Shown: positions 1 through 41,845 of the stretch, one piece after another | Layout: every line of letters begins with the position of its first letter | Position numbering within the stretch: the first letter of the stretch is position 1 | From: a virus | Taxonomy: Duplodnaviria; Heunggongvirae; Uroviricota; Caudoviricetes | IMG/VR virus record: IMGVR_UViG_3300039314_000292 | Length of the DNA: 41,845 nucleotides | Strand: one strand, 5' to 3' | Position numbers and translations under genes: made by a program | Notes under the pieces: generated by a model | The model's input: the letters and a program-made list of their open reading frames with translations, nothing else | Told to the model about the DNA's origin: nothing | Database searches by the model: none

Positions 1-516
1 ATGAAATTTAAAAAATGTCTTCTGCCCGTGGCAATGTTAGCGTCATTCACTCTGGCAGGATGCCAGTCAAATGCTGATGATCATGCCGCCGATGTTTATC
101 AAACCGATCAACTGAATACCAAACAAGAAACTAAAACCGTTAATATTATTTCCATTCTTCCCGCAAAAGTTGCCGTAGACAACGCCCAAAATAAACGGAA
201 CGCACAAGCCTTCGGCGCGCTTATTGGCGCTGTCGCTGGCGGTGTTATCGGCCACAACGTCGGGTCTGGCAGCAATTCCGGAACGACGGCAGGTGCAGTT
301 GGCGGCGGAGCTGTAGGCGCGGCAGCGGGTTCTATGGTGAATGATAAAACCTTAGTGGAAGGTGTTTCTTTAACATATAAGGAAGGCACCAAAGTGTATA
401 CCTCCACCCAGGTGGGTAAAGAGTGCCAGTTTACGACAGGTTTAGCCGTTGTTATTACCACGACGTATAACGAAACGCGTATTCAGCCAAATACCAAATG
501 TCCTGAAAAGAGCTAA
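1..516 (+). CDS. SlyB/Pcp-like glycine-zipper outer-membrane lipoprotein (171 aa)
   Basis: ATG at 1; signal peptide with lipobox LAGC; Gly/Ala-rich glycine-zipper stretch GALIGAVAGGVIGHNVG...AVGGGAVGAAAGS; overall layout resembles SlyB (memory). Could be host gene or phage moron. Confidence 0.7.
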   Translation: MKFKKCLLPVAMLASFTLAGCQSNADDHAADVYQTDQLNTKQETKTVNIISILPAKVAVDNAQNKRNAQAFGALIGAVAGGVIGHNVGSGSNSGTTAGAVGGGAVGAAAGSMVNDKTLVEGVSLTYKEGTKVYTSTQVGKECQFTTGLAVVITTTYNETRIQPNTKCPEKS

Positions 517-531
517 TAATCAGGAGGAGTC

Positions 532-1071
532 ATGAAGAAAGTTTTTCTTTGCGCCATCTTAGCCTCCTTAAGCTATCCGGCTATCGCCTCATCATTGCAG
601 GATCAACTCTCGGCTGTCGCAGAAGCGGAACAGCAAGGTAAAAATGAAGAGCAAAGGCAGCATGACGAATGGGTCGCGGAGCGCAACAGGGAAATCCAGC
701 AAGAGAAGCAACGTCGCGCAAACGCCCAGGCCGCGGCTAATAAAAGAGCGGCAACGGCAGCAGCGAATAAGAAAGCTCGTCAGGATAAACTGGACGCCGA
801 AGCCACTGCGGACAAAAAACGCGATCAAAGTTATGAAGATGAGCTACGTAGCTTAGAGATTCAGAAACAAAAACTGGCGCTGGCGAAAGAAGAAGCCCGC
901 GTTAAGCGCGAAAACGAATTTATCGATCAGGAACTGAAGCACAAAGCTGCGCAAACCGATGTGGTGCAATCTGAAGCTGACGCAAACAGAAATATGACTG
1001 AAGGCGGTCGCGATCTGATGAAAAGCGTGGGTAAAGCAGAAGAGAATAAATCAGATAGCTGGTTTAACTAA
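532..1071 (+). CDS. secreted charged coiled-coil protein (179 aa), function unknown
   Basis: AGGAGG RBS about 7 nt upstream of ATG 532; N-terminal signal peptide MKKVFLCAILASLSYPAIA; remainder K/E/Q/A/R-rich helical; followed by intrinsic terminator. Confidence 0.65.
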   Translation: MKKVFLCAILASLSYPAIASSLQDQLSAVAEAEQQGKNEEQRQHDEWVAERNREIQQEKQRRANAQAAANKRAATAAANKKARQDKLDAEATADKKRDQSYEDELRSLEIQKQKLALAKEEARVKRENEFIDQELKHKAAQTDVVQSEADANRNMTEGGRDLMKSVGKAEENKSDSWFN

Positions 1072-1113
1072 ACGATGTTAGTAACTTCAAACCTATAATT
1101 CTTTAGGATAAAA

Positions 1114-1147
1114 AACCCTCTGTAGTAACAGAGGGTTTTGTTCATTC
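1114..1147. terminator. bidirectional rho-independent terminator
   Basis: Hairpin AACCCTCTG-TAGTAA-CAGAGGGTT flanked by an A-run upstream and T-run downstream; sits between convergent + strand genes and the - strand lysis cassette. Confidence 0.7.
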
Positions 1148-1265
1148 ATAGTGCAGGGTCAAATCATTCCCACTCAATTATTTACGATAACCATAACCAA
1201 TTGAGTGATAACATTTTTCCAAATCTCAATTTTTCCCGTACCGTTTTATATACCGTCACCGGAAA

Positions 1266-1763
1266 TCAGTGCCACGATTTTTGCTTCTTCAGTGAATCGT
1301 ATTGCTGCTCGCAGAATTCCCCTGCGATACGATACTTTTCAGCCTCAGCTGCTGTTGCGTTGTAAACTCGGTTGCTTTCTTCAAGCATGTCGGCGAGCAC
1401 ACCGATGACCTTGCTGGCTGGCGTGCCAGGGGGGAAAGATCCGGTATAGTGTTCGGCGAGCCGCCTGGTTTTGTCAAGCTCGGCGCGCATGCTGTCAGCA
1501 GCGGAATTAGCATACTCAGCATCAGCACGCGCCGCATCGATACGGGATTGTGCTTCACGTTCAATTTGTGTTTTCTCCTGCTCACGCTGTGACCTTAACT
1601 TATCATCAGCCTGTTTCTGATCTTCCTTCGCCTGCGCATACCCGGCATCGTACTGACGGATGCCGTGCACATTCCAGGCAACAACTCCTGATATGACCAG
1701 AACAGCAAGCATCGCCACGATAAGTAACTGTTTACGGTATGCTTTTACAAATGCCCAGATCAT
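1266..1763 (-). CDS. Rz-like i-spanin (165 aa)
   Basis: N-terminal TM anchor ([18 protein letters not shown]), then charged coiled-coil periplasmic domain; immediately downstream of endolysin; contains embedded +1-frame lipoprotein ORF. Confidence 0.7.
1289..1537 (-). CDS. Rz1-like o-spanin, embedded in Rz in alternate frame (about 77-82 aa)
   Basis: Alternate-frame ORF wholly inside Rz; lipobox LLTAC followed by Pro-rich sequence ([19 protein letters not shown]). Start chosen at internal Met; exact start uncertain (track ORF is 1289..1585). Confidence 0.5.
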   Translation of the reverse strand: MRRVLMLSMLIPLLTACAPSLTKPGGSPNTIPDLSPLARQPARSSVCSPTCLKKATEFTTQQQLRLKSIVSQGNSASSNTIH

Positions 1764-2389
1764 ACCGCCAGTACCTTACTTGCTGTGATGTACCGCGCAC
1801 GCCGGTCGTCGATACCGTTTCTGCCACCATTGATAATCAGAGTTACACGTGCAATATCGCCGGTATACTTCATGCATCCTTTGCTGGCGAAGAACCACGC
1901 CGCGCTACGAGCCGCATATTCGTCCTGCGCCAGCAGTTCAGGGCTCTCCAGCAGGTCAACCTTCAGACCGTTTCCGCAATCACGATAGTTATTCAAACCG
2001 GTAATCTGGATAAGTCCGCGCCCTCGGTAATTCCAGCCATCACCAGGGGCATTGTTCCCCATGCGTTTGCTGTATACCAGATTTGCGATCGCGCGCTGGC
2101 GCTCAAGTGGCAATGGTGGTTCACCAGCACGGCGCCCCAGTGCATTAGCCTGCCCCTGAGTGAGACGCCCAGCCCGAACGAAGTTAGCCAGTCCGCTGAC
2201 ACTGTAGTTGAAATTCTCCTGCAACCTGGTGAAGCCCCCAGACTCATGCCCGACTTGAGCAATAAACATTGCCTGATCTTCTGCTTTGCTGATACCAAAC
2301 TCTTTCATCGCAGAAGTTATATGCGAGAACCAGCGTGCGGCCAGTGCCTCGCTGATACCAGCAGCTCGCTGGAATTGTTTAATCTCCAT
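1760..2389 (-). CDS. endolysin, glycoside hydrolase family 19 (chitinase-like) lysozyme (209 aa)
   Basis: Start at internal Met ([11 protein letters not shown]...) preceded by GAGGT RBS, not the upstream extension in the ORF track; motifs [33 protein letters not shown] typical of GH19 phage endolysins (memory of SPN1S/epsilon15-group endolysins). Confidence 0.85.
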
Positions 2390-2687
2390 GTTTAGACCTC
2401 GATACTTTAAAAATTTGAACGACGTTACCGCGCGTTTTAATAACCGCAGCCAGCATGACAGCGTTGATAATGACCTCAGATAAATCCACAGCCATTGGCG
2501 TACGTAACCAGATTGCATAGGCGACTCGAACAGGAATACTGGCCGCAGCAACAATCAGGAAATAAGCAAGCCATCCTCCCCACCTTCGATGTTGAGAGCC
2601 GTTACGCCGGAATGTGACAACGCGAATTGCTATGCCAGTGCAAATAACTGCATTGGTGATAAGCAAAAAAAACTCATGCGTTACCAT
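2379..2687 (-). CDS. holin/antiholin-like small membrane protein (102 aa)
   Basis: Three predicted TM helices; overlaps the endolysin start and the upstream holin-like gene end as in lysis cassettes. Confidence 0.55.
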
Positions 2688-3078
2688 CGTCTTTTCTCCC
2701 CGGAATTAACTCGCGTGGATTATCGGAACGGTGATAGAGCCATATACCAATACGCACAGCGACAATTGCTGACACGAATGCGCCTGCAGAGAAAACAATC
2801 CCTTTTTCAAAAGAGTCCTGCGTGATGGTAGGGATCAGGCTGGCTATGCCGATAAGAATTGATGCTGCTGGTTTGTAAAAGAGAAGGCCACAAAGAAAGC
2901 TGAGCATCGAAAGGAGCACCCGGCGACGGATGGGGTACTCTACTGCAGAGGTAACAAAAATTACCGCCCCAGCCAAAGCCCCTAAAGCAACCTCCGGAGG
3001 GACACCTGCAATAACCGCAGCAAGAGAACCAAAACTAAGCAACTGATTTAATTGCTCACTTGTTACTTGAGCAGACAT
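2674..3078 (-). CDS. holin-like membrane protein (134 aa)
   Basis: Four hydrophobic TM-like segments; first gene of lysis cassette, preceded by AT-rich intergenic region. Confidence 0.55.
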   Translation of the reverse strand: MSAQVTSEQLNQLLSFGSLAAVIAGVPPEVALGALAGAVIFVTSAVEYPIRRRVLLSMLSFLCGLLFYKPAASILIGIASLIPTITQDSFEKGIVFSAGAFVSAIVAVRIGIWLYHRSDNPRELIPGRKDDGNA

Positions 3079-3386
3079 ACTTTCTCCTGTTTACTATCTA
3101 TAAGCCAGTCAATTATTGATGACTAACCCCCGCATAGTAAACCATATATGAATCATTATTGTTCCATATCATATATCTCAATAAAAGTACTAATGATTTT
3201 ACAGAACGAGCCAGCAGAGTGAGGGCAGTTGTACAGGAACCATAGACTTAATTTTGTATTTAATAATGCTATGGTGTAATAAACCTGAACATGTATTTAA
3301 AATACGTACTGATTCATGATAGAATTCAAGGATAACTTTTCACAAACTCCGTTTTTGATACCCGCAAAATATTGCGGGCTTTTTTT

Positions 3387-6300
3387 TTAACGTTCTTCCA
3401 GAGACTGAATCCGCTCTTTTATCTTATCCATTTCTCTGCGCTGCCATGCTGCCTCGATATAGAATAAGAGATCAGGTCTGACCCCCCATCTAGATCCTGC
3501 TGGCGTTATTTCAACGCGCTCAATGATGTCTTCCATTACCATCACTGGATTATCATCCTCATCAACAATAATGCTCCCGTCATTATCAGTCAGCGGCATT
3601 TCCCTTTGGCCAGTAATGACGTCATCATATACTGCGGGATAATCGTCATAGCAAAGAAACGCATAGCGGCATGTTGTGCTTTCTTCTTCCATGAGTCCGT
3701 GAGAAATAAGAACATCACGAAGTTGCTGCGCGATTACACCATGATGTATCCTCGCCCCTTCTTCCCCCTTTATAGCGACAGCGTTCAGCCATTTATAAGC
3801 GATATACCTGACGTCACCCCAGGCATCCAGCAATGCTTCGTCAGGAGAGACCGGCTCTGTCTTTAATGTTCCGTCACTGGTAACCACAGGATTGGAGCCA
3901 AGATAAACTGTCGAGAACCTGTTTCCCGGACCACCAAGAGCATTTACATTATCAAGATAAGGTTTAACATCTCCGTTCTCAAAAAGATGTTCGAGTGCGT
4001 TATATACCGCGCGACGTGGAGTACTGCTTCCGGAACCATGCAACGTTATCATTGCACCATCTGCTGAAGACGTTGTTTCACCGCCGCTAACGATTAATCT
4101 CTGAGCGGTAACATCATCAGACGGTACTTTCTTCGCAATAATGGCGTAATTACCCTCAAGTTTGACTTCCGCGCGAACTTGTCCTGATGTACCTGCATGG
4201 ACAGTCAGTGACTGGACGGCAACATCATCTGTGAAATCAACGGGTACAGGAACCGTCCTCACGCCTGACGTCGACATAAAAGTAGGAAGCGTTCTGTTAG
4301 GAGTGGCTCCGTAGACAAAATCCCTTGAAACAAATTCTTCCTGTTTAATTTTCACCCTGAAACAATACAAATCAGCCGGGTGACCATCGTGAACATAAGG
4401 ATATTTTCTGTTGTTATCCCCTATGCTCCATGGGTTTAGAAAGTCTTCCCCACCGAAAATGTAGTACAGCCAGTTGTCTTTGATACAAACTGAACCAACA
4501 CCAACCGCAGAGTTAACTATTCCGCCCTGATAAATCTGATCAGTAACATTAACCCACTCTACATTATCCAGACTCCACTCATTGACGTTAACTCTGGTCA
4601 TAAATGTTCTTGGATAATTTCCTGCATAACGGTTATCAGGTTCTCCTCCTTCCCACTCACCAAATGCGCGCTCACTGCCAAAAATAATCAGCTCATCGCC
4701 AACTTTGGCAAAAGGAAGGTTTGAGTGATGAACATTATTTGGGAAGCGAAGAGAATTCCATGATGTACCTAAATCAGAGCTTCTGTGCAATGAACTACCG
4801 GGTTGAGTACTTAATGTCCCCCTGGTCGTCAGATACAGAATGCCATCATAATATTTTACACATGGCTCAGATGCATTCGCCTCATATTCTGCAGGTATGC
4901 GTCTGCGAACAAAGCTACCAGGAGAACCGAAAGCATCAGAGAAATAGAGTATCCCAAGCTCGCGTGGACCAATATCACCATTATGGTAGCCAACAGCAAA
5001 ACTGTTATCGCTAATCGTCGCAAAACTGTGAATCTCAGTAACAGGAGTGCTTCCGTCAACAAAAGAAGGAATAGTTCCAAGACTGGTTTTTCTCCATGGT
5101 GACGAGTGAAATGATGTACCAAAACTCCAGTATCTACCCTCGTTATTCTGATCCACATCCTGGGTATTTTGCGTCGTAACTGTAAAAGTATTTTTATCAA
5201 TAACAGTAGTCACCGTCATATTCCCGGTAACACCTGTAACACCAGAGTTTGAGAAGTTGACAAAATCACCAGCAAATAATCCGTGATCAGTAATGCGAAT
5301 ATAAGCGACTTGCTGATTTGCTGCTTTCGTTATACCACCATAAACGCGAAGGCTGCGACTCATTGGGCGATCCCACAACTCTGCAACCTGCAGTTTATTT
5401 CCGCTCACGGTCCGCGTCTCAATTACAGCAAAAAGGCGATTTCTGACAACCCCCATACTCATGCAGTGATAGTTAACTGTGGGATAGTTTTCATGTAAAT
5501 CTGTAAGCCATTCCGGCGTTGTCCAGGTCTTCCCGTCATCTCCTGAGCGAACCCATGCAACATGGAGGTTATTTACACCATGGCGGTCTCCAGCCATAAA
5601 AGGCGCATAGATGACATTGTCATATACAAACGTTTTATCCTGCGTCCAGGCGTTGTACCACGGTGTATCTGTAATTTTAAATAACTCTCCCTGGATAAAA
5701 TCTTCAGAAGCATAAAAAAGAGGCTGGCCCGGTATTCTCTCAAATAAAAAACGAGCATTTTTAAATCGACTGACATCCGGAAGAGTTGATACTTTAAAAG
5801 TAAGCCCTAATCCGTCAATTCTATAACCTGGAGATGAGGCTTCAAGGCACGCGCTTATTGCAGTGGAATCGTCATTTATACCATCACCAACAGCTCCAAA
5901 ATCTTTGGGGCTAATAGCATCACGCATTTTATCCTGGAACGTTCGGTACACAGCCCCAGAACCATACTGAATAAACCAACCAAAACCACCAACAACCCCG
6001 GCGATTGCAGCATCGACATAATTACGCATTGAGCGATTATTTACAGCGTCCTGCTCAAATGATGGATCTGCAAGGTTAGAAATTTTGTTTTGCTTTGCAT
6101 CGTAATATTTTGCAAGCAAAGATGGTTTCATCAATGCACGTCTGAACCACCCAAAACATTGCTGGATCAGCATCGTCAGGTAGTCAAAGGCATCTTCATG
6201 CACTTCGGGGAAAAATTTTCCCTGATTGCGAAGGTCTGTCTCCTGCACTACATCAAGCACACGATCTATCGTAATTCGCCATCCAGTAGCAAGCGGAGAC

Positions 6301-6506
6301 GGAAGAACCACAGAACCGCCACTATAAGTGCCCGCCCCAGTTACCGTATAACCGGTATCCAGAACCAATTCTGTTACGTTTCCGTTCAGGTCAGACACCT
6401 GAACAACCAGGTCTGATTTTCTGAAAATTCGAAAAGTATACGGAAACGATGTCGTAACGCCGTTACCGGTGTATTCGTTGTGGTCAACTTCGGTTGAGAC
6501 CGTCAT
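3387..6506 (-). CDS. tailspike / receptor-binding depolymerase with C-terminal intramolecular chaperone domain (1039 aa)
   Basis: N-terminal NEYTGNGVTTSFPYTF segment typical of podovirus spike N-termini; DFGAVGDGINDDSTAI beta-helix (pectate-lyase-3-like) signature; Asp-box motifs SGDDGKTW and SSDLGTSW; C-terminal about 160 aa with SDGTLKT motif resembling self-cleaving chaperone (peptidase S74-like) domains. Confidence 0.9.
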   Translation of the reverse strand: MTVSTEVDHNEYTGNGVTTSFPYTFRIFRKSDLVVQVSDLNGNVTELVLDTGYTVTGAGTYSGGSVVLPSPLATGWRITIDRVLDVVQETDLRNQGKFFPEVHEDAFDYLTMLIQQCFGWFRRALMKPSLLAKYYDAKQNKISNLADPSFEQDAVNNRSMRNYVDAAIAGVVGGFGWFIQYGSGAVYRTFQDKMRDAISPKDFGAVGDGINDDSTAISACLEASSPGYRIDGLGLTFKVSTLPDVSRFKNARFLFERIPGQPLFYASEDFIQGELFKITDTPWYNAWTQDKTFVYDNVIYAPFMAGDRHGVNNLHVAWVRSGDDGKTWTTPEWLTDLHENYPTVNYHCMSMGVVRNRLFAVIETRTVSGNKLQVAELWDRPMSRSLRVYGGITKAANQQVAYIRITDHGLFAGDFVNFSNSGVTGVTGNMTVTTVIDKNTFTVTTQNTQDVDQNNEGRYWSFGTSFHSSPWRKTSLGTIPSFVDGSTPVTEIHSFATISDNSFAVGYHNGDIGPRELGILYFSDAFGSPGSFVRRRIPAEYEANASEPCVKYYDGILYLTTRGTLSTQPGSSLHRSSDLGTSWNSLRFPNNVHHSNLPFAKVGDELIIFGSERAFGEWEGGEPDNRYAGNYPRTFMTRVNVNEWSLDNVEWVNVTDQIYQGGIVNSAVGVGSVCIKDNWLYYIFGGEDFLNPWSIGDNNRKYPYVHDGHPADLYCFRVKIKQEEFVSRDFVYGATPNRTLPTFMSTSGVRTVPVPVDFTDDVAVQSLTVHAGTSGQVRAEVKLEGNYAIIAKKVPSDDVTAQRLIVSGGETTSSADGAMITLHGSGSSTPRRAVYNALEHLFENGDVKPYLDNVNALGGPGNRFSTVYLGSNPVVTSDGTLKTEPVSPDEALLDAWGDVRYIAYKWLNAVAIKGEEGARIHHGVIAQQLRDVLISHGLMEEESTTCRYAFLCYDDYPAVYDDVITGQREMPLTDNDGSIIVDEDDNPVMVMEDIIERVEITPAGSRWGVRPDLLFYIEAAWQRREMDKIKERIQSLEER

Positions 6507-6610
6507 GTTAAATCTCCAGATAGTCGCAGCACCCGTTGCGCCGCATATCTGGTTATTCTATTACCTGGAAAACCACATATGGATAGAAAGGCTGTAAATA
6601 CGAATAGATA

Positions 6611-6625
6611 TTACCTTTCAGGTGA
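6611..6625. promoter_or_regulatory. operator-like site TTACC-N5-GGTGA (near-perfect copy of the repeated palindrome)
   Basis: TTACCTTTCAGGTGA about 40 bp upstream of the LexA box; 4/5 match in second half-site. Confidence 0.45.
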
Positions 6626-6662
6626 TTTGCAAAACGTGCTGGATAGCAAACAAATTATTTGC

Positions 6663-6682
6663 TACTGTATAAATATACAGTT
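6663..6682. promoter_or_regulatory. LexA (SOS) box
   Basis: TACTGTATAAATATACAGTT: CTGT-N8-ACAG with AT-rich spacer, matches E. coli LexA consensus TACTGT(AT)4ACAGTA; 21 bp upstream of ATG 6702. Confidence 0.7.
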
Positions 6683-6701
6683 ATTGCATGGAGAAGATAA
6701 G

Positions 6702-6959
6702 ATGCAGCAGTATCACTATCCACTGGAAGACGGATTTACCGAAAGGATTCACACGCCGGGAGGCGTCAGGTCACTGGTGGAGGGATCGCACTTGATGAAA
6801 TTACTCCGGGATCTCGATAAGGATGGATTTAATGTCGATGGCCCACTTGCCGAACTGACTGCACTGATTAACTACGTCACCAGCTCACAGATGTCTATGC
6901 GGGATCTGCAAACACATCTCGACTATTGTGCCGAACAATTACGAAAACAAACCAGATAA
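6702..6959 (+). CDS. small SOS-controlled protein (85 aa), paralog of the antirepressor C-terminal domain; candidate antirepressor
   Basis: ATG 6702 with GGAGAA RBS, favoured over upstream ATG 6579; product aligns to C-terminus of 7275..7985 (LMKLL/LMNLL, DGFNVDG/DGHDVSG, AELT, RDLQTH/RDIQTH). Confidence 0.55.
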   Translation: MQQYHYPLEDGFTERIHTPGGVRSLVEGSHLMKLLRDLDKDGFNVDGPLAELTALINYVTSSQMSMRDLQTHLDYCAEQLRKQTR

Positions 6960-6988
6960 GATTTGAAATTACCAATAGGAGTGCTTAT

Positions 6989-7007
6989 ATTTACCTTTGC
7001 GGTAAAT
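6989..7007. promoter_or_regulatory. operator-like 19-bp perfect palindrome ATTTACC-N5-GGTAAAT
   Basis: ATTTACCTTTGCGGTAAAT; perfect 7-bp inverted half-sites; between small SOS gene and antirepressor gene. Confidence 0.6.
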
Positions 7008-7096
7008 TTACATCGCACTCCTCTTGTGCCATAGTAATCGGGCACTGGCAAAATCCAGTGCCGGGATTGGCGTCCCGGGTTACTAAGTGGCGCATA

Positions 7097-7118
7097 CCAC
7101 GCCAGACGTGGTTTTTTT
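7097..7118 (+). terminator. putative intrinsic terminator preceded by two strong hairpins
   Basis: CCACG-CCAGA-CGTGG followed by TTTTTTT; upstream hairpins GGCACTGG-CAAAAT-CCAGTGCC (7041..7062) and CCGGGA-TTGGCG-TCCCGG. Confidence 0.5.
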
Positions 7119-7274
7119 ATGCGTTAAGCACAGCTATATCCGAATTATGGTGGGCTGGGCAGGGGTCCGAAAGGACGCCGGTACCACTTAGGCCGGTACG
7201 CCAACCTTGTCCAGTTCACCACCAGTAATTGGCGTTGCGGTGGTGATTAAAATCACTAAGTGGAGATAACCACC

Positions 7275-7985
7275 ATGGCTAATGCTCAAACTGCCATCTT
7301 CAAATTTGAATCTGTTAACCCTATCCGTTCCATCATTATCGATGGCCGACCATGGTTTGTAGCCCAAGACGTTTGTAGTGCGCTGCGTATCCAAAACGTC
7401 ACCCAAGCACTTGAAAAACTGGATGATGATGAAAGGTCTATGTTCAACATAGGGCATGAACATCGTGCAATTTTTGACAGCCGAGTAAAAGAGATCAACA
7501 TTATCTCCGAGTCAGGCCTCTACACACTGATCCTCCGCTGCCGCGACGCAGTGACACCAGGCACTATCCCCTACCGCTTTCGTAAATGGGTTACAGGTGA
7601 GGTTCTTCCTCAGATCCGCCGCACCGGAAGTTACATTAAAAACTCGCTCCCGCAGGAAGAACGCATAAAGATGGTTGCCGACCAGGTAGCCAACGCCACG
7701 GCGTCAGCAGTAATGCAGGCGATGAAGATAGAGAACAAAACCTACAGTGCCCCGCTGAAGCCCGGCTACCGCAGTCTGATTCATTCCCCATCTGGTGTTC
7801 TCGGCCTGACGGAGCACTCACTGCTGATGAATCTGCTGAACCAGTTACAGGAAGACGGGCACGACGTATCGGGCGCGGCGGCGGAGCTGACCACCATGTT
7901 CTGCTACATCGTCGGTGTAAGCAAATGCCTGCGTGATATCCAGACGCACGCGGAGTACATCAACGACAAGGCTGGGTTCTTCTGA
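7275..7985 (+). CDS. Bro-N domain antirepressor-like protein (236 aa)
   Basis: ATG 7275 with GGAG RBS; N-terminal Bro-N signature (FKFESVNPIRSIIIDGRPWFVAQDVCSALRIQN...); C-terminal domain paralogous to 6702..6959. Confidence 0.8.
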   Translation: MANAQTAIFKFESVNPIRSIIIDGRPWFVAQDVCSALRIQNVTQALEKLDDDERSMFNIGHEHRAIFDSRVKEINIISESGLYTLILRCRDAVTPGTIPYRFRKWVTGEVLPQIRRTGSYIKNSLPQEERIKMVADQVANATASAVMQAMKIENKTYSAPLKPGYRSLIHSPSGVLGLTEHSLLMNLLNQLQEDGHDVSGAAAELTTMFCYIVGVSKCLRDIQTHAEYINDKAGFF

Positions 7986-8051
7986 CGGGCGGCGGCACAG
8001 GGATGTGCTTCTGACATAATCATTTGCGGTGTGATGTAGATTCACGTAAGA

Positions 8052-8066
8052 TTACCTTAAAGGTAA
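8052..8066. promoter_or_regulatory. operator-like perfect site TTACC-N5-GGTAA
   Basis: ATTACCTTAAAGGTAAACC immediately upstream of the 8093 operon start region. Confidence 0.55.
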
Positions 8067-8092
8067 ACCATGGGTTTACATGAGGAGGAGAT

Positions 8093-8302
8093 ATGGGATT
8101 TTGGTTCGCTCGTACAAAAACGAGGGATAATGCACCCAGCCCTCAGGCAAAAAATGCAGAAGTTCCGGCGTCAGCGCAGGTTAACAAGCGTGGTGGAGTA
8201 TATATCTCATCACAGCAAATTTCTGAGCTTCCTGAGGTTAAGGAGATGCGTCGTCTCGCTGCTGCAATTGTTAAACAGGATCTTGCCACTGTAAGGAAAT
8301 AG
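8093..8302 (+). CDS. small hydrophilic protein (69 aa), first gene of accessory operon
   Basis: ATG 8093 preceded by GAGGAGGAG; stop overlaps the GTG start of the next gene; chosen over overlapping alternate-frame ORF 8070..8294. Confidence 0.45.
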   Translation: MGFWFARTKTRDNAPSPQAKNAEVPASAQVNKRGGVYISSQQISELPEVKEMRRLAAAIVKQDLATVRK

Positions 8303-9168
8303 TGTTGTTAGCTCTTCTAATTATCCCCATTCTGGTTAGTGGTTATATTATGATAACCGCTAACCAGTATCATTATTTCCGTTTATACCGACATGAAGGC
8401 CAGCTTCTTTATATGAAAGTAGCTGCATTAGGTACATATTGCCTTGTTGCATCAGTAATAATTGCAGCCGCTATAAAATATAAATGGCCTGATTTTCACC
8501 TAGTTCACGATATGGTGGAAACTTTTAATGTAACATCAAAACCAGAAACAGATAGAATTTACATGTGGCTGCTTCTTCTCTCAGCCACATCCATTTGCTT
8601 CTCTTTGTGTTATGTGTCTGTTGTGTGGGTGAAAGATTTTCTTCTTGGTTGTTTTTATAAACGTGATATTTACGAGCAAAAAACAGAGGCAATGAAGGCC
8701 AGAGTACTGCGAAAAACTTACTCGCAAGGTTCTTTAGACTTACTATTGCTTGATGCTATTGAATCGGATCCTAAACGACCAATGTTGATTACTTTATCAT
8801 CAAACAAAGTGTATGTTGGAATAATAAATGGTTCTGGTGAACCAACGGAAAATCAGGGTCCGCATCAGCACATATCTTTTGTTCCTTTAATGTCAGGATA
8901 CAGGAACAAAGAAAACTTATCTGTCACATTCACTAATGCTTATCCAGGAGAAATACAGGTCAAGCGGACTGCAGCAATAAGAGGAATTAGCAGAAAGAAA
9001 GTGCCAGGACTTGAGATCATGGTGTCTATTGACGAAATAAGTTATATATCATGGTTTGATTTTGAAGTATATAAAGCAACAAATAACAAAGTAGAATCCA
9101 GGGGGCACGTTATTCGTGTTACCAAAAATGGAAGAAATATATATCAAAGAAATAGCAAAAAAGAATAG
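8302..9168 (+). CDS. low-GC inner-membrane protein (288 aa): 3 N-terminal TM helices plus about 170-aa soluble domain; candidate superinfection-exclusion/defence protein
   Basis: GTG 8302 with AAGGA RBS; markedly AT-rich versus flanking phage genes; TM segments LLALLIIPILVSGYIMI, VAALGTYCLVASVIIAAAI, IYMWLLLLSATSICFSLCYVSVVWV; terminator follows. Confidence 0.7.
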   Translation: MLLALLIIPILVSGYIMITANQYHYFRLYRHEGQLLYMKVAALGTYCLVASVIIAAAIKYKWPDFHLVHDMVETFNVTSKPETDRIYMWLLLLSATSICFSLCYVSVVWVKDFLLGCFYKRDIYEQKTEAMKARVLRKTYSQGSLDLLLLDAIESDPKRPMLITLSSNKVYVGIINGSGEPTENQGPHQHISFVPLMSGYRNKENLSVTFTNAYPGEIQVKRTAAIRGISRKKVPGLEIMVSIDEISYISWFDFEVYKATNNKVESRGHVIRVTKNGRNIYQRNSKKE

Positions 9169-9190
9169 CCCGCGCTGCGGGCTTTTTTGT
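9168..9190 (+). terminator. rho-independent terminator
   Basis: GCCCGC-GCT-GCGGGC followed by TTTTTT directly after stop of 8302..9168. Confidence 0.7.
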
Positions 9191-9260
9191 GGACGAAACA
9201 AAAGCCAGTGCTACACTCATTGACGCCACATTGAGGTGGCTTATAGATGGAAATTTCACA

Positions 9261-9422
9261 ATGAAAAAAGCATTTGCTGCACTGTTCGTTTTGTTGTCTC
9301 TGGTAGCTTCAACTCAGGCCTTTGCCGGTCGTTGTCAGCACGACAGCGATACCGCCGCTGACGGCTCCCGCTGCGGTGGGCGTTCTGCGGATTCCCGCCC
9401 GGGCGGCGGTGGCATTCGTTAA
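9261..9422 (+). CDS. small secreted Cys-containing peptide (53 aa), hypothetical moron
   Basis: Own sigma70-like promoter TTGACG(9220..9225)-N16-TATAGA(9242..9247); signal peptide MKKAFAALFVLLSLVASTQAFA; very short leader, no clear RBS, so low confidence. Confidence 0.35.
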   Translation: MKKAFAALFVLLSLVASTQAFAGRCQHDSDTAADGSRCGGRSADSRPGGGGIR

Positions 9423-9428
9423 AAACAA

Positions 9429-9444
9429 GGCCGCGAAAGCGGCC
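9429..9444 (-). terminator. rho-independent terminator for the minus-strand 186-aa gene
   Basis: GGCCGC-GAAA-GCGGCC with T-run on the minus strand (A-run on plus); adjacent to palindrome TGTGACATGTCACA (9445..9458). Confidence 0.6.
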
Positions 9445-9458
9445 TGTGACATGTCACA

Positions 9459-10019
9459 CTACATTGATATATGATTCATAAAGTAGCTTAAAGATTTACT
9501 TCCCAGAAAAGAAATTTCTTTTCCTGGATATGTCGCAATAATTGAGCATGACTTATCCCCGTTAGAGGTAACAAATCCTGAATAACCTACTTGTTCTTTA
9601 CCATTTTGTTGCTTGGCTAAAAAGTAGAGGTAGCTTATCTTTTTGCCCTCTGGGTAAAACTCTGCCAAACCAGTATCGGTGATTGAATATTTTATTCTCC
9701 CGCCTTGAGTAACGTTTTCCATCTCAAGTTTAGCTATGTCTTTTCTGTTGTATTCAGCATTGATTTTCCTTTCGAAATCAATGTTGTTTTCAAATGAGTA
9801 GGAAGCAACAGTCTGAATAGATGGGAACACGTTTATCTGGATGCCTCCACAGTCGGCACAGGTATAAAGGTATGAATCAGATGGAATCCCCATAAAAGAA
9901 AACTGAGTTACCTTAAATTTATCGCTATCTCCAAAGTATTGAAGTTCGCATTTAACATTTTGCCCTGCAAAAGAAAATGCAGACATCAATATTGAAACAA
10001 AAAATATAATTGCCTTCAT
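9459..10019 (-). CDS. low-GC secreted protein (186 aa), moron appended to virion-protein operon
   Basis: Signal peptide MKAIIFFVSILMSAFSFAG; AT-rich; starts 2 nt after stop of the 850-aa virion protein gene; own terminator. Confidence 0.7.
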   Translation of the reverse strand: MKAIIFFVSILMSAFSFAGQNVKCELQYFGDSDKFKVTQFSFMGIPSDSYLYTCADCGGIQINVFPSIQTVASYSFENNIDFERKINAEYNRKDIAKLEMENVTQGGRIKYSITDTGLAEFYPEGKKISYLYFLAKQQNGKEQVGYSGFVTSNGDKSCSIIATYPGKEISFLGSKSLSYFMNHISM

Positions 10020-10021
10020 TA

Positions 10022-12574
10022 TTATTTACCTAGTATGAACTGCGATGGTGGGATCAGAAAGTCGTTACCCTGCTCACGCTCAACACGGCGCTGATAACGC
10101 TCAAGAGAGCCTGGGTCAAGGGCATCTTGTATCCGGTTCAATATTAAACCATTCATCGCCGTACGAAGCCAGAACACGTTGAGGAATGGCGTATTGTCAA
10201 GTGCCGTGCGATACCAGTCACCCAAATCTGCATCCCCTCTCGTGGTCTGCTGGAGCAGCGTGATAATGCTGTCAGCGTTCGATGCTGCTGGCCCCATTAG
10301 CGACGTAACCGGCCCGGCCCCCATGCGGTTGACCTCGCCAAACATGAAGTCACCCAAGATGCCAAGACCGCCCCCCTGAGATGCGGCTGCGAGAAACGTC
10401 TTGGCATCTGCCGGGCGTGGTGTTTGCCCTTTCAGCATGAGTTTTGACTGCATGGAGATATAACCAAACATAGTCGCCCAGACAAAGAGGTTTGCAGCAC
10501 CAAGGAAAGCCCCCTTCCCGTTACGTAGCAGCGCATTCGTCAGCGATCCGGTTTTCGACTCACCAAGCCCAGCAGGAATATAACCACGCCCGAATACTTC
10601 GCGTCCTAGTACGTTCTGCATGAAGCTTGCAGTGAACGATTTGTACTGACCAGCGAATCGTATTGCTTCCCCAGCCACCGTTCCTGGCACCGTGCCCATC
10701 TTCATAAACGCCTGCGTGCGATCGCCAGGCTCTGACATGGCGATATTCAGGCGGTCAAGGATGTAGCCGCGCAACTGCCCTTCCAATTGATCGCGTGCGT
10801 CAGCGATAGCGCGCTGCGTTGGTTTGATCCCCTTACTCTCTACATAACCGGCAATCACTTCGTCAGGCACGCCGCGGATGCCGCTGGTCGTCATGAACTT
10901 ACGACCTTCGCTATCGGCCATGTCCATGTTGCGAAAAATTTCCCACTCACGTTCGCCAATACCGTGCAGATCCAGCACGCGTCGCAGGTCTTCCGGTAGC
11001 CGCGCATGAGACTGGTCAGCATTCTTTGCAAGCCAGTTGGTTATCATCATGGCGTTGCTGTTGCGACCGCTCTCGGTCCAGAAGTTCATGAGGTTGTACT
11101 TAAAGAAAAGCTGCTGCGCGCGACCAAGCTTTCCATTCAGCGTGTCATCACCAGATATGCGCCGGATGATTTCCTGCGTCATGGAGTCGGAATAAACTCC
11201 GATAGAGGAAAGGATCTCTTTCTGCTCCGCGCTGTTGTAACGCGTGAAGCGGCCTCTCATAGCACCAAGCAACGCCTGCATAAAATTCTGCCCTTGGTAG
11301 CGCATCTCGGTAGCGGCGATAGGCACGTCGTTAAACGATGAGATTACCGCGCCACCAAGTTGGCTCATACGCAACCAGCCGCGTACAGCCGCCGACGCAT
11401 TGGCCCAGCCTACGCTGCCAGGAATATTTAGCGAGCCGTCAACCTGCGGCATTACGGTACGGTTAATGCGACGCACCTTCGTCATGTAGTCAGCCAACGC
11501 TGCCGGTCTTCCGGATTTGCTGATATCTTCAGCAATGGCGTCCGTCAGGTACTTAAACATGTTCTGTGGGTTAGTGCCCAGTACGCGCATCATGCCCGTT
11601 GTGCGGGCAGCGCTGTTTAAGCCACCAAACAGCGCTTCTCGCAGGCTGCCGGTGCCGAATTGCTGGTTGTACTCGTGCCACGAGATACCATCTTTGAAGT
11701 GCAAAATTCGCTCTTGGCTGGCGCGTTTAGCTGCGTTCGCCGATCCCTTAAAGCCATTCATCCAATCGGGCTTTTCAGATGTAAGATGCACGCCGGAAGC
11801 CAGCCCGTTATAAATGTTACGCATGAACTGCTCGCGGTCAGCCACGCCGTCAAAAGTGCGCTCATCAAGGCGCGGGAGAATAGCATTTCGCCATGCTTCA
11901 TAACCTGCGGCGCGGATCTTCATGATGTCGTGTGACTGGCGCACTATATAGCCCGGCTCTTTGCGTATCCATGCCCCGGCGCGGTTCTCATCAATGCGCG
12001 CAGTTTCCTGCCATTTCATGATGATTTGTGCAGCGCTTACGGATTGCTTTGTCATACCGTCAGTTGACTGCCCGCGCCCTATGCGCCACATTGCATCGGC
12101 AATTTCCCGGTCATTGCTGCCGCTGGCGATGAATTGCACCAGCCCGGCACGGTCAAAATCGTAGTTGATACCGGAATGATACTTGCCGCGCAGTTGCGCC
12201 ACCTCCGAAGATACCGACCGGCGGGCGCCGGTACGCGCATCGTTGCGGCCAACCAGCATTGCTTCAAGCCCGATATCCGGGCGGTCTTTCCAGATAGTAC
12301 GAAGCTCTCTAAGTCGTTGTGCGGCAATACGGGCGTTGATTGCCTTATTGCGAGCCTCAATCTGTTTTGCCAGCATATCGGCATTGCTCAGTTCTTCCGC
12401 TGCGCGCATCGCGGCCTCTTCCAGAGACAGCGCCTCATTGGTCGCCAGAATTCGCCTAGTGGTGTCGTTCATGTCACGCACCAGCGACTCCATCTCATCG
12501 GAAGAAAGCTCGCGACCAGCGGCAGCATTTACACTGCGCTCGCACTGCGTCAAAAATTCGTTTGCTGCCATCAC
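10022..12574 (-). CDS. internal virion / DNA-ejection protein (850 aa)
   Basis: Large protein in podovirus-type structural operon between internal proteins and tailspike region; translationally coupled (ATGA overlap) to upstream gene. Confidence 0.7.
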   Translation of the reverse strand: MMAANEFLTQCERSVNAAAGRELSSDEMESLVRDMNDTTRRILATNEALSLEEAAMRAAEELSNADMLAKQIEARNKAINARIAAQRLRELRTIWKDRPDIGLEAMLVGRNDARTGARRSVSSEVAQLRGKYHSGINYDFDRAGLVQFIASGSNDREIADAMWRIGRGQSTDGMTKQSVSAAQIIMKWQETARIDENRAGAWIRKEPGYIVRQSHDIMKIRAAGYEAWRNAILPRLDERTFDGVADREQFMRNIYNGLASGVHLTSEKPDWMNGFKGSANAAKRASQERILHFKDGISWHEYNQQFGTGSLREALFGGLNSAARTTGMMRVLGTNPQNMFKYLTDAIAEDISKSGRPAALADYMTKVRRINRTVMPQVDGSLNIPGSVGWANASAAVRGWLRMSQLGGAVISSFNDVPIAATEMRYQGQNFMQALLGAMRGRFTRYNSAEQKEILSSIGVYSDSMTQEIIRRISGDDTLNGKLGRAQQLFFKYNLMNFWTESGRNSNAMMITNWLAKNADQSHARLPEDLRRVLDLHGIGEREWEIFRNMDMADSEGRKFMTTSGIRGVPDEVIAGYVESKGIKPTQRAIADARDQLEGQLRGYILDRLNIAMSEPGDRTQAFMKMGTVPGTVAGEAIRFAGQYKSFTASFMQNVLGREVFGRGYIPAGLGESKTGSLTNALLRNGKGAFLGAANLFVWATMFGYISMQSKLMLKGQTPRPADAKTFLAAASQGGGLGILGDFMFGEVNRMGAGPVTSLMGPAASNADSIITLLQQTTRGDADLGDWYRTALDNTPFLNVFWLRTAMNGLILNRIQDALDPGSLERYQRRVEREQGNDFLIPPSQFILGK

Positions 12575-14268
12575 ATCCCCCGGTTAATCATACAGGCGGC
12601 AAATGCCCGGAAAGCGTTGCTCATGCTATTGTCGCTGGCGTCGGCACGAATATCATTGAGTTTCTGGCGCAACGTGGTCGCAAGATCAGGGTTATCGACA
12701 GCGATATCGTCAAGCAGGGCGTTACTCAGGTTGAGCTCGTTATCAAGGTCTGCAGCGGCAGCGGTAATTTCATGATCTGCCTTTTGCGTTTCTTGATAAA
12801 CCCGATCGGCTGTTTCGCTTGCTGGGCGAGCCGTTTCATCAACCTGCCGTGCCGGGTTCTGTATGCGATGGATGGCGCGTTCACGCAGTGCCGGTTTGTG
12901 CAGTTCATAGAAGGGCTCAACATCTGGGCTACGTCCTTCCATCATGTGTGCCAGCGCAGCGCGATACGCCTGCTGGTTCACGTTCCAGTCAGCATCCCTG
13001 ATGGCGCTTGCGGCAGTGCGAACTGCGCCAGCGACCGGCGACATCTGCATGCCGTCCAGGATCTGCTGCGCACGCTCGGAAATGGTGACTTTCAGGTCGT
13101 CTGGGATCTCGCCGCGGGAAATCTGAGACTGGCGCCAGCGCGCCTGCTCTGCTGTCGCGTTCTGCTCCAGCGATGTGTTGATCTCCTGATTGCGTGCAGC
13201 GATGGCGTCTTTCTCGGCCTGAATCTCTTTCAGTGCCCTAGAGCGCGCATCCTTAAACTTCATCCGCTGCCCCTGATACTTTTTGGTGCGCTGCTGCAGC
13301 GTCGCATCAAGCGAGTCAGCATGACGTTGATTAGCCGCAAGCTCGGCACGCAGGTCGGCAACGTTACCGATCTGACCGCTCTGTAATTCCTGCTGGCGCG
13401 CCATATAGTCAGGAACCACGTCGTCATAAGCCCGGCTGTATGCGTAGCTCTCCGCTTCACTGGAAATGGCCGCCGCCAGATCTGCGTTAGCGCCAACCTC
13501 AGGGATATTCACGCCCGCCGGAATGTTGTCAGGCGTTATCACCGGGGTTGGCTGCGCATCGCCAGAAAACGCCGGGGACTCTCCCGTTGCAGCATCGGGA
13601 ACGCGACGCGGTCGCACGATATCGGCGATAAGGCCGCCGCCGGCATGCATTAGACCGCCAGCCATCGTGTTAAAGAAAGTACTTTCCAACGCGTTGCTAT
13701 AGGTGAAGTCGTCACCTTCCGCCGCCGCTGCCAGCCCGGTAAGCGGCACGGTCACCACCGCCTGCGCTGCCCCCATGCGTGCACCAGCAACAAATCGCTC
13801 GCCAAATCGGCCAAGCACAGAAGCCGCCTTTGCTTCTCCAGCGAACGGAACCAGCGCCAGCGCCACGTTACCAGGATCTGCCATTGAACCAGCTAGGCTG
13901 GCTGCGAAATTAAGCGGCGTGGCTACCCATCCGCTCGGTGCCGACATCGCGATCTGCTGGCGTGCCAGAGAATCTTTGCGTTCAGCAATAACATGATCGA
14001 GAAAAGCCTGCGTAACGCCAGAATCTGGCACGTTTATGCTCTTTACGCCGTACTGCTTCAGGAGCTCATCCGCTTCCTGCTTACTGATAACTGTAGAGTT
14101 TGGGTCATTCGCCAGCGAGTCGGCCTGCGCAAAGCGGTAGCCGGACATGACCGGCCCCTCTTCAAATCCCTGCTTAAGGGAAGAAAGCAGCGATTCGCCA
14201 AGCCCTGCTGGCGCGTTGCCAATTGGCTGGTTAATTCCCTGTCCCGGATCATCTGTGTAAATTGGCAT
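12571..14268 (-). CDS. internal virion protein (565 aa)
   Basis: Position and coupling within structural operon; Ala/Gln-rich helical protein. Confidence 0.7.
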   Translation of the reverse strand: MPIYTDDPGQGINQPIGNAPAGLGESLLSSLKQGFEEGPVMSGYRFAQADSLANDPNSTVISKQEADELLKQYGVKSINVPDSGVTQAFLDHVIAERKDSLARQQIAMSAPSGWVATPLNFAASLAGSMADPGNVALALVPFAGEAKAASVLGRFGERFVAGARMGAAQAVVTVPLTGLAAAAEGDDFTYSNALESTFFNTMAGGLMHAGGGLIADIVRPRRVPDAATGESPAFSGDAQPTPVITPDNIPAGVNIPEVGANADLAAAISSEAESYAYSRAYDDVVPDYMARQQELQSGQIGNVADLRAELAANQRHADSLDATLQQRTKKYQGQRMKFKDARSRALKEIQAEKDAIAARNQEINTSLEQNATAEQARWRQSQISRGEIPDDLKVTISERAQQILDGMQMSPVAGAVRTAASAIRDADWNVNQQAYRAALAHMMEGRSPDVEPFYELHKPALRERAIHRIQNPARQVDETARPASETADRVYQETQKADHEITAAAADLDNELNLSNALLDDIAVDNPDLATTLRQKLNDIRADASDNSMSNAFRAFAACMINRGM

Positions 14269-14269
14269 G

Positions 14270-16891
14270 TTATCGTCCTGATTGCTGGCCGTTCTGGAAA
14301 ATGTTAATCAGGTTGTCGCGCTGACTTTCTGCGCTGTATTCCTTAGACTGTCCGGGAGTATATTTCACCGGAGTATCAATGAACTTGGTAATGCTGTTCC
14401 ATACTGATCGGTTGGTTGTTCCCAGTTTCGCCAGATCGTTGAACGGCACCGTAATCGGGTTGCCGTCGGCACCGTTGACGATCAGCCCGTTGAGCATCAG
14501 GGTAAGTCCTGTTTCGTCGCTGTTGGTAACCCACTGCGCATTATCACGAATGCGGGAGATACTCTGCTCACGGTTGACCTCATCAGGTAGCCTTGGGTCA
14601 CCAATAAGCGGCATAATCTGATCTGCTGACAGGTTTTTCAGATACGCATTGGCACCATCGTTAACGTCACGAATATCTATCCCTGCACGATTAGGTAGCC
14701 GCCAAGTGCCATTGGTCTGGTACTGCTCGCCGAGGATGTCCTGATACGCCTGTTTTGCTGCATCAGACGCCGACATTCCGCGCTGCATGTTGATGTAAGT
14801 AAGTCGTTTTCCCTGCTCGTTGAAGTTATTCCACACGGCAGTGCCACCAGGCTGAACAACCATCGTGCCAGCAAAATCTTTCGATTGGTCATTCCATGAC
14901 GAGTCGGCGCTATCCGCGTCGGTTTTCTCAAGACTGCCGCGTAAGTCAGCAGTTTTAACGCTACGGTTTTGCCAGAGCGCATTTGCCGCGCGCGGGTTCT
15001 CGGTAGCCATGACAACCTGCAACGCAGGATAAGCGCTCTTCTGAACCTGCTGCATCACCTGATCCGAGTATTTGCCGAACGACTGCGCCACCGACTGAAT
15101 GGCCTTAACGCTAGATTCCTGCGTGTTGTCAATACGCTGCAGTACATCATTGACCATGGACTCCGGTAAAACTTTTTTGCTCATTATCCCCAGGCGGTCT
15201 TTTTCAGACTGTATGCGGGAAACTAGGTATTCACCAGATGAAGGGTCATTCAGGTACTGCTGGAATGCAGCCTGCACAACCGGAGAGTTTTGTTGCAGCC
15301 ATGCCCCCGGATCCGCTTCCCGCGCCTTCAGTACCTGCCCAAGCTTGACCTTTGCCGATGCATAAAGCTCTGCTTTGTATTTAAAGTCAGGGTCGTTTTC
15401 CTGCGGTGCCATTGCCTGCACGGCGGCGGTACCCTGCTGGACGTTGCCCTGCATAATGGTCTGATAAACAGGTTGTAGCGTCATTGCCTGCTGGTATTGC
15501 TGGAAGGTTTTTTCCATCTGCAGGCGCTCGGCAGGCGCTGCCTGAAGCGGCATAACGGCGGCCCATTCGTGCGCTGAAATAGGCGTCACCTGCTTACCGG
15601 CCTCAATTTTGGATAGGTCGTCCTGCATTCGACTCTGTAGCGCAACGCGACCGGCTGAAGCCTGCATGTCGTACATGCCAGCAACCTTGCTCATCATCTG
15701 CGACTTTTTGTCCGGACTCATGGCGTTCCAGAATGGCTGTGCGATGAGGTTTTCCATCGTCGCAGATCCAGGAATAGCTCCAGCACTGCCAGTTACTTTT
15801 GCCACATAATTGCGCGTCTCGTCGTATGGGATAGCTGCGGCAAACTGGGCGTTACTGACTTCGCCTGTGCGCGGATCGCCAATCTGTTTAATCCAGCCGT
15901 CAACCTTTCCTGGGCCAGCGTTATAGGCAGCTACTGCCAGAACCGGGTTATTGTCGTATTTCTTCATCTGCGCGCCGAAATAAGCTTGCCCCAAGCGGGC
16001 ATTATAGCGCGGGTCATTCAACCATTTATCGCGGTCCCACGGCACGCCAGCAAGGCGGGCAGCTTCGGGGCCAGTATCTTCCGTCACCTGCGCTACGCCA
16101 ACAGCGCCTTTTGGCGACACCAGAGGTGTTCCGTCCTTTCCGTACTGATTTCCGCCACTCTCCTGCCAGATTATTGCAGAGAATAACTGCGCCTCACTCG
16201 GTGTATCGGTTACCTCAATCTTGCCGTTCGGACCCATCATCTGTTGATACATCGGCACATACCACGCCTCCGCCGCACCGTTCGCGGCATTCTCGCGCCA
16301 CGAAACCCAGTTCTGTTCGATCTCTTCCTGACTCTGGCCGTGGGCTTCGCCGTAAGCGATGATGCTATGATATGCCTTCAATCCTGCCTGGTTTGCCATT
16401 GTCGGGTTACGGAACTGCATCGATAGGTTTTTTAGTGTCGCATCCTGCATATCCGCCTCATACTGGCGAACCTGTCCTATTTCGTACCTCCCGGCCTGCG
16501 TAGTGAACTGAATGCGCTGCTGCTGCGCCTGCTGCATGAAAGCATTACGAGCCTGTTCATCCGGCAGCGACATAGCCAGTTGTTCGACCTGAGCATCAAA
16601 CTGCTGCGTATACTCCTGACCTTTTCCAATAGCATTTTTCCCTTTCAGGTTAAGCAATCCTGTTTCAGGATTATTCAGCAGATCACTGCTTATCTGACTG
16701 AGGTTAAGAGATGCCTCCTGAGCCAGAGCGATATTGGCACGCTGTTTTGCCTGACCAAAAACATCAATTGCCTCTGTCCCTGCCCGAACAAAAGCATCAC
16801 CAATACCTGGCTGAGAAAACGTCTGCAAGCCTGCTGACTGAACTCCACGGCTCTGAACCTGACGGCCGGATACTGTTGGTACGACTGGCAT
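14270..16891 (-). CDS. internal virion protein with lytic transglycosylase (SLT) domain (about 873 aa)
   Basis: SLT motifs AIIWQESGGNQ, VGVAQV, AYNAGPGKV; start taken at internal ATG with GGAGG RBS that overlaps the upstream stop by 1 nt (track ORF extends to 16966). Confidence 0.85.
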   Translation of the reverse strand: MPVVPTVSGRQVQSRGVQSAGLQTFSQPGIGDAFVRAGTEAIDVFGQAKQRANIALAQEASLNLSQISSDLLNNPETGLLNLKGKNAIGKGQEYTQQFDAQVEQLAMSLPDEQARNAFMQQAQQQRIQFTTQAGRYEIGQVRQYEADMQDATLKNLSMQFRNPTMANQAGLKAYHSIIAYGEAHGQSQEEIEQNWVSWRENAANGAAEAWYVPMYQQMMGPNGKIEVTDTPSEAQLFSAIIWQESGGNQYGKDGTPLVSPKGAVGVAQVTEDTGPEAARLAGVPWDRDKWLNDPRYNARLGQAYFGAQMKKYDNNPVLAVAAYNAGPGKVDGWIKQIGDPRTGEVSNAQFAAAIPYDETRNYVAKVTGSAGAIPGSATMENLIAQPFWNAMSPDKKSQMMSKVAGMYDMQASAGRVALQSRMQDDLSKIEAGKQVTPISAHEWAAVMPLQAAPAERLQMEKTFQQYQQAMTLQPVYQTIMQGNVQQGTAAVQAMAPQENDPDFKYKAELYASAKVKLGQVLKAREADPGAWLQQNSPVVQAAFQQYLNDPSSGEYLVSRIQSEKDRLGIMSKKVLPESMVNDVLQRIDNTQESSVKAIQSVAQSFGKYSDQVMQQVQKSAYPALQVVMATENPRAANALWQNRSVKTADLRGSLEKTDADSADSSWNDQSKDFAGTMVVQPGGTAVWNNFNEQGKRLTYINMQRGMSASDAAKQAYQDILGEQYQTNGTWRLPNRAGIDIRDVNDGANAYLKNLSADQIMPLIGDPRLPDEVNREQSISRIRDNAQWVTNSDETGLTLMLNGLIVNGADGNPITVPFNDLAKLGTTNRSVWNSITKFIDTPVKYTPGQSKEYSAESQRDNLINIFQNGQQSGR

Positions 16892-17436
16892 TATAATCCT
16901 CCGGGTAATCTGGTTCCTGCTGCTGCCCCGATTGGCGCAGGGGTGCTTTGAGTAAACGGACTCCACGTCCCACCAAACATCTGGTACGCACCGTATGCCT
17001 TCAGAGGCGCAGTGAGCAATGTTGTTGCTGCTCCCACATTCCCCTGTTTACGGGCTGAACTGGCTTCTGCTTTATAGTTGGCAGCCTGAACCTGATAACC
17101 GTAAGCCTCGCGTTGCGCGTTATTCACCGTCGTCAGAGAATCAAGAGCGCCAAACTGGGCAGTGTCGCCAAATATATCCAGCGCGTTACCTGTAGATAAA
17201 TCAGCGCCGGTAGCCCCCATTGTCGCCGCCTGTGTACCAAGCCGCTGTCGGGTCTCTCTGCGCCGTTGCTCAGCTTCAGCGTTACCTCTGTTTATTGCAT
17301 CATTTGCCTGAGCTGTGGCTATATCTGCGTTCGCTTCTGCAACCTTCGAGGCATACTTTCCCTGTTGGTACTGGGTGTATGCCTGAATGCCACTCATGGC
17401 GAGCATTGCGCCACCAGCAATAACCGGATCGCACAT
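16891..17436 (-). CDS. virion internal protein, T7 gp14-like size class (181 aa)
   Basis: Ala/Gln-rich small protein preceding the large internal proteins; operon position. Confidence 0.55.
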   Translation of the reverse strand: MCDPVIAGGAMLAMSGIQAYTQYQQGKYASKVAEANADIATAQANDAINRGNAEAEQRRRETRQRLGTQAATMGATGADLSTGNALDIFGDTAQFGALDSLTTVNNAQREAYGYQVQAANYKAEASSARKQGNVGAATTLLTAPLKAYGAYQMFGGTWSPFTQSTPAPIGAAAGTRLPGGL

Positions 17437-17900
17437 TATTTTCTCTCCATGTGAAATCTGTGGAAATTAAGACCAAGAGCACCATAAGGCGCGGCTTCTT
17501 CAAGCCTGAATCCAAGCCAGTGCAGCCATGCTTTGGCAACATGGTTTCGCTCGTCGACATAGTTTTCCAGGCGCGGATAAACTGCCAGCATCTGCTGCAA
17601 TACAGGGCGGCAGTGGCGAAGAAATGTCTTCTGATATTTTTCGATACGGCTGGTTCCGACCAGCCAGGGCGTACCATTGCCACCAATCATTGACGCCGGA
17701 GATACGCCAAACATGGTTACCAGTTCTCCGTTCGCGAACCCTGACCAGGCCATAGTCGCAGTGCGAAGACCAACGCGCAGCGCATCTTCGGTAGTCATCA
17801 GCGATACCGCATACAGTTCGTCAATATCAGCCTGACGAACATCCGGCAAAATCATCTGAAGATGCTCTTCGGTAGCGGGAATAATTTGAACATCGATCAT
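17436..17900 (-). CDS. virion-associated protein (154 aa)
   Basis: Translationally coupled within tail/internal-protein gene string. Confidence 0.5.
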   Translation of the reverse strand: MIDVQIIPATEEHLQMILPDVRQADIDELYAVSLMTTEDALRVGLRTATMAWSGFANGELVTMFGVSPASMIGGNGTPWLVGTSRIEKYQKTFLRHCRPVLQQMLAVYPRLENYVDERNHVAKAWLHWLGFRLEEAAPYGALGLNFHRFHMERK

Positions 17901-20371
17901 CAGAATCCCCCAACAGTAAGGCGAGGAATAACGGCAAGAACAGACAGCGGCAACGGGTCAAGCTGACGGATTTTTACACGCCCGTTTTTGCCCCAGTTAC
18001 TGTCCAGTTTCACTTCTACTTTTCCGGTAGCATCATCAACAGGATCATCGTAGAACTCGAATTCACGCTGTGGATATTCGTACCATTTACCGCCGGGCGT
18101 AGTCGCCCAGATGCCGCGACTGGCATTCACAACCAGAGTAACGGAGGGGATCACCTGTTTTTTGTCCAGCAGCGTTTCCTGTCCGTTAATGTTGATATCC
18201 AGTGTTTCGAATTCAGCAGTTATTGGCAGGCCGATGTGCACTACAGCCCCCGGAGATTCCAGCGTGACGGCACCTCCGGAAACCACTTTCTGTGGTTCCA
18301 CGTTCGCATCAGAGAGAATGTTTACGGTCTGGCCTTCAAGATGAGACAGGCCTCCAAATGTCCGGCGCGCCATCTGCCAGTTCGTGGTGGCCACATTCCT
18401 GAGGGATGGCGGGACGTTCCTGTTAGCACGAACCACTACAGCGGTATTGCTGGTTACAGAAATAATGTCGCAACGTAATTCTTTTGACACTTCATCGCCA
18501 GTATCAGGAGCAGTTCCGGTATAAGGGAACTGTAGTTGCGCACCGACATCACTACTGGTGAAGTACGCACCACCAGAAACACTGATTGTATATTCCGCGC
18601 GGTAATCCCATTCGCCAGAACCACCAGTGATGGTCATCGTTCTGTCAGACGTATTTCTTCCATCATAGCTAAGGCCAGAATCAACAAAGAAAGCATCTTC
18701 ATCGCTGGTAAATAAACGGCTGGACAGTCTCTCGATGTATCTCACTGTTTGCCCGTTAACGGTTCTGTTAACGACGAAATACACCGCATCTTCATTGCCT
18801 TCGCTGATACTGCATGTGCTTTCATATTTTCCGGTACTGGATTGTGGTGCCCATGCAAAAACCTGCTGATCACGCAAATAGGTCATCACCAGTAATTTAC
18901 CGTCATCACGAATGCAGAAGGCACTGGAGTAAGGGACAATCGAGAAGCACCAGTCAACAATGCTGTGCTTCTGAAAAAGATGATTGGCAAGGATAGTAAG
19001 GTCGTTCCCCTGATAGCCGTCAACATCGAATGAGTAGGCCAGATCACGGACAACACTGCCTTTCTCCTGGACGAACAGAGCAATATTCGCCACGGCAATT
19101 GGTGGGACATTGCTCGAGCCATTTGATCCCTGAGAGCTGAATGCAAATGATGATGGGGTTAACACTTTGTTCTGGTCGCCGGTGATGACGTACTCACCTC
19201 CGGAAGTCAGCGCCACCAGAGAACCAACATCAATCAGGTGGCGGATCTCATTAACCTGACGCCCGGCATAGGTGTAGATAATTCTGTCGTCATCCTGCGT
19301 AGGATTGCTTTTGCCAAAATCCTTATAATCCCCGGTACGGCTGGCCCAGATAGTCTGAGGGAACGCAGTCGATGCGGCGAAGTAAAGACGCTGTTGATAA
19401 TAAACAACAGTGCCAGGATAACCATTAACACTGTTCCAGGCATATTTAGCCCATTTATAGCTGGCATTATCCTCGCCAACGACCTGCGAAGGGATATAGG
19501 AAATCACCTCAGCAGTTGCAGTAGTGCCATTTACAGCAGTTATACTGGCAATGCCAAAACCACTGTGCAGATACTCCCACTCAATGCCAGTATCATCATC
19601 ACCGGATCCGCCCCAGCCATCCCATGATGTGCCTTCTGTATGCGAAGGGCGCAAAGTACCTGTTTTGCCTGCTGTAACGGCGCGATAGTAGTTACTGTCT
19701 GCACGGCGAATATCGCCAATCGACGTACTCTTACTGGTTTCCCATACCGGCACAGAATCCACTGCAGGCTGTTCCAGATAGAACAATTTGCCTACCTGCT
19801 CCGCGCCAAAAATAGAGGCGCTTGCCGTTAACGTAATTGTCCCGGTGCTGGCGCTGGCATAAACCGTCACTGACTCGTCAATATTGATATCTTCAAATGG
19901 CCCGTTCTTCGTTACCACATCAACCAGTTGCCAGTTGTCATGCGCATAGCGACGCAACTCTTTCGGCGGGTATGCCGGATGAACCAGCGTAAGCACGTCG
20001 GCGCTTTGCGTGAATTTAATTCGGAACAGATCGGCTTCAGTATATGGCGTGGCAATTTCATAAATAACATTGCTGCTGTTCAGCACCAACGCACCATCTT
20101 TGATAACGCGCATGTACTGGTGTCCGAACTCCAGAGCATAGGTCTGAACCGTCGAGAACTGGAACGGGATCAGGCGGCATTTCCGATTTGGGTATTTGGC
20201 GGCACCGACAAAACGCGTACCAGGTCGATTCTCAACGCCGCCATACTGCCGCACGATAAAGTTATCGCACTTGCGCAATGCCACCTGGTACTTCGCCATG
20301 TCAATACGCCCGTACAACGACGGTCCAATCTCACCACCGGCAAAGCTGGGCTGGATCCAACTGATAGCCAT
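17900..20371 (-). CDS. tail tubular protein B-like (nozzle) (823 aa)
   Basis: Size and position after adaptor-like gene as in T7-type podovirus tails; assignment by synteny and memory only. Confidence 0.65.
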   Translation of the reverse strand: MAISWIQPSFAGGEIGPSLYGRIDMAKYQVALRKCDNFIVRQYGGVENRPGTRFVGAAKYPNRKCRLIPFQFSTVQTYALEFGHQYMRVIKDGALVLNSSNVIYEIATPYTEADLFRIKFTQSADVLTLVHPAYPPKELRRYAHDNWQLVDVVTKNGPFEDINIDESVTVYASASTGTITLTASASIFGAEQVGKLFYLEQPAVDSVPVWETSKSTSIGDIRRADSNYYRAVTAGKTGTLRPSHTEGTSWDGWGGSGDDDTGIEWEYLHSGFGIASITAVNGTTATAEVISYIPSQVVGEDNASYKWAKYAWNSVNGYPGTVVYYQQRLYFAASTAFPQTIWASRTGDYKDFGKSNPTQDDDRIIYTYAGRQVNEIRHLIDVGSLVALTSGGEYVITGDQNKVLTPSSFAFSSQGSNGSSNVPPIAVANIALFVQEKGSVVRDLAYSFDVDGYQGNDLTILANHLFQKHSIVDWCFSIVPYSSAFCIRDDGKLLVMTYLRDQQVFAWAPQSSTGKYESTCSISEGNEDAVYFVVNRTVNGQTVRYIERLSSRLFTSDEDAFFVDSGLSYDGRNTSDRTMTITGGSGEWDYRAEYTISVSGGAYFTSSDVGAQLQFPYTGTAPDTGDEVSKELRCDIISVTSNTAVVVRANRNVPPSLRNVATTNWQMARRTFGGLSHLEGQTVNILSDANVEPQKVVSGGAVTLESPGAVVHIGLPITAEFETLDININGQETLLDKKQVIPSVTLVVNASRGIWATTPGGKWYEYPQREFEFYDDPVDDATGKVEVKLDSNWGKNGRVKIRQLDPLPLSVLAVIPRLTVGGF

Positions 20372-20979
20372 CAGGACAACCTCGCAATGGTAAACTCATC
20401 AACCGGTGGCTGTGGTTCCTGTGATTCATTCTGGCTATGCGAGCCAGCACTAAGAATCACGCGATTGTACATATTGAGGGCAAACGTACCGAGGTCTGCA
20501 TTCCCAGTCAGCGCCATGTTAATAGCTGCCGCAAGACGCCAGGCCAACGCCTCCATAAAAATGGCATCAAACATGTTCACATCTGAAACGCGAGAGACAT
20601 ACTTGAGCCATGCCTGCGGCTGGTCTGTGTAGATCAACTTTCCTGTTCCGTTGGTGTCTGCACCAACTTCGTACTGAACGCGCATTGCTGCTGTTGGATT
20701 GCGTACACCAGGAAGCATAATTTCAGTAATGCGCAGACAATCGGACGGGTACTGGTACGCATATTCCCAGTCAGGCGGTGGATTGTTCGTATCTGCAAGC
20801 GCCACGCGTTTGGTAGCAAAGTTCCAGTCAAAATCAGAAAGCACAGCATCACGGCAGGCCTCAAAGTGCAGCGAACATTCCCCTGCTTCCTTGCTGGCTT
20901 CCGTCAGGCTGTTAATGCTGCGGCTGTTGCCAATATTGGACAGCGCACGATTACAGATCTCTACTACAGAGGCCATCAC
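20371..20979 (-). CDS. tail tubular protein A-like (adaptor) (202 aa)
   Basis: Size and synteny (T7 gp11-like position). Confidence 0.55.
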   Translation of the reverse strand: MMASVVEICNRALSNIGNSRSINSLTEASKEAGECSLHFEACRDAVLSDFDWNFATKRVALADTNNPPPDWEYAYQYPSDCLRITEIMLPGVRNPTAAMRVQYEVGADTNGTGKLIYTDQPQAWLKYVSRVSDVNMFDAIFMEALAWRLAAAINMALTGNADLGTFALNMYNRVILSAGSHSQNESQEPQPPVDEFTIARLS

Positions 20980-21299
20980 TCACCCCCGTTACCGTAGAGG
21001 GTTTCAGCCGCTGATTTTTCTACATCACCGGAAACAGGAGCGATCGCCATATCAGTGATCTGCAGATCGGCGCTGCGATTAACACCATCGTCAGTTTCTC
21101 TGGCAGACAGGCCTCGAATAACAGCTTTTGCAGTTATCATCACTTCTGTTCCGACGCCCTGAGGTTGAGCCTTCAGCTTATTCAATGTGTCGTTATTAAG
21201 AGTGATGCACAGCCCCCACGGGTATTCATCGCGAGTTCTGGTTTCTCCGCTCTCATCCTGGTAGCTGTCAGTGCCGGTTTTGAGGTTTACGAGTTCCAT
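20976..21299 (-). CDS. virion protein (about 107 aa)
   Basis: ATG at 21297..21299 with AGGAG RBS; structural operon. Confidence 0.5.
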   Translation of the reverse strand: MELVNLKTGTDSYQDESGETRTRDEYPWGLCITLNNDTLNKLKAQPQGVGTEVMITAKAVIRGLSARETDDGVNRSADLQITDMAIAPVSGDVEKSAAETLYGNGGE

Positions 21300-21315
21300 A
21301 TACACTCCTGCAATA

Positions 21316-21333
21316 AAGGGGCCGAAGCCCCTT
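21316..21333 (-). terminator. intra-operon hairpin (possible attenuator)
   Basis: GGGGC-CGAA-GCCCC stem with flanking A/T; weak T-tract on minus strand. Confidence 0.35.
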
Positions 21334-21349
21334 GTCGGATTCGCGAGGC

Positions 21350-21694
21350 TTACACGCCTAGTTCTTTACGCTTATCTGCGATCTTCTCGCGGAGCGTTTC
21401 GGCTTTAGCGTTATGGTGTGGCTTCTCGTTAAAGAGCAATTCGTACTCTTCACGGAGCTTATCCAGTTCACCATCATCTGACACATCGTTGATGATTTTG
21501 GTGCTGGTTGCTGCCATTGACACCTTTCCTGCAACTTTTGCTTTTGCCTGTCTGGCTGCATCGTTAACAGGTTCCAGTGCGCTACCAGGCTCACCTTCGT
21601 ATTCGATTTCTGCCCCCTCCGGCCACAGAGTGTTATGGATATGAGAGAGGCGCAGAACGAGGTATCTTGGTTTCTCACCTGACATCGATATCAC
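21350..21694 (-). CDS. virion protein (114 aa)
   Basis: Structural operon; charged small protein. Confidence 0.5.
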   Translation of the reverse strand: MISMSGEKPRYLVLRLSHIHNTLWPEGAEIEYEGEPGSALEPVNDAARQAKAKVAGKVSMAATSTKIINDVSDDGELDKLREEYELLFNEKPHHNAKAETLREKIADKRKELGV

Positions 21695-21695
21695 C

Positions 21696-22133
21696 TTAAC
21701 CAGTTACTTTTGAGCGGATCGGATACGGCGTATTGGCATCAACATCAAGACTGATACCAGCAGTGAATTCGCCAGCCGTTAGTGGGCCAGTTGCGACGGA
21801 GTAGTTAACACGCAGATATCGCTGAACACCGGCAGGCACCTTTGCAGAAACAACTCGTTTACCTGCTGTCAGGGCGGTCTTTGCCAGTGCGCCACTATCA
21901 TAAATAGTGGTCCATGAGCTGTTATTTTCACTCGTCTGCAACTGGATGTTTACAGTTGCATCACCGCTTGCCGCGGCGGCTGTGTTAACCAGCGCCCAAA
22001 ACTCAAGCGGGTAACCAACGCCGATATCACGACGTTTTCCGTCAATTGGACCGAGATCGATTACGTCAGTAGAAGCCGCGGTATCAGTTACCGCCTGTGC
22101 TTCGGAGAACATCAACAGTTTGTCGGTGATCAT
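21696..22133 (-). CDS. capsid-associated protein, possibly decoration protein (145 aa)
   Basis: Immediately downstream of major capsid gene; GGAG RBS. Confidence 0.5.
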   Translation of the reverse strand: MITDKLLMFSEAQAVTDTAASTDVIDLGPIDGKRRDIGVGYPLEFWALVNTAAAASGDATVNIQLQTSENNSSWTTIYDSGALAKTALTAGKRVVSAKVPAGVQRYLRVNYSVATGPLTAGEFTAGISLDVDANTPYPIRSKVTG

Positions 22134-22184
22134 CTTCTTTCTCCATTAGTGGGTCTGTTACGACCCACAGGTTAATAACAGGCG

Positions 22185-23177
22185 TTACACCACGCGGGCT
22201 TCTGTTTCCAGAAGCGCATCAGTTTCACGGATTGGTACACCACGGAATGAAGTCCACCACTCGCCTTCTGTCTCTTTTACGCTGATAGCCAGAGATGTTT
22301 TCTCCAGAGACTGCAGATCAAGAGCCTGGCCTACAGTGCGGTTCATGTAGAACACCGGGCGGCCCATGCCACGGTTTGGAATGCGATGTAGTGCTTTAAC
22401 CATCAACTTCGCAATATTTGCGGCAGAGGATGGTTCTGAAAGATTGCTGACATCGATGTTTGCAATGCGAACAACATAACGCCAGTCACGCAGAGCAAGT
22501 CCGTTATCCCATTTGTAATGGGTGCGATAGCCTTCGTACTTGCCGCCATTAGCATCTTCCAGTGTCACCTGGCCTTTATCTTCCATCTGGATGCCAGCCT
22601 TCTGCCCTTTCGGGAAGATGCCATGCACGGTGTTTTCGCCCCACACCACTAACCAGATTGAGGTGTTATCTGTACCCGTGCCACCAGCATCAATGATGTT
22701 CTGAGCATTACCCGCAGACAGGCTGGAATAGCGGGAGGACAGTCCCATAAACTGCTGAGGGTTAACGCTGGAATCACCATAAAACAGCGTCTGCGCCATC
22801 TGCTGATTCATCGCTTCAATAAATGCGCGGTCTTCAGAAAGGCGGAATTCGGCGGTATTGCCGTTCAGATCAGCCAGTGACTTATCGACTTCCGCATAGG
22901 TTTCCAGCATGCCAACGGAATCGGTTACCTGCACTGTGGTTGATTTGCTTGGCTGTACGCCATAGTTCAGCAAACGCCAGGTAGCTGAAGGTAAACCAGA
23001 ACGAATGGTGGTTCGGTGTCCGGTAGGAAGGTTCCCTTCGACAAAAGGCATATCCTGAAGGATCGGGTTAGTTTGACCGAGAAGCTCGATAATCTTATCG
23101 ACTTTCCCGTTTGGATCGACGCGCTTACCCCAGTCAGCCAGCGTTAGCGCAGTTAAGCCTTTAACAGCCATTGTCAT
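22185..23177 (-). CDS. major capsid protein (330 aa)
   Basis: Follows scaffold-like gene and portal; size typical of T7/epsilon15-type capsid proteins; stem-loop GTGGGTC-N6-GACCCAC just downstream. Confidence 0.8.
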   Translation of the reverse strand: MTMAVKGLTALTLADWGKRVDPNGKVDKIIELLGQTNPILQDMPFVEGNLPTGHRTTIRSGLPSATWRLLNYGVQPSKSTTVQVTDSVGMLETYAEVDKSLADLNGNTAEFRLSEDRAFIEAMNQQMAQTLFYGDSSVNPQQFMGLSSRYSSLSAGNAQNIIDAGGTGTDNTSIWLVVWGENTVHGIFPKGQKAGIQMEDKGQVTLEDANGGKYEGYRTHYKWDNGLALRDWRYVVRIANIDVSNLSEPSSAANIAKLMVKALHRIPNRGMGRPVFYMNRTVGQALDLQSLEKTSLAISVKETEGEWWTSFRGVPIRETDALLETEARVV

Positions 23178-23185
23178 TTCCTCTC

Positions 23186-23887
23186 TTATTTGCCATAGAG
23201 CACTTCGGCCGCACTACGCTGGCCTTCATTACCACCGGTGACCATGCCATCTTCAGACATCGCCTTTCCGATTTTCACGAACGTTTTGACCAGATCAGGG
23301 TGATTACCCAGCCCGGTGGTGTTCAGATATTCTTTGAGTTCAGGTGTCCCGAACTGGTCAAGCGCACGCTGTGCGGCGCTAAGGTTAGAAATCAACTTGT
23401 CGCCACCGATTTCTTTGTCGGCTTTTACATCCGCAGCCCACTGCTCGGTTGTTTTCTGCCAGGCTTCTGCCTGGCGCTGCTGAACACCTGCCAGAATCTT
23501 CGGATAAGCATCAACCAGCTTTTGCGCTTGCTCGTTGGTCAGGTTTAGTTCTCGCGCCACCGGCTCGAATTCCTTCAACGCTTCTGTATCCAGCTCTACG
23601 CCTTCGGCAGCCTGAAACTCGTACTTTTCTGGCGCACCCTCTGGTTTATCGCCGTCCTTTTTTTCATCCTGCTTATCGTTTTCAGGCTTTTTGTCATCAG
23701 CAGGTTTATCGCCATCAGCAACAGGTTGTGGCTTATCACCTTCCTGTTGTGATGGATCACCAACTGGAGCAGGGTTATCACCTGCAGGCGCTGACGGTTC
23801 TGACGCAGCCGGAGCTGCTCCACCATCGACTGGTTGCTCATTGCAAAGACGGCGATACAGCAAACGCTCAAATAAATTCATGATCAC
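23186..23887 (-). CDS. scaffolding protein (233 aa)
   Basis: Acidic, Pro/Ala/Asp/Lys-rich low-complexity N-terminal half, between portal and capsid genes. Confidence 0.6.
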   Translation of the reverse strand: MIMNLFERLLYRRLCNEQPVDGGAAPAASEPSAPAGDNPAPVGDPSQQEGDKPQPVADGDKPADDKKPENDKQDEKKDGDKPEGAPEKYEFQAAEGVELDTEALKEFEPVARELNLTNEQAQKLVDAYPKILAGVQQRQAEAWQKTTEQWAADVKADKEIGGDKLISNLSAAQRALDQFGTPELKEYLNTTGLGNHPDLVKTFVKIGKAMSEDGMVTGGNEGQRSAAEVLYGK

Positions 23888-24180
23888 TCCTGTTCACTGG
23901 CCTCTTTGGCCATCTTCAAATACTGTTCAGGGCAATGCGCCATAACGCGCTGAAACAGTTCCAGCGCCAGATTGCGTTGCCCCTCATTAAATGCCATTGC
24001 CATAGCGTCTATCGGTGAGATAGCGGAAAACACACGGCCTTTCTCCAGCACCGACCAGACAACGCGACGCCCCTGTTCACTGCTCATGACAAAGCAAATG
24101 TCATCAATTTCACGCTGTGCCATGTCACGTTGCTTACGGGCGTTTTCTTCTTTCAGTTGATCGTCTTCGTAATCTGTCAT
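23884..24180 (-). CDS. small head-morphogenesis-associated protein (98 aa)
   Basis: Coupled (ATGA) between portal and scaffold genes. Confidence 0.5.
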   Translation of the reverse strand: MTDYEDDQLKEENARKQRDMAQREIDDICFVMSSEQGRRVVWSVLEKGRVFSAISPIDAMAMAFNEGQRNLALELFQRVMAHCPEQYLKMAKEASEQE

Positions 24181-25856
24181 TGTGATTGCCCACCCTGACC
24201 ACTAACTGCATTCGCCATAGCTGACAAAACACTCGGATCCGAAGTTTTAGCTTCGCTTAGCGTCTTGGCACCCTGTGCCGCCGCCATCCCCATCGCCATC
24301 ATTTGTTGCTGCTGTTGTTGCTGTGCCCGTTGCTGGCGAGCCTGCTCAACCTGTTCCTGCGGAACAATGACGGTTGGAGACACTCCGGACATATCAGCGA
24401 ATGCATCGATCGCCTGATCAACGTTGAGTTTGTCGAGAGCTTCTGGTTTCGCTTGCGCAAGTTGACCAATGAAGTTGACCGTAGACGCCAGACTGGACAG
24501 GCCGATAGACTTCTGCGCCTGAGCCATGACGGAAATGTATTCGACCTTCAGGGGCATACCTTCCATCGCGTCAGGCGGTGGCGGCAGCATGTTTTTACGC
24601 ACCATCATCGAGAAAGCGCGATCAATGAGAGGATTAAGACATTCGTCGTTCAGACGCTCCAGAACCGGCCCCAACATCAGAAGTTTTTCTTCTTTCATTT
24701 CGATCACCGCTTCAACAGGCATCGAGCGGGTATTGATGTTCTGCAACATCATGAACAGATCGACAAAGTAGGCGCTGTTAATGATTTGACGGGTGTCCTG
24801 AATGTCTGCCACCAAATCTGCTGTACTGGGGTTAACCAGATAAGCAGGCCTGAAACCATCCTGACCAGTAATCTGATCGATATACGTGATGTCGCCAGGA
24901 AGAAGGGAGGCACGCTGATTCTTGAGGGAAGTCGGAGCAACCATCGGCGGATTGGTGGCTTTATCAATCAACTGCGACTTGCGCTGCTGGAGAAGCTGCA
25001 ATGCCTTAACAGGTCCAAGCGCCAGCATACCCGGGCATGATGATCCATAAACATCTTCGCCGTTAACTTCCCAGCGCGGAGCCATAATTGGAAACTCATC
25101 GAATCCGGACTCACGCAACAACTTGTCGTTATCGCCACCAACCTCGTAATAAACCGATTTGAATGGCTTGTTCTTGCTATCCAGCTTCGATGTATCGCGG
25201 TCAATGTTCGGGTAAACCGAATGCATCACTTCAATCCACTTCTCGTAGGTTCCGCTTTCCCACATGCTTTTTACGGATTCGCTGACGTTATTTAGCCCGA
25301 ACTCCTGAACAAGCTGACGAACAGTCATAGAGAACTTGCGAAAACAGGTGTCCACACTGCCACGAGGTGAGTTAGCCAGGTAGTAACTGCCTATCGGGAA
25401 TGGCATTGTGCGAATGATGTCCTCGTCATCCTCCAGCACTGCCATTGCACCAGTGCTGTATGTGCCGAGGCTTCCGTATAACTGCGGCAGCGACTGATAG
25501 AGATTCGAATTATTGAACATATCGTTCATGCGGTTCTGCACCGCCTCAAGCCACAACTTAACAGGGCCATAATCCATCATTTCAGGATCTGGCGTAGCCA
25601 GGCGAAACCACGGACGCGCGGGGCTTGTGATGCCTGACATCATGCCGCTGGCGAGAGTGCGCGCTGCCATAGTCCCGGTCGAATCAATAATACGTGTATT
25701 GCGTCGATCGTTACGGTTGACCTCAGAAGTCAGAAAGCGGGAACCACGCGGGTTGATGTAATCACTCAACTCGCGCCAGTGCGGCTCGAACGACTGACGC
25801 TCGCTTTCAAGTTGTGCGAACTGTTTGTTCAATCGCTCTTTAGTTGTTTCCGCCAT
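24177..25856 (-). CDS. portal (head-to-tail connector) protein (559 aa)
   Basis: Size and C-terminal Gln/Ala/Met-rich tail (QQQQQQMMAMGMAAAQGA) resembling T7 gp8-type connectors (memory). Confidence 0.85.
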   Translation of the reverse strand: MAETTKERLNKQFAQLESERQSFEPHWRELSDYINPRGSRFLTSEVNRNDRRNTRIIDSTGTMAARTLASGMMSGITSPARPWFRLATPDPEMMDYGPVKLWLEAVQNRMNDMFNNSNLYQSLPQLYGSLGTYSTGAMAVLEDDEDIIRTMPFPIGSYYLANSPRGSVDTCFRKFSMTVRQLVQEFGLNNVSESVKSMWESGTYEKWIEVMHSVYPNIDRDTSKLDSKNKPFKSVYYEVGGDNDKLLRESGFDEFPIMAPRWEVNGEDVYGSSCPGMLALGPVKALQLLQQRKSQLIDKATNPPMVAPTSLKNQRASLLPGDITYIDQITGQDGFRPAYLVNPSTADLVADIQDTRQIINSAYFVDLFMMLQNINTRSMPVEAVIEMKEEKLLMLGPVLERLNDECLNPLIDRAFSMMVRKNMLPPPPDAMEGMPLKVEYISVMAQAQKSIGLSSLASTVNFIGQLAQAKPEALDKLNVDQAIDAFADMSGVSPTVIVPQEQVEQARQQRAQQQQQQQMMAMGMAAAQGAKTLSEAKTSDPSVLSAMANAVSGQGGQSQ

Positions 25857-25870
25857 TTCAATGACTCCGG

Positions 25871-26077
25871 TTACTGACCAAGCAGCGTTTTACCGCTGGT
25901 ATTAGCGGTTGATGTGTCGCCCTGAGAACCGGTAAGCAGCGTAGAACTACGACCAGCAGCAGCGCGACGGCGACGAGTTTCTTCGTCGCGGGCATCAACA
26001 ACGGCGGCATCCTGCTCCTGTGGTGCTGCCTGAACTTCTGGTGTTGCAGGCACTGATGGTGAGCTACCCATGCACAT
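25871..26077 (-). CDS. small protein upstream of portal (68 aa)
   Basis: GGAGTC RBS 8 nt upstream of ATG; Ala/Pro/charged composition. Confidence 0.45.
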   Translation of the reverse strand: MCMGSSPSVPATPEVQAAPQEQDAAVVDARDEETRRRRAAAGRSSTLLTGSQGDTSTANTSGKTLLGQ

Positions 26078-26145
26078 ATCAATGACTCCGTACGCAATTA
26101 AATTATTACCAATTTAACCACATATGATTTATTTATCGTAGATAC

Positions 26146-26182
26146 TTGACATTTAACGCACTAATTATTACCTTTCAGGTAA
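26146..26182 (+). promoter_or_regulatory. putative promoter (TTGACA -35) overlapped by perfect TTACC-N5-GGTAA operator, facing the tRNA
   Basis: TTGACA at 26146..26151; operator TTACCTTTCAGGTAA at 26168..26182 overlaps the -10 position. Confidence 0.45.
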
Positions 26183-26504
26183 GCAAAGAGTTCATTCCGG
26201 TTATTAACCTGACTGGCTTGTCGTTAAATTGAACAGGTGGGGTGAGCTTTTATTTTGAGCAGTACGGTGTATGGCACATGCGCCGATAGCGGTCTGGATA
26301 CGTTTAAGGGGCACCCTCCCTTGCTCGGGCAAACGAACCAGGTAGCCGGAATGTGCAAGTCGAGCGGTTTTATTCCGCGCACGGGGATTCACCATCCCGG
26401 CGATTCGGTGTGACGCCTCGGAAGAGACGAGGGTACAACGATGAGAGCATTTATGGAGCCGCGACAAAGTGTGGCGCCTTAACAGGCTAAGTGCTCTCAG
26501 CGTT

Positions 26505-26581
26505 GTGGCATTAGCTCAGTTGGACAGAGCAACCGCCTTCTAAGCGGTTGGTCGCAGGTTCGAATACTGCATGCCACGCCA
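26505..26581 (+). tRNA. tRNA-Arg (anticodon UCU), phage-encoded
   Basis: Cloverleaf readable by eye: 7-bp acceptor GTGGCAT/ATGCCAC, D-stem GCTC/GAGC, anticodon stem ACCGC/GCGGT with loop CTTCTAA, T-loop TTCGAAT, 3' GCCA; one T-stem mismatch (G53-A61). Resembles argU (memory). Confidence 0.85.
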
Positions 26582-26624
26582 GAATCACGCCTAAGGACCG
26601 TGATGCCAGAAGTTCCAGGTGCTT

Positions 26625-26668
26625 GGCGGTGATGGTTTCCCTTGAAGGACTATCACCGCCCTTTTTAC
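26625..26668 (+). terminator. rho-independent terminator after tRNA
   Basis: GGCGGTGAT...ATCACCGCC stem followed by CTTTTTAC. Confidence 0.6.
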
Positions 26669-26744
26669 AGCAGGACGCCATTGCGATGACTTCATGCTGT
26701 AAACCAGTACAGCCACGGAAGGCATAACTCATTGCTTCCAGTTC

Positions 26745-26769
26745 GCCCGGTTCGTCCGGGCATTTTTTT
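26745..26769 (+). terminator. second rho-independent terminator
   Basis: GCCCGG-TTCGT-CCGGGC followed by ATTTTTTT. Confidence 0.6.
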
Positions 26770-26785
26770 GCCTGATGACCACAAA

Positions 26786-26803
26786 TTACCTTAAAGGTAT
26801 AAT
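26786..26803 (+). promoter_or_regulatory. operator-like site overlapping a TATAAT -10 element of the moron promoter
   Basis: TTACCTTAAAGGTAT (26786..26800) with TATAAT at 26798..26803. Confidence 0.5.
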
Positions 26804-26804
26804 C

Positions 26805-27653
26805 ATGAAAAACTTTAAGGTAATTAGTATGTTCGAATCGTTCAAAGAGCTGTTTTCATCTACTGCCAATACTGCCGTGCATCGAGCTAAAAACCCTGTG
26901 CTTGGTGCTTTTGTTATGTCTTGGTGCGCCTTCAACTGGAAATCACTTCTTTATCTATTTTTTAGCAAATCAAATATAATAGATAAAATTTCATACATCT
27001 CAGATAACAGCACATGGAAAACTGTTATGTTTTATCCATGCTTATCTGTAATTACTATCTGCTGCCTATTACCATGGGTAAACAATATCATTAACGTATG
27101 GCAAGCAAAGCCTCTTGATAATAATGACTCAATCGAAAACCACCGGAAGGCAAGAAAAATACAACGTGAAACACGGCTACAGAGATTGCTGGCTAAAAAA
27201 GACATTACTTACGAAAAAGTAAAAACAGGCGCTGAAAAAAACATTCAAGACATGAAAGAGGAAATAATTCTTTCAAAAGACAGAATGGGACAACTCACAT
27301 CTGAATTGAAAGAGAGGGAGACAGAACTGCGCGCAGCACAAGCTCGTATTTTAGAATTATCTAAGGTTATTGATGAAACAACATCTAAACTAGAAAATCT
27401 AGAAAAAACTCACAAAAATTTAAAAAACGAATATGAGTCCTATAAGAAAAACATTCCTTTGGCAACAAATAATACAATTGCTAATGGGCTTGCAGGTCTA
27501 AAATCATTACAAGACTTTAATGAGTCCGTAAAGAAACTTGGCGTTACTGGAATTAACAATCCAGAAATCAGTACATTATTGAATAATCCTCTAGTAAATA
27601 TAAATGGTGATTTAAATTCCACCTATCAAAGAAAATCAAAAACACAAAAGTAA
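26805..27653 (+). CDS. low-GC membrane protein with two TM helices and long coiled-coil domain (282 aa); candidate abortive-infection/exclusion protein
   Basis: Strongly AT-rich; antisense to the late operon between terminase and portal; TM segments then K/E/L-rich heptad-like region. Start at 26805 or 26829 (promoter geometry favours 26829). Confidence 0.7.
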   Translation: MKNFKVISMFESFKELFSSTANTAVHRAKNPVLGAFVMSWCAFNWKSLLYLFFSKSNIIDKISYISDNSTWKTVMFYPCLSVITICCLLPWVNNIINVWQAKPLDNNDSIENHRKARKIQRETRLQRLLAKKDITYEKVKTGAEKNIQDMKEEIILSKDRMGQLTSELKERETELRAAQARILELSKVIDETTSKLENLEKTHKNLKNEYESYKKNIPLATNNTIANGLAGLKSLQDFNESVKKLGVTGINNPEISTLLNNPLVNINGDLNSTYQRKSKTQK

Positions 27654-27656
27654 AAA

Positions 27657-29126
27657 TCATTCAAATGGGTCATAGTCTGTTATAGCCCTGCCCTGCTGCT
27701 GCCGTGGGTCATTAGTTTTCTTGGCTACCGGGAACGCAAACGTCAGCAGTAGCGCATCGCCTTTACCAGGAGAACGCCCAAGCCGCTCCTTGATATCTTC
27801 CTTCGGTTCGATAACGATTTTACCGTCCACTCGAACTTTGTACTCTGCCGCCGACAGGTCGTCCGCTGTTTCCTGGTCATCAAGCATGCCGCCAAGCCTC
27901 AGCCATGTCTTGCATGAGTTGAACATCTCCCCACGCTTGTTGAGCATCTGCGGGTCAGTAGACGCACCACCAAACGGAACAAGTTGCCATGTACGACCCC
28001 AGCCGTCACCGATTGACTTCAGACCAGTTCCGTAACCGAAGTCGATGAACACTGCGTCAGCCTGGTACTGGTCTTCAAAGTCAGCGATACGCTTCGCCAT
28101 TATCAGATCGTCAGTGGTCTTGTTGCCAGTCCACAGCACCTTACTGTGTAGCCCCTGCCGCAGGTATATCACAGCGTCATCAACGCCGGAGTATGCCGGG
28201 TCAACGCCGATTATCACCGGAGCATGTGCAACCTGCGCAGCGGTTACCACCCGTTTCATTGCCTCGTCAGTAAGACCGGTAGGGATAAACTGCAATTCAG
28301 ATGCATCAGGGAATATGCCACGCACACGGATTTTAACGAAGTCGCTGTCTTCCCCGTAGTCATCAACCCATTTCTGCAACTGCTGTTTGTTGGTACCTTC
28401 CACCGTCCGACTGTCAATCTGCGCAGTTTTCCAGCGGTGTTTATACTTGCGGAAACATTCACGGAAACGTCCGGTATTACGCGTCGGGTTTCCGAACGCC
28501 ACCCAGATAATCTCAGTGTCTTCGTCCGTAAGCGCACCCTCAGCAACTTCCCACACCAGATCCGCAATGTTCGACGCTTCATCGAATACCACGATGATGC
28601 GTTTGCGCTCGTTGTGTAGTCCGGCGAATGCCTCAGTGTTGTGCTCAGACCAGGGGATTGCGTCAGCTCGCCACCGCTTGTCGTGCCCAGGATCATTGCT
28701 GTACATCGCAGTAGCGGTACAGGTAAACCAGTCTTTCGTGATAGCAAGGTTCGACCACTTGATAATTTCCGGCCAGGTCTTCGTTCGTAGCTGGTTGTCG
28801 GTGTTGGCGGTCACCACGACCTTACAATCCTCGCAAGTGGACATGCCCCAGTTGATCAGCATTGAGATGAATGCGGATTTACCAATACCGTGACCAGAAG
28901 CGCGTGCCAGCATAAGCGGCTGATAGCGCGTCTCTGGATTCTGCAGGTGATCACGTATCTCTCGGAACGCATCGGCCTGCCACTGACGTGGACCGGTGGC
29001 ATGTGCCAGTTCAGTACCCTCTTCCCCCCACGGGAACGCATAGAGGGCATAGCCAAGCGGATCGTGAGTGAACCCTGCAATATCCTCGATCAACTGCTCT
29101 TCAGGAGATAACGCTGTATCTGTCAC
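27657..29126 (-). CDS. terminase large subunit (489 aa)
   Basis: GTG start; Walker A ARASGHGIGKS, Walker B IIVVFDEAS, C-terminal nuclease-like region; coupled to small subunit. Confidence 0.9.
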   Translation of the reverse strand: MTDTALSPEEQLIEDIAGFTHDPLGYALYAFPWGEEGTELAHATGPRQWQADAFREIRDHLQNPETRYQPLMLARASGHGIGKSAFISMLINWGMSTCEDCKVVVTANTDNQLRTKTWPEIIKWSNLAITKDWFTCTATAMYSNDPGHDKRWRADAIPWSEHNTEAFAGLHNERKRIIVVFDEASNIADLVWEVAEGALTDEDTEIIWVAFGNPTRNTGRFRECFRKYKHRWKTAQIDSRTVEGTNKQQLQKWVDDYGEDSDFVKIRVRGIFPDASELQFIPTGLTDEAMKRVVTAAQVAHAPVIIGVDPAYSGVDDAVIYLRQGLHSKVLWTGNKTTDDLIMAKRIADFEDQYQADAVFIDFGYGTGLKSIGDGWGRTWQLVPFGGASTDPQMLNKRGEMFNSCKTWLRLGGMLDDQETADDLSAAEYKVRVDGKIVIEPKEDIKERLGRSPGKGDALLLTFAFPVAKKTNDPRQQQGRAITDYDPFE

Positions 29127-29719
29127 TGATTACCATCCTGACGTTCTTTGAGTCGCTTCCTGGCTGCTGCTATGCGATCAGCAATTGTCACATTCACATT
29201 AACATCCAGACGTTCTTTGAACGCGTTGACATCAACATGCTTACCAATCAGCTCAAGGTTCTTCACCTTGTCAGGCCATTTAATTTTTTTGAGGATTGTC
29301 TCTATCGAATCCTCGTTCATGTTCATGATGGTCGATGACAGATCAAAGCCACTAAGCGTAGTGCGCCAGATTTTCGGCCACTCACGGATTGGTTTAAGGC
29401 TCCCATCGTCGTTGAGGATGTCGATCACGTCCATCTGGTCGATCTCCACCAGGCGCATGAGAACGTAATCAGCACTGACGCGCATTCGTTTGTTGCGCTC
29501 CTCCATCAACTCGGCAATCCGTTTTTGAATGCGTTCATCGCGCATCATGACACTAGCTTTAACTGCCGCTGTATTTGGGGAGAATCCTGCGTTAATCGCT
29601 GCCTGAGTCTGGTTTTCAGGCGTTTTGATGTATGACTGGCAATAAGCCTCCTGCATTGCTGTTAGTGGCTTAAATTGCGTTGATTTGCGTTTATAGGTTT
29701 TAGGTTCAGCAGGCATCAT
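29123..29719 (-). CDS. terminase small subunit (about 198 aa)
   Basis: Start moved to tandem ATGs near 29714..29719 (GGTGG RBS) because the track N-terminal extension overlaps an intrinsic terminator; basic helical protein directly upstream of TerL. Confidence 0.7.
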   Translation of the reverse strand: MMPAEPKTYKRKSTQFKPLTAMQEAYCQSYIKTPENQTQAAINAGFSPNTAAVKASVMMRDERIQKRIAELMEERNKRMRVSADYVLMRLVEIDQMDVIDILNDDGSLKPIREWPKIWRTTLSGFDLSSTIMNMNEDSIETILKKIKWPDKVKNLELIGKHVDVNAFKERLDVNVNVTIADRIAAARKRLKERQDGNQ

Positions 29720-29761
29720 AACCACCGTGGTAATAGTTACCGTTGTGGTAATAGTACCATG

Positions 29762-29788
29762 CAAAATAAAGCCGCCATAGTTGGCGGC
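29762..29788 (-). terminator. rho-independent terminator between early and late regions
   Basis: Minus strand GCCGCCA-ACTA-TGGCGGC followed by TTTATTTTG. Confidence 0.6.
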
Positions 29789-29837
29789 AGTATTCAAACC
29801 CCATCAAATTCATCATGCATAATCTACTCGTGACATG

Positions 29838-30179
29838 TCACACTATTAATTTCGTTTCATGCCAGCCTTTAGTCACCCAGCATTGCGAGTCACCATTACA
29901 CGGGCATGAATTAACTGGAACTCTCTCGCCGCACTTACCGCAACATTTTCTGCTGATCGATTTTATACGCCCGCGCACGCGTGCATCATCCTGGCGGATC
30001 AGTAACGCTATATACTCACCAAATTCGTAAGGCGCACGCCCGGGGCGACGCGTGGCACAGTTACGCTCCAGCATTTCAATTTCCTGAGCATCAAGCACAA
30101 TTTCCAGCTTACGCACACCAGATGCAGCTTGTCTGGCTCTCTGAGCGGCTTTGCGCTCTGCTGCTGATTTAGCCATCAA
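29838..30179 (-). CDS. hypothetical protein with Cys-rich C-terminus (113 aa)
   Basis: Last gene of early (nin-like) block; CxxC...CxC cluster suggests zinc ribbon. Confidence 0.5.
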   Translation of the reverse strand: MMAKSAAERKAAQRARQAASGVRKLEIVLDAQEIEMLERNCATRRPGRAPYEFGEYIALLIRQDDARVRGRIKSISRKCCGKCGERVPVNSCPCNGDSQCWVTKGWHETKLIV

Positions 30180-30450
30180 TATTCACCTTTATCGCGTACA
30201 CCTTTACCGGTTTATCGCCGAAGTGGGGATGTGTGATTGTCTTTATTTCATATCCGTCATACGGAACATCAATTCTACGGCTGGAATCGTCGCGCTTCGG
30301 ATATCCCTTTGTGATAATCAGGCGGTCATACTCCCGGAACATAATTCGCTTATTCCAGTAGTCATTACACAGGCGATACTCTTCCGTTTTCTCTCCGCGA
30401 ATCATGGCATCGAAGTATTCACCTTTAACGGCAAGTTGCAGGTTAGCCAC
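30169..30450 (-). CDS. hypothetical phage protein (93 aa)
   Basis: Overlapping-coupled ORF in nin-like block. Confidence 0.5.
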   Translation of the reverse strand: MANLQLAVKGEYFDAMIRGEKTEEYRLCNDYWNKRIMFREYDRLIITKGYPKRDDSSRRIDVPYDGYEIKTITHPHFGDKPVKVYAIKVNIDG

Positions 30451-31003
30451 GGTTAACCTCCTGCGGCGGTTCCGGTAGCGGCATCCAGTGAGTTACACCG
30501 CCAATTGGCTCATCGTCGTCGTACTCCAATGCGGCTATATAGAACCCGTCACGACGAGAATAAGAAATCCCGGACATTACAATGCCATCCGAAACAACAA
30601 TAATGTCACCCGTTTCTTTCGGCATTCGCTCACTACAGCTTATCCAACCATCCGGAGTTACCGGATAGTTGCCATTCACAAGGTCAGCTCGAACATATAG
30701 CGTGTCATCATGGTGCTGATTGTGGCTGCACCACGTTAATTCGCTTAACTCGCCATCTTCTGGCCATACTCCAGCCGTTTGCAGCCAGATATGGGCTGGC
30801 GCATCTTGGCAAGGTGTATTAACTGGCAACTTGTAAGTTTGGCTTACAGGTTCTGCACTATCAGCTTCGCGCCGATTCTGTAGCTCTGCTGCCATCGCTC
30901 TCACGACTTCAACTGGTGCCCTTGCGGCAAACTCTATGTTGGTGATCAGCTCATTAAGATATTGCTCGCCTGGATACTGTTTCTTATCGGTTATAGTAGT
31001 CAT
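30443..31003 (-). CDS. DUF551-like phage protein (about 186 aa)
   Basis: C-terminal WMPLPEPP motif recalled as hallmark of DUF551; start at internal Met MTTITDKK. Confidence 0.55.
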   Translation of the reverse strand: MTTITDKKQYPGEQYLNELITNIEFAARAPVEVVRAMAAELQNRREADSAEPVSQTYKLPVNTPCQDAPAHIWLQTAGVWPEDGELSELTWCSHNQHHDDTLYVRADLVNGNYPVTPDGWISCSERMPKETGDIIVVSDGIVMSGISYSRRDGFYIAALEYDDDEPIGGVTHWMPLPEPPQEVNRG

Positions 31004-31004
31004 A

Positions 31005-31400
31005 TCACTCTCCTTTTCCCTGAAGCATAGCGGCACGGCAGGCGTTCCAGCCTCTCACCTCTGCAATAGCGGCAACAGCATCAACCGCGTACATGCTAAG
31101 AGGATTAGGCATTGGTTTTTCTTCCGGTACTACTGGCGCTGGAGGGGCGGCGTAAATGCCCTCTATCACTAAATGTTTGCGCTCAAAATCATCTGGCTCT
31201 CGATGATATACGTAACTCCAATCACCAAGGTTATCATTGCGCCTGCAACGGAAACCTATCGGCTCGACTTCCAGCGATGCCAGAGCAATTCGTGCCAGTT
31301 CTTCCGCTTCTTCTGCTGGCAGTACAACGTTGCTACCAGGTCCGTATGTTTCGCGCCACTGCTTGATTGTCAGCAGTCGCTCTTTGGTAATAGTGGTCAT
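31005..31400 (-). CDS. hypothetical phage protein (131 aa)
   Basis: Coupled ORF in early operon. Confidence 0.5.
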   Translation of the reverse strand: MTTITKERLLTIKQWRETYGPGSNVVLPAEEAEELARIALASLEVEPIGFRCRRNDNLGDWSYVYHREPDDFERKHLVIEGIYAAPPAPVVPEEKPMPNPLSMYAVDAVAAIAEVRGWNACRAAMLQGKGE

Positions 31401-31402
31401 AG

Positions 31403-31591
31403 CTATTTCACCTTAATCTCAACATTTCGCAGCTTTAGCTCTACTGGCAGGTCTGACTTTCCGGTTAATGCTAATGCGAGATTTTCTGGAGTAATGAGAG
31501 CAGTTATTGTTCTACCCATCGCAAGGCGGATAATCAGCCTTATCTCTTCGTCACAAGCGCCAGGGCGAATAATTGATATTTGTCCGTTCAT
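31403..31591 (-). CDS. hypothetical small protein (about 62 aa)
   Basis: Internal Met start avoids overlap with upstream gene; weak evidence. Confidence 0.35.
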   Translation of the reverse strand: MNGQISIIRPGACDEEIRLIIRLAMGRTITALITPENLALALTGKSDLPVELKLRNVEIKVK

Positions 31592-31592
31592 C

Positions 31593-31985
31593 TCACTCTC
31601 CTTTGATGCGAATGCCAGCGGCGAGGATTGCATCGATGACTTCAGAAACTTTGTATGCCATTACCGTTTGGTAATCCTCGTGAAAATCTGTTCGATGAAG
31701 CATGCTGCTACGTTCTGGGAGCGATATTTCCCGCGCTTCCAGTTCTGCAATGCGCTTCTCTGCGACTTCCAGCGCATTTACCAGATCATCAACGGTTCCA
31801 GCCGCTTGGCGTGCGTAATCTGTAATTGCCAGCTCGCATTCAATTTCAGTTCCGTTTTCGTTGGTGTGGCAAATAGCAAAGTAATCGGAGTCGATTTCGT
31901 TATCAGCCAAACTCCTCAGCGTGTCGGCAACCAGCACTCCGTTTTCAATCAGCATCTCTGTTGCGCGTTTGTCGATGTTGCTCAT
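31593..31985 (-). CDS. Ead/Ea22-like hypothetical protein (130 aa)
   Basis: Acidic helical protein in early operon; family assignment by memory only. Confidence 0.45.
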   Translation of the reverse strand: MSNIDKRATEMLIENGVLVADTLRSLADNEIDSDYFAICHTNENGTEIECELAITDYARQAAGTVDDLVNALEVAEKRIAELEAREISLPERSSMLHRTDFHEDYQTVMAYKVSEVIDAILAAGIRIKGE

Positions 31986-32731
31986 TGCGCGGCCTCCTGG
32001 CGGTCTATGCGTTCAATTTCGGCCAGAATAAGTGCGCCAGCTTTCACAAGGTCACGACGCGGCCCAGATTGCTTCCACCAATCAGGAGCCCACGGCCAAT
32101 GCGCTGGCGTTGAGAAGCCTTGATTGTGTGCGCTAATCGCATAGCAAGCTGCAGCATCTGCCAGCTCACCGTTTTGATAGGCGTCGTCATGCTCCGATGT
32201 CCAACCCTCAACAGCCCTCTGCCGCTGACGTTCTGATATCACATCCAGAAGTGCAGGATTGAACGCCAGCATCTCCAGTTCAGCAATCCGCTTCTCTGCG
32301 GCTTCCAGCTTCTCGCGCATATCGTCAACGTACTCGACCAGAGATCCGCCAGCAGGAATTTCGCATTCCTCGACCAGTTGGAAGTAGATATCAGCTGCGG
32401 CCCGTGTGTTGCTATGCCTAGCGTCGCCCATCTCACCTTCACGAAGAGCATCGCGTTCGGCGGTAAGATTGGCTATTTTGCTGTCTTTGCCTTCCAGCTC
32501 AACGCGCAGCCTCCCAACCGTAAGCGCAATATCCTCGTTCTCCTGGTCGCGGCGTTTGATGTATTGCTGGTTTCTTTCCCGTTCTTCCAGAAGCGCCAGC
32601 ACAATATGTGGCGTTATCAAGGACTTAAATTCGGCAACAGCTTGCTCGCCTCGCTTGTAATTCTTAATCCCACCTAAATTTTTCGCGTTCTGTGCCGCCT
32701 CACGCAGTGCCTGGTAATTAATTTCGCTCAC
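31982..32731 (-). CDS. Ead/Ea22-like coiled-coil protein (249 aa)
   Basis: N-terminus MSEINYQALREAAQ and coiled-coil repeats recalled from lambdoid Ea22-like proteins. Confidence 0.5.
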   Translation of the reverse strand: MSEINYQALREAAQNAKNLGGIKNYKRGEQAVAEFKSLITPHIVLALLEERERNQQYIKRRDQENEDIALTVGRLRVELEGKDSKIANLTAERDALREGEMGDARHSNTRAAADIYFQLVEECEIPAGGSLVEYVDDMREKLEAAEKRIAELEMLAFNPALLDVISERQRQRAVEGWTSEHDDAYQNGELADAAACYAISAHNQGFSTPAHWPWAPDWWKQSGPRRDLVKAGALILAEIERIDRQEAAQ

Positions 32732-33330
32732 TGGTTGCCTCCTTTGCGAAGCTGGGCAGCAAAGTCAACTAACCACTCAGTCATTTCAACCTTCCCTACC
32801 AGGTCTGAACCAGGGTGCATACAGCAATCACTCTGCGCCGCTTTGAAATCCTTATACTCATATTCTTGGACCACCAGATTTTTTGCAGCTTCTATAGCAG
32901 CATCCACCCCCTGCGCCCGGACTTCAGCCAGGAAAGCATCGGTGGCTGGCATATTTCCTGTTGCCTTCATGGCCTCCAAAATAACCAGAACGCCATCTCG
33001 CCCAACCACCTCAGCGATAACCTCGGTGTTGTCGCCAACAACATCGCAGAATGCCTGAACTGCCTTACGAGCCAGCTCATTCTCCGCCGCCAGCACCGAA
33101 AACTTCTCGTGCGCCAACTTAACAGCCGAATCAGCCTGCTTAATTGACTCAGTCGCTCTCTGGTGGTCTTCGGCCAGCGCATTAGCACGCACCAGTTGCA
33201 CTTCCAGTTGCGTTGCCAAATCGCTGATCAGCTTTGCCACACTGCGCATATCAACGGCACCACATTCTGCTTTCATTTCCGAAGCCATCTCATGCCCGGC
33301 GGCAACTAACACTTTGATATTACTTTCCAT
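32728..33330 (-). CDS. hypothetical phage protein (200 aa)
   Basis: Coupled ORF (4-nt overlap) in early operon. Confidence 0.5.
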   Translation of the reverse strand: MESNIKVLVAAGHEMASEMKAECGAVDMRSVAKLISDLATQLEVQLVRANALAEDHQRATESIKQADSAVKLAHEKFSVLAAENELARKAVQAFCDVVGDNTEVIAEVVGRDGVLVILEAMKATGNMPATDAFLAEVRAQGVDAAIEAAKNLVVQEYEYKDFKAAQSDCCMHPGSDLVGKVEMTEWLVDFAAQLRKGGNQ

Positions 33331-33391
33331 CTTTACCCTCGCTTATCCACATAACTTATTGATTACATTGATAACTAAAAAGATCGTCGAT

Positions 33392-33739
33392 TCAGAACTC
33401 TTCGATGTTCCAGCCGCCACCTACTTTCTTTGGTTTAACCGTTACCCCGATGATTCGGAACGGATACTGATCTGCGGCTACTTTGGTTTTCACCCTGGCG
33501 TCGTCGGTCCAGAATCCCCCTTTCACTTCGTGCAGTTCCATCTCTCCGGTGGCGAGCATCACAGCGAAATCGGGCGTATAGAACGTGTTGTCAGCTAACC
33601 GCAGCTTAATACCCTCGAATCGATACCAGGCGATTTCCCCTGCACGTTTACGCTGCTCAAGGTGCTGGCAATACGCAGATTCTGTTTTGTTCATCTGGCC
33701 TGTTTTGAGTCGACCAAGAGCCTGTATCTGTTTTCTCAT
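33392..33739 (-). CDS. DUF1064-like PD-(D/E)XK nuclease, possible junction resolvase (115 aa)
   Basis: Motifs TPDF ... ELHEVKG consistent with PD-(D/E)XK; position after replication genes. Confidence 0.55.
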   Translation of the reverse strand: MRKQIQALGRLKTGQMNKTESAYCQHLEQRKRAGEIAWYRFEGIKLRLADNTFYTPDFAVMLATGEMELHEVKGGFWTDDARVKTKVAADQYPFRIIGVTVKPKKVGGGWNIEEF

Positions 33740-33742
33740 GAT

Positions 33743-33819
33743 TTACCTCTAAGGTAATTAAAAACCACATAAGACACGAAATCAATAGAGCTTAGAATAT
33801 TTTGTTACCTTATAGGTAA
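33743..33819. promoter_or_regulatory. two perfect operator-like sites TTACC-N5-GGTAA (33743..33757 and 33805..33819)
   Basis: ATTTACCTCTAAGGTAATT and GTTACCTTATAGGTAATT between the P-like gene terminator and the next gene start. Confidence 0.6.
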
Positions 33820-33828
33820 TTATTGAGG

Positions 33829-33851
33829 CGTAAAAAAATGCGCTATCGCGC
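33829..33851 (-). terminator. rho-independent terminator after the P-like gene
   Basis: Minus strand GCGC-GATA-GCGC followed by ATTTTTTTAC. Confidence 0.55.
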
Positions 33852-33856
33852 TGGTA

Positions 33857-34633
33857 TTACTTGATAAATCCTGCCGCCTTTCCCCGCCTGTATTCCTCCA
33901 TCAGCCACTGCGCCGGTGTTATTCCCCCAAGGGTGGCGGCGTTAGGCATGCACCCGAAACTTCGCCCTGGTGGATGGTAAACGTCTCTCCCTGTGTCCGG
34001 AGGTGTACTCATGGGCTCTGGCTTTGCCTGTATGCTGATCACCGGATCGGGTATCTGCTGTCCGGAAGCCACCTTTTTCGCCCAATCATCGAGCAGCCTG
34101 CGCGCGTGTTTCTCAACCTCAATCTCGCTAAGCTGGCGCTGATACATTGCACGGCGGGTATCACATACGACCCAGTACATAACCGGATGCCGCCACGGGA
34201 ATCTTTCGGGACCACCAGGATATAAACTTTTTTCCTTGCTGTACCGGTGAAACTCCGCCATCACATCGTCAATGGTGACGCCAAGAACCATCTTGCTGTC
34301 TTTGCACCACTTGATGAATTGCCCTGGCGACGGCCAGAACGGAGATTCACTGGCGCGGGCGTGGCGCATACCAGCGTTAACCTGTTCCATTGTAGTGATC
34401 CCATTCTCCAGAAACGCAAGCATCCATTGCTTACGGAATTCATTAAGTTTGTTCTGCTCCCTTATGGTCGAAACGCTTGCAGGAAATGCAGCCTGTAACT
34501 GGACAAATAGTTCATTGAAAATTCTAGCAACCTGCTCCTTTTTGCCATTACTGTCACGCCGCTCTTCATGCACAGCAACACCATGCTCACGTAAGCGATC
34601 GTACTCATTGAGAAGTTCTGGAGTTGATTTCAT
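33857..34633 (-). CDS. lambda P-like replication protein (helicase loader) (258 aa)
   Basis: Segment FPASVSTIREQNKLNEFRKQWMLAFLENGITTMEQVNAGMRHAR...PSPGQF closely matches remembered lambda P sequence. Confidence 0.85.
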   Translation of the reverse strand: MKSTPELLNEYDRLREHGVAVHEERRDSNGKKEQVARIFNELFVQLQAAFPASVSTIREQNKLNEFRKQWMLAFLENGITTMEQVNAGMRHARASESPFWPSPGQFIKWCKDSKMVLGVTIDDVMAEFHRYSKEKSLYPGGPERFPWRHPVMYWVVCDTRRAMYQRQLSEIEVEKHARRLLDDWAKKVASGQQIPDPVISIQAKPEPMSTPPDTGRDVYHPPGRSFGCMPNAATLGGITPAQWLMEEYRRGKAAGFIK

Positions 34634-35435
34634 CCCACACCCCTTCTATCCAGTCAGTGTTATTCCAGTCAAGCTCATCGCTTTTCCCGGCATTTTTTGA
34701 TTTTCCCCTGATATGATTTACGTGCCTGGCGAATTTTTGTTCCCACTGAACCTGCGTGAACACTTTGCCCTCAGCCATCCAGTAATCCCGGAATGCAGCA
34801 AGTTCAGCAGGTGTAAATTCCGGTTCCGGCAGGGCCGTTCCCCACAGCGCAGCACGCCGCCGAAAATCTGGCGACGGTAGCCAGCCATCTGTCATCGGAA
34901 ATTTCCCGATGGGTTCACTCAGGCCATCCAGAAATTCAGGTTCTGCCACCTGCAACGGCGTACTGTTCGCTTCACTGGTCGGAGCACCCTCGCGCACGTG
35001 CGCTATGTGTGGGGTTTTATATATATCTTCCTCTTCCTCTTCCTCTGGTAACTCCTTTTGTAACGCTGTTGGCGTTACTTTTTGCGTTACTCGTTTTCGA
35101 TGCTCTGCCACTCTTCTATTCGTAAGTGCACGTTTTTTCGATGATTCTCCATTGTGTCGCTCAAAGTTTGGAAGAATTAGTTTGCCGTCATGATAAGCAA
35201 GCCATCCGACGCTAATGAGGGCGTCAGCAAATCCTGTAATAAAAGCGAGTCTATCAAGTACTCCTTTTGTAACGCTGCCAGCGTTACCGTCTATTGTTTG
35301 CTGGTCAGCCCATGCCCATATACGAACCAGCTTTCCAAGAACAGCATCTGGATCAATACCCAGAATTTCTGCTATCTGAAAAATTTCAGGTTTATCAGGA
35401 GTGATAACTTCAACCTTAATCCAGCTGCTTGCCAT
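34605..35435 (-). CDS. lambda O-like replication initiator (about 276 aa) containing iteron-like repeats
   Basis: ATG at 35433..35435 with GAGGGG RBS; poly-Glu linker; internal 19-bp palindromes; directly upstream of the P-like gene. Confidence 0.7.
   Translation of the reverse strand: MASSWIKVEVITPDKPEIFQIAEILGIDPDAVLGKLVRIWAWADQQTIDGNAGSVTKGVLDRLAFITGFADALISVGWLAYHDGKLILPNFERHNGESSKKRALTNRRVAEHRKRVTQKVTPTALQKELPEEEEEEDIYKTPHIAHVREGAPTSEANSTPLQVAEPEFLDGLSEPIGKFPMTDGWLPSPDFRRRAALWGTALPEPEFTPAELAAFRDYWMAEGKVFTQVQWEQKFARHVNHIRGKSKNAGKSDELDWNNTDWIEGVWDEINSRTSQ
35060..35287. repeat. two iteron-like direct repeats each containing palindrome GTAACGC-N5-GCGTTAC (35060..35078 and 35269..35287); candidate ori
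   Basis: Shared 18-nt ACTCCTTTTGTAACGCTG followed by inverted half-site; adjacent TATATATA/(CTT)n tract at about 35018..35044. Confidence 0.45.
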
Positions 35436-35628
35436 AGGTTTCCCCTCTTGCACTCTTTAGTGCACAAGCAAATTCATTACGATGGCGGTTGGCGCTATTC
35501 ATTGCACATTCAACACATGTTCCGTTCAGAACATACCTTTCAGAGAGATGGCCGTGACGGCACCGCTTTCCTGTGAAATAGCGATTTAACCCGGCTTTTG
35601 CGGCCTCCATTCTGGTTACTATCTTCAA
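35416..35628 (-). CDS. small basic protein with putative zinc-binding C-x-H...C-x-x-C motif (70 aa)
   Basis: Between Cro-like and O-like genes (CII-like position); no family recognised. Confidence 0.4.
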   Translation of the reverse strand: MKIVTRMEAAKAGLNRYFTGKRCRHGHLSERYVLNGTCVECAMNSANRHRNEFACALKSARGETYGKQLD

Positions 35629-35706
35629 TTTTTCCGCCCCTTTTTGTTATTGATATTGGCTATTTTGCACAATTGGAAAATTTGATCAACCAGATTTGGT
35701 TTTTTA

Positions 35707-35721
35707 TTACCTTTAAGGTGC
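35707..35721. promoter_or_regulatory. operator-like site TTACC-N5-GGTGC (imperfect)
   Basis: Downstream of terminator following the Cro-like gene. Confidence 0.35.
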
Positions 35722-35726
35722 GAATA

Positions 35727-35755
35727 GATATGAAAAGACCGCCGGATGGCGGTCT
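35727..35755 (-). terminator. rho-independent terminator after Cro-like gene
   Basis: Minus strand AGACCGCC-ATCC-GGCGGTCT followed by TTTTCATAT. Confidence 0.55.
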
Positions 35756-35776
35756 ACAGAGGGTTGTGGCTGGATA

Positions 35777-36007
35777 TCATGAGTAGAAGAAGTATGCCAG
35801 TTCTGCTTTTGAGCGCAGCCATTGTCTTGTTTTACAGGCTTTAAAAAGCCCATTCATCAATACTTTACCTGGCATTTTGCGCTTACCTGTTAAGTGAGTC
35901 TGGATATAGTGACTCGTCGTTCCGGCTTCCTGTGCGAAGGCTTCACGCTCATCCGGAGTAAGTGCAAGCCAGTGCTTTTTGAAATCGAAATGTCCGTTAT
36001 CGCTCAT
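35777..36007 (-). CDS. Cro-like small DNA-binding regulator (76 aa)
   Basis: Divergent from repressor gene across a three-operator region; first gene of the minus-strand early operon. Confidence 0.6.
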   Translation of the reverse strand: MSDNGHFDFKKHWLALTPDEREAFAQEAGTTSHYIQTHLTGKRKMPGKVLMNGLFKACKTRQWLRSKAELAYFFYS

Positions 36008-36043
36008 AGCTATTGCCTGATATTTATTTCAGATAATAAATAT

Positions 36044-36106
36044 TCACCCATAAGGTAACAAAAATCAAGGATAGTTACCTATGAGGTGCATTTACCTGTT
36101 GGGTAA
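36044..36106. promoter_or_regulatory. OR-like operator cluster: three TTACC-N5-GGTAA-type sites (36044..36058, 36075..36089, 36092..36106)
   Basis: TCACCCATAAGGTAA, TTACCTATGAGGTGC, TTACCTGTTGGGTAA between divergent cro-like and cI-like genes. Confidence 0.65.
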
Positions 36107-36161
36107 TATTGCTTTAAATTGAATCATCTACTGATTCATATATGAGGCGATTTTCCAGAAA

Positions 36162-36746
36162 ATGAAAAGTATCCAGGACGTCCGCAGGCAAAATCTCAAC
36201 GACTTGATCGACCGTGAATTCAATGGTGTTCAGACGCGGATGGCAGAAAAACTTGGAACTCAGGCAAATCTGGTAAACCGCTGGGCTCTTGGCAAGAAGG
36301 TTATCGGCGATCAGGTTGCACGAAAAATTGAAGCTGCCGCCAATAAACCCCGTAACTGGCTTGATATTGATCGCTCGCTTTCTCAGGAGGGTTTTCAGCC
36401 TGTCGGCCCGAGTGATATAGGTCAGCTGGCGGCTCACAACCTGGAACGCTGGATGAGCGAAAGCCGCGACCTTTCAACGCAGGGAAAACTACACCGCGCA
36501 TCCGGCGTCGCCCAGGTGACAATCAGCCGCCTGTTAAACAATGAGGTCAGCGTTTCCATTTCCACCCTGGAGAATGTTGCATCCGCATTCGGGCGTCACG
36601 GCTATGAATTACTGATTCACCCGCACGACCCTGCAACCATCAACTATGATCGCTCGCGCTACGCATTGTTACCCGAAACCGAGAAAGCAAAGATCGAAAG
36701 TTACATTGAATTTGTCATCAACCAGAACGAAAAAAACAAACAATAA
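36162..36746 (+). CDS. CI-like repressor with two HTH (XRE-type) domains, no S24 autopeptidase domain (194 aa)
   Basis: HTH QTRMAEKLGTQANLVNRWALGKK and a second HTH-like segment; flanked by operator clusters; own terminator. Confidence 0.65.
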   Translation: MKSIQDVRRQNLNDLIDREFNGVQTRMAEKLGTQANLVNRWALGKKVIGDQVARKIEAAANKPRNWLDIDRSLSQEGFQPVGPSDIGQLAAHNLERWMSESRDLSTQGKLHRASGVAQVTISRLLNNEVSVSISTLENVASAFGRHGYELLIHPHDPATINYDRSRYALLPETEKAKIESYIEFVINQNEKNKQ

Positions 36747-36766
36747 AATCATATTTTTCAGTAAGT

Positions 36767-36790
36767 AAGCCGCCTTCTGGCGGCTTTTTT
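36767..36790 (+). terminator. rho-independent terminator after repressor gene
   Basis: AAGCCGCC-TTCT-GGCGGCTT followed by TTTT. Confidence 0.7.
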
Positions 36791-36803
36791 ATTGCCTATT
36801 CGA

Positions 36804-36880
36804 TTACCTAATGGGTAATTTTTTTAACTCATATCTATTGACATCAAACCAGATACGCATAATTATTACCTCAACGGTAA
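36804..36880. promoter_or_regulatory. OL-like operator pair: perfect sites at 36804..36818 and 36866..36880
   Basis: GATTACCTAATGGGTAATT and TATTACCTCAACGGTAACA upstream of the recombination operon. Confidence 0.6.
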
Positions 36881-36899
36881 CAGACCGAGGTAACAAGTT

Positions 36900-37052
36900 A
36901 TGCAGTGGAAAATCATCAACGGTTGGTACTGCGTTACTGCATGCGGATTCATGAGCTGGAAGTTCCGCACCTTACAGGAAGGCATTAAGTGGGCTTTCGT
37001 CAGCAAAGAAGCTCGCGATGTGGCCAACGATAACGAGATATGGGAGGGCTGA
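36900..37052 (+). CDS. small ORF (50 aa), first gene of early-left operon
   Basis: GAGGT RBS 9 nt upstream; absent from ORF track because under 60 aa; Trp-rich; function unknown. Confidence 0.3.
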   Translation: MQWKIINGWYCVTACGFMSWKFRTLQEGIKWAFVSKEARDVANDNEIWEG

Positions 37053-37054
37053 TA

Positions 37055-37354
37055 ATGAACGTTAATCAGCAGAAAAATCTTCAAAAAATCATGCTGGCAT
37101 TCGACAAGGACTACCGCCTGTCAGAACAGCTATATGACCGACAAGTTGAACTGATTGAGAGTATCCGGCTTCATCAACTGGCATCAACTTTCGACGTTGT
37201 AACAGTTAAAGGCGTTCGCCAGGAAGTACTGGAGGCCGCTAAAGACAGCCCTGAGTTCGAAGAACTGATGGATTCCTACCGGCGCGAGGCAATGGCAATT
37301 ATCGCCCGCTGGGATCTGGCTGATCAGCTTGATGGGCAGAGGGACGCGGCATGA
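37055..37354 (+). CDS. hypothetical early protein (99 aa)
   Basis: GGGAGGG RBS; upstream of exonuclease gene, a position where host-nuclease inhibitors often lie (speculative). Confidence 0.5.
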   Translation: MNVNQQKNLQKIMLAFDKDYRLSEQLYDRQVELIESIRLHQLASTFDVVTVKGVRQEVLEAAKDSPEFEELMDSYRREAMAIIARWDLADQLDGQRDAA

Positions 37355-38172
37355 AGCCGGGAATTTATTTCGACATCAGCAACGAAGACTACCACGCCGG
37401 GGACGGCGTGAGTAAGTCGCAACTGGACATGGTTGCCAAGAATCCGGCGCTTCTTAAATGGGTTCAGGCAGCACCAGAAGACGAAGAGAAAAAGTCTGCA
37501 CTGGATATGGGAACCGCATTGCACTGTCTGCTTCTGGAGCCTGGAGAATTCAACAAACGCTTCATTGTTTCACCGAAATTCGATCGTCGGACGAAACAAG
37601 GTAAAGCTGACGAAGAGGCATTTCTTCGTGATGTGGCGGATATGGGGATTACGGTACTTGATGACGAGCAGTGGCGGAAACTGGAGCTGATGCGTGATAG
37701 CGCAATGGCTCACCCAGCGGCACGCTGGATGTTGGAAGCACCTGGTTACTGCGAAGCATCAATGTACTGGAACGATGAAGAGACGGGTGAGTTGTGCCGA
37801 ATTCGTCCAGACAAATGGCTGAACGAGCACAACGTGATCGTCGACGTGAAAAAGGTTGCAGATATGGACCGTTTTGCACGCCACATCGAGGAATTCCGCT
37901 ACCACGTGCAGGACGCAATGTACCGCGAAGGAGCAATGAGGGTTACTGGTCAGCCGCATGGTTTTTTCTTTCTTGCCGTAAGCGAAAGCATTGATTGTGG
38001 TCGGTATCCGGTACGCGTGTTCGAGCTGGATGCGCAGGATGTCGATGCCGGGCACGCTCTGTTCCGCCGGGATCTGAATACCTATCACGAATGCCGCATC
38101 AACGATGAGTGGGGCGGAGTGGAAATTATTAAACGCCCTGACTGGGCACGTAAACAGGATATGTACGTATGA
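37351..38172 (+). CDS. PD-(D/E)XK recombination exonuclease (YqaJ/RecE/lambda-Exo-like) (273 aa)
   Basis: Motif RPD ... VDVKK consistent with PD-(D/E)XK catalytic core; coupled to downstream annealing protein gene. Confidence 0.75.
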   Translation: MKPGIYFDISNEDYHAGDGVSKSQLDMVAKNPALLKWVQAAPEDEEKKSALDMGTALHCLLLEPGEFNKRFIVSPKFDRRTKQGKADEEAFLRDVADMGITVLDDEQWRKLELMRDSAMAHPAARWMLEAPGYCEASMYWNDEETGELCRIRPDKWLNEHNVIVDVKKVADMDRFARHIEEFRYHVQDAMYREGAMRVTGQPHGFFFLAVSESIDCGRYPVRVFELDAQDVDAGHALFRRDLNTYHECRINDEWGGVEIIKRPDWARKQDMYV

Positions 38173-39050
38173 GCAATGATATCGCAATCACATCACAACC
38201 AGGCGCAACTGTAGGTACTGCTGCGGCAATCTTCAGCCCGGAGGGCATGAATCAACTGGTGCGTTTCGCGGAGTTGATGTCACAAAGCAAAGCGACTGTA
38301 CCGAAACATCTTGAAGGCAAACCTGCCGATTGTCTGGCGGTGACCATGCAGGCGGCACAGTGGGGAATGAACCCTTTCGCCGTGGCGCAGAAAACGCATG
38401 TGGTAAACGGAACGTTAGGCTACGAAGCACAGTTGGTAAACGCGGTCGTATCCTCTTCCAGCCTGCTGGCGACACGCCTGAATTATCGCTGGAGCGGTGA
38501 CTGGTCGAATGTTAACGGCAAAACAGATAAATCACCGAATCTGACGGTAACTGTGTCAGCAGTTCTTAAAGGAGAAGCAGAACCCCGTGAGCTTACCATC
38601 AGTATGGCGCAAGCCGGAGTGCGTAACTCTCCATTGTGGGAACAGGATCCGCGCCAGCAGCTTGCCTATCTTTGCACGAAACGATGGGCTCGCCTGCACG
38701 CTCCTGATGTGCTTCTCGGTGTTTACACCCCTGACGAATTACAGGAAACGGCACCGCGCGTTGAGCGAGACATTACTCCGCAAACAACTACTGCTGCGGG
38801 AATGAACAGTCTGATCAACGCTAAACCAGTGAAAAAGCCTGATGAGCAAACTCGTAAAGCGGATAGCCGTGATCCAGAAGAAATGCTGATGGCCTTTACC
38901 AGCGCAGCGATGAATTACAGCACTGTCTCCGAACTGGATAAGGCTTACAAATACATTGCACAAAAACTTTCAGATGATGACGAACTGCTGGCAAAAGCCA
39001 CCGACGTTTACAGCGTTCGTCGGGAAGAATTAAACGAAACATCTATGTAA
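38169..39050 (+). CDS. RecT/Redbeta-family single-strand annealing protein (293 aa)
   Basis: Synteny with exonuclease; segments (GMNPFAVAQKTHVVNG, ERDITP) resemble remembered lambda Bet. Confidence 0.75.
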   Translation: MSNDIAITSQPGATVGTAAAIFSPEGMNQLVRFAELMSQSKATVPKHLEGKPADCLAVTMQAAQWGMNPFAVAQKTHVVNGTLGYEAQLVNAVVSSSSLLATRLNYRWSGDWSNVNGKTDKSPNLTVTVSAVLKGEAEPRELTISMAQAGVRNSPLWEQDPRQQLAYLCTKRWARLHAPDVLLGVYTPDELQETAPRVERDITPQTTTAAGMNSLINAKPVKKPDEQTRKADSRDPEEMLMAFTSAAMNYSTVSELDKAYKYIAQKLSDDDELLAKATDVYSVRREELNETSM

Positions 39051-39099
39051 CCACCACCGCGGCGCCACACGCGCCGCACTGCAACCAAGAGAGGTATTT

Positions 39100-39348
39100 A
39101 TGAAAGGTGCATTAGGTAAGAAGGAACTCCTGGCGGTGGTGCCACTGTCATGGAGCACTATCGACCGTATGGAGCGCGCAGGGGAATTTCCTAAACGCTG
39201 GTATATCACTGACAAACGCTGCGCATGGAACCGTGACGAAGTTGAGCGTTGGCTTGATGAACGTCAGGCAGCAAGCCCGGCAGAGTTCCAGGGTAAAAAA
39301 CCTCCTGTTCAGCAACGTGTATATCGTCCCGTGAGCAACGCTGCATGA
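39100..39348 (+). CDS. AlpA-family DNA-binding protein / putative excisionase (82 aa)
   Basis: Pattern S.STI.R....GEFPK......W...EVE.WL typical of AlpA/Xis-like HTH proteins; located near integrase. Confidence 0.65.
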   Translation: MKGALGKKELLAVVPLSWSTIDRMERAGEFPKRWYITDKRCAWNRDEVERWLDERQAASPAEFQGKKPPVQQRVYRPVSNAA

Positions 39349-39461
39349 GTGCGCTGCTAAGGCACTGGAGCAAATGGTCAGGATGGTACTTATTCCTGGC
39401 CTCTGTTTCAGCATGGCTTTATCTGCTGGCATTAATTTTCAGAGAGGGTTGGATTAAGTGA
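39345..39461 (+). CDS. 38-aa single-TM hydrophobic peptide (hypothetical)
   Basis: ATG overlaps xis stop (ATGA) and its TGA overlaps GTG of next ORF; sequence MSALLRHWSKWSGWYLFLASVSAWLYLLALIFREGWIK; not in ORF track (under 60 aa). Confidence 0.3.
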   Translation: MSALLRHWSKWSGWYLFLASVSAWLYLLALIFREGWIK

Positions 39462-39757
39462 GAAAGTTAAGCCGACTTGAAAAATATCACATGAATAAGG
39501 TTTCAATGCGCAGTCCGTCAAAGATTGTCGCCGTTACTCCTGCGGCGATAGAGATCGAAAAACGCGCGATTGAAAGAGAGAAAAAAGGGCAATTCCGCAT
39601 TGCCGCTCACCTTTGGCTTCAGTGTATGGATGTTGCTTCTGGTGATGTTGAACGTGCAAGGATCGCGGTTCGCAGGGACCAATGTATCACAAAAGGTAAC
39701 GGCCTTCGCCGTGGCGACTATAGCGGCATAGGATGTTGTGGGGTGGTTTATGACTAA
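39458..39757 (+). CDS. hypothetical protein (99 aa)
   Basis: Coupled to downstream methyltransferase (8-nt overlap); start uncertain (GTG 39458 or internal ATG). Confidence 0.45.
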   Translation: MRKLSRLEKYHMNKVSMRSPSKIVAVTPAAIEIEKRAIEREKKGQFRIAAHLWLQCMDVASGDVERARIAVRRDQCITKGNGLRRGDYSGIGCCGVVYD

Positions 39758-40400
39758 GAAATACACACTAATCTATGCAGATCCACCCTGGGTATACCGG
39801 GACAAAGCCGCAGATGGTAATCGCGGTGCCGGTTTTAAATATCCGGTTATGAGTGTGCTGGATATCTGCCGCCTTCCTGTGTGGGATTTGGCCGATGAAA
39901 ACTGTCTGTTGGCCATGTGGTGGGTGCCAACACAACCACTCGAAGCACTAAAAGTTGTTGAAGCCTGGGGATTCCGTCTGATGACGATGAAGGGCTTCAC
40001 GTGGATAAAATGTGGTAGTCGACAACCAGATAAACTGGTTATGGGTATGGGACACATGACTCGCGCCAATAGTGAAGATTGCCTGTTTGCGGTAAAGGGA
40101 AAACTACCTACGCGCATTAATGCAGGGATCGTTCAGTCATTTACCGCACCGCGGCTTGAGCATTCAAGAAAGCCAGATATCGCTCGTGAAAAACTTGTGC
40201 AATTATTAGGCGATGTTTCTCGCATTGAACTGTTCGCCCGCCAGACGTCTCATGGCTTCGATGTTTGGGGTAATCAGTGCGAAGACCCGGCAGTGCAACT
40301 ACACCCTGGATACGCGTTGGATATTGGCGGATTAACAAATGCATTCAGCAATGCTCCGCTGTCACCAACAGACAACCAGGGGCGGGAGCGTGCTGCATGA
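39750..40400 (+). CDS. MT-A70-family DNA N6-adenine methyltransferase, orphan (216 aa)
   Basis: Catalytic DPPW motif (YADPPWVY); start ATG 39750 (track gives GTG 39738); no adjacent restriction endonuclease. Confidence 0.85.
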   Translation: MTKKYTLIYADPPWVYRDKAADGNRGAGFKYPVMSVLDICRLPVWDLADENCLLAMWWVPTQPLEALKVVEAWGFRLMTMKGFTWIKCGSRQPDKLVMGMGHMTRANSEDCLFAVKGKLPTRINAGIVQSFTAPRLEHSRKPDIAREKLVQLLGDVSRIELFARQTSHGFDVWGNQCEDPAVQLHPGYALDIGGLTNAFSNAPLSPTDNQGRERAA

Positions 40401-40591
40401 ACAGGGCATCACCAGCAGATTTAAGAAAATGCCTTGAAACTGCAAACATGCTTGCACACAGCGGGATCAGGTTTGTTCCAATTCCCGCTGTCACTGATGC
40501 TGAATTTGCAACACTGTCAGCAATATTCGAAAACAAAATTGAATCACTGGCAGCAGAAGCAGAGATGGAAGAAAATCAGCAGAACTATTAA
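40397..40591 (+). CDS. small hypothetical protein (64 aa)
   Basis: ATG overlaps methyltransferase stop (ATGA); convergent with integrase. Confidence 0.4.
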   Translation: MNRASPADLRKCLETANMLAHSGIRFVPIPAVTDAEFATLSAIFENKIESLAAEAEMEENQQNY

Positions 40592-40594
40592 ACG

Positions 40595-41845
40595 TTATTC
40601 CCCCGCCATCCACTTCTCAAACTTCGACGGGGAGAACGGAATCAGATCCGTATGCTCCCCGTCAATCCATGAATCAATCATATCGGCCCACTGCTGCAAC
40701 ATGTAGGCGCGCTGTCTGGCGTATTCCGCTTTGTTATATACGGCGCGCACACCTTTCTGCTCATGTGCCAGAGCCTTTTCAATCCAGTCTGAAGGATAAC
40801 CAGCCTCATGCAACAACGTACTAGCTGTACGGCGCATATCATGTACAGTGAAGTCCTGAATATGCTCACCATCTTCATTTATTATTTTCACCGTTCTGTC
40901 GATCAGAGAGTTCAGCGCGGCATTAGATAATGGCTTCCGGAAATTGTAACGACCAGGAACCAGATATTCACTTCCACCAGCGCACATCTGCAACCCGACC
41001 AATATATCCTGTGCCTGTTTAGGCAGGTAAATAACGTGCGCCCGGCTTCCCTTCATGCGGTCTGGAGGAATTGTCCATGTCCATTTTTTAAAATCTATTT
41101 CATCCCACGTTGCATTGGTGAATTCGCCCTTACGAACCATAGTGATAAGCACCAGTTTTAAAGCCATTTTCATAGTGCCCATAGCACCAATGGCATCCAG
41201 CGTGCGGAAGAACAGGCCAATTTCTTCTGGTGTCAGTGTTCGCTCTCGTGGTTTAAATATGGCGATAGACGAAGGTTTAATGTCAGCCGCAGGATTAAAC
41301 AAACCATGACCACGGTCATTGGCGTGACGGTATACGCTACTGATGATCTCCCTGGCCTGCACTGCTGTTGCCCGGCCACCGCGTTCGACAATCCGGTCAC
41401 ACAAATCACGAACCATCGATGTGGTAATTTCAGCCATCATTTTATTGCCAAGAACCGGAAGTATGTCACGGTCGATCACCGCCTGTTTCATTGCGCGGGT
41501 ACTGTCAGCCAGGATGACGTGTTTCATATAACTGTCGGTATGTACCGCAAACGTCTCGGCACCACGAATCTTTTTGATACCGTCACGTTTAGCCGCAGCC
41601 GGTGACTGGCCTGCTTTAAGCAGCTTCTTTGCAGCAATCAGTTCTTCTCGCGCTTCTGCCAGGCTGATACCGTCACGCCCATACTGCCCGATTACCAGTG
41701 TTTCGCGGCGACCGTTGATACGGTAGTCATAGCGAAACGAGACCGTGCCTGACGTAAGCACAGCTACATACAGCCCGTCACGATCGGAGACCTTGTACAG
41801 TTTGTCCTGCGGCTTGAGGTTTTTTAATTTTGTATCGGTAAGCAC
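40595..41845 (-). CDS. int: P4-type tyrosine integrase, N-terminus at or just beyond window edge
   Basis: N-terminal LTDTKLKNLKP arm-binding-type motif; catalytic region with HDMRRT and VYNKAEY (Tyr nucleophile); ORF runs to the window end. Confidence 0.9.
   Translation of the reverse strand: MLTDTKLKNLKPQDKLYKVSDRDGLYVAVLTSGTVSFRYDYRINGRRETLVIGQYGRDGISLAEAREELIAAKKLLKAGQSPAAAKRDGIKKIRGAETFAVHTDSYMKHVILADSTRAMKQAVIDRDILPVLGNKMMAEITTSMVRDLCDRIVERGGRATAVQAREIISSVYRHANDRGHGLFNPAADIKPSSIAIFKPRERTLTPEEIGLFFRTLDAIGAMGTMKMALKLVLITMVRKGEFTNATWDEIDFKKWTWTIPPDRMKGSRAHVIYLPKQAQDILVGLQMCAGGSEYLVPGRYNFRKPLSNAALNSLIDRTVKIINEDGEHIQDFTVHDMRRTASTLLHEAGYPSDWIEKALAHEQKGVRAVYNKAEYARQRAYMLQQWADMIDSWIDGEHTDLIPFSPSKFEKWMAGE

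Follow-up and report, generated by a model that had tools for sequence, protein, structure and literature searches.

A conserved pseudoknotted RNA ahead of a tRNA-Arg gene in an epsilon15-like phage and at early promoters of other enterobacterial phages

Related RNA systems

The put RNAs of phages HK022 and HK639 are folded non-coding RNAs found just 3′ of pL in lambda-like phages without N, ahead of terminators (PMC9378689). They are about 70 nt long and consist of two stem-loops, and HK022 carries two copies, putL and putR (PMC9378689). The RNA described here, found in a 41,845-nt stretch of DNA (the window) from an epsilon15-like phage, differs in being ~245 nt long, with six helices and two pseudoknots, in being single-copy, and in also residing outside pL leaders, i.e. 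before a tRNA gene and before ban. Its lambda-like relatives, which have no annotated N gene, place it as put is placed, just 3′ of an early promoter; for the window, an epsilon15-like phage, the comparison is inapplicable. A common motif, ACGGCG...CAUGCGUCG, was considered as a sign of put homology and rejected, as it is paired differently in put according to our interpretation of the published putL structure (PMC9378689). A covariance model of the RNA core (R1) found no relationship, with a best match of 7.5 bits on the HK639 early region, and blastn-short searches against putL returned only 7-13-nt words (E >= 0.6), compared with 2e-5 for HK639 putL against HK022 putL.

Lambda nut and rrn boxA elements offer a second comparison. 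The boxA sequence is UGCUCUUUAACAA in rrn and CGCUCUUA in lambda, and the 3′ strand of P6, a long hairpin of our RNA, often reads GUGCUCUUU or GUGCUCUC, which is boxA-like, with a hairpin following in lambda-like copies. In contrast to nut and boxA, this stretch is base-paired and is replaced, with matching changes on the opposite strand, by sequences such as GAGUCAUC and GCGCCGUUUCC. A boxA/nut reading was rejected because the strand is paired and unconserved, and because no N-like protein is encoded downstream.

The C4 antisense RNA of the P1/P7 immI region is likewise a small RNA in repressor-controlled operons of the same phages, and is reportedly matured by RNase P (Hartmann et al., in 1995). 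C4 is about 77 nt long and pairs with known target sites, whereas the locus studied here has no C4 or isrK match; Rfam matches to C4 and isrK do occur elsewhere in the window and in mEp460. ROOL and GOLLD, which are also phage-borne, elaborately folded RNAs of unestablished function, are about 500-800 nt long, stem from other bacterial groups (to our knowledge, none from Enterobacterales) and are said, in reports by Weinberg and Breaker, to typically adjoin tRNA genes. Unlike these families, the present RNA is matched by no Rfam model. Cryo-EM work on ROOL and GOLLD RNAs has been published (PMC12286853). Finally, in systems with tRNA-linked processing (3′ external transcribed spacers, mascRNA-type 3′ ends), an RNA directly adjoins a tRNA or a tRNA-like helix, as it does here, so that tRNA-processing enzymes could define the end of our RNA. 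The difference is that cleavage is only predicted in our case, and that what lies upstream is large, folded and conserved.

Promoter, tRNA and terminators of the cassette

The locus lies on the + strand of the window, antisense inside the structural gene block and between the terminase and portal genes. Its − strand neighbours are the genes for the small terminase (PF03592) and for a protein called large terminase in phiV10, an ORF of 68 aa, and the genes for the portal (PF12236) and capsid proteins. A first-pass annotation had described a tRNA-Arg unit placed antisense in the late operon, with a TTGACA −35 element, an operator over the −10 position and two tandem terminators, all of which are borne out (Table 1).

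Table 1. Coordinates of the cassette features in the window
Feature	Position	Strand	Basis or remark
−35 hexamer TTGACA	26146-26151	+	Read from sequence; conserved in phiV10
Operator TTACCTTTCAGGTAA, inverted repeat	26168-26182		Covers the weak −10
5′ leader stretch, AT-rich, poorly conserved	26183-26263	+	Between presumed start site and structured RNA
Structured RNA, ~245 nt, six helices and two pseudoknots	26264-26506	+	Covariation and strand-swap energies
RNA core	26264-26436	+	Covariance model R1: 140 bits, E = 3e-41; sole copy in the window
P1	26265-26272 with 26278-26285	+	Covariation
Pseudoknot 1	26274-26277 with 26353-26356	+	Invariant; predicted pairing
P2	26289-90 and 26293-96 with 26339-42 and 26345-46	+	Covariation
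19-mer GGUAGCCGGAAUGUGCAAG, nearly invariant	26341-26359	+	Junction after P2, in the core
P3	26364-67 with 26375-78	+	Predicted; no common sequence
P4	26384-87 with 26395-98	+	Covariation
Pseudoknot 2	26390-93 with 26407-10	+	Covariation
P5	26416-20 with 26428-32	+	Covariation
P6, long hairpin with variable tip	26435-26506 (5′ strand 26435-26451, 3′ strand 26490-26506)	+	Strand-swap energies
tRNA-Arg(UCU), 3′ CCA encoded	26505-26581	+	ARAGORN tRNA-Arg(tct); Rfam RF00005
3′ trailer	26582-26624	+	tRNA to terminator 1; GCTT(T)GGCGGT into the terminator common to lambda-like copies
Terminator 1, GGCGGTGATGG...CTATCACCGCC then CTTTTTA	26625-26667 (hairpin 26625-26660)	+	Terminator scan; T-run hairpin
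Terminator 2, GCCCGGTTCGTCCGGGC then ATTTTTTT	26745-26769 (hairpin 26745-26761)	+	Terminator scan; T-run hairpin

The TTGACA hexamer stands 359 bp 5′ of the tRNA, and three related contigs share a similar arrangement of TTGACA and operator 5′ of the structured RNA. The −10 element (TACCTT, 26169-26174, 17-nt spacer) is weak, and a consensus promoter scan of the window made no call for the TTGACA/TACCTT promoter. The operator motif, TTACC-N5-GGTAA with at most one mismatch, occurs at 14 sites in the window against 0.67 expected (none of 100 shuffles reached 14), and paired sites lie on either side of an HTH_3 gene (Cro/C1-type HTH) at 36162-36743. Because of this 14-fold repetition and the paired sites around the HTH gene, 'operator' is a fair reading. 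Gating of the cassette promoter by a repressor, as the first pass had suggested, would be a reasonable interpretation of a genuine, repeated operator overlapping it.

Transcription would start at ~26181 (an inferred position), 324 nt before the tRNA. The leader had been called GC-rich and ORF-poor. GC is 53% for the leader overall (49.5% for the window), with 57% in its structured part (26264-26506) and 38% in the AT-rich promoter and 5′ leader stretch (26146-26263). Short ORFs are present on both strands, but the homologues have no coding signal. The 5′ leader stretch cannot be aligned with the lambda-like or P1 copies.

The tRNA was correctly recognized. It is the single tRNA that ARAGORN finds in the window and scores 62.9 bits with the Rfam tRNA model (gathering score 29), which flags one non-standard pair, in the T stem. 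This is G53 (26558) opposite A61 (26566), so that the conserved G53-C61 pair closing the T-loop is missing. The mismatch pointed out in the first-pass annotation is therefore present, but it does not characterize this tRNA family, as C61 is found in phiV10 and in all 23 other element-linked tRNA copies. A 35-mer with C61 occurs in 494 of 5,426 complete E. coli genomes, while its A61 version has no match among them, and the Rfam score falls from 73.3 bits in the relatives (C61) to 62.9 bits with A61. From these comparisons, A61 would be a private mutation or a sequencing error, with possibly mild damage. Since all relatives carry C61, the window tRNA is a mutated member and no variant family. 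As a finding it is ordinary: a known phiV10-type tRNA-Arg with a private point mutation. AGA accounts for 6.2 per 1000 codons in the window ORFs and is concentrated in the tailspike gene (17 AGA) and in accessory genes, which agrees with the proposed supply of a rare-codon tRNA for late genes only in part, because the capsid, portal and terminase genes contain no AGA.

At the junction, P6 and the tRNA overlap by two bases in the window, and the start of the tRNA falls within the final two bases of P6 in all 24 linked tRNA copies. Tails without a tRNA often have a counterpart: 41 of 56 distinct ones begin with GUGGUG and have the complement CACCAC 70-190 nt further on. AAC usually comes after this complement, and a covarying hairpin of 4-5 bp often comes before it. 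As a putative RNase P substrate, a true tRNA is present in the 24 linked copies, and a GUGGUG...CACCAC helix with a T-arm-like hairpin in many, not all, of the tRNA-less copies.

A GGCGGT...ACCGCC-TTTTTACA hairpin follows the RNA in lambda-like, Klebsiella and other contexts, with stems that differ and yet stay complementary; in many copies its spacing from the 19-mer is constant, at +284. Judged by this conservation, terminator 1 is part of the unit, and because it is kept, with matched stem changes, across epsilon15-like and lambda-like phages, we speak of a cassette. Among the loci whose context was checked, terminator 2 is present in the epsilon15-like ones and absent from the cI-adjacent lambda-like ones (mEp460, cdtI). 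In P1, a 1-kb scan beginning at the 19-mer found no terminator-like site.

Fold, conservation and distribution of the RNA

The first-pass annotation had also raised the possibility of a structured RNA in the leader; this is correct and has become our main result. In 34 diverse viral copies, 96.8% of the cells at paired positions are paired, compared with at most 47.5% in slid controls, and both partners change in 12 pairs. Covariation scores 0.265, whereas shuffled alignments score 0.120 and none of 500 reaches 0.265. A second set, consisting of 21 copies from species-representative genomes retrieved with a different anchor, gave 98.8% paired cells and changes on both sides in 10 of 23 pairs, and no shuffle reached the observed value on any measure. 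Covariation in these two independent sets supports P1, P2, P4, P5 and pseudoknot 2. For P6, a gapless alignment of the strands is out of register, and strand-swap energies were used instead. Each of its 24 distinct strand pairs forms a helix of about 14-17 pairs, and for eight helix types, cognate strands reach −21.2 kcal/mol compared with −11.3 kcal/mol for non-cognate ones. P6 thus covaries as well, with support from these energies.

The folding strand is the + strand, because the G-U pairs fit this strand only: in the 34 viral copies, more than 100 paired cells are G-U, against about 33 non-standard cells in all. RNAalifold proposed a long-range helix, GCACAU:AUGUGC, in place of P1. This helix never varies and was not adopted; the local P1 was kept because it covaries, and four of the long-range pairs were kept as pseudoknot 1. 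The core holds roughly 50 invariant positions, whereas its peripheral hairpins are freely variable. The 19-mer GGUAGCCGGAAUGUGCAAG is found exactly in at least 120 IMG/VR contigs, and in 20 of the 21 genome copies retrieved with the independent anchor.

Core lengths of the homologues are evenly spread modulo 3 (9, 12 and 13 sequences), and their substitutions show no three-base periodicity (11, 14 and 12). Together, compensatory changes, strand-specific G-U pairs and the lack of a coding signal are what is expected of a structured non-coding RNA. Annotated ORFs over the element (mEp460_037 and the window − strand ORF 26204-26467) were considered as genes and rejected for lack of a coding signal. 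A small Arg-rich ORF after P6 in mEp460 (MRRLMRERH...) was also rejected, since its ATG and frame are unconserved and the hairpin at this place covaries. In mEp460 and phiV10, depositors annotated hypothetical proteins across the RNA.

Searches against Rfam 15 gave no match for window positions 26180-26504 at E up to 10, and, with E up to 1 allowed, no match to the RNA in the lambda-like or P1 copies; these negatives span the ROOL, GOLLD, riboswitch, ribozyme, C4, isrK and Y RNA-like families. At the gathering threshold, the tRNA is the sole match at the cassette locus. The RNA was not found in literature on the phiV10 tRNA, put-like RNAs, structured prophage RNAs, P1 ban and N-less Stx phages, nor in the supplements of an EHEC Hfq-CLIP study, and literal sequence strings had no literature match either. 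Sampled rows of 1,840 RefSeq genomes hold no annotation at the RNA. The family thus appears to be without a description in Rfam 15 or in the literature searched, and is known here from sequence comparison.

Carriers of the RNA include phages P1 and P7, Shiga-toxin phages, other lambda-like coliphages and epsilon15-like phages, all of Enterobacterales, and roughly one-third of the complete E. coli genomes harbour it. A scan with R1, run with filters off on two genomes in full, found one copy in each and none at pR. In the contexts examined, the RNA invariably lies downstream of a repressor-controlled early promoter, in the order operator-controlled promoter, structured RNA, tRNA or tRNA-like helix, and conserved terminator. 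In epsilon15-like phages, it precedes the tRNA-Arg gene. In lambda-like phages, it follows pL, about 40-60 nt 3′ of this promoter, which sits just after cI, behind operator-like repeats that in mEp460 have an OL/OR layout. These lambda-like carriers have no annotated N gene, and the ORFs downstream match only PHROG families of unknown function or ParB-like families, with no N-like protein among them. In P1, the RNA lies between tRNA-Ile (which ends 14 nt 5′ of the RNA) and ban, with the C1-controlled Pban upstream; this copy lacks both P6 and the terminator, and its core directly adjoins the ban 5′ UTR. A single 19-mer probe yielded 127 occurrences, a redundant and non-random sample, of which 82 have no tRNA nearby and 17 have a different tRNA upstream. 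The RNA is no appendage of the tRNA and is more conserved than its tRNA context.

Possible functions and what they would mean

Our favoured reading, to which we give a probability of roughly 40%, is that the locus is a repressor-gated early non-coding RNA unit, with the ~245-nt pseudoknotted RNA as its main product and the tRNA-Arg as a frequent but dispensable passenger. Once the phage repressor leaves the operator, RNA polymerase would transcribe about 485 nt, from ~26181 to terminator 1. Cleavage by RNase P at the 5′ end of the tRNA, between U26504 and G26505 (CGUU|GUGG), would then release the RNA and fix its 3′ end; instead of the tRNA, lambda-like phages might use a degenerate tRNA-like acceptor/T-arm helix. 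The freed RNA would be stable, and its pseudoknotted, invariant core may bind a factor common to Enterobacterales hosts during early lytic growth, most likely the transcription/termination machinery. We infer the RNase P step from the geometry of the junction, and a leader that is base-paired right up to the cleavage site is a non-ideal RNase P substrate, which counts against it. The unit leads nowhere in the window, where it runs antisense to the genes for packaging and the head; the RNAs of the cassette must therefore themselves be the products. In lambda-like phages, the terminator sits between pL and the early-left genes and no second operator-bearing promoter is evident, so that transcription must pass it; an antiterminator function explains this more naturally than the RNA-product model does. 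The P1 copy, with no P6 or terminator and abutting the ban 5′ UTR, looks cis-regulatory, unlike a free-standing RNA gene.

The main rival is therefore a cis-acting processive antiterminator, put-like but unrelated to put, in which the nascent RNA would make the polymerase resist terminator 1 and/or Rho, letting transcription through into the early-left operon (N-less lambda-like phages), ban (P1) or the untranslated tRNA (epsilon15-like phages). We consider this possible, if on balance unlikely. RNA-mediated antitermination in N-less lambda-like phages has been suggested by others (PMC12315714), and in such phages the RNA occupies the place of nutL-N or putL, with no annotated N, only unknown-function or ParB-like families downstream, and a conserved terminator before the first early genes. 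The phages that carry it have unrelated repressors, yet it is extremely conserved, consistent with a partner in the host, for instance RNA polymerase, and the extra strong terminator 2 of epsilon15-like phages stands where transcription must really stop. However, a polymerase that ignores terminators would, in the window, proceed antisense into the terminase genes, the terminator moves with the RNA as one unit, and the single copy in each fully scanned genome leaves nothing comparable to serve pR. The RNA also has no likeness in sequence or structure to the putL of HK022 or HK639, and the P1 copy has no terminator-like site within the scanned 1 kb.

A core that acts as a sensor (a riboswitch, or a protein- or tRNA-binding leader), through which the state of the host would set transcription past terminator 1 and tune early genes, would suit both the aptamer-like architecture, with a compact pseudoknotted core, some 50 invariant positions and variable peripheral hairpins, and the invariable position 5′ of what is expressed. 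We nevertheless regard this as rather improbable, since we see no alternative pairing between core and terminator (over 115 nt distant, on the far side of the tRNA or tRNA-like module), no adjacent ribosome-binding site that is sequestered, P1 possibly excepted, and no match to an Rfam riboswitch class. Less probable still is the view of the first-pass annotation that the leader is the 5′ precursor of a repressor-gated rare-codon tRNA, its structure serving expression or processing of the tRNA. The functional-looking tRNA of relatives, the enrichment of AGA in tailspike and accessory genes, and the operator-controlled promoter agree with it, but in most of the 127 occurrences no tRNA follows the RNA, the RNA is better conserved than the tRNA context, and the window tRNA itself carries a private T-stem mutation. 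A ribozyme that, for example, cleaves itself to define an RNA end would account for the two pseudoknots and the block of invariant unpaired nucleotides, and some processing would be needed for a defined 5′ end given the unconserved 5′ flank. Yet the RNA has no likeness to self-cleaving classes in Rfam, is larger than the small ones (mostly under 100 nt), and, the tRNA junction aside, shows no conserved site where cleavage might occur, and we think this highly improbable. That there is no RNA at all, and the region is a protein-coding stretch or a DNA site, is barely credible: the depositors' hypothetical proteins speak for it, whereas paired columns covary with G-U on one strand only, lengths and substitutions show no coding pattern, and the sampled RefSeq rows annotate nothing there.

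If the RNA is as it appears, well-studied temperate phages (P1, P7, Shiga-toxin and lambda-like phages) carry a large, conserved and unannotated RNA. Tentatively, it may represent a new class of regulatory RNA, unrelated to put, whose core reprograms host transcription elongation or termination, or alternatively a new ribozyme or sensor, that is interchangeable among lambda-like, P1-like and epsilon15-like temperate phages of enterobacteria. If true, this would explain how N-less lambda-like phages, Stx2c and some Stx2a phages among them, express their early-left operon. Because the RNA is at the first position transcribed after loss of the repressor, it is a candidate component of an early switch in prophage induction, Stx phages included, and it makes testable how N-less lambda-like phages pass their first terminators.

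Fold and strand of the leader RNA

The leader ahead of the phage tRNA-Arg is a folded RNA, formed by the plus strand. The case is based on comparison between copies rather than on folding energy, which for the single sequence is mildly unusual on both strands (z ~ -2.4). From 34 diverse copies, we propose a core fold with nested helices P1, P2, P4 and P5 and two pseudoknots, plus P3, a variable hairpin with no sequence in common between copies. Predicted pseudoknot 1, with pairs that are invariant among copies, joins GCAC in the P1 loop to GUGC inside a near-invariant 19-mer; in pseudoknot 2, CACC of the P4 loop pairs with a downstream GGUG, and in one case a C-G pair is cleanly replaced by A-U. 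Across the 34 copies, pairing holds in 96.8% of cells, and 12 of 31 pairs have changes on both sides; the covariation score is 0.265 versus 0.120 when shuffled (0 of 500 shuffles as high), while sliding the partners by 1-3 columns lowers pairing to 25-48%. A second, independent set of 21 genomic copies, whose alignment was fitted to the model and somewhat favours structure, is 98.8% paired with both-side changes at 10 of 23 pairs, and no shuffle matched the observed value on any measure. G-U pairs fill more than 100 cells, versus ~33 non-standard cells overall; as these would be A-C on the opposite strand, the plus strand is the folding strand. In the 3′ hairpin P6, 24 of 24 distinct strand pairs form helices (~14-17 pairs), and swapping strands among eight helix types halves the stability, from -21.2 kcal/mol for cognate strands to -11.3.

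The first-pass annotation had proposed that the leader may itself be a structured RNA, and the covariation in both copy sets bears this out; a known family was not recovered, as nothing in Rfam 15 matches it even at E = 10. The comparative support for a widespread structured RNA family outside Rfam 15 is strong. No account of it turned up in the literature that could be searched, the coverage of which is incomplete, so that an earlier report under another name is possible.

Features of the window, with positions in nucleotides
Feature	Position	Strand	Remarks
-35 element TTGACA	26146-26151		read from sequence
Operator TTACCTTTCAGGTAA	26168-26182		covers the -10
Structured RNA	26264-26506	+	helices P1-P6, pseudoknots 1 and 2
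19-mer GGTAGCCGGAATGTGCAAG	26341-26359		junction past P2
P6	26435-26451 with 26490-26506	+	long 3′ hairpin, closes a variable tip
tRNA-Arg(tct)	26505-26581	+	single tRNA in whole window (ARAGORN)
Terminator 1	26625-26667		
Terminator 2	26745-26769		
Accessory ORF	26775-27653		3′ of terminators; likely start 26829; 274 aa; PHROG 4780, unknown function
TTACC-N5-GGTAA	6611, 6991, 8052, 9643, 26168, 26786, 29719, 29737, 33743, 33805, 36044, 36092, 36804, 36866		
Cro/C1-type HTH gene (HTH_3)	36162-36743		
P1 immI-like module	6991-7985		operator, isrK, C4, Bro-N gene
Module operator	6991-7005		first in module
isrK	7042-7118		Rfam 67.7 bits
C4 antisense RNA	7143-7226		Rfam 66 bits
Bro-N domain gene	7260-7982		past C4

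Distribution and genomic settings

Over window 26000-26770, identity to Escherichia phage phiV10 (Uetakevirus, epsilon15-like) and its relatives is 99%. The flanking minus-strand genes, for the GP7 capsid protein, portal (PF12236) and small terminase (PF03592), are consistent with this assignment. Because the similarity stops at 26770, and the gene that follows is another one in phiV10 (p03, similar to Sf6 gene 66), the locus is an accessory-gene swap site. The accessory ORF in the window is served by a separate promoter, ATGACC-17-TATAAT, which an operator (26786-26800) overlaps.

Beyond this group, window 26264-26508 shares ~83% identity with a stretch of lambda-like phages (mEp460, cdtI, 2H10, Ayreon, Stx2c and some Stx2a phages), and about two thirds of it has ~80% identity with a segment of P1 and P7. 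The lambda-like copies lie directly past cI and a promoter that carries operator-like repeats; they are oriented like the early-left genes, with no tRNA 3′ of the element. The P1 copy belongs to the ban operon, which is under C1 control, and sits 14 nt past tRNA-Ile(CAU) and ~100 nt ahead of ban; the P1 record (L004, NC_005856) carries no annotation between trnI and ban (71009-71294), where the element core is located. The P1 copy is without P6, a short form of which is retained in the P1-type contigs L039, L062, L068, L099 and L108.

At least 120 IMG/VR contigs contain the 19-mer. Among 127 occurrences (the loci fetched to that point, mostly via a 19-mer probe, hence redundant and non-random), 82 lack a nearby tRNA, 28 are followed by tRNA-Arg and 17 come after a tRNA-Ile. 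The element is present in 1,840 of 5,426 complete E. coli genomes, and in the sampled rows no RefSeq annotation covers it except an overlapping tRNA start. A one-genome-per-species search with a different anchor, with matches confirmed by covariance model, gave 23 true matches, 22 of them in Enterobacterales genera (Escherichia, Citrobacter, Klebsiella, Kosakonia, Phytobacter, Kluyvera, Enterobacter, Superficieibacter, Pseudescherichia, Pseudocitrobacter and Erwinia); the other, possibly contamination, is on a 1.7-kb contig from a metagenome bin with the label Bacillota. Of 21 species-representative copies examined, 20 have the 19-mer without a change, and the covariance model finds exactly one copy each in the window and in mEp460. 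The leader is thus a conserved element in its own right, and it keeps one place, behind promoters under repressor control.

Two deposited genes for hypothetical proteins are probably annotation artefacts: mEp460_037 (L002 2943-3311), antisense across the structured RNA, and PhiV10p04 (phiV10, L001 3512-3763), antisense across the tRNA and terminators.

Each of the three phage groups with the structured RNA also has C4-type RNAs, since C4 and isrK also occur in the window and in mEp460 (L002 706-894). The Bro-N gene product in the window could be an antirepressor. Within the P1 ban operon, the region between upl and tciA (L004 1558-1677) gives a sub-threshold match to STnc100, a prophage small RNA (33.4 bits versus a gathering score of 47, E = 8e-4).

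Architecture of the cassette

The features described in the first-pass annotation were confirmed: upstream of the tRNA, the TTGACA and an operator over the -10 were both located, and a scan gave two terminator-like hairpins 3′ of the tRNA. A 17-nt spacer places a weak -10, TACCTT, behind TTGACA; a consensus promoter scan did not call this promoter. TTACC-N5-GGTAA occurs 14 times in the window versus 0.67 expected by chance, mostly intergenic and often paired, with pairs on both sides of the HTH_3 gene. The layout is like that of P1, with its dispersed operator set under C1, and suggests one repressor over many dispersed promoters; the HTH_3 protein is the likely repressor.

The tRNA-Arg(UCU) is real but ordinary, scoring 62.9 bits with Rfam (73.3 for the C61 form). 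Its sole non-standard pair, G53 opposite A61 in the T stem, had been highlighted as unusual, but is a singleton mutation or sequencing error and not a designed feature, because phiV10 and every other linked copy have C61 (A61 is confined to the window among 24 tRNA-Arg copies adjoining the same leader) and none of the 5,426 complete E. coli genomes contains a 35-mer with A61 at its centre, while 494 contain the C61 version. AGA is used 6.2 times per 1000 codons in the window ORFs, ~3 times the rate of E. coli K-12 (~2 per 1000). The proposed supply of a rare-codon tRNA to late genes holds up in part: a 1039-aa ORF, the presumed tailspike (3387-6506), has 17 of the 76 AGA codons (and 14 of the 120 ATA codons), but a count over the window ORFs found none in the capsid, portal and terminase genes. 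Otherwise the AGA codons are concentrated in accessory genes.

Terminator 1 is conserved among phage types as GGCGGT...ACCGCC followed by TTTTTACA, with stems that vary in sequence yet stay mutually complementary, and in many copies its distance to the 19-mer is identical. In epsilon15-like phages, tRNA-Arg lies between P6 and terminator 1 and shares its first two bases with the 3′ end of P6. Most tRNA-less copies have GUGGUG at the same start point and CACCAC 70-190 nt downstream; AAC usually comes next, and a covarying hairpin of 4-5 bp often stands immediately ahead of CACCAC, which makes an acceptor/T-arm-like helix. In lambda-like phages, the stretch from P6 to the conserved terminator (L002, mEp460, 3245-3440; L003, cdtI) has GUGGUGA, a D-arm-like hairpin with a covarying stem (GCGC-AGGCUGAU-GCGC), a T-arm-like one (CCGG-AGAUCAGCA-CCGG) and then UCACCAC-AACA. 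It is about as long as the tRNA plus trailer of phiV10-type phages, and looks like a decayed tRNA. The conserved terminator, the shared P6/tRNA junction and the acceptor/T-arm-like helix thus define a unit: promoter with operator, structured RNA, tRNA or tRNA relic, trailer and terminator. In epsilon15-like loci, where the unit is aimed into the terminase genes, a strong terminator 2 is present; it was not seen in the lambda-like loci checked, where early genes come next.

The trailer and terminator 1 (26582-26667) are conserved, with GCUGUGUGUAGUCUUG ahead of a terminator in some lambda-like copies, and could form a separate small RNA from the 3′ end; Rfam gives this region weak, sub-threshold similarity to the RyhB and RprA terminators. 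In the 5′ leader of epsilon15-like copies (window 26235-26262; L005, L009), GGAGTGCGCTTCCAGGTGTG resembles the P6 3′ strand of other copies, and may have been left by earlier cassettes that were tandem or recombined.

Possible modes of action

In context, the element is most like ROOL and GOLLD, ornate phage-borne RNAs that adjoin tRNA genes and have no known function, together with put, which it resembles through its pL leader position. The main rival to the scheme favoured below is a cis-acting antiterminator with a put-like working, which we consider less likely than that scheme. The element is not itself a put RNA: put is ~70 nt with two stem-loops (PMC9378689), and comparison with putL of HK022 and HK639 shows no likeness in sequence or structure. 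Nor is it a nut site: its boxA-like stretch is paired and replaceable, and there is no N protein. A coding stretch or DNA site is less likely still; the element carries no coding signal by core lengths (9, 12 and 13 modulo 3) or by substitutions per codon phase (11, 14 and 12). A sensor, a ribozyme and a plain tRNA leader are less likely as well.

We tentatively favour release of the RNA from its transcript (probability of about 0.4 for the scheme as a whole). Derepression would give a primary transcript of ~485 nt, from which an RNase P cut between CGUU and GUGG would free the structured RNA. The freed RNA would be stable and would bind a factor common to all carrier hosts.

Follow-up and report, generated by a model that had tools for sequence, protein, structure and literature searches.

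Described systems and the present locus

Several phages encode small inner-membrane proteins for superinfection exclusion that work without a partner gene; T4 Imm, P22 SieA and HK97 gp15 are examples. Imm is an early gene of the lytic phase; SieA is expressed from the prophage. The injection blockers known so far mostly act in the membrane or the periplasm. A transmembrane (TM) anchor joined to a coiled-coil stalk is the design of phi29 p16.7. Accessory genes at phage hotspots have been the source of many new anti-phage mechanisms, and two E. coli defence proteins validated in DefensePredictor, DS-13B and DS-43, combine an N-terminal TM segment with a helical body (PMC13092281).

The gene considered here, X, is an accessory gene of an epsilon15-like prophage of E. 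coli and lies in a stretch of viral DNA of 41,845 nt (the window). Like Imm, SieA and gp15, X would be a phage-encoded protein of the inner membrane without a partner gene; no sequence similarity to the three was detected, and X differs in being larger and, by prediction, mostly cytoplasmic coiled coil. It differs from SieA also in carrying the operator of a repressor. With DS-13B, DS-43 and the SLATT-type effectors with two TM segments, it shares, by prediction, one or two N-terminal TM segments and a helical cytoplasmic body, and also carriage on mobile elements; hhalign nevertheless gives probabilities of 0.1% for DS-13B and DS-43, and X is absent from the validated DefensePredictor systems. 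The likeness to p16.7 and to subunit b of ATP synthase (a weak PDB sequence match, E 1.4) is one of architecture only, a TM helix continuing into a long helix, and not of homology. AbiTii loci (PF18864) are adjoined only by a distant subfamily of X, and X itself is without a PADLOC match outside its coiled-coil part.

One can understand X as a self-contained, horizontally mobile cassette of Uetakevirus (epsilon15/phiV10-like) prophages, wired into the immunity circuit of the phage through the repressor Rep and encoding a membrane coiled-coil factor that serves competition between phages. The probability of this reading as a whole is roughly 0.4.

The gene and its start

X is a real gene. An uninterrupted ORF runs from 26775 to 27653 on the + strand, flanked on one side by TerL (27657-29126) and on the other by a 68-aa gene (25871-26077) that precedes the portal gene (24177-25856), all three on the - strand. 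The sequence-only reading, which placed X antisense between terminase and portal, was right in this. The start it chose, the ATG at 26775, did not hold: that ATG is the -35 hexamer of the promoter itself. Another ATG, at 26805, falls just 3' of the -10. Almost every homologue starts at the counterpart of M19 in the long ORF, and the layout of promoter, 5'UTR and Shine-Dalgarno site is kept across 36 distinct upstream regions in different genomic contexts; the true coding sequence is therefore 26829..27653 on the + strand (274 aa and the stop codon), which agrees with the span of the match to PHROG 4780.

The GC content of X is 0.339, against 0.495 for the whole window. This is below all other ORFs tested, in keeping with the earlier description of X as the most AT-rich coding region, and the 600-bp bin of lowest GC in the window is 27001-27600. 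AGA makes up four of the eleven arginine codons of X; core genes use none. A tRNA-Arg(UCU), the sole match in an Rfam scan, lies upstream (26505..26581, + strand), and between it and the X promoter are two terminator-like hairpins on the + strand (26625-26660 and 26745-26761, together 26625..26761), the second of which accompanies the cassette into some other contexts. Downstream of X no clear terminator was found; its stop codon is 3 nt from that of TerL.

The promoter and its operator

A promoter scan located a sigma-70-like promoter, ATGACC-17-TATAAT, at 26775-26803, with 10 of 12 positions matching. Its -35 hexamer (26775..26780, + strand) recurs as [A/G]TGAC[C/T/G] at equal offset in all but one (L003) of the 36 distinct upstream regions, and TAnnnT stands at the position of the -10 (26798..26803, + strand) in 35 of them. 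An operator-like site had been said to overlap the TATAAT, and it does so: the palindrome ATTACCTTAAAGGTATA (26785..26801; core TACC-N5-GGTA, 26787-26799) lies across the promoter spacer and runs into the start of the -10. What is new is the identity of this site. By motif comparison it is of the ATTACC-N5-GGTAAT type, the repressor operator according to the epsilon15 GenBank record, where all seven sites labelled 'repressor; lysogeny' read (A)TTACC-N5-GGTAAT (the ZX5 paper does not give an operator sequence). The core occurs 10 times in the window, with 0.22 occurrences expected. In epsilon15 as in this prophage, such sites stand upstream of TerS, the 68-aa gene and the resolvase-like gene, and in the tailspike and immunity regions.

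The predicted regulator, Rep, is encoded at 36162..36746 (+ strand) by an ORF that matches the 'Repressor' of SPC32H (PDB 5d50, E 4e-42), is 42% identical to epsilon15 gp38 and is flanked by operators at 36093, 36805 and 36867. X thus has two marks of the Rep regulon of epsilon15/SPC32H-type phages: an operator at its promoter, the same palindrome as the annotated epsilon15 sites, and the cognate repressor on the same element. We infer binding of Rep at the X operator from the motif alone. Other cargo of the same slot (phiV10 p03, epsilon15 p50 and TL-2011b gp23) has, unlike X, no operator of its own. The prophage also holds a second AT-rich cargo unit (8093-9168) with the same arrangement as X, a repressor operator on the promoter.

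The operator is better conserved than the protein. Upstream of X, its core is exact in 29 of the 36 regions and has at most one mismatch in 35, and it is kept even in subfamilies whose proteins are only ~25-30% identical. KO-TP1, which has a repressor annotated as LexA-family, shows a decayed version. At X, the right half-site must also serve as the -10 and is imperfect for that reason: it reads GGTATA, two positions off GGTAAT, and repression could therefore be partial. Several copies of X in lambdoid phages retain the operator, with no Rep gene or further operators within 6 kb on each side, and these count against control by Rep. X is probably repressor-controlled, by the evidence of its promoter, and on at the lytic switch instead of in the quiet lysogen.

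A 16-nt inverted repeat surrounds part of this region (left arm 26781-26796, right arm 26813..26828, 94% complementary). Within its right arm lie another perfect GGTAAT half-site and, at 26817-26820, the Shine-Dalgarno AAGG. The repeat was considered as a conserved RNA hairpin or operator and rejected, as it is confined to the lineages of the window, L002 and L017; the fold of the X 5'UTR is not unusual (z -1.2).

Architecture of the protein

Structure models of X are all-helical, and the protein is predicted to begin with a helix at the N-terminus, followed by two hydrophobic helices and then a cytoplasmic coiled coil, all coordinates being on the + strand. The N-terminal helix (aa 1-20, 26829..26888) appears in models and alignments and is conserved family-wide. 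Hydrophobic helix 1 (aa 23-45, 26895..26963), delimited by alignments, models and hydrophobicity, carries the motif SWxxFNW, with W32 and W37 invariant; it is a marginal TM segment with a kink at residue 36. Hydrophobic helix 2 (aa 63-91, 27015..27101) is a clear TM segment (Kyte-Doolittle 2.0; family median 2.08), continuous with the next helix in the model of the N-domain; in the full-length model there is a break at residues 94-100. Of the two TM helices claimed from the sequence, the second is well founded, residues 66-84 being clearly hydrophobic (Kyte-Doolittle 2.0), and the first is marginal, with a value of 1.2 for residues 27-45 (family median 1.55).

A basic juxtamembrane coiled-coil segment follows (aa 92-160, 27102..27308); it is conserved, with many invariant residues, and has a net charge of +5 over aa 92-125. 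The remainder, a distal coiled coil with a low-confidence tail (aa 161-274, 27309..27650), is hypervariable, as the tail types described below attest. The K/E/L-rich coiled coil noticed earlier is confirmed by the models as a long K/E/L-rich helix at residues 134-208 (pLDDT >90); beyond about residue 210, pLDDT is <60. Net charge among 135 relatives is +1.0 for the N-terminal helix, -0.9 for the loop and +2.1 after helix 2, a positive-inside pattern. The modelled topology, a hairpin with N-terminus and C-terminus inside, is not secure, given the marginal character of hydrophobic helix 1. Judged by its charge pattern, the coiled coil would be cytoplasmic, unlike the periplasmic one of an i-spanin; X has no match to a spanin PHROG or Pfam family, and its place between TerL and portal, under a promoter of its own, is not that of an Rz-like gene.

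The family and its distant neighbourhoods

X is a full-length member of PHROG 4780 (E 3.4e-121; the alignment pairs residues 19-292 of the long ORF with positions 1-269 of a profile of 275). The earlier remark that no family was recognised is true for curated families and has to be amended for this one, whose function is not annotated; membership names the family of X and explains nothing. Together with PHROGs 13369 and 35327, to which it is related, PHROG 4780 forms one family with the 142 clusters found in Enterobacteriaceae. The N-domain, with its invariant residues, is shared by 2416 clusters (at 50% identity), in phages, plasmids and islands. The family is large and without Pfam, PADLOC or structural annotation, and its design is in two parts: the membrane module is conserved and the tail can be swapped.

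Searches of Pfam, PADLOC, PDB and fold collections with X gave no informative match. Scans of X and 31 diverse relatives against Pfam, NCBIfam and PADLOC returned coiled-coil noise only (SMC, LmuB, JetC, tape-measure proteins and the like): in PADLOC-DB v2, X itself matched LmuB, JetC, DruC and PD-Lambda-1 weakly and in the coiled-coil part only (E 1e-4 or weaker), and the best E for the 31 relatives was 3.9e-7, all to SMC-type proteins. SieB (PF14163) and SieA-type proteins gave no Pfam match to X even at E up to 1; SLATT/DUF4231 families of Pfam matched neither X nor the 31 relatives; the strong PHROG matches of X were all of unknown function, with no exclusion-annotated PHROG matched; a sequence-profile search of PDB gave nothing significant; and a second, word-indexed protein search with a diverse X profile returned close relatives only. 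Across profile, PDB and fold searches, the proposal of a defence or exclusion gene found no homologue among known Abi, exclusion or defence proteins.

A distant subfamily, homologous to X over the membrane module of ~90 aa (hhalign probability 95%), is encoded on serine-recombinase islands, where its genes follow AbiTii genes at a distance of 83-88 bp. Elsewhere this subfamily is found with no AbiTii, behind a tyrosine integrase or a toxin-antitoxin pair, and AbiTii is therefore a neighbour, not an obligate partner. Distant relatives also adjoin Shedu-type (SduA_C) genes on recombinase islands, or a DUF1778-GNAT toxin-antitoxin pair on IncF plasmids. A scan of the genome collection with a distant subfamily found four loci only. 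The window contains no AbiTii (PF18864) gene, X being flanked by the tRNA and TerL.

Variable content of the slot

This type of TerL is present in 515 of 5426 E. coli genomes, and X-family DNA was detected in 62 of these 515. Sister phages hold other cargo in the slot: a PF13876 gene in phiV10 and epsilon15, an unrelated 115-aa gene in TL-2011b. X is thus accessory, and the slot is the moron hotspot that it had been taken for. The tRNA, thought to have been inserted together with X, is instead fixed in the slot: the records of O157 typing phages 9 and 10, phiv142-3 and SPC32H all annotate it, and these phages lack X, so that co-insertion is rejected.

X lies outside the conserved gene set of the phage, varies between relatives, and has its own promoter behind two terminator-like hairpins. 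It is also mobile. Copies of the cassette are found in lambdoid nin regions, together with what is left of a TerL 3' end; in a BPP-1-like podovirus, where it is on the late-gene strand but has its own promoter; and on a P4-integrase island. The family is further found on plasmids and in an inovirus. In all these respects the designation as a moron is apt; the Rep operator over the -10 argues against the repressor-independent expression in the lysogen that would go with it.

At one locus (L073), X lies between the protease and capsid genes on the same strand, which prompted its consideration as a scaffolding protein. This was rejected, since X comes with a terminator and a promoter of its own there too, and most relatives do without it. 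Two comparisons were also discarded: prophage Gally of strain LF82 is P22-like and so not of this phage type, and neaT is a different moron from X.

The slot holds 37 alleles of X, in all of which the ORF is intact, with 13 C-terminal and 3 N-terminal types. Between near-identical phages (TerL at least 96% and portal at least 98% identical), the N-terminal 160 residues are 92% identical, whereas the C-terminus has a median identity of 24%. That is, the tail is swapped while the first 160 residues are conserved, a conflict-like pattern of diversification; a weakly constrained coiled coil could account for part of this fast change in the tail. The natural tail variants, at least 13 in otherwise near-identical phages, are a ready-made specificity experiment.

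Perspectives on function

The Rep operator motif spans the spacer and the -10 of the sigma-70-type promoter of X; this much is demonstrated. From the position of the operator, Rep would silence X, or nearly so, as long as the lysogen is stable, and X would fire once Rep is absent or inactivated, whether on infection of a non-immune cell or on induction. Sequence and models suggest a helical hairpin in the inner membrane, its N-terminus and C-terminus both cytoplasmic, whose second TM helix would extend into the basic, conserved coiled-coil stalk; the distal coiled coil and tail vary among otherwise near-identical phages. X may act at the inner membrane during the growth or establishment of its own phage, as superinfection exclusion in the manner of T4 Imm, with the N-terminal membrane module doing the work and the exchangeable C-terminal module setting the competitor or partner recognised. 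A role in defence, exclusion or phage competition is an inference. Expression in the lytic phase would favour a function harmless to the resident phage (a block to entry, or competition) over suicide. The predicted cytoplasmic location of the variable part argues against exclusion. The operator on the promoter makes a concrete, testable prediction of when X acts; if it is true, cargo has been recruited into the immunity regulon of the phage, which changes the reading of 'morons' in this phage group.

A wider claim, which we regard as doubtful but arguable, is that X founds a new and widespread family of single-protein, membrane-anchored conflict systems, and with it a lytic-phase, repressor-gated form of exclusion in a temperate phage. 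The hairpin domain of ~90 residues with its SWxxFNW motif would be the effector, and the exchangeable coiled-coil tail the specificity module; epsilon15-like phages would have put X under their master repressor, so that it is armed only while the phage replicates.

The sequence-only reading saw in X a candidate defence or exclusion moron. As a defence or abortive-infection moron expressed by the lysogen, X would be made from the prophage, either all the time or because repression leaks; a superinfecting phage would be sensed by the variable coiled coil in the cytoplasm; and the protein would oligomerise in the membrane, depolarising the cell or blocking the invader. A strong promoter of its own, an AT-rich, mobile single-gene cassette, and a conserved membrane module joined to a hypervariable distal one all suit such a gene, as do the AbiTii, Shedu-type and toxin-antitoxin neighbours of its relatives; the copies in phages with no Rep detected within 6 kb on each side would be unrepressed; and DS-13B and DS-43, though not homologous to X, are validated examples of the architecture. 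We nevertheless consider it unlikely. The database matches are weak and none is to the membrane module. An operator over the -10, kept better than the protein, predicts that X is off in the lysogen and on in the lytic cycle, the opposite of a classical lysogen-expressed moron. It is also a poor fit for an abortive-infection toxin, because the phage would express X in its own lytic cycle, to its own harm.

Much the same evidence on timing suits a helper of the lytic cycle or of host takeover, an early membrane-anchored coiled-coil scaffold that would tether replication or packaging to the membrane as p16.7 does, interfere with proteins of host division or of the envelope, or tune the timing of lysis. 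The promoter is of a Rep-controlled early type; TM segment and coiled coil resemble membrane scaffolds, subunit b being the sole weak PDB match of such architecture; and the strict conservation of the juxtamembrane stalk points to a single, constant partner. Yet most genomes with this TerL type lack detectable X, sister phages manage on unrelated cargo, and X lies outside the replication and lysis modules; tail swapping and transfer to unrelated phages, islands, plasmids and an inovirus better fit a gene of conflict. This explanation, too, seems improbable. Less probable still is an anti-defence factor, an early protein neutralising a membrane-associated defence of the host or a prophage, with a variable tail that tracks its targets. 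Predicted early, repressor-controlled expression, accessory status and rapid diversification agree with it; a defence gene, however, better fits the relatives that sit in islands and plasmids beside Abi, toxin-antitoxin and Shedu-type genes, X has no likeness to a known anti-defence protein, and its size and membrane anchoring are atypical of such proteins. Finally, X could have no function and be a selfish or decaying ORF that a permissive intergenic slot tolerates; it has no known domain, and truncated copies exist (the 163-aa P0004, and a plasmid copy truncated by IS1). This is very improbable indeed, given an N-domain whose invariant residues are shared so widely, an ORF intact in every allele of the slot, and the conservation of promoter, operator and Shine-Dalgarno site.

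A cargo gene between terminase and portal

The window corresponds to a complete E. coli prophage of epsilon15/phiV10-like (Uetakevirus) type, whose early genes are of the lambdoid kind. TerS (29123-29797, as a long ORF), TerL (27657-29126), a 68-aa gene (25871-26077) and the T7-type portal gene (24177-25856; PF12236, E 6.5e-187) lie on the minus strand. Between TerL and the 68-aa gene are found, on the plus strand, a tRNA-Arg(UCU) gene (26505-26581) and an uninterrupted long ORF (26775-27653) that contains the gene of the cargo protein X, together with two terminator-like hairpins (26625-26660 and 26745-26761). The sequence-only reading rightly singled out this ORF as the most AT-rich coding region: at 0.339, its GC content is below that of every other ORF tested and of the window as a whole (0.495), and among 600-bp bins the GC minimum falls at 27001-27600. 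X is convergent with TerL, with 3 nt between the stop codons; in Klebsiella prophages (L103-L107) the 3' ends of the X homologue and of TerL overlap by 19 nt.

That reading began the ORF at 26775, a start that must be given up. Nearly all homologues begin at a Met matching long-ORF residue 19, as does the match to the PHROG 4780 profile; the -35 hexamer of a sigma-70-type promoter (ATGACC, 17 nt, TATAAT; 26775-26803; 10/12 match) has the ATG at 26775 as its opening triplet. In 36 distinct upstream regions, drawn from 79 loci, a -35 of [A/G]TGAC[C/T/G], 17-nt spacing and a -10 of TAnnnT keep the same register everywhere except at locus L003, even where sequence further upstream diverges; an A-rich leader of about 20-25 nt follows the -10. 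Together these observations place the CDS at 26829-27653 (274 aa).

The TerL-portal interval, or slot, holds a PF13876 gene (gp49/gene 66) in phiV10 and epsilon15 and an unrelated 115-aa repeat protein in TL-2011b; no operator of its own was found at the cargo of these three phages. Of 5426 complete E. coli genomes, 515 have the window's TerL type; among these, X-family DNA was detected in 62 and the exact X allele with its flanks in 18. The slot is thus a true cargo hotspot, as first proposed, and X an accessory gene. Insertion of the tRNA together with X was also proposed and is rejected: relatives without X (O157 typing phages 9 and 10, phiv142-3, SPC32H) have the tRNA annotated too, which makes it a resident feature of the slot.

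A repressor-type operator at the promoter of X

The palindrome TACCTTAAAGGTA (26787-26799) lies in the spacer and reaches two bases into the -10; the full operator 17-mer is ATTACCTTAAAGGTATA. Its core, TACC-N5-GGTA, has 10 occurrences in the window (0.22 expected) and never more than two in the shuffled window. The epsilon15 GenBank record lists seven 'protein_bind: repressor, lysogeny' features, all of the form (A)TTACC-N5-GGTAAT, and the window has a gene for Rep (36162-36746 (+)), which is homologous to the SPC32H repressor (PDB 5d50, E 4e-42). Core sites with epsilon15 counterparts flank the repressor gene (36093, 36805, 36867) and lie upstream of TerS (29738), upstream of a resolvase-like gene (33744, 33806), and between the 68-aa gene and the tRNA (26169). 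Another site (6992) is about 0.5 kb upstream of the tailspike gene, and epsilon15 has one just upstream of its own tailspike gene; the sites at 26787, before X, and at 8053 have no epsilon15 counterpart. The operator-like site noticed over the -10 is therefore well founded in its form, and it is a putative operator of Rep.

The core is exact upstream of X homologues in 29 of the 36 distinct regions and has at most one mismatch in 35. The core is kept even in a subfamily (Rahnella, Advenella, Kluyvera) that shares only about 25-30% protein identity with X, so this operator is better conserved than X itself. In Klebsiella phage KO-TP1, which has a repressor annotated as LexA-family, the operator has decayed to 3 mismatches. 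In the window the right half-site is imperfect (GGTATA); a 16-nt inverted repeat, limited to the window's lineage, places another perfect GGTAAT half-site across the Shine-Dalgarno sequence.

An operator across spacer and -10 is expected to repress; X would then be off or low in a stable lysogen and come on once Rep is missing or has been inactivated. The prophage switch appears to be of the Rep/Ant type, because two antirepressor-like genes (6579-6959 and 7260-7985, both +; PHROGs 450, 130 and 245) are encoded along with the SPC32H-type repressor.

A conserved hydrophobic domain with exchangeable tails

AlphaFold models of X are all-helical, with mean pLDDT 71 at full length and 81 for the N-domain modeled with a diverse alignment. 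Helices are predicted at 2-20, 23-35, 37-45, 50-60 and from 63; this last runs unbroken to residue 132 in the N-domain model, and in the full-length model gives way to helices 63-93, 101-130 and 134-208, with short breaks and a low-confidence tail. Two transmembrane helices had been claimed. The second is clearly hydrophobic (residues 66-84; Kyte-Doolittle 2.0) but the first only marginally so (residues 27-45; 1.2). Among 135 diverse relatives the median maximum hydrophobicity is 1.55 for helix 1 and 2.08 for helix 2, and mean net charge is +1.0 for the N-terminal helix, -0.9 for the inter-helix loop and +2.1 after helix 2. The favoured topology is an inner-membrane hairpin with both ends, and therefore the coiled coil, predicted to be cytoplasmic.

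A profile of the first 163 residues gathers 2416 clusters at 50% identity (E up to 1e-3), or 350 (E up to 1e-10). The proteins, mostly of 230-350 aa, share the layout; W32 and W37 are invariant (SWxxFNW motif), and R19, F28, N36, P70 and P82 nearly so. No curated family spans the N-domain, no PADLOC model matches outside the coiled coil, and the remote homology search, by sequence and by fold against the PDB, gave no informative match. X thus belongs to a large unannotated family in which the hydrophobic N-domain is conserved and the coiled-coil tail varies.

Across 61 loci where X occupies the slot, 37 distinct proteins are encoded, with 13 C-terminal and 3 N-terminal types at 50% identity. 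In 175 phage pairs sharing 96% or more identity in TerL and 98% or more in portal, median X identity is 92% over residues 1-160 against 24% over the remainder, and in 62% of pairs the C-termini are less than 40% identical. Tails must be exchanged as modules from a diverse pool, because unrelated ones sit in near-identical phages. Such swapping is the pattern that a conflict system's specificity determinant would be expected to show; another probable contributor is low constraint on coiled coils.

Relatives in other neighbourhoods

The X cassette is also found in the lambdoid replication/nin region, opposite in strand to the early operon (KO-TP1, L037, L040-42, L048, L066, L069, L075, L101). 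A remnant of the C-terminal end of the Uetakevirus TerL, 51-147 aa long, often comes after these copies (L037 6807-7217; L040-L042; L048 6745-7158; also L003 5797-5949), which shows copying out of the TerL-portal slot along with flanking DNA. At L101 the 327-aa protein P0080 (5001-5984) has a C-terminal extension of about 90 residues beyond the coiled coil; its gene adjoins a DUF6338 gene. In a BPP-1-like podovirus (L073) X lies between the protease and capsid genes, on their strand, with a terminator upstream and its own promoter; in Kluyvera (L083) the cassette rides on a P4-type integrase island.

More distant relatives share homology with X over the N-terminal ~90 aa (hhalign probability 95%). 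They occur in a Vibrio inovirus, on Leptospira and Klebsiella plasmids, on IncF plasmids after a DUF1778-GNAT toxin-antitoxin pair, and on serine-recombinase islands, where they lie 83-88 bp downstream of AbiTii genes; some islands (L085, L086) have a Shedu-type SduA_C gene as well. The AbiTii association is one of neighbourhood, not an obligate partnership, because the same subfamily also directly follows a tyrosine integrase where no AbiTii gene is present. The islands of L084-L088 and L093-L094 (Erwinia, Enterobacter, Klebsiella, others) form a small integrative element at differing chromosomal sites: large serine recombinase, AbiTii-domain gene, X-family gene, resolvase, variable cargo (in some, an SduA_C/Shedu-type nuclease) and four small conserved genes. 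On the Klebsiella IncF plasmids L109 and L110 a terminator hairpin separates the DUF1778-GNAT pair from the X-family gene, which IS1 truncates in many conjugative plasmids.

What X might do

X is a real, accessory, mobile single-gene cassette whose conserved promoter carries a Rep-type operator, and Rep would repress it. The leading explanation makes it a repressor-gated, membrane-located exclusion or competition factor, a tentative reading to which we give a probability of about 0.4. Abi, toxin-antitoxin and Shedu-type neighbourhoods of its relatives point to conflict. The sequence-only reading had favoured a moron providing defence or abortive infection; in its classical, lysogen-expressed version this is undercut by the Rep-type operator, and we consider it unlikely. 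Predicted expression falls in the phage's own lytic or establishment phase, which argues against a suicide (Abi) toxin and for a function harmless to the resident phage.

A second perspective makes X a scaffold or host-takeover protein of the lytic cycle. A housekeeping helper fits poorly with accessory status, mobility and tail swapping, and this role too seems doubtful; an anti-defence factor is more improbable still. None of the papers searched mentions the X protein; the closest work concerns P22 SieA (PMC10883804), the AbiTii domain (PMC3710099, PMC13064643), DefensePredictor (PMC13092281) and the repressor-site annotation of the epsilon15 GenBank record.

Other Rep-type sites and cargo

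A second AT-rich plus-strand cargo unit lies at 8051-9168; compared with epsilon15, it is part of about 3.5 kb inserted between the tailspike and gp17-like genes. Its ORFs, 8093-8302 (+; PHROG 5739) and 8302-9168 (+; PHROG 3630, GC 0.36, no Pfam match), are preceded by the Rep-type operator ATTACCTTAAAGGTAAA (8051-8067), and the promoter layout is that of X: -35, 6 nt, operator, -10. AGA, the codon read by the resident tRNA-Arg(UCU), makes up 36-40% of Arg codons in X and in ORF 8302-9168 and 29% in the tailspike gene (3387-6506); it is absent from those of TerL, portal, the major capsid gene and Rep.

Upstream of the tRNA is a plus-strand promoter-like site, TTGACA-17-TACCTT (26146-26181; about 1945-1982 in L078), whose -10 doubles as the left half-site of a Rep operator. 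The promoter-like site is also conserved in epsilon15, whose annotation puts the operator on the gp3 strand, and suggests a Rep-controlled transcript that crosses the tRNA in the direction of the slot, antisense to the late genes. The long TerS ORF (TTG start at 29797) includes the Rep operator at 29736-29752; in epsilon15 the operator precedes TerS, and likewise here the real start is probably the Met of MMPAEPK near 29719.
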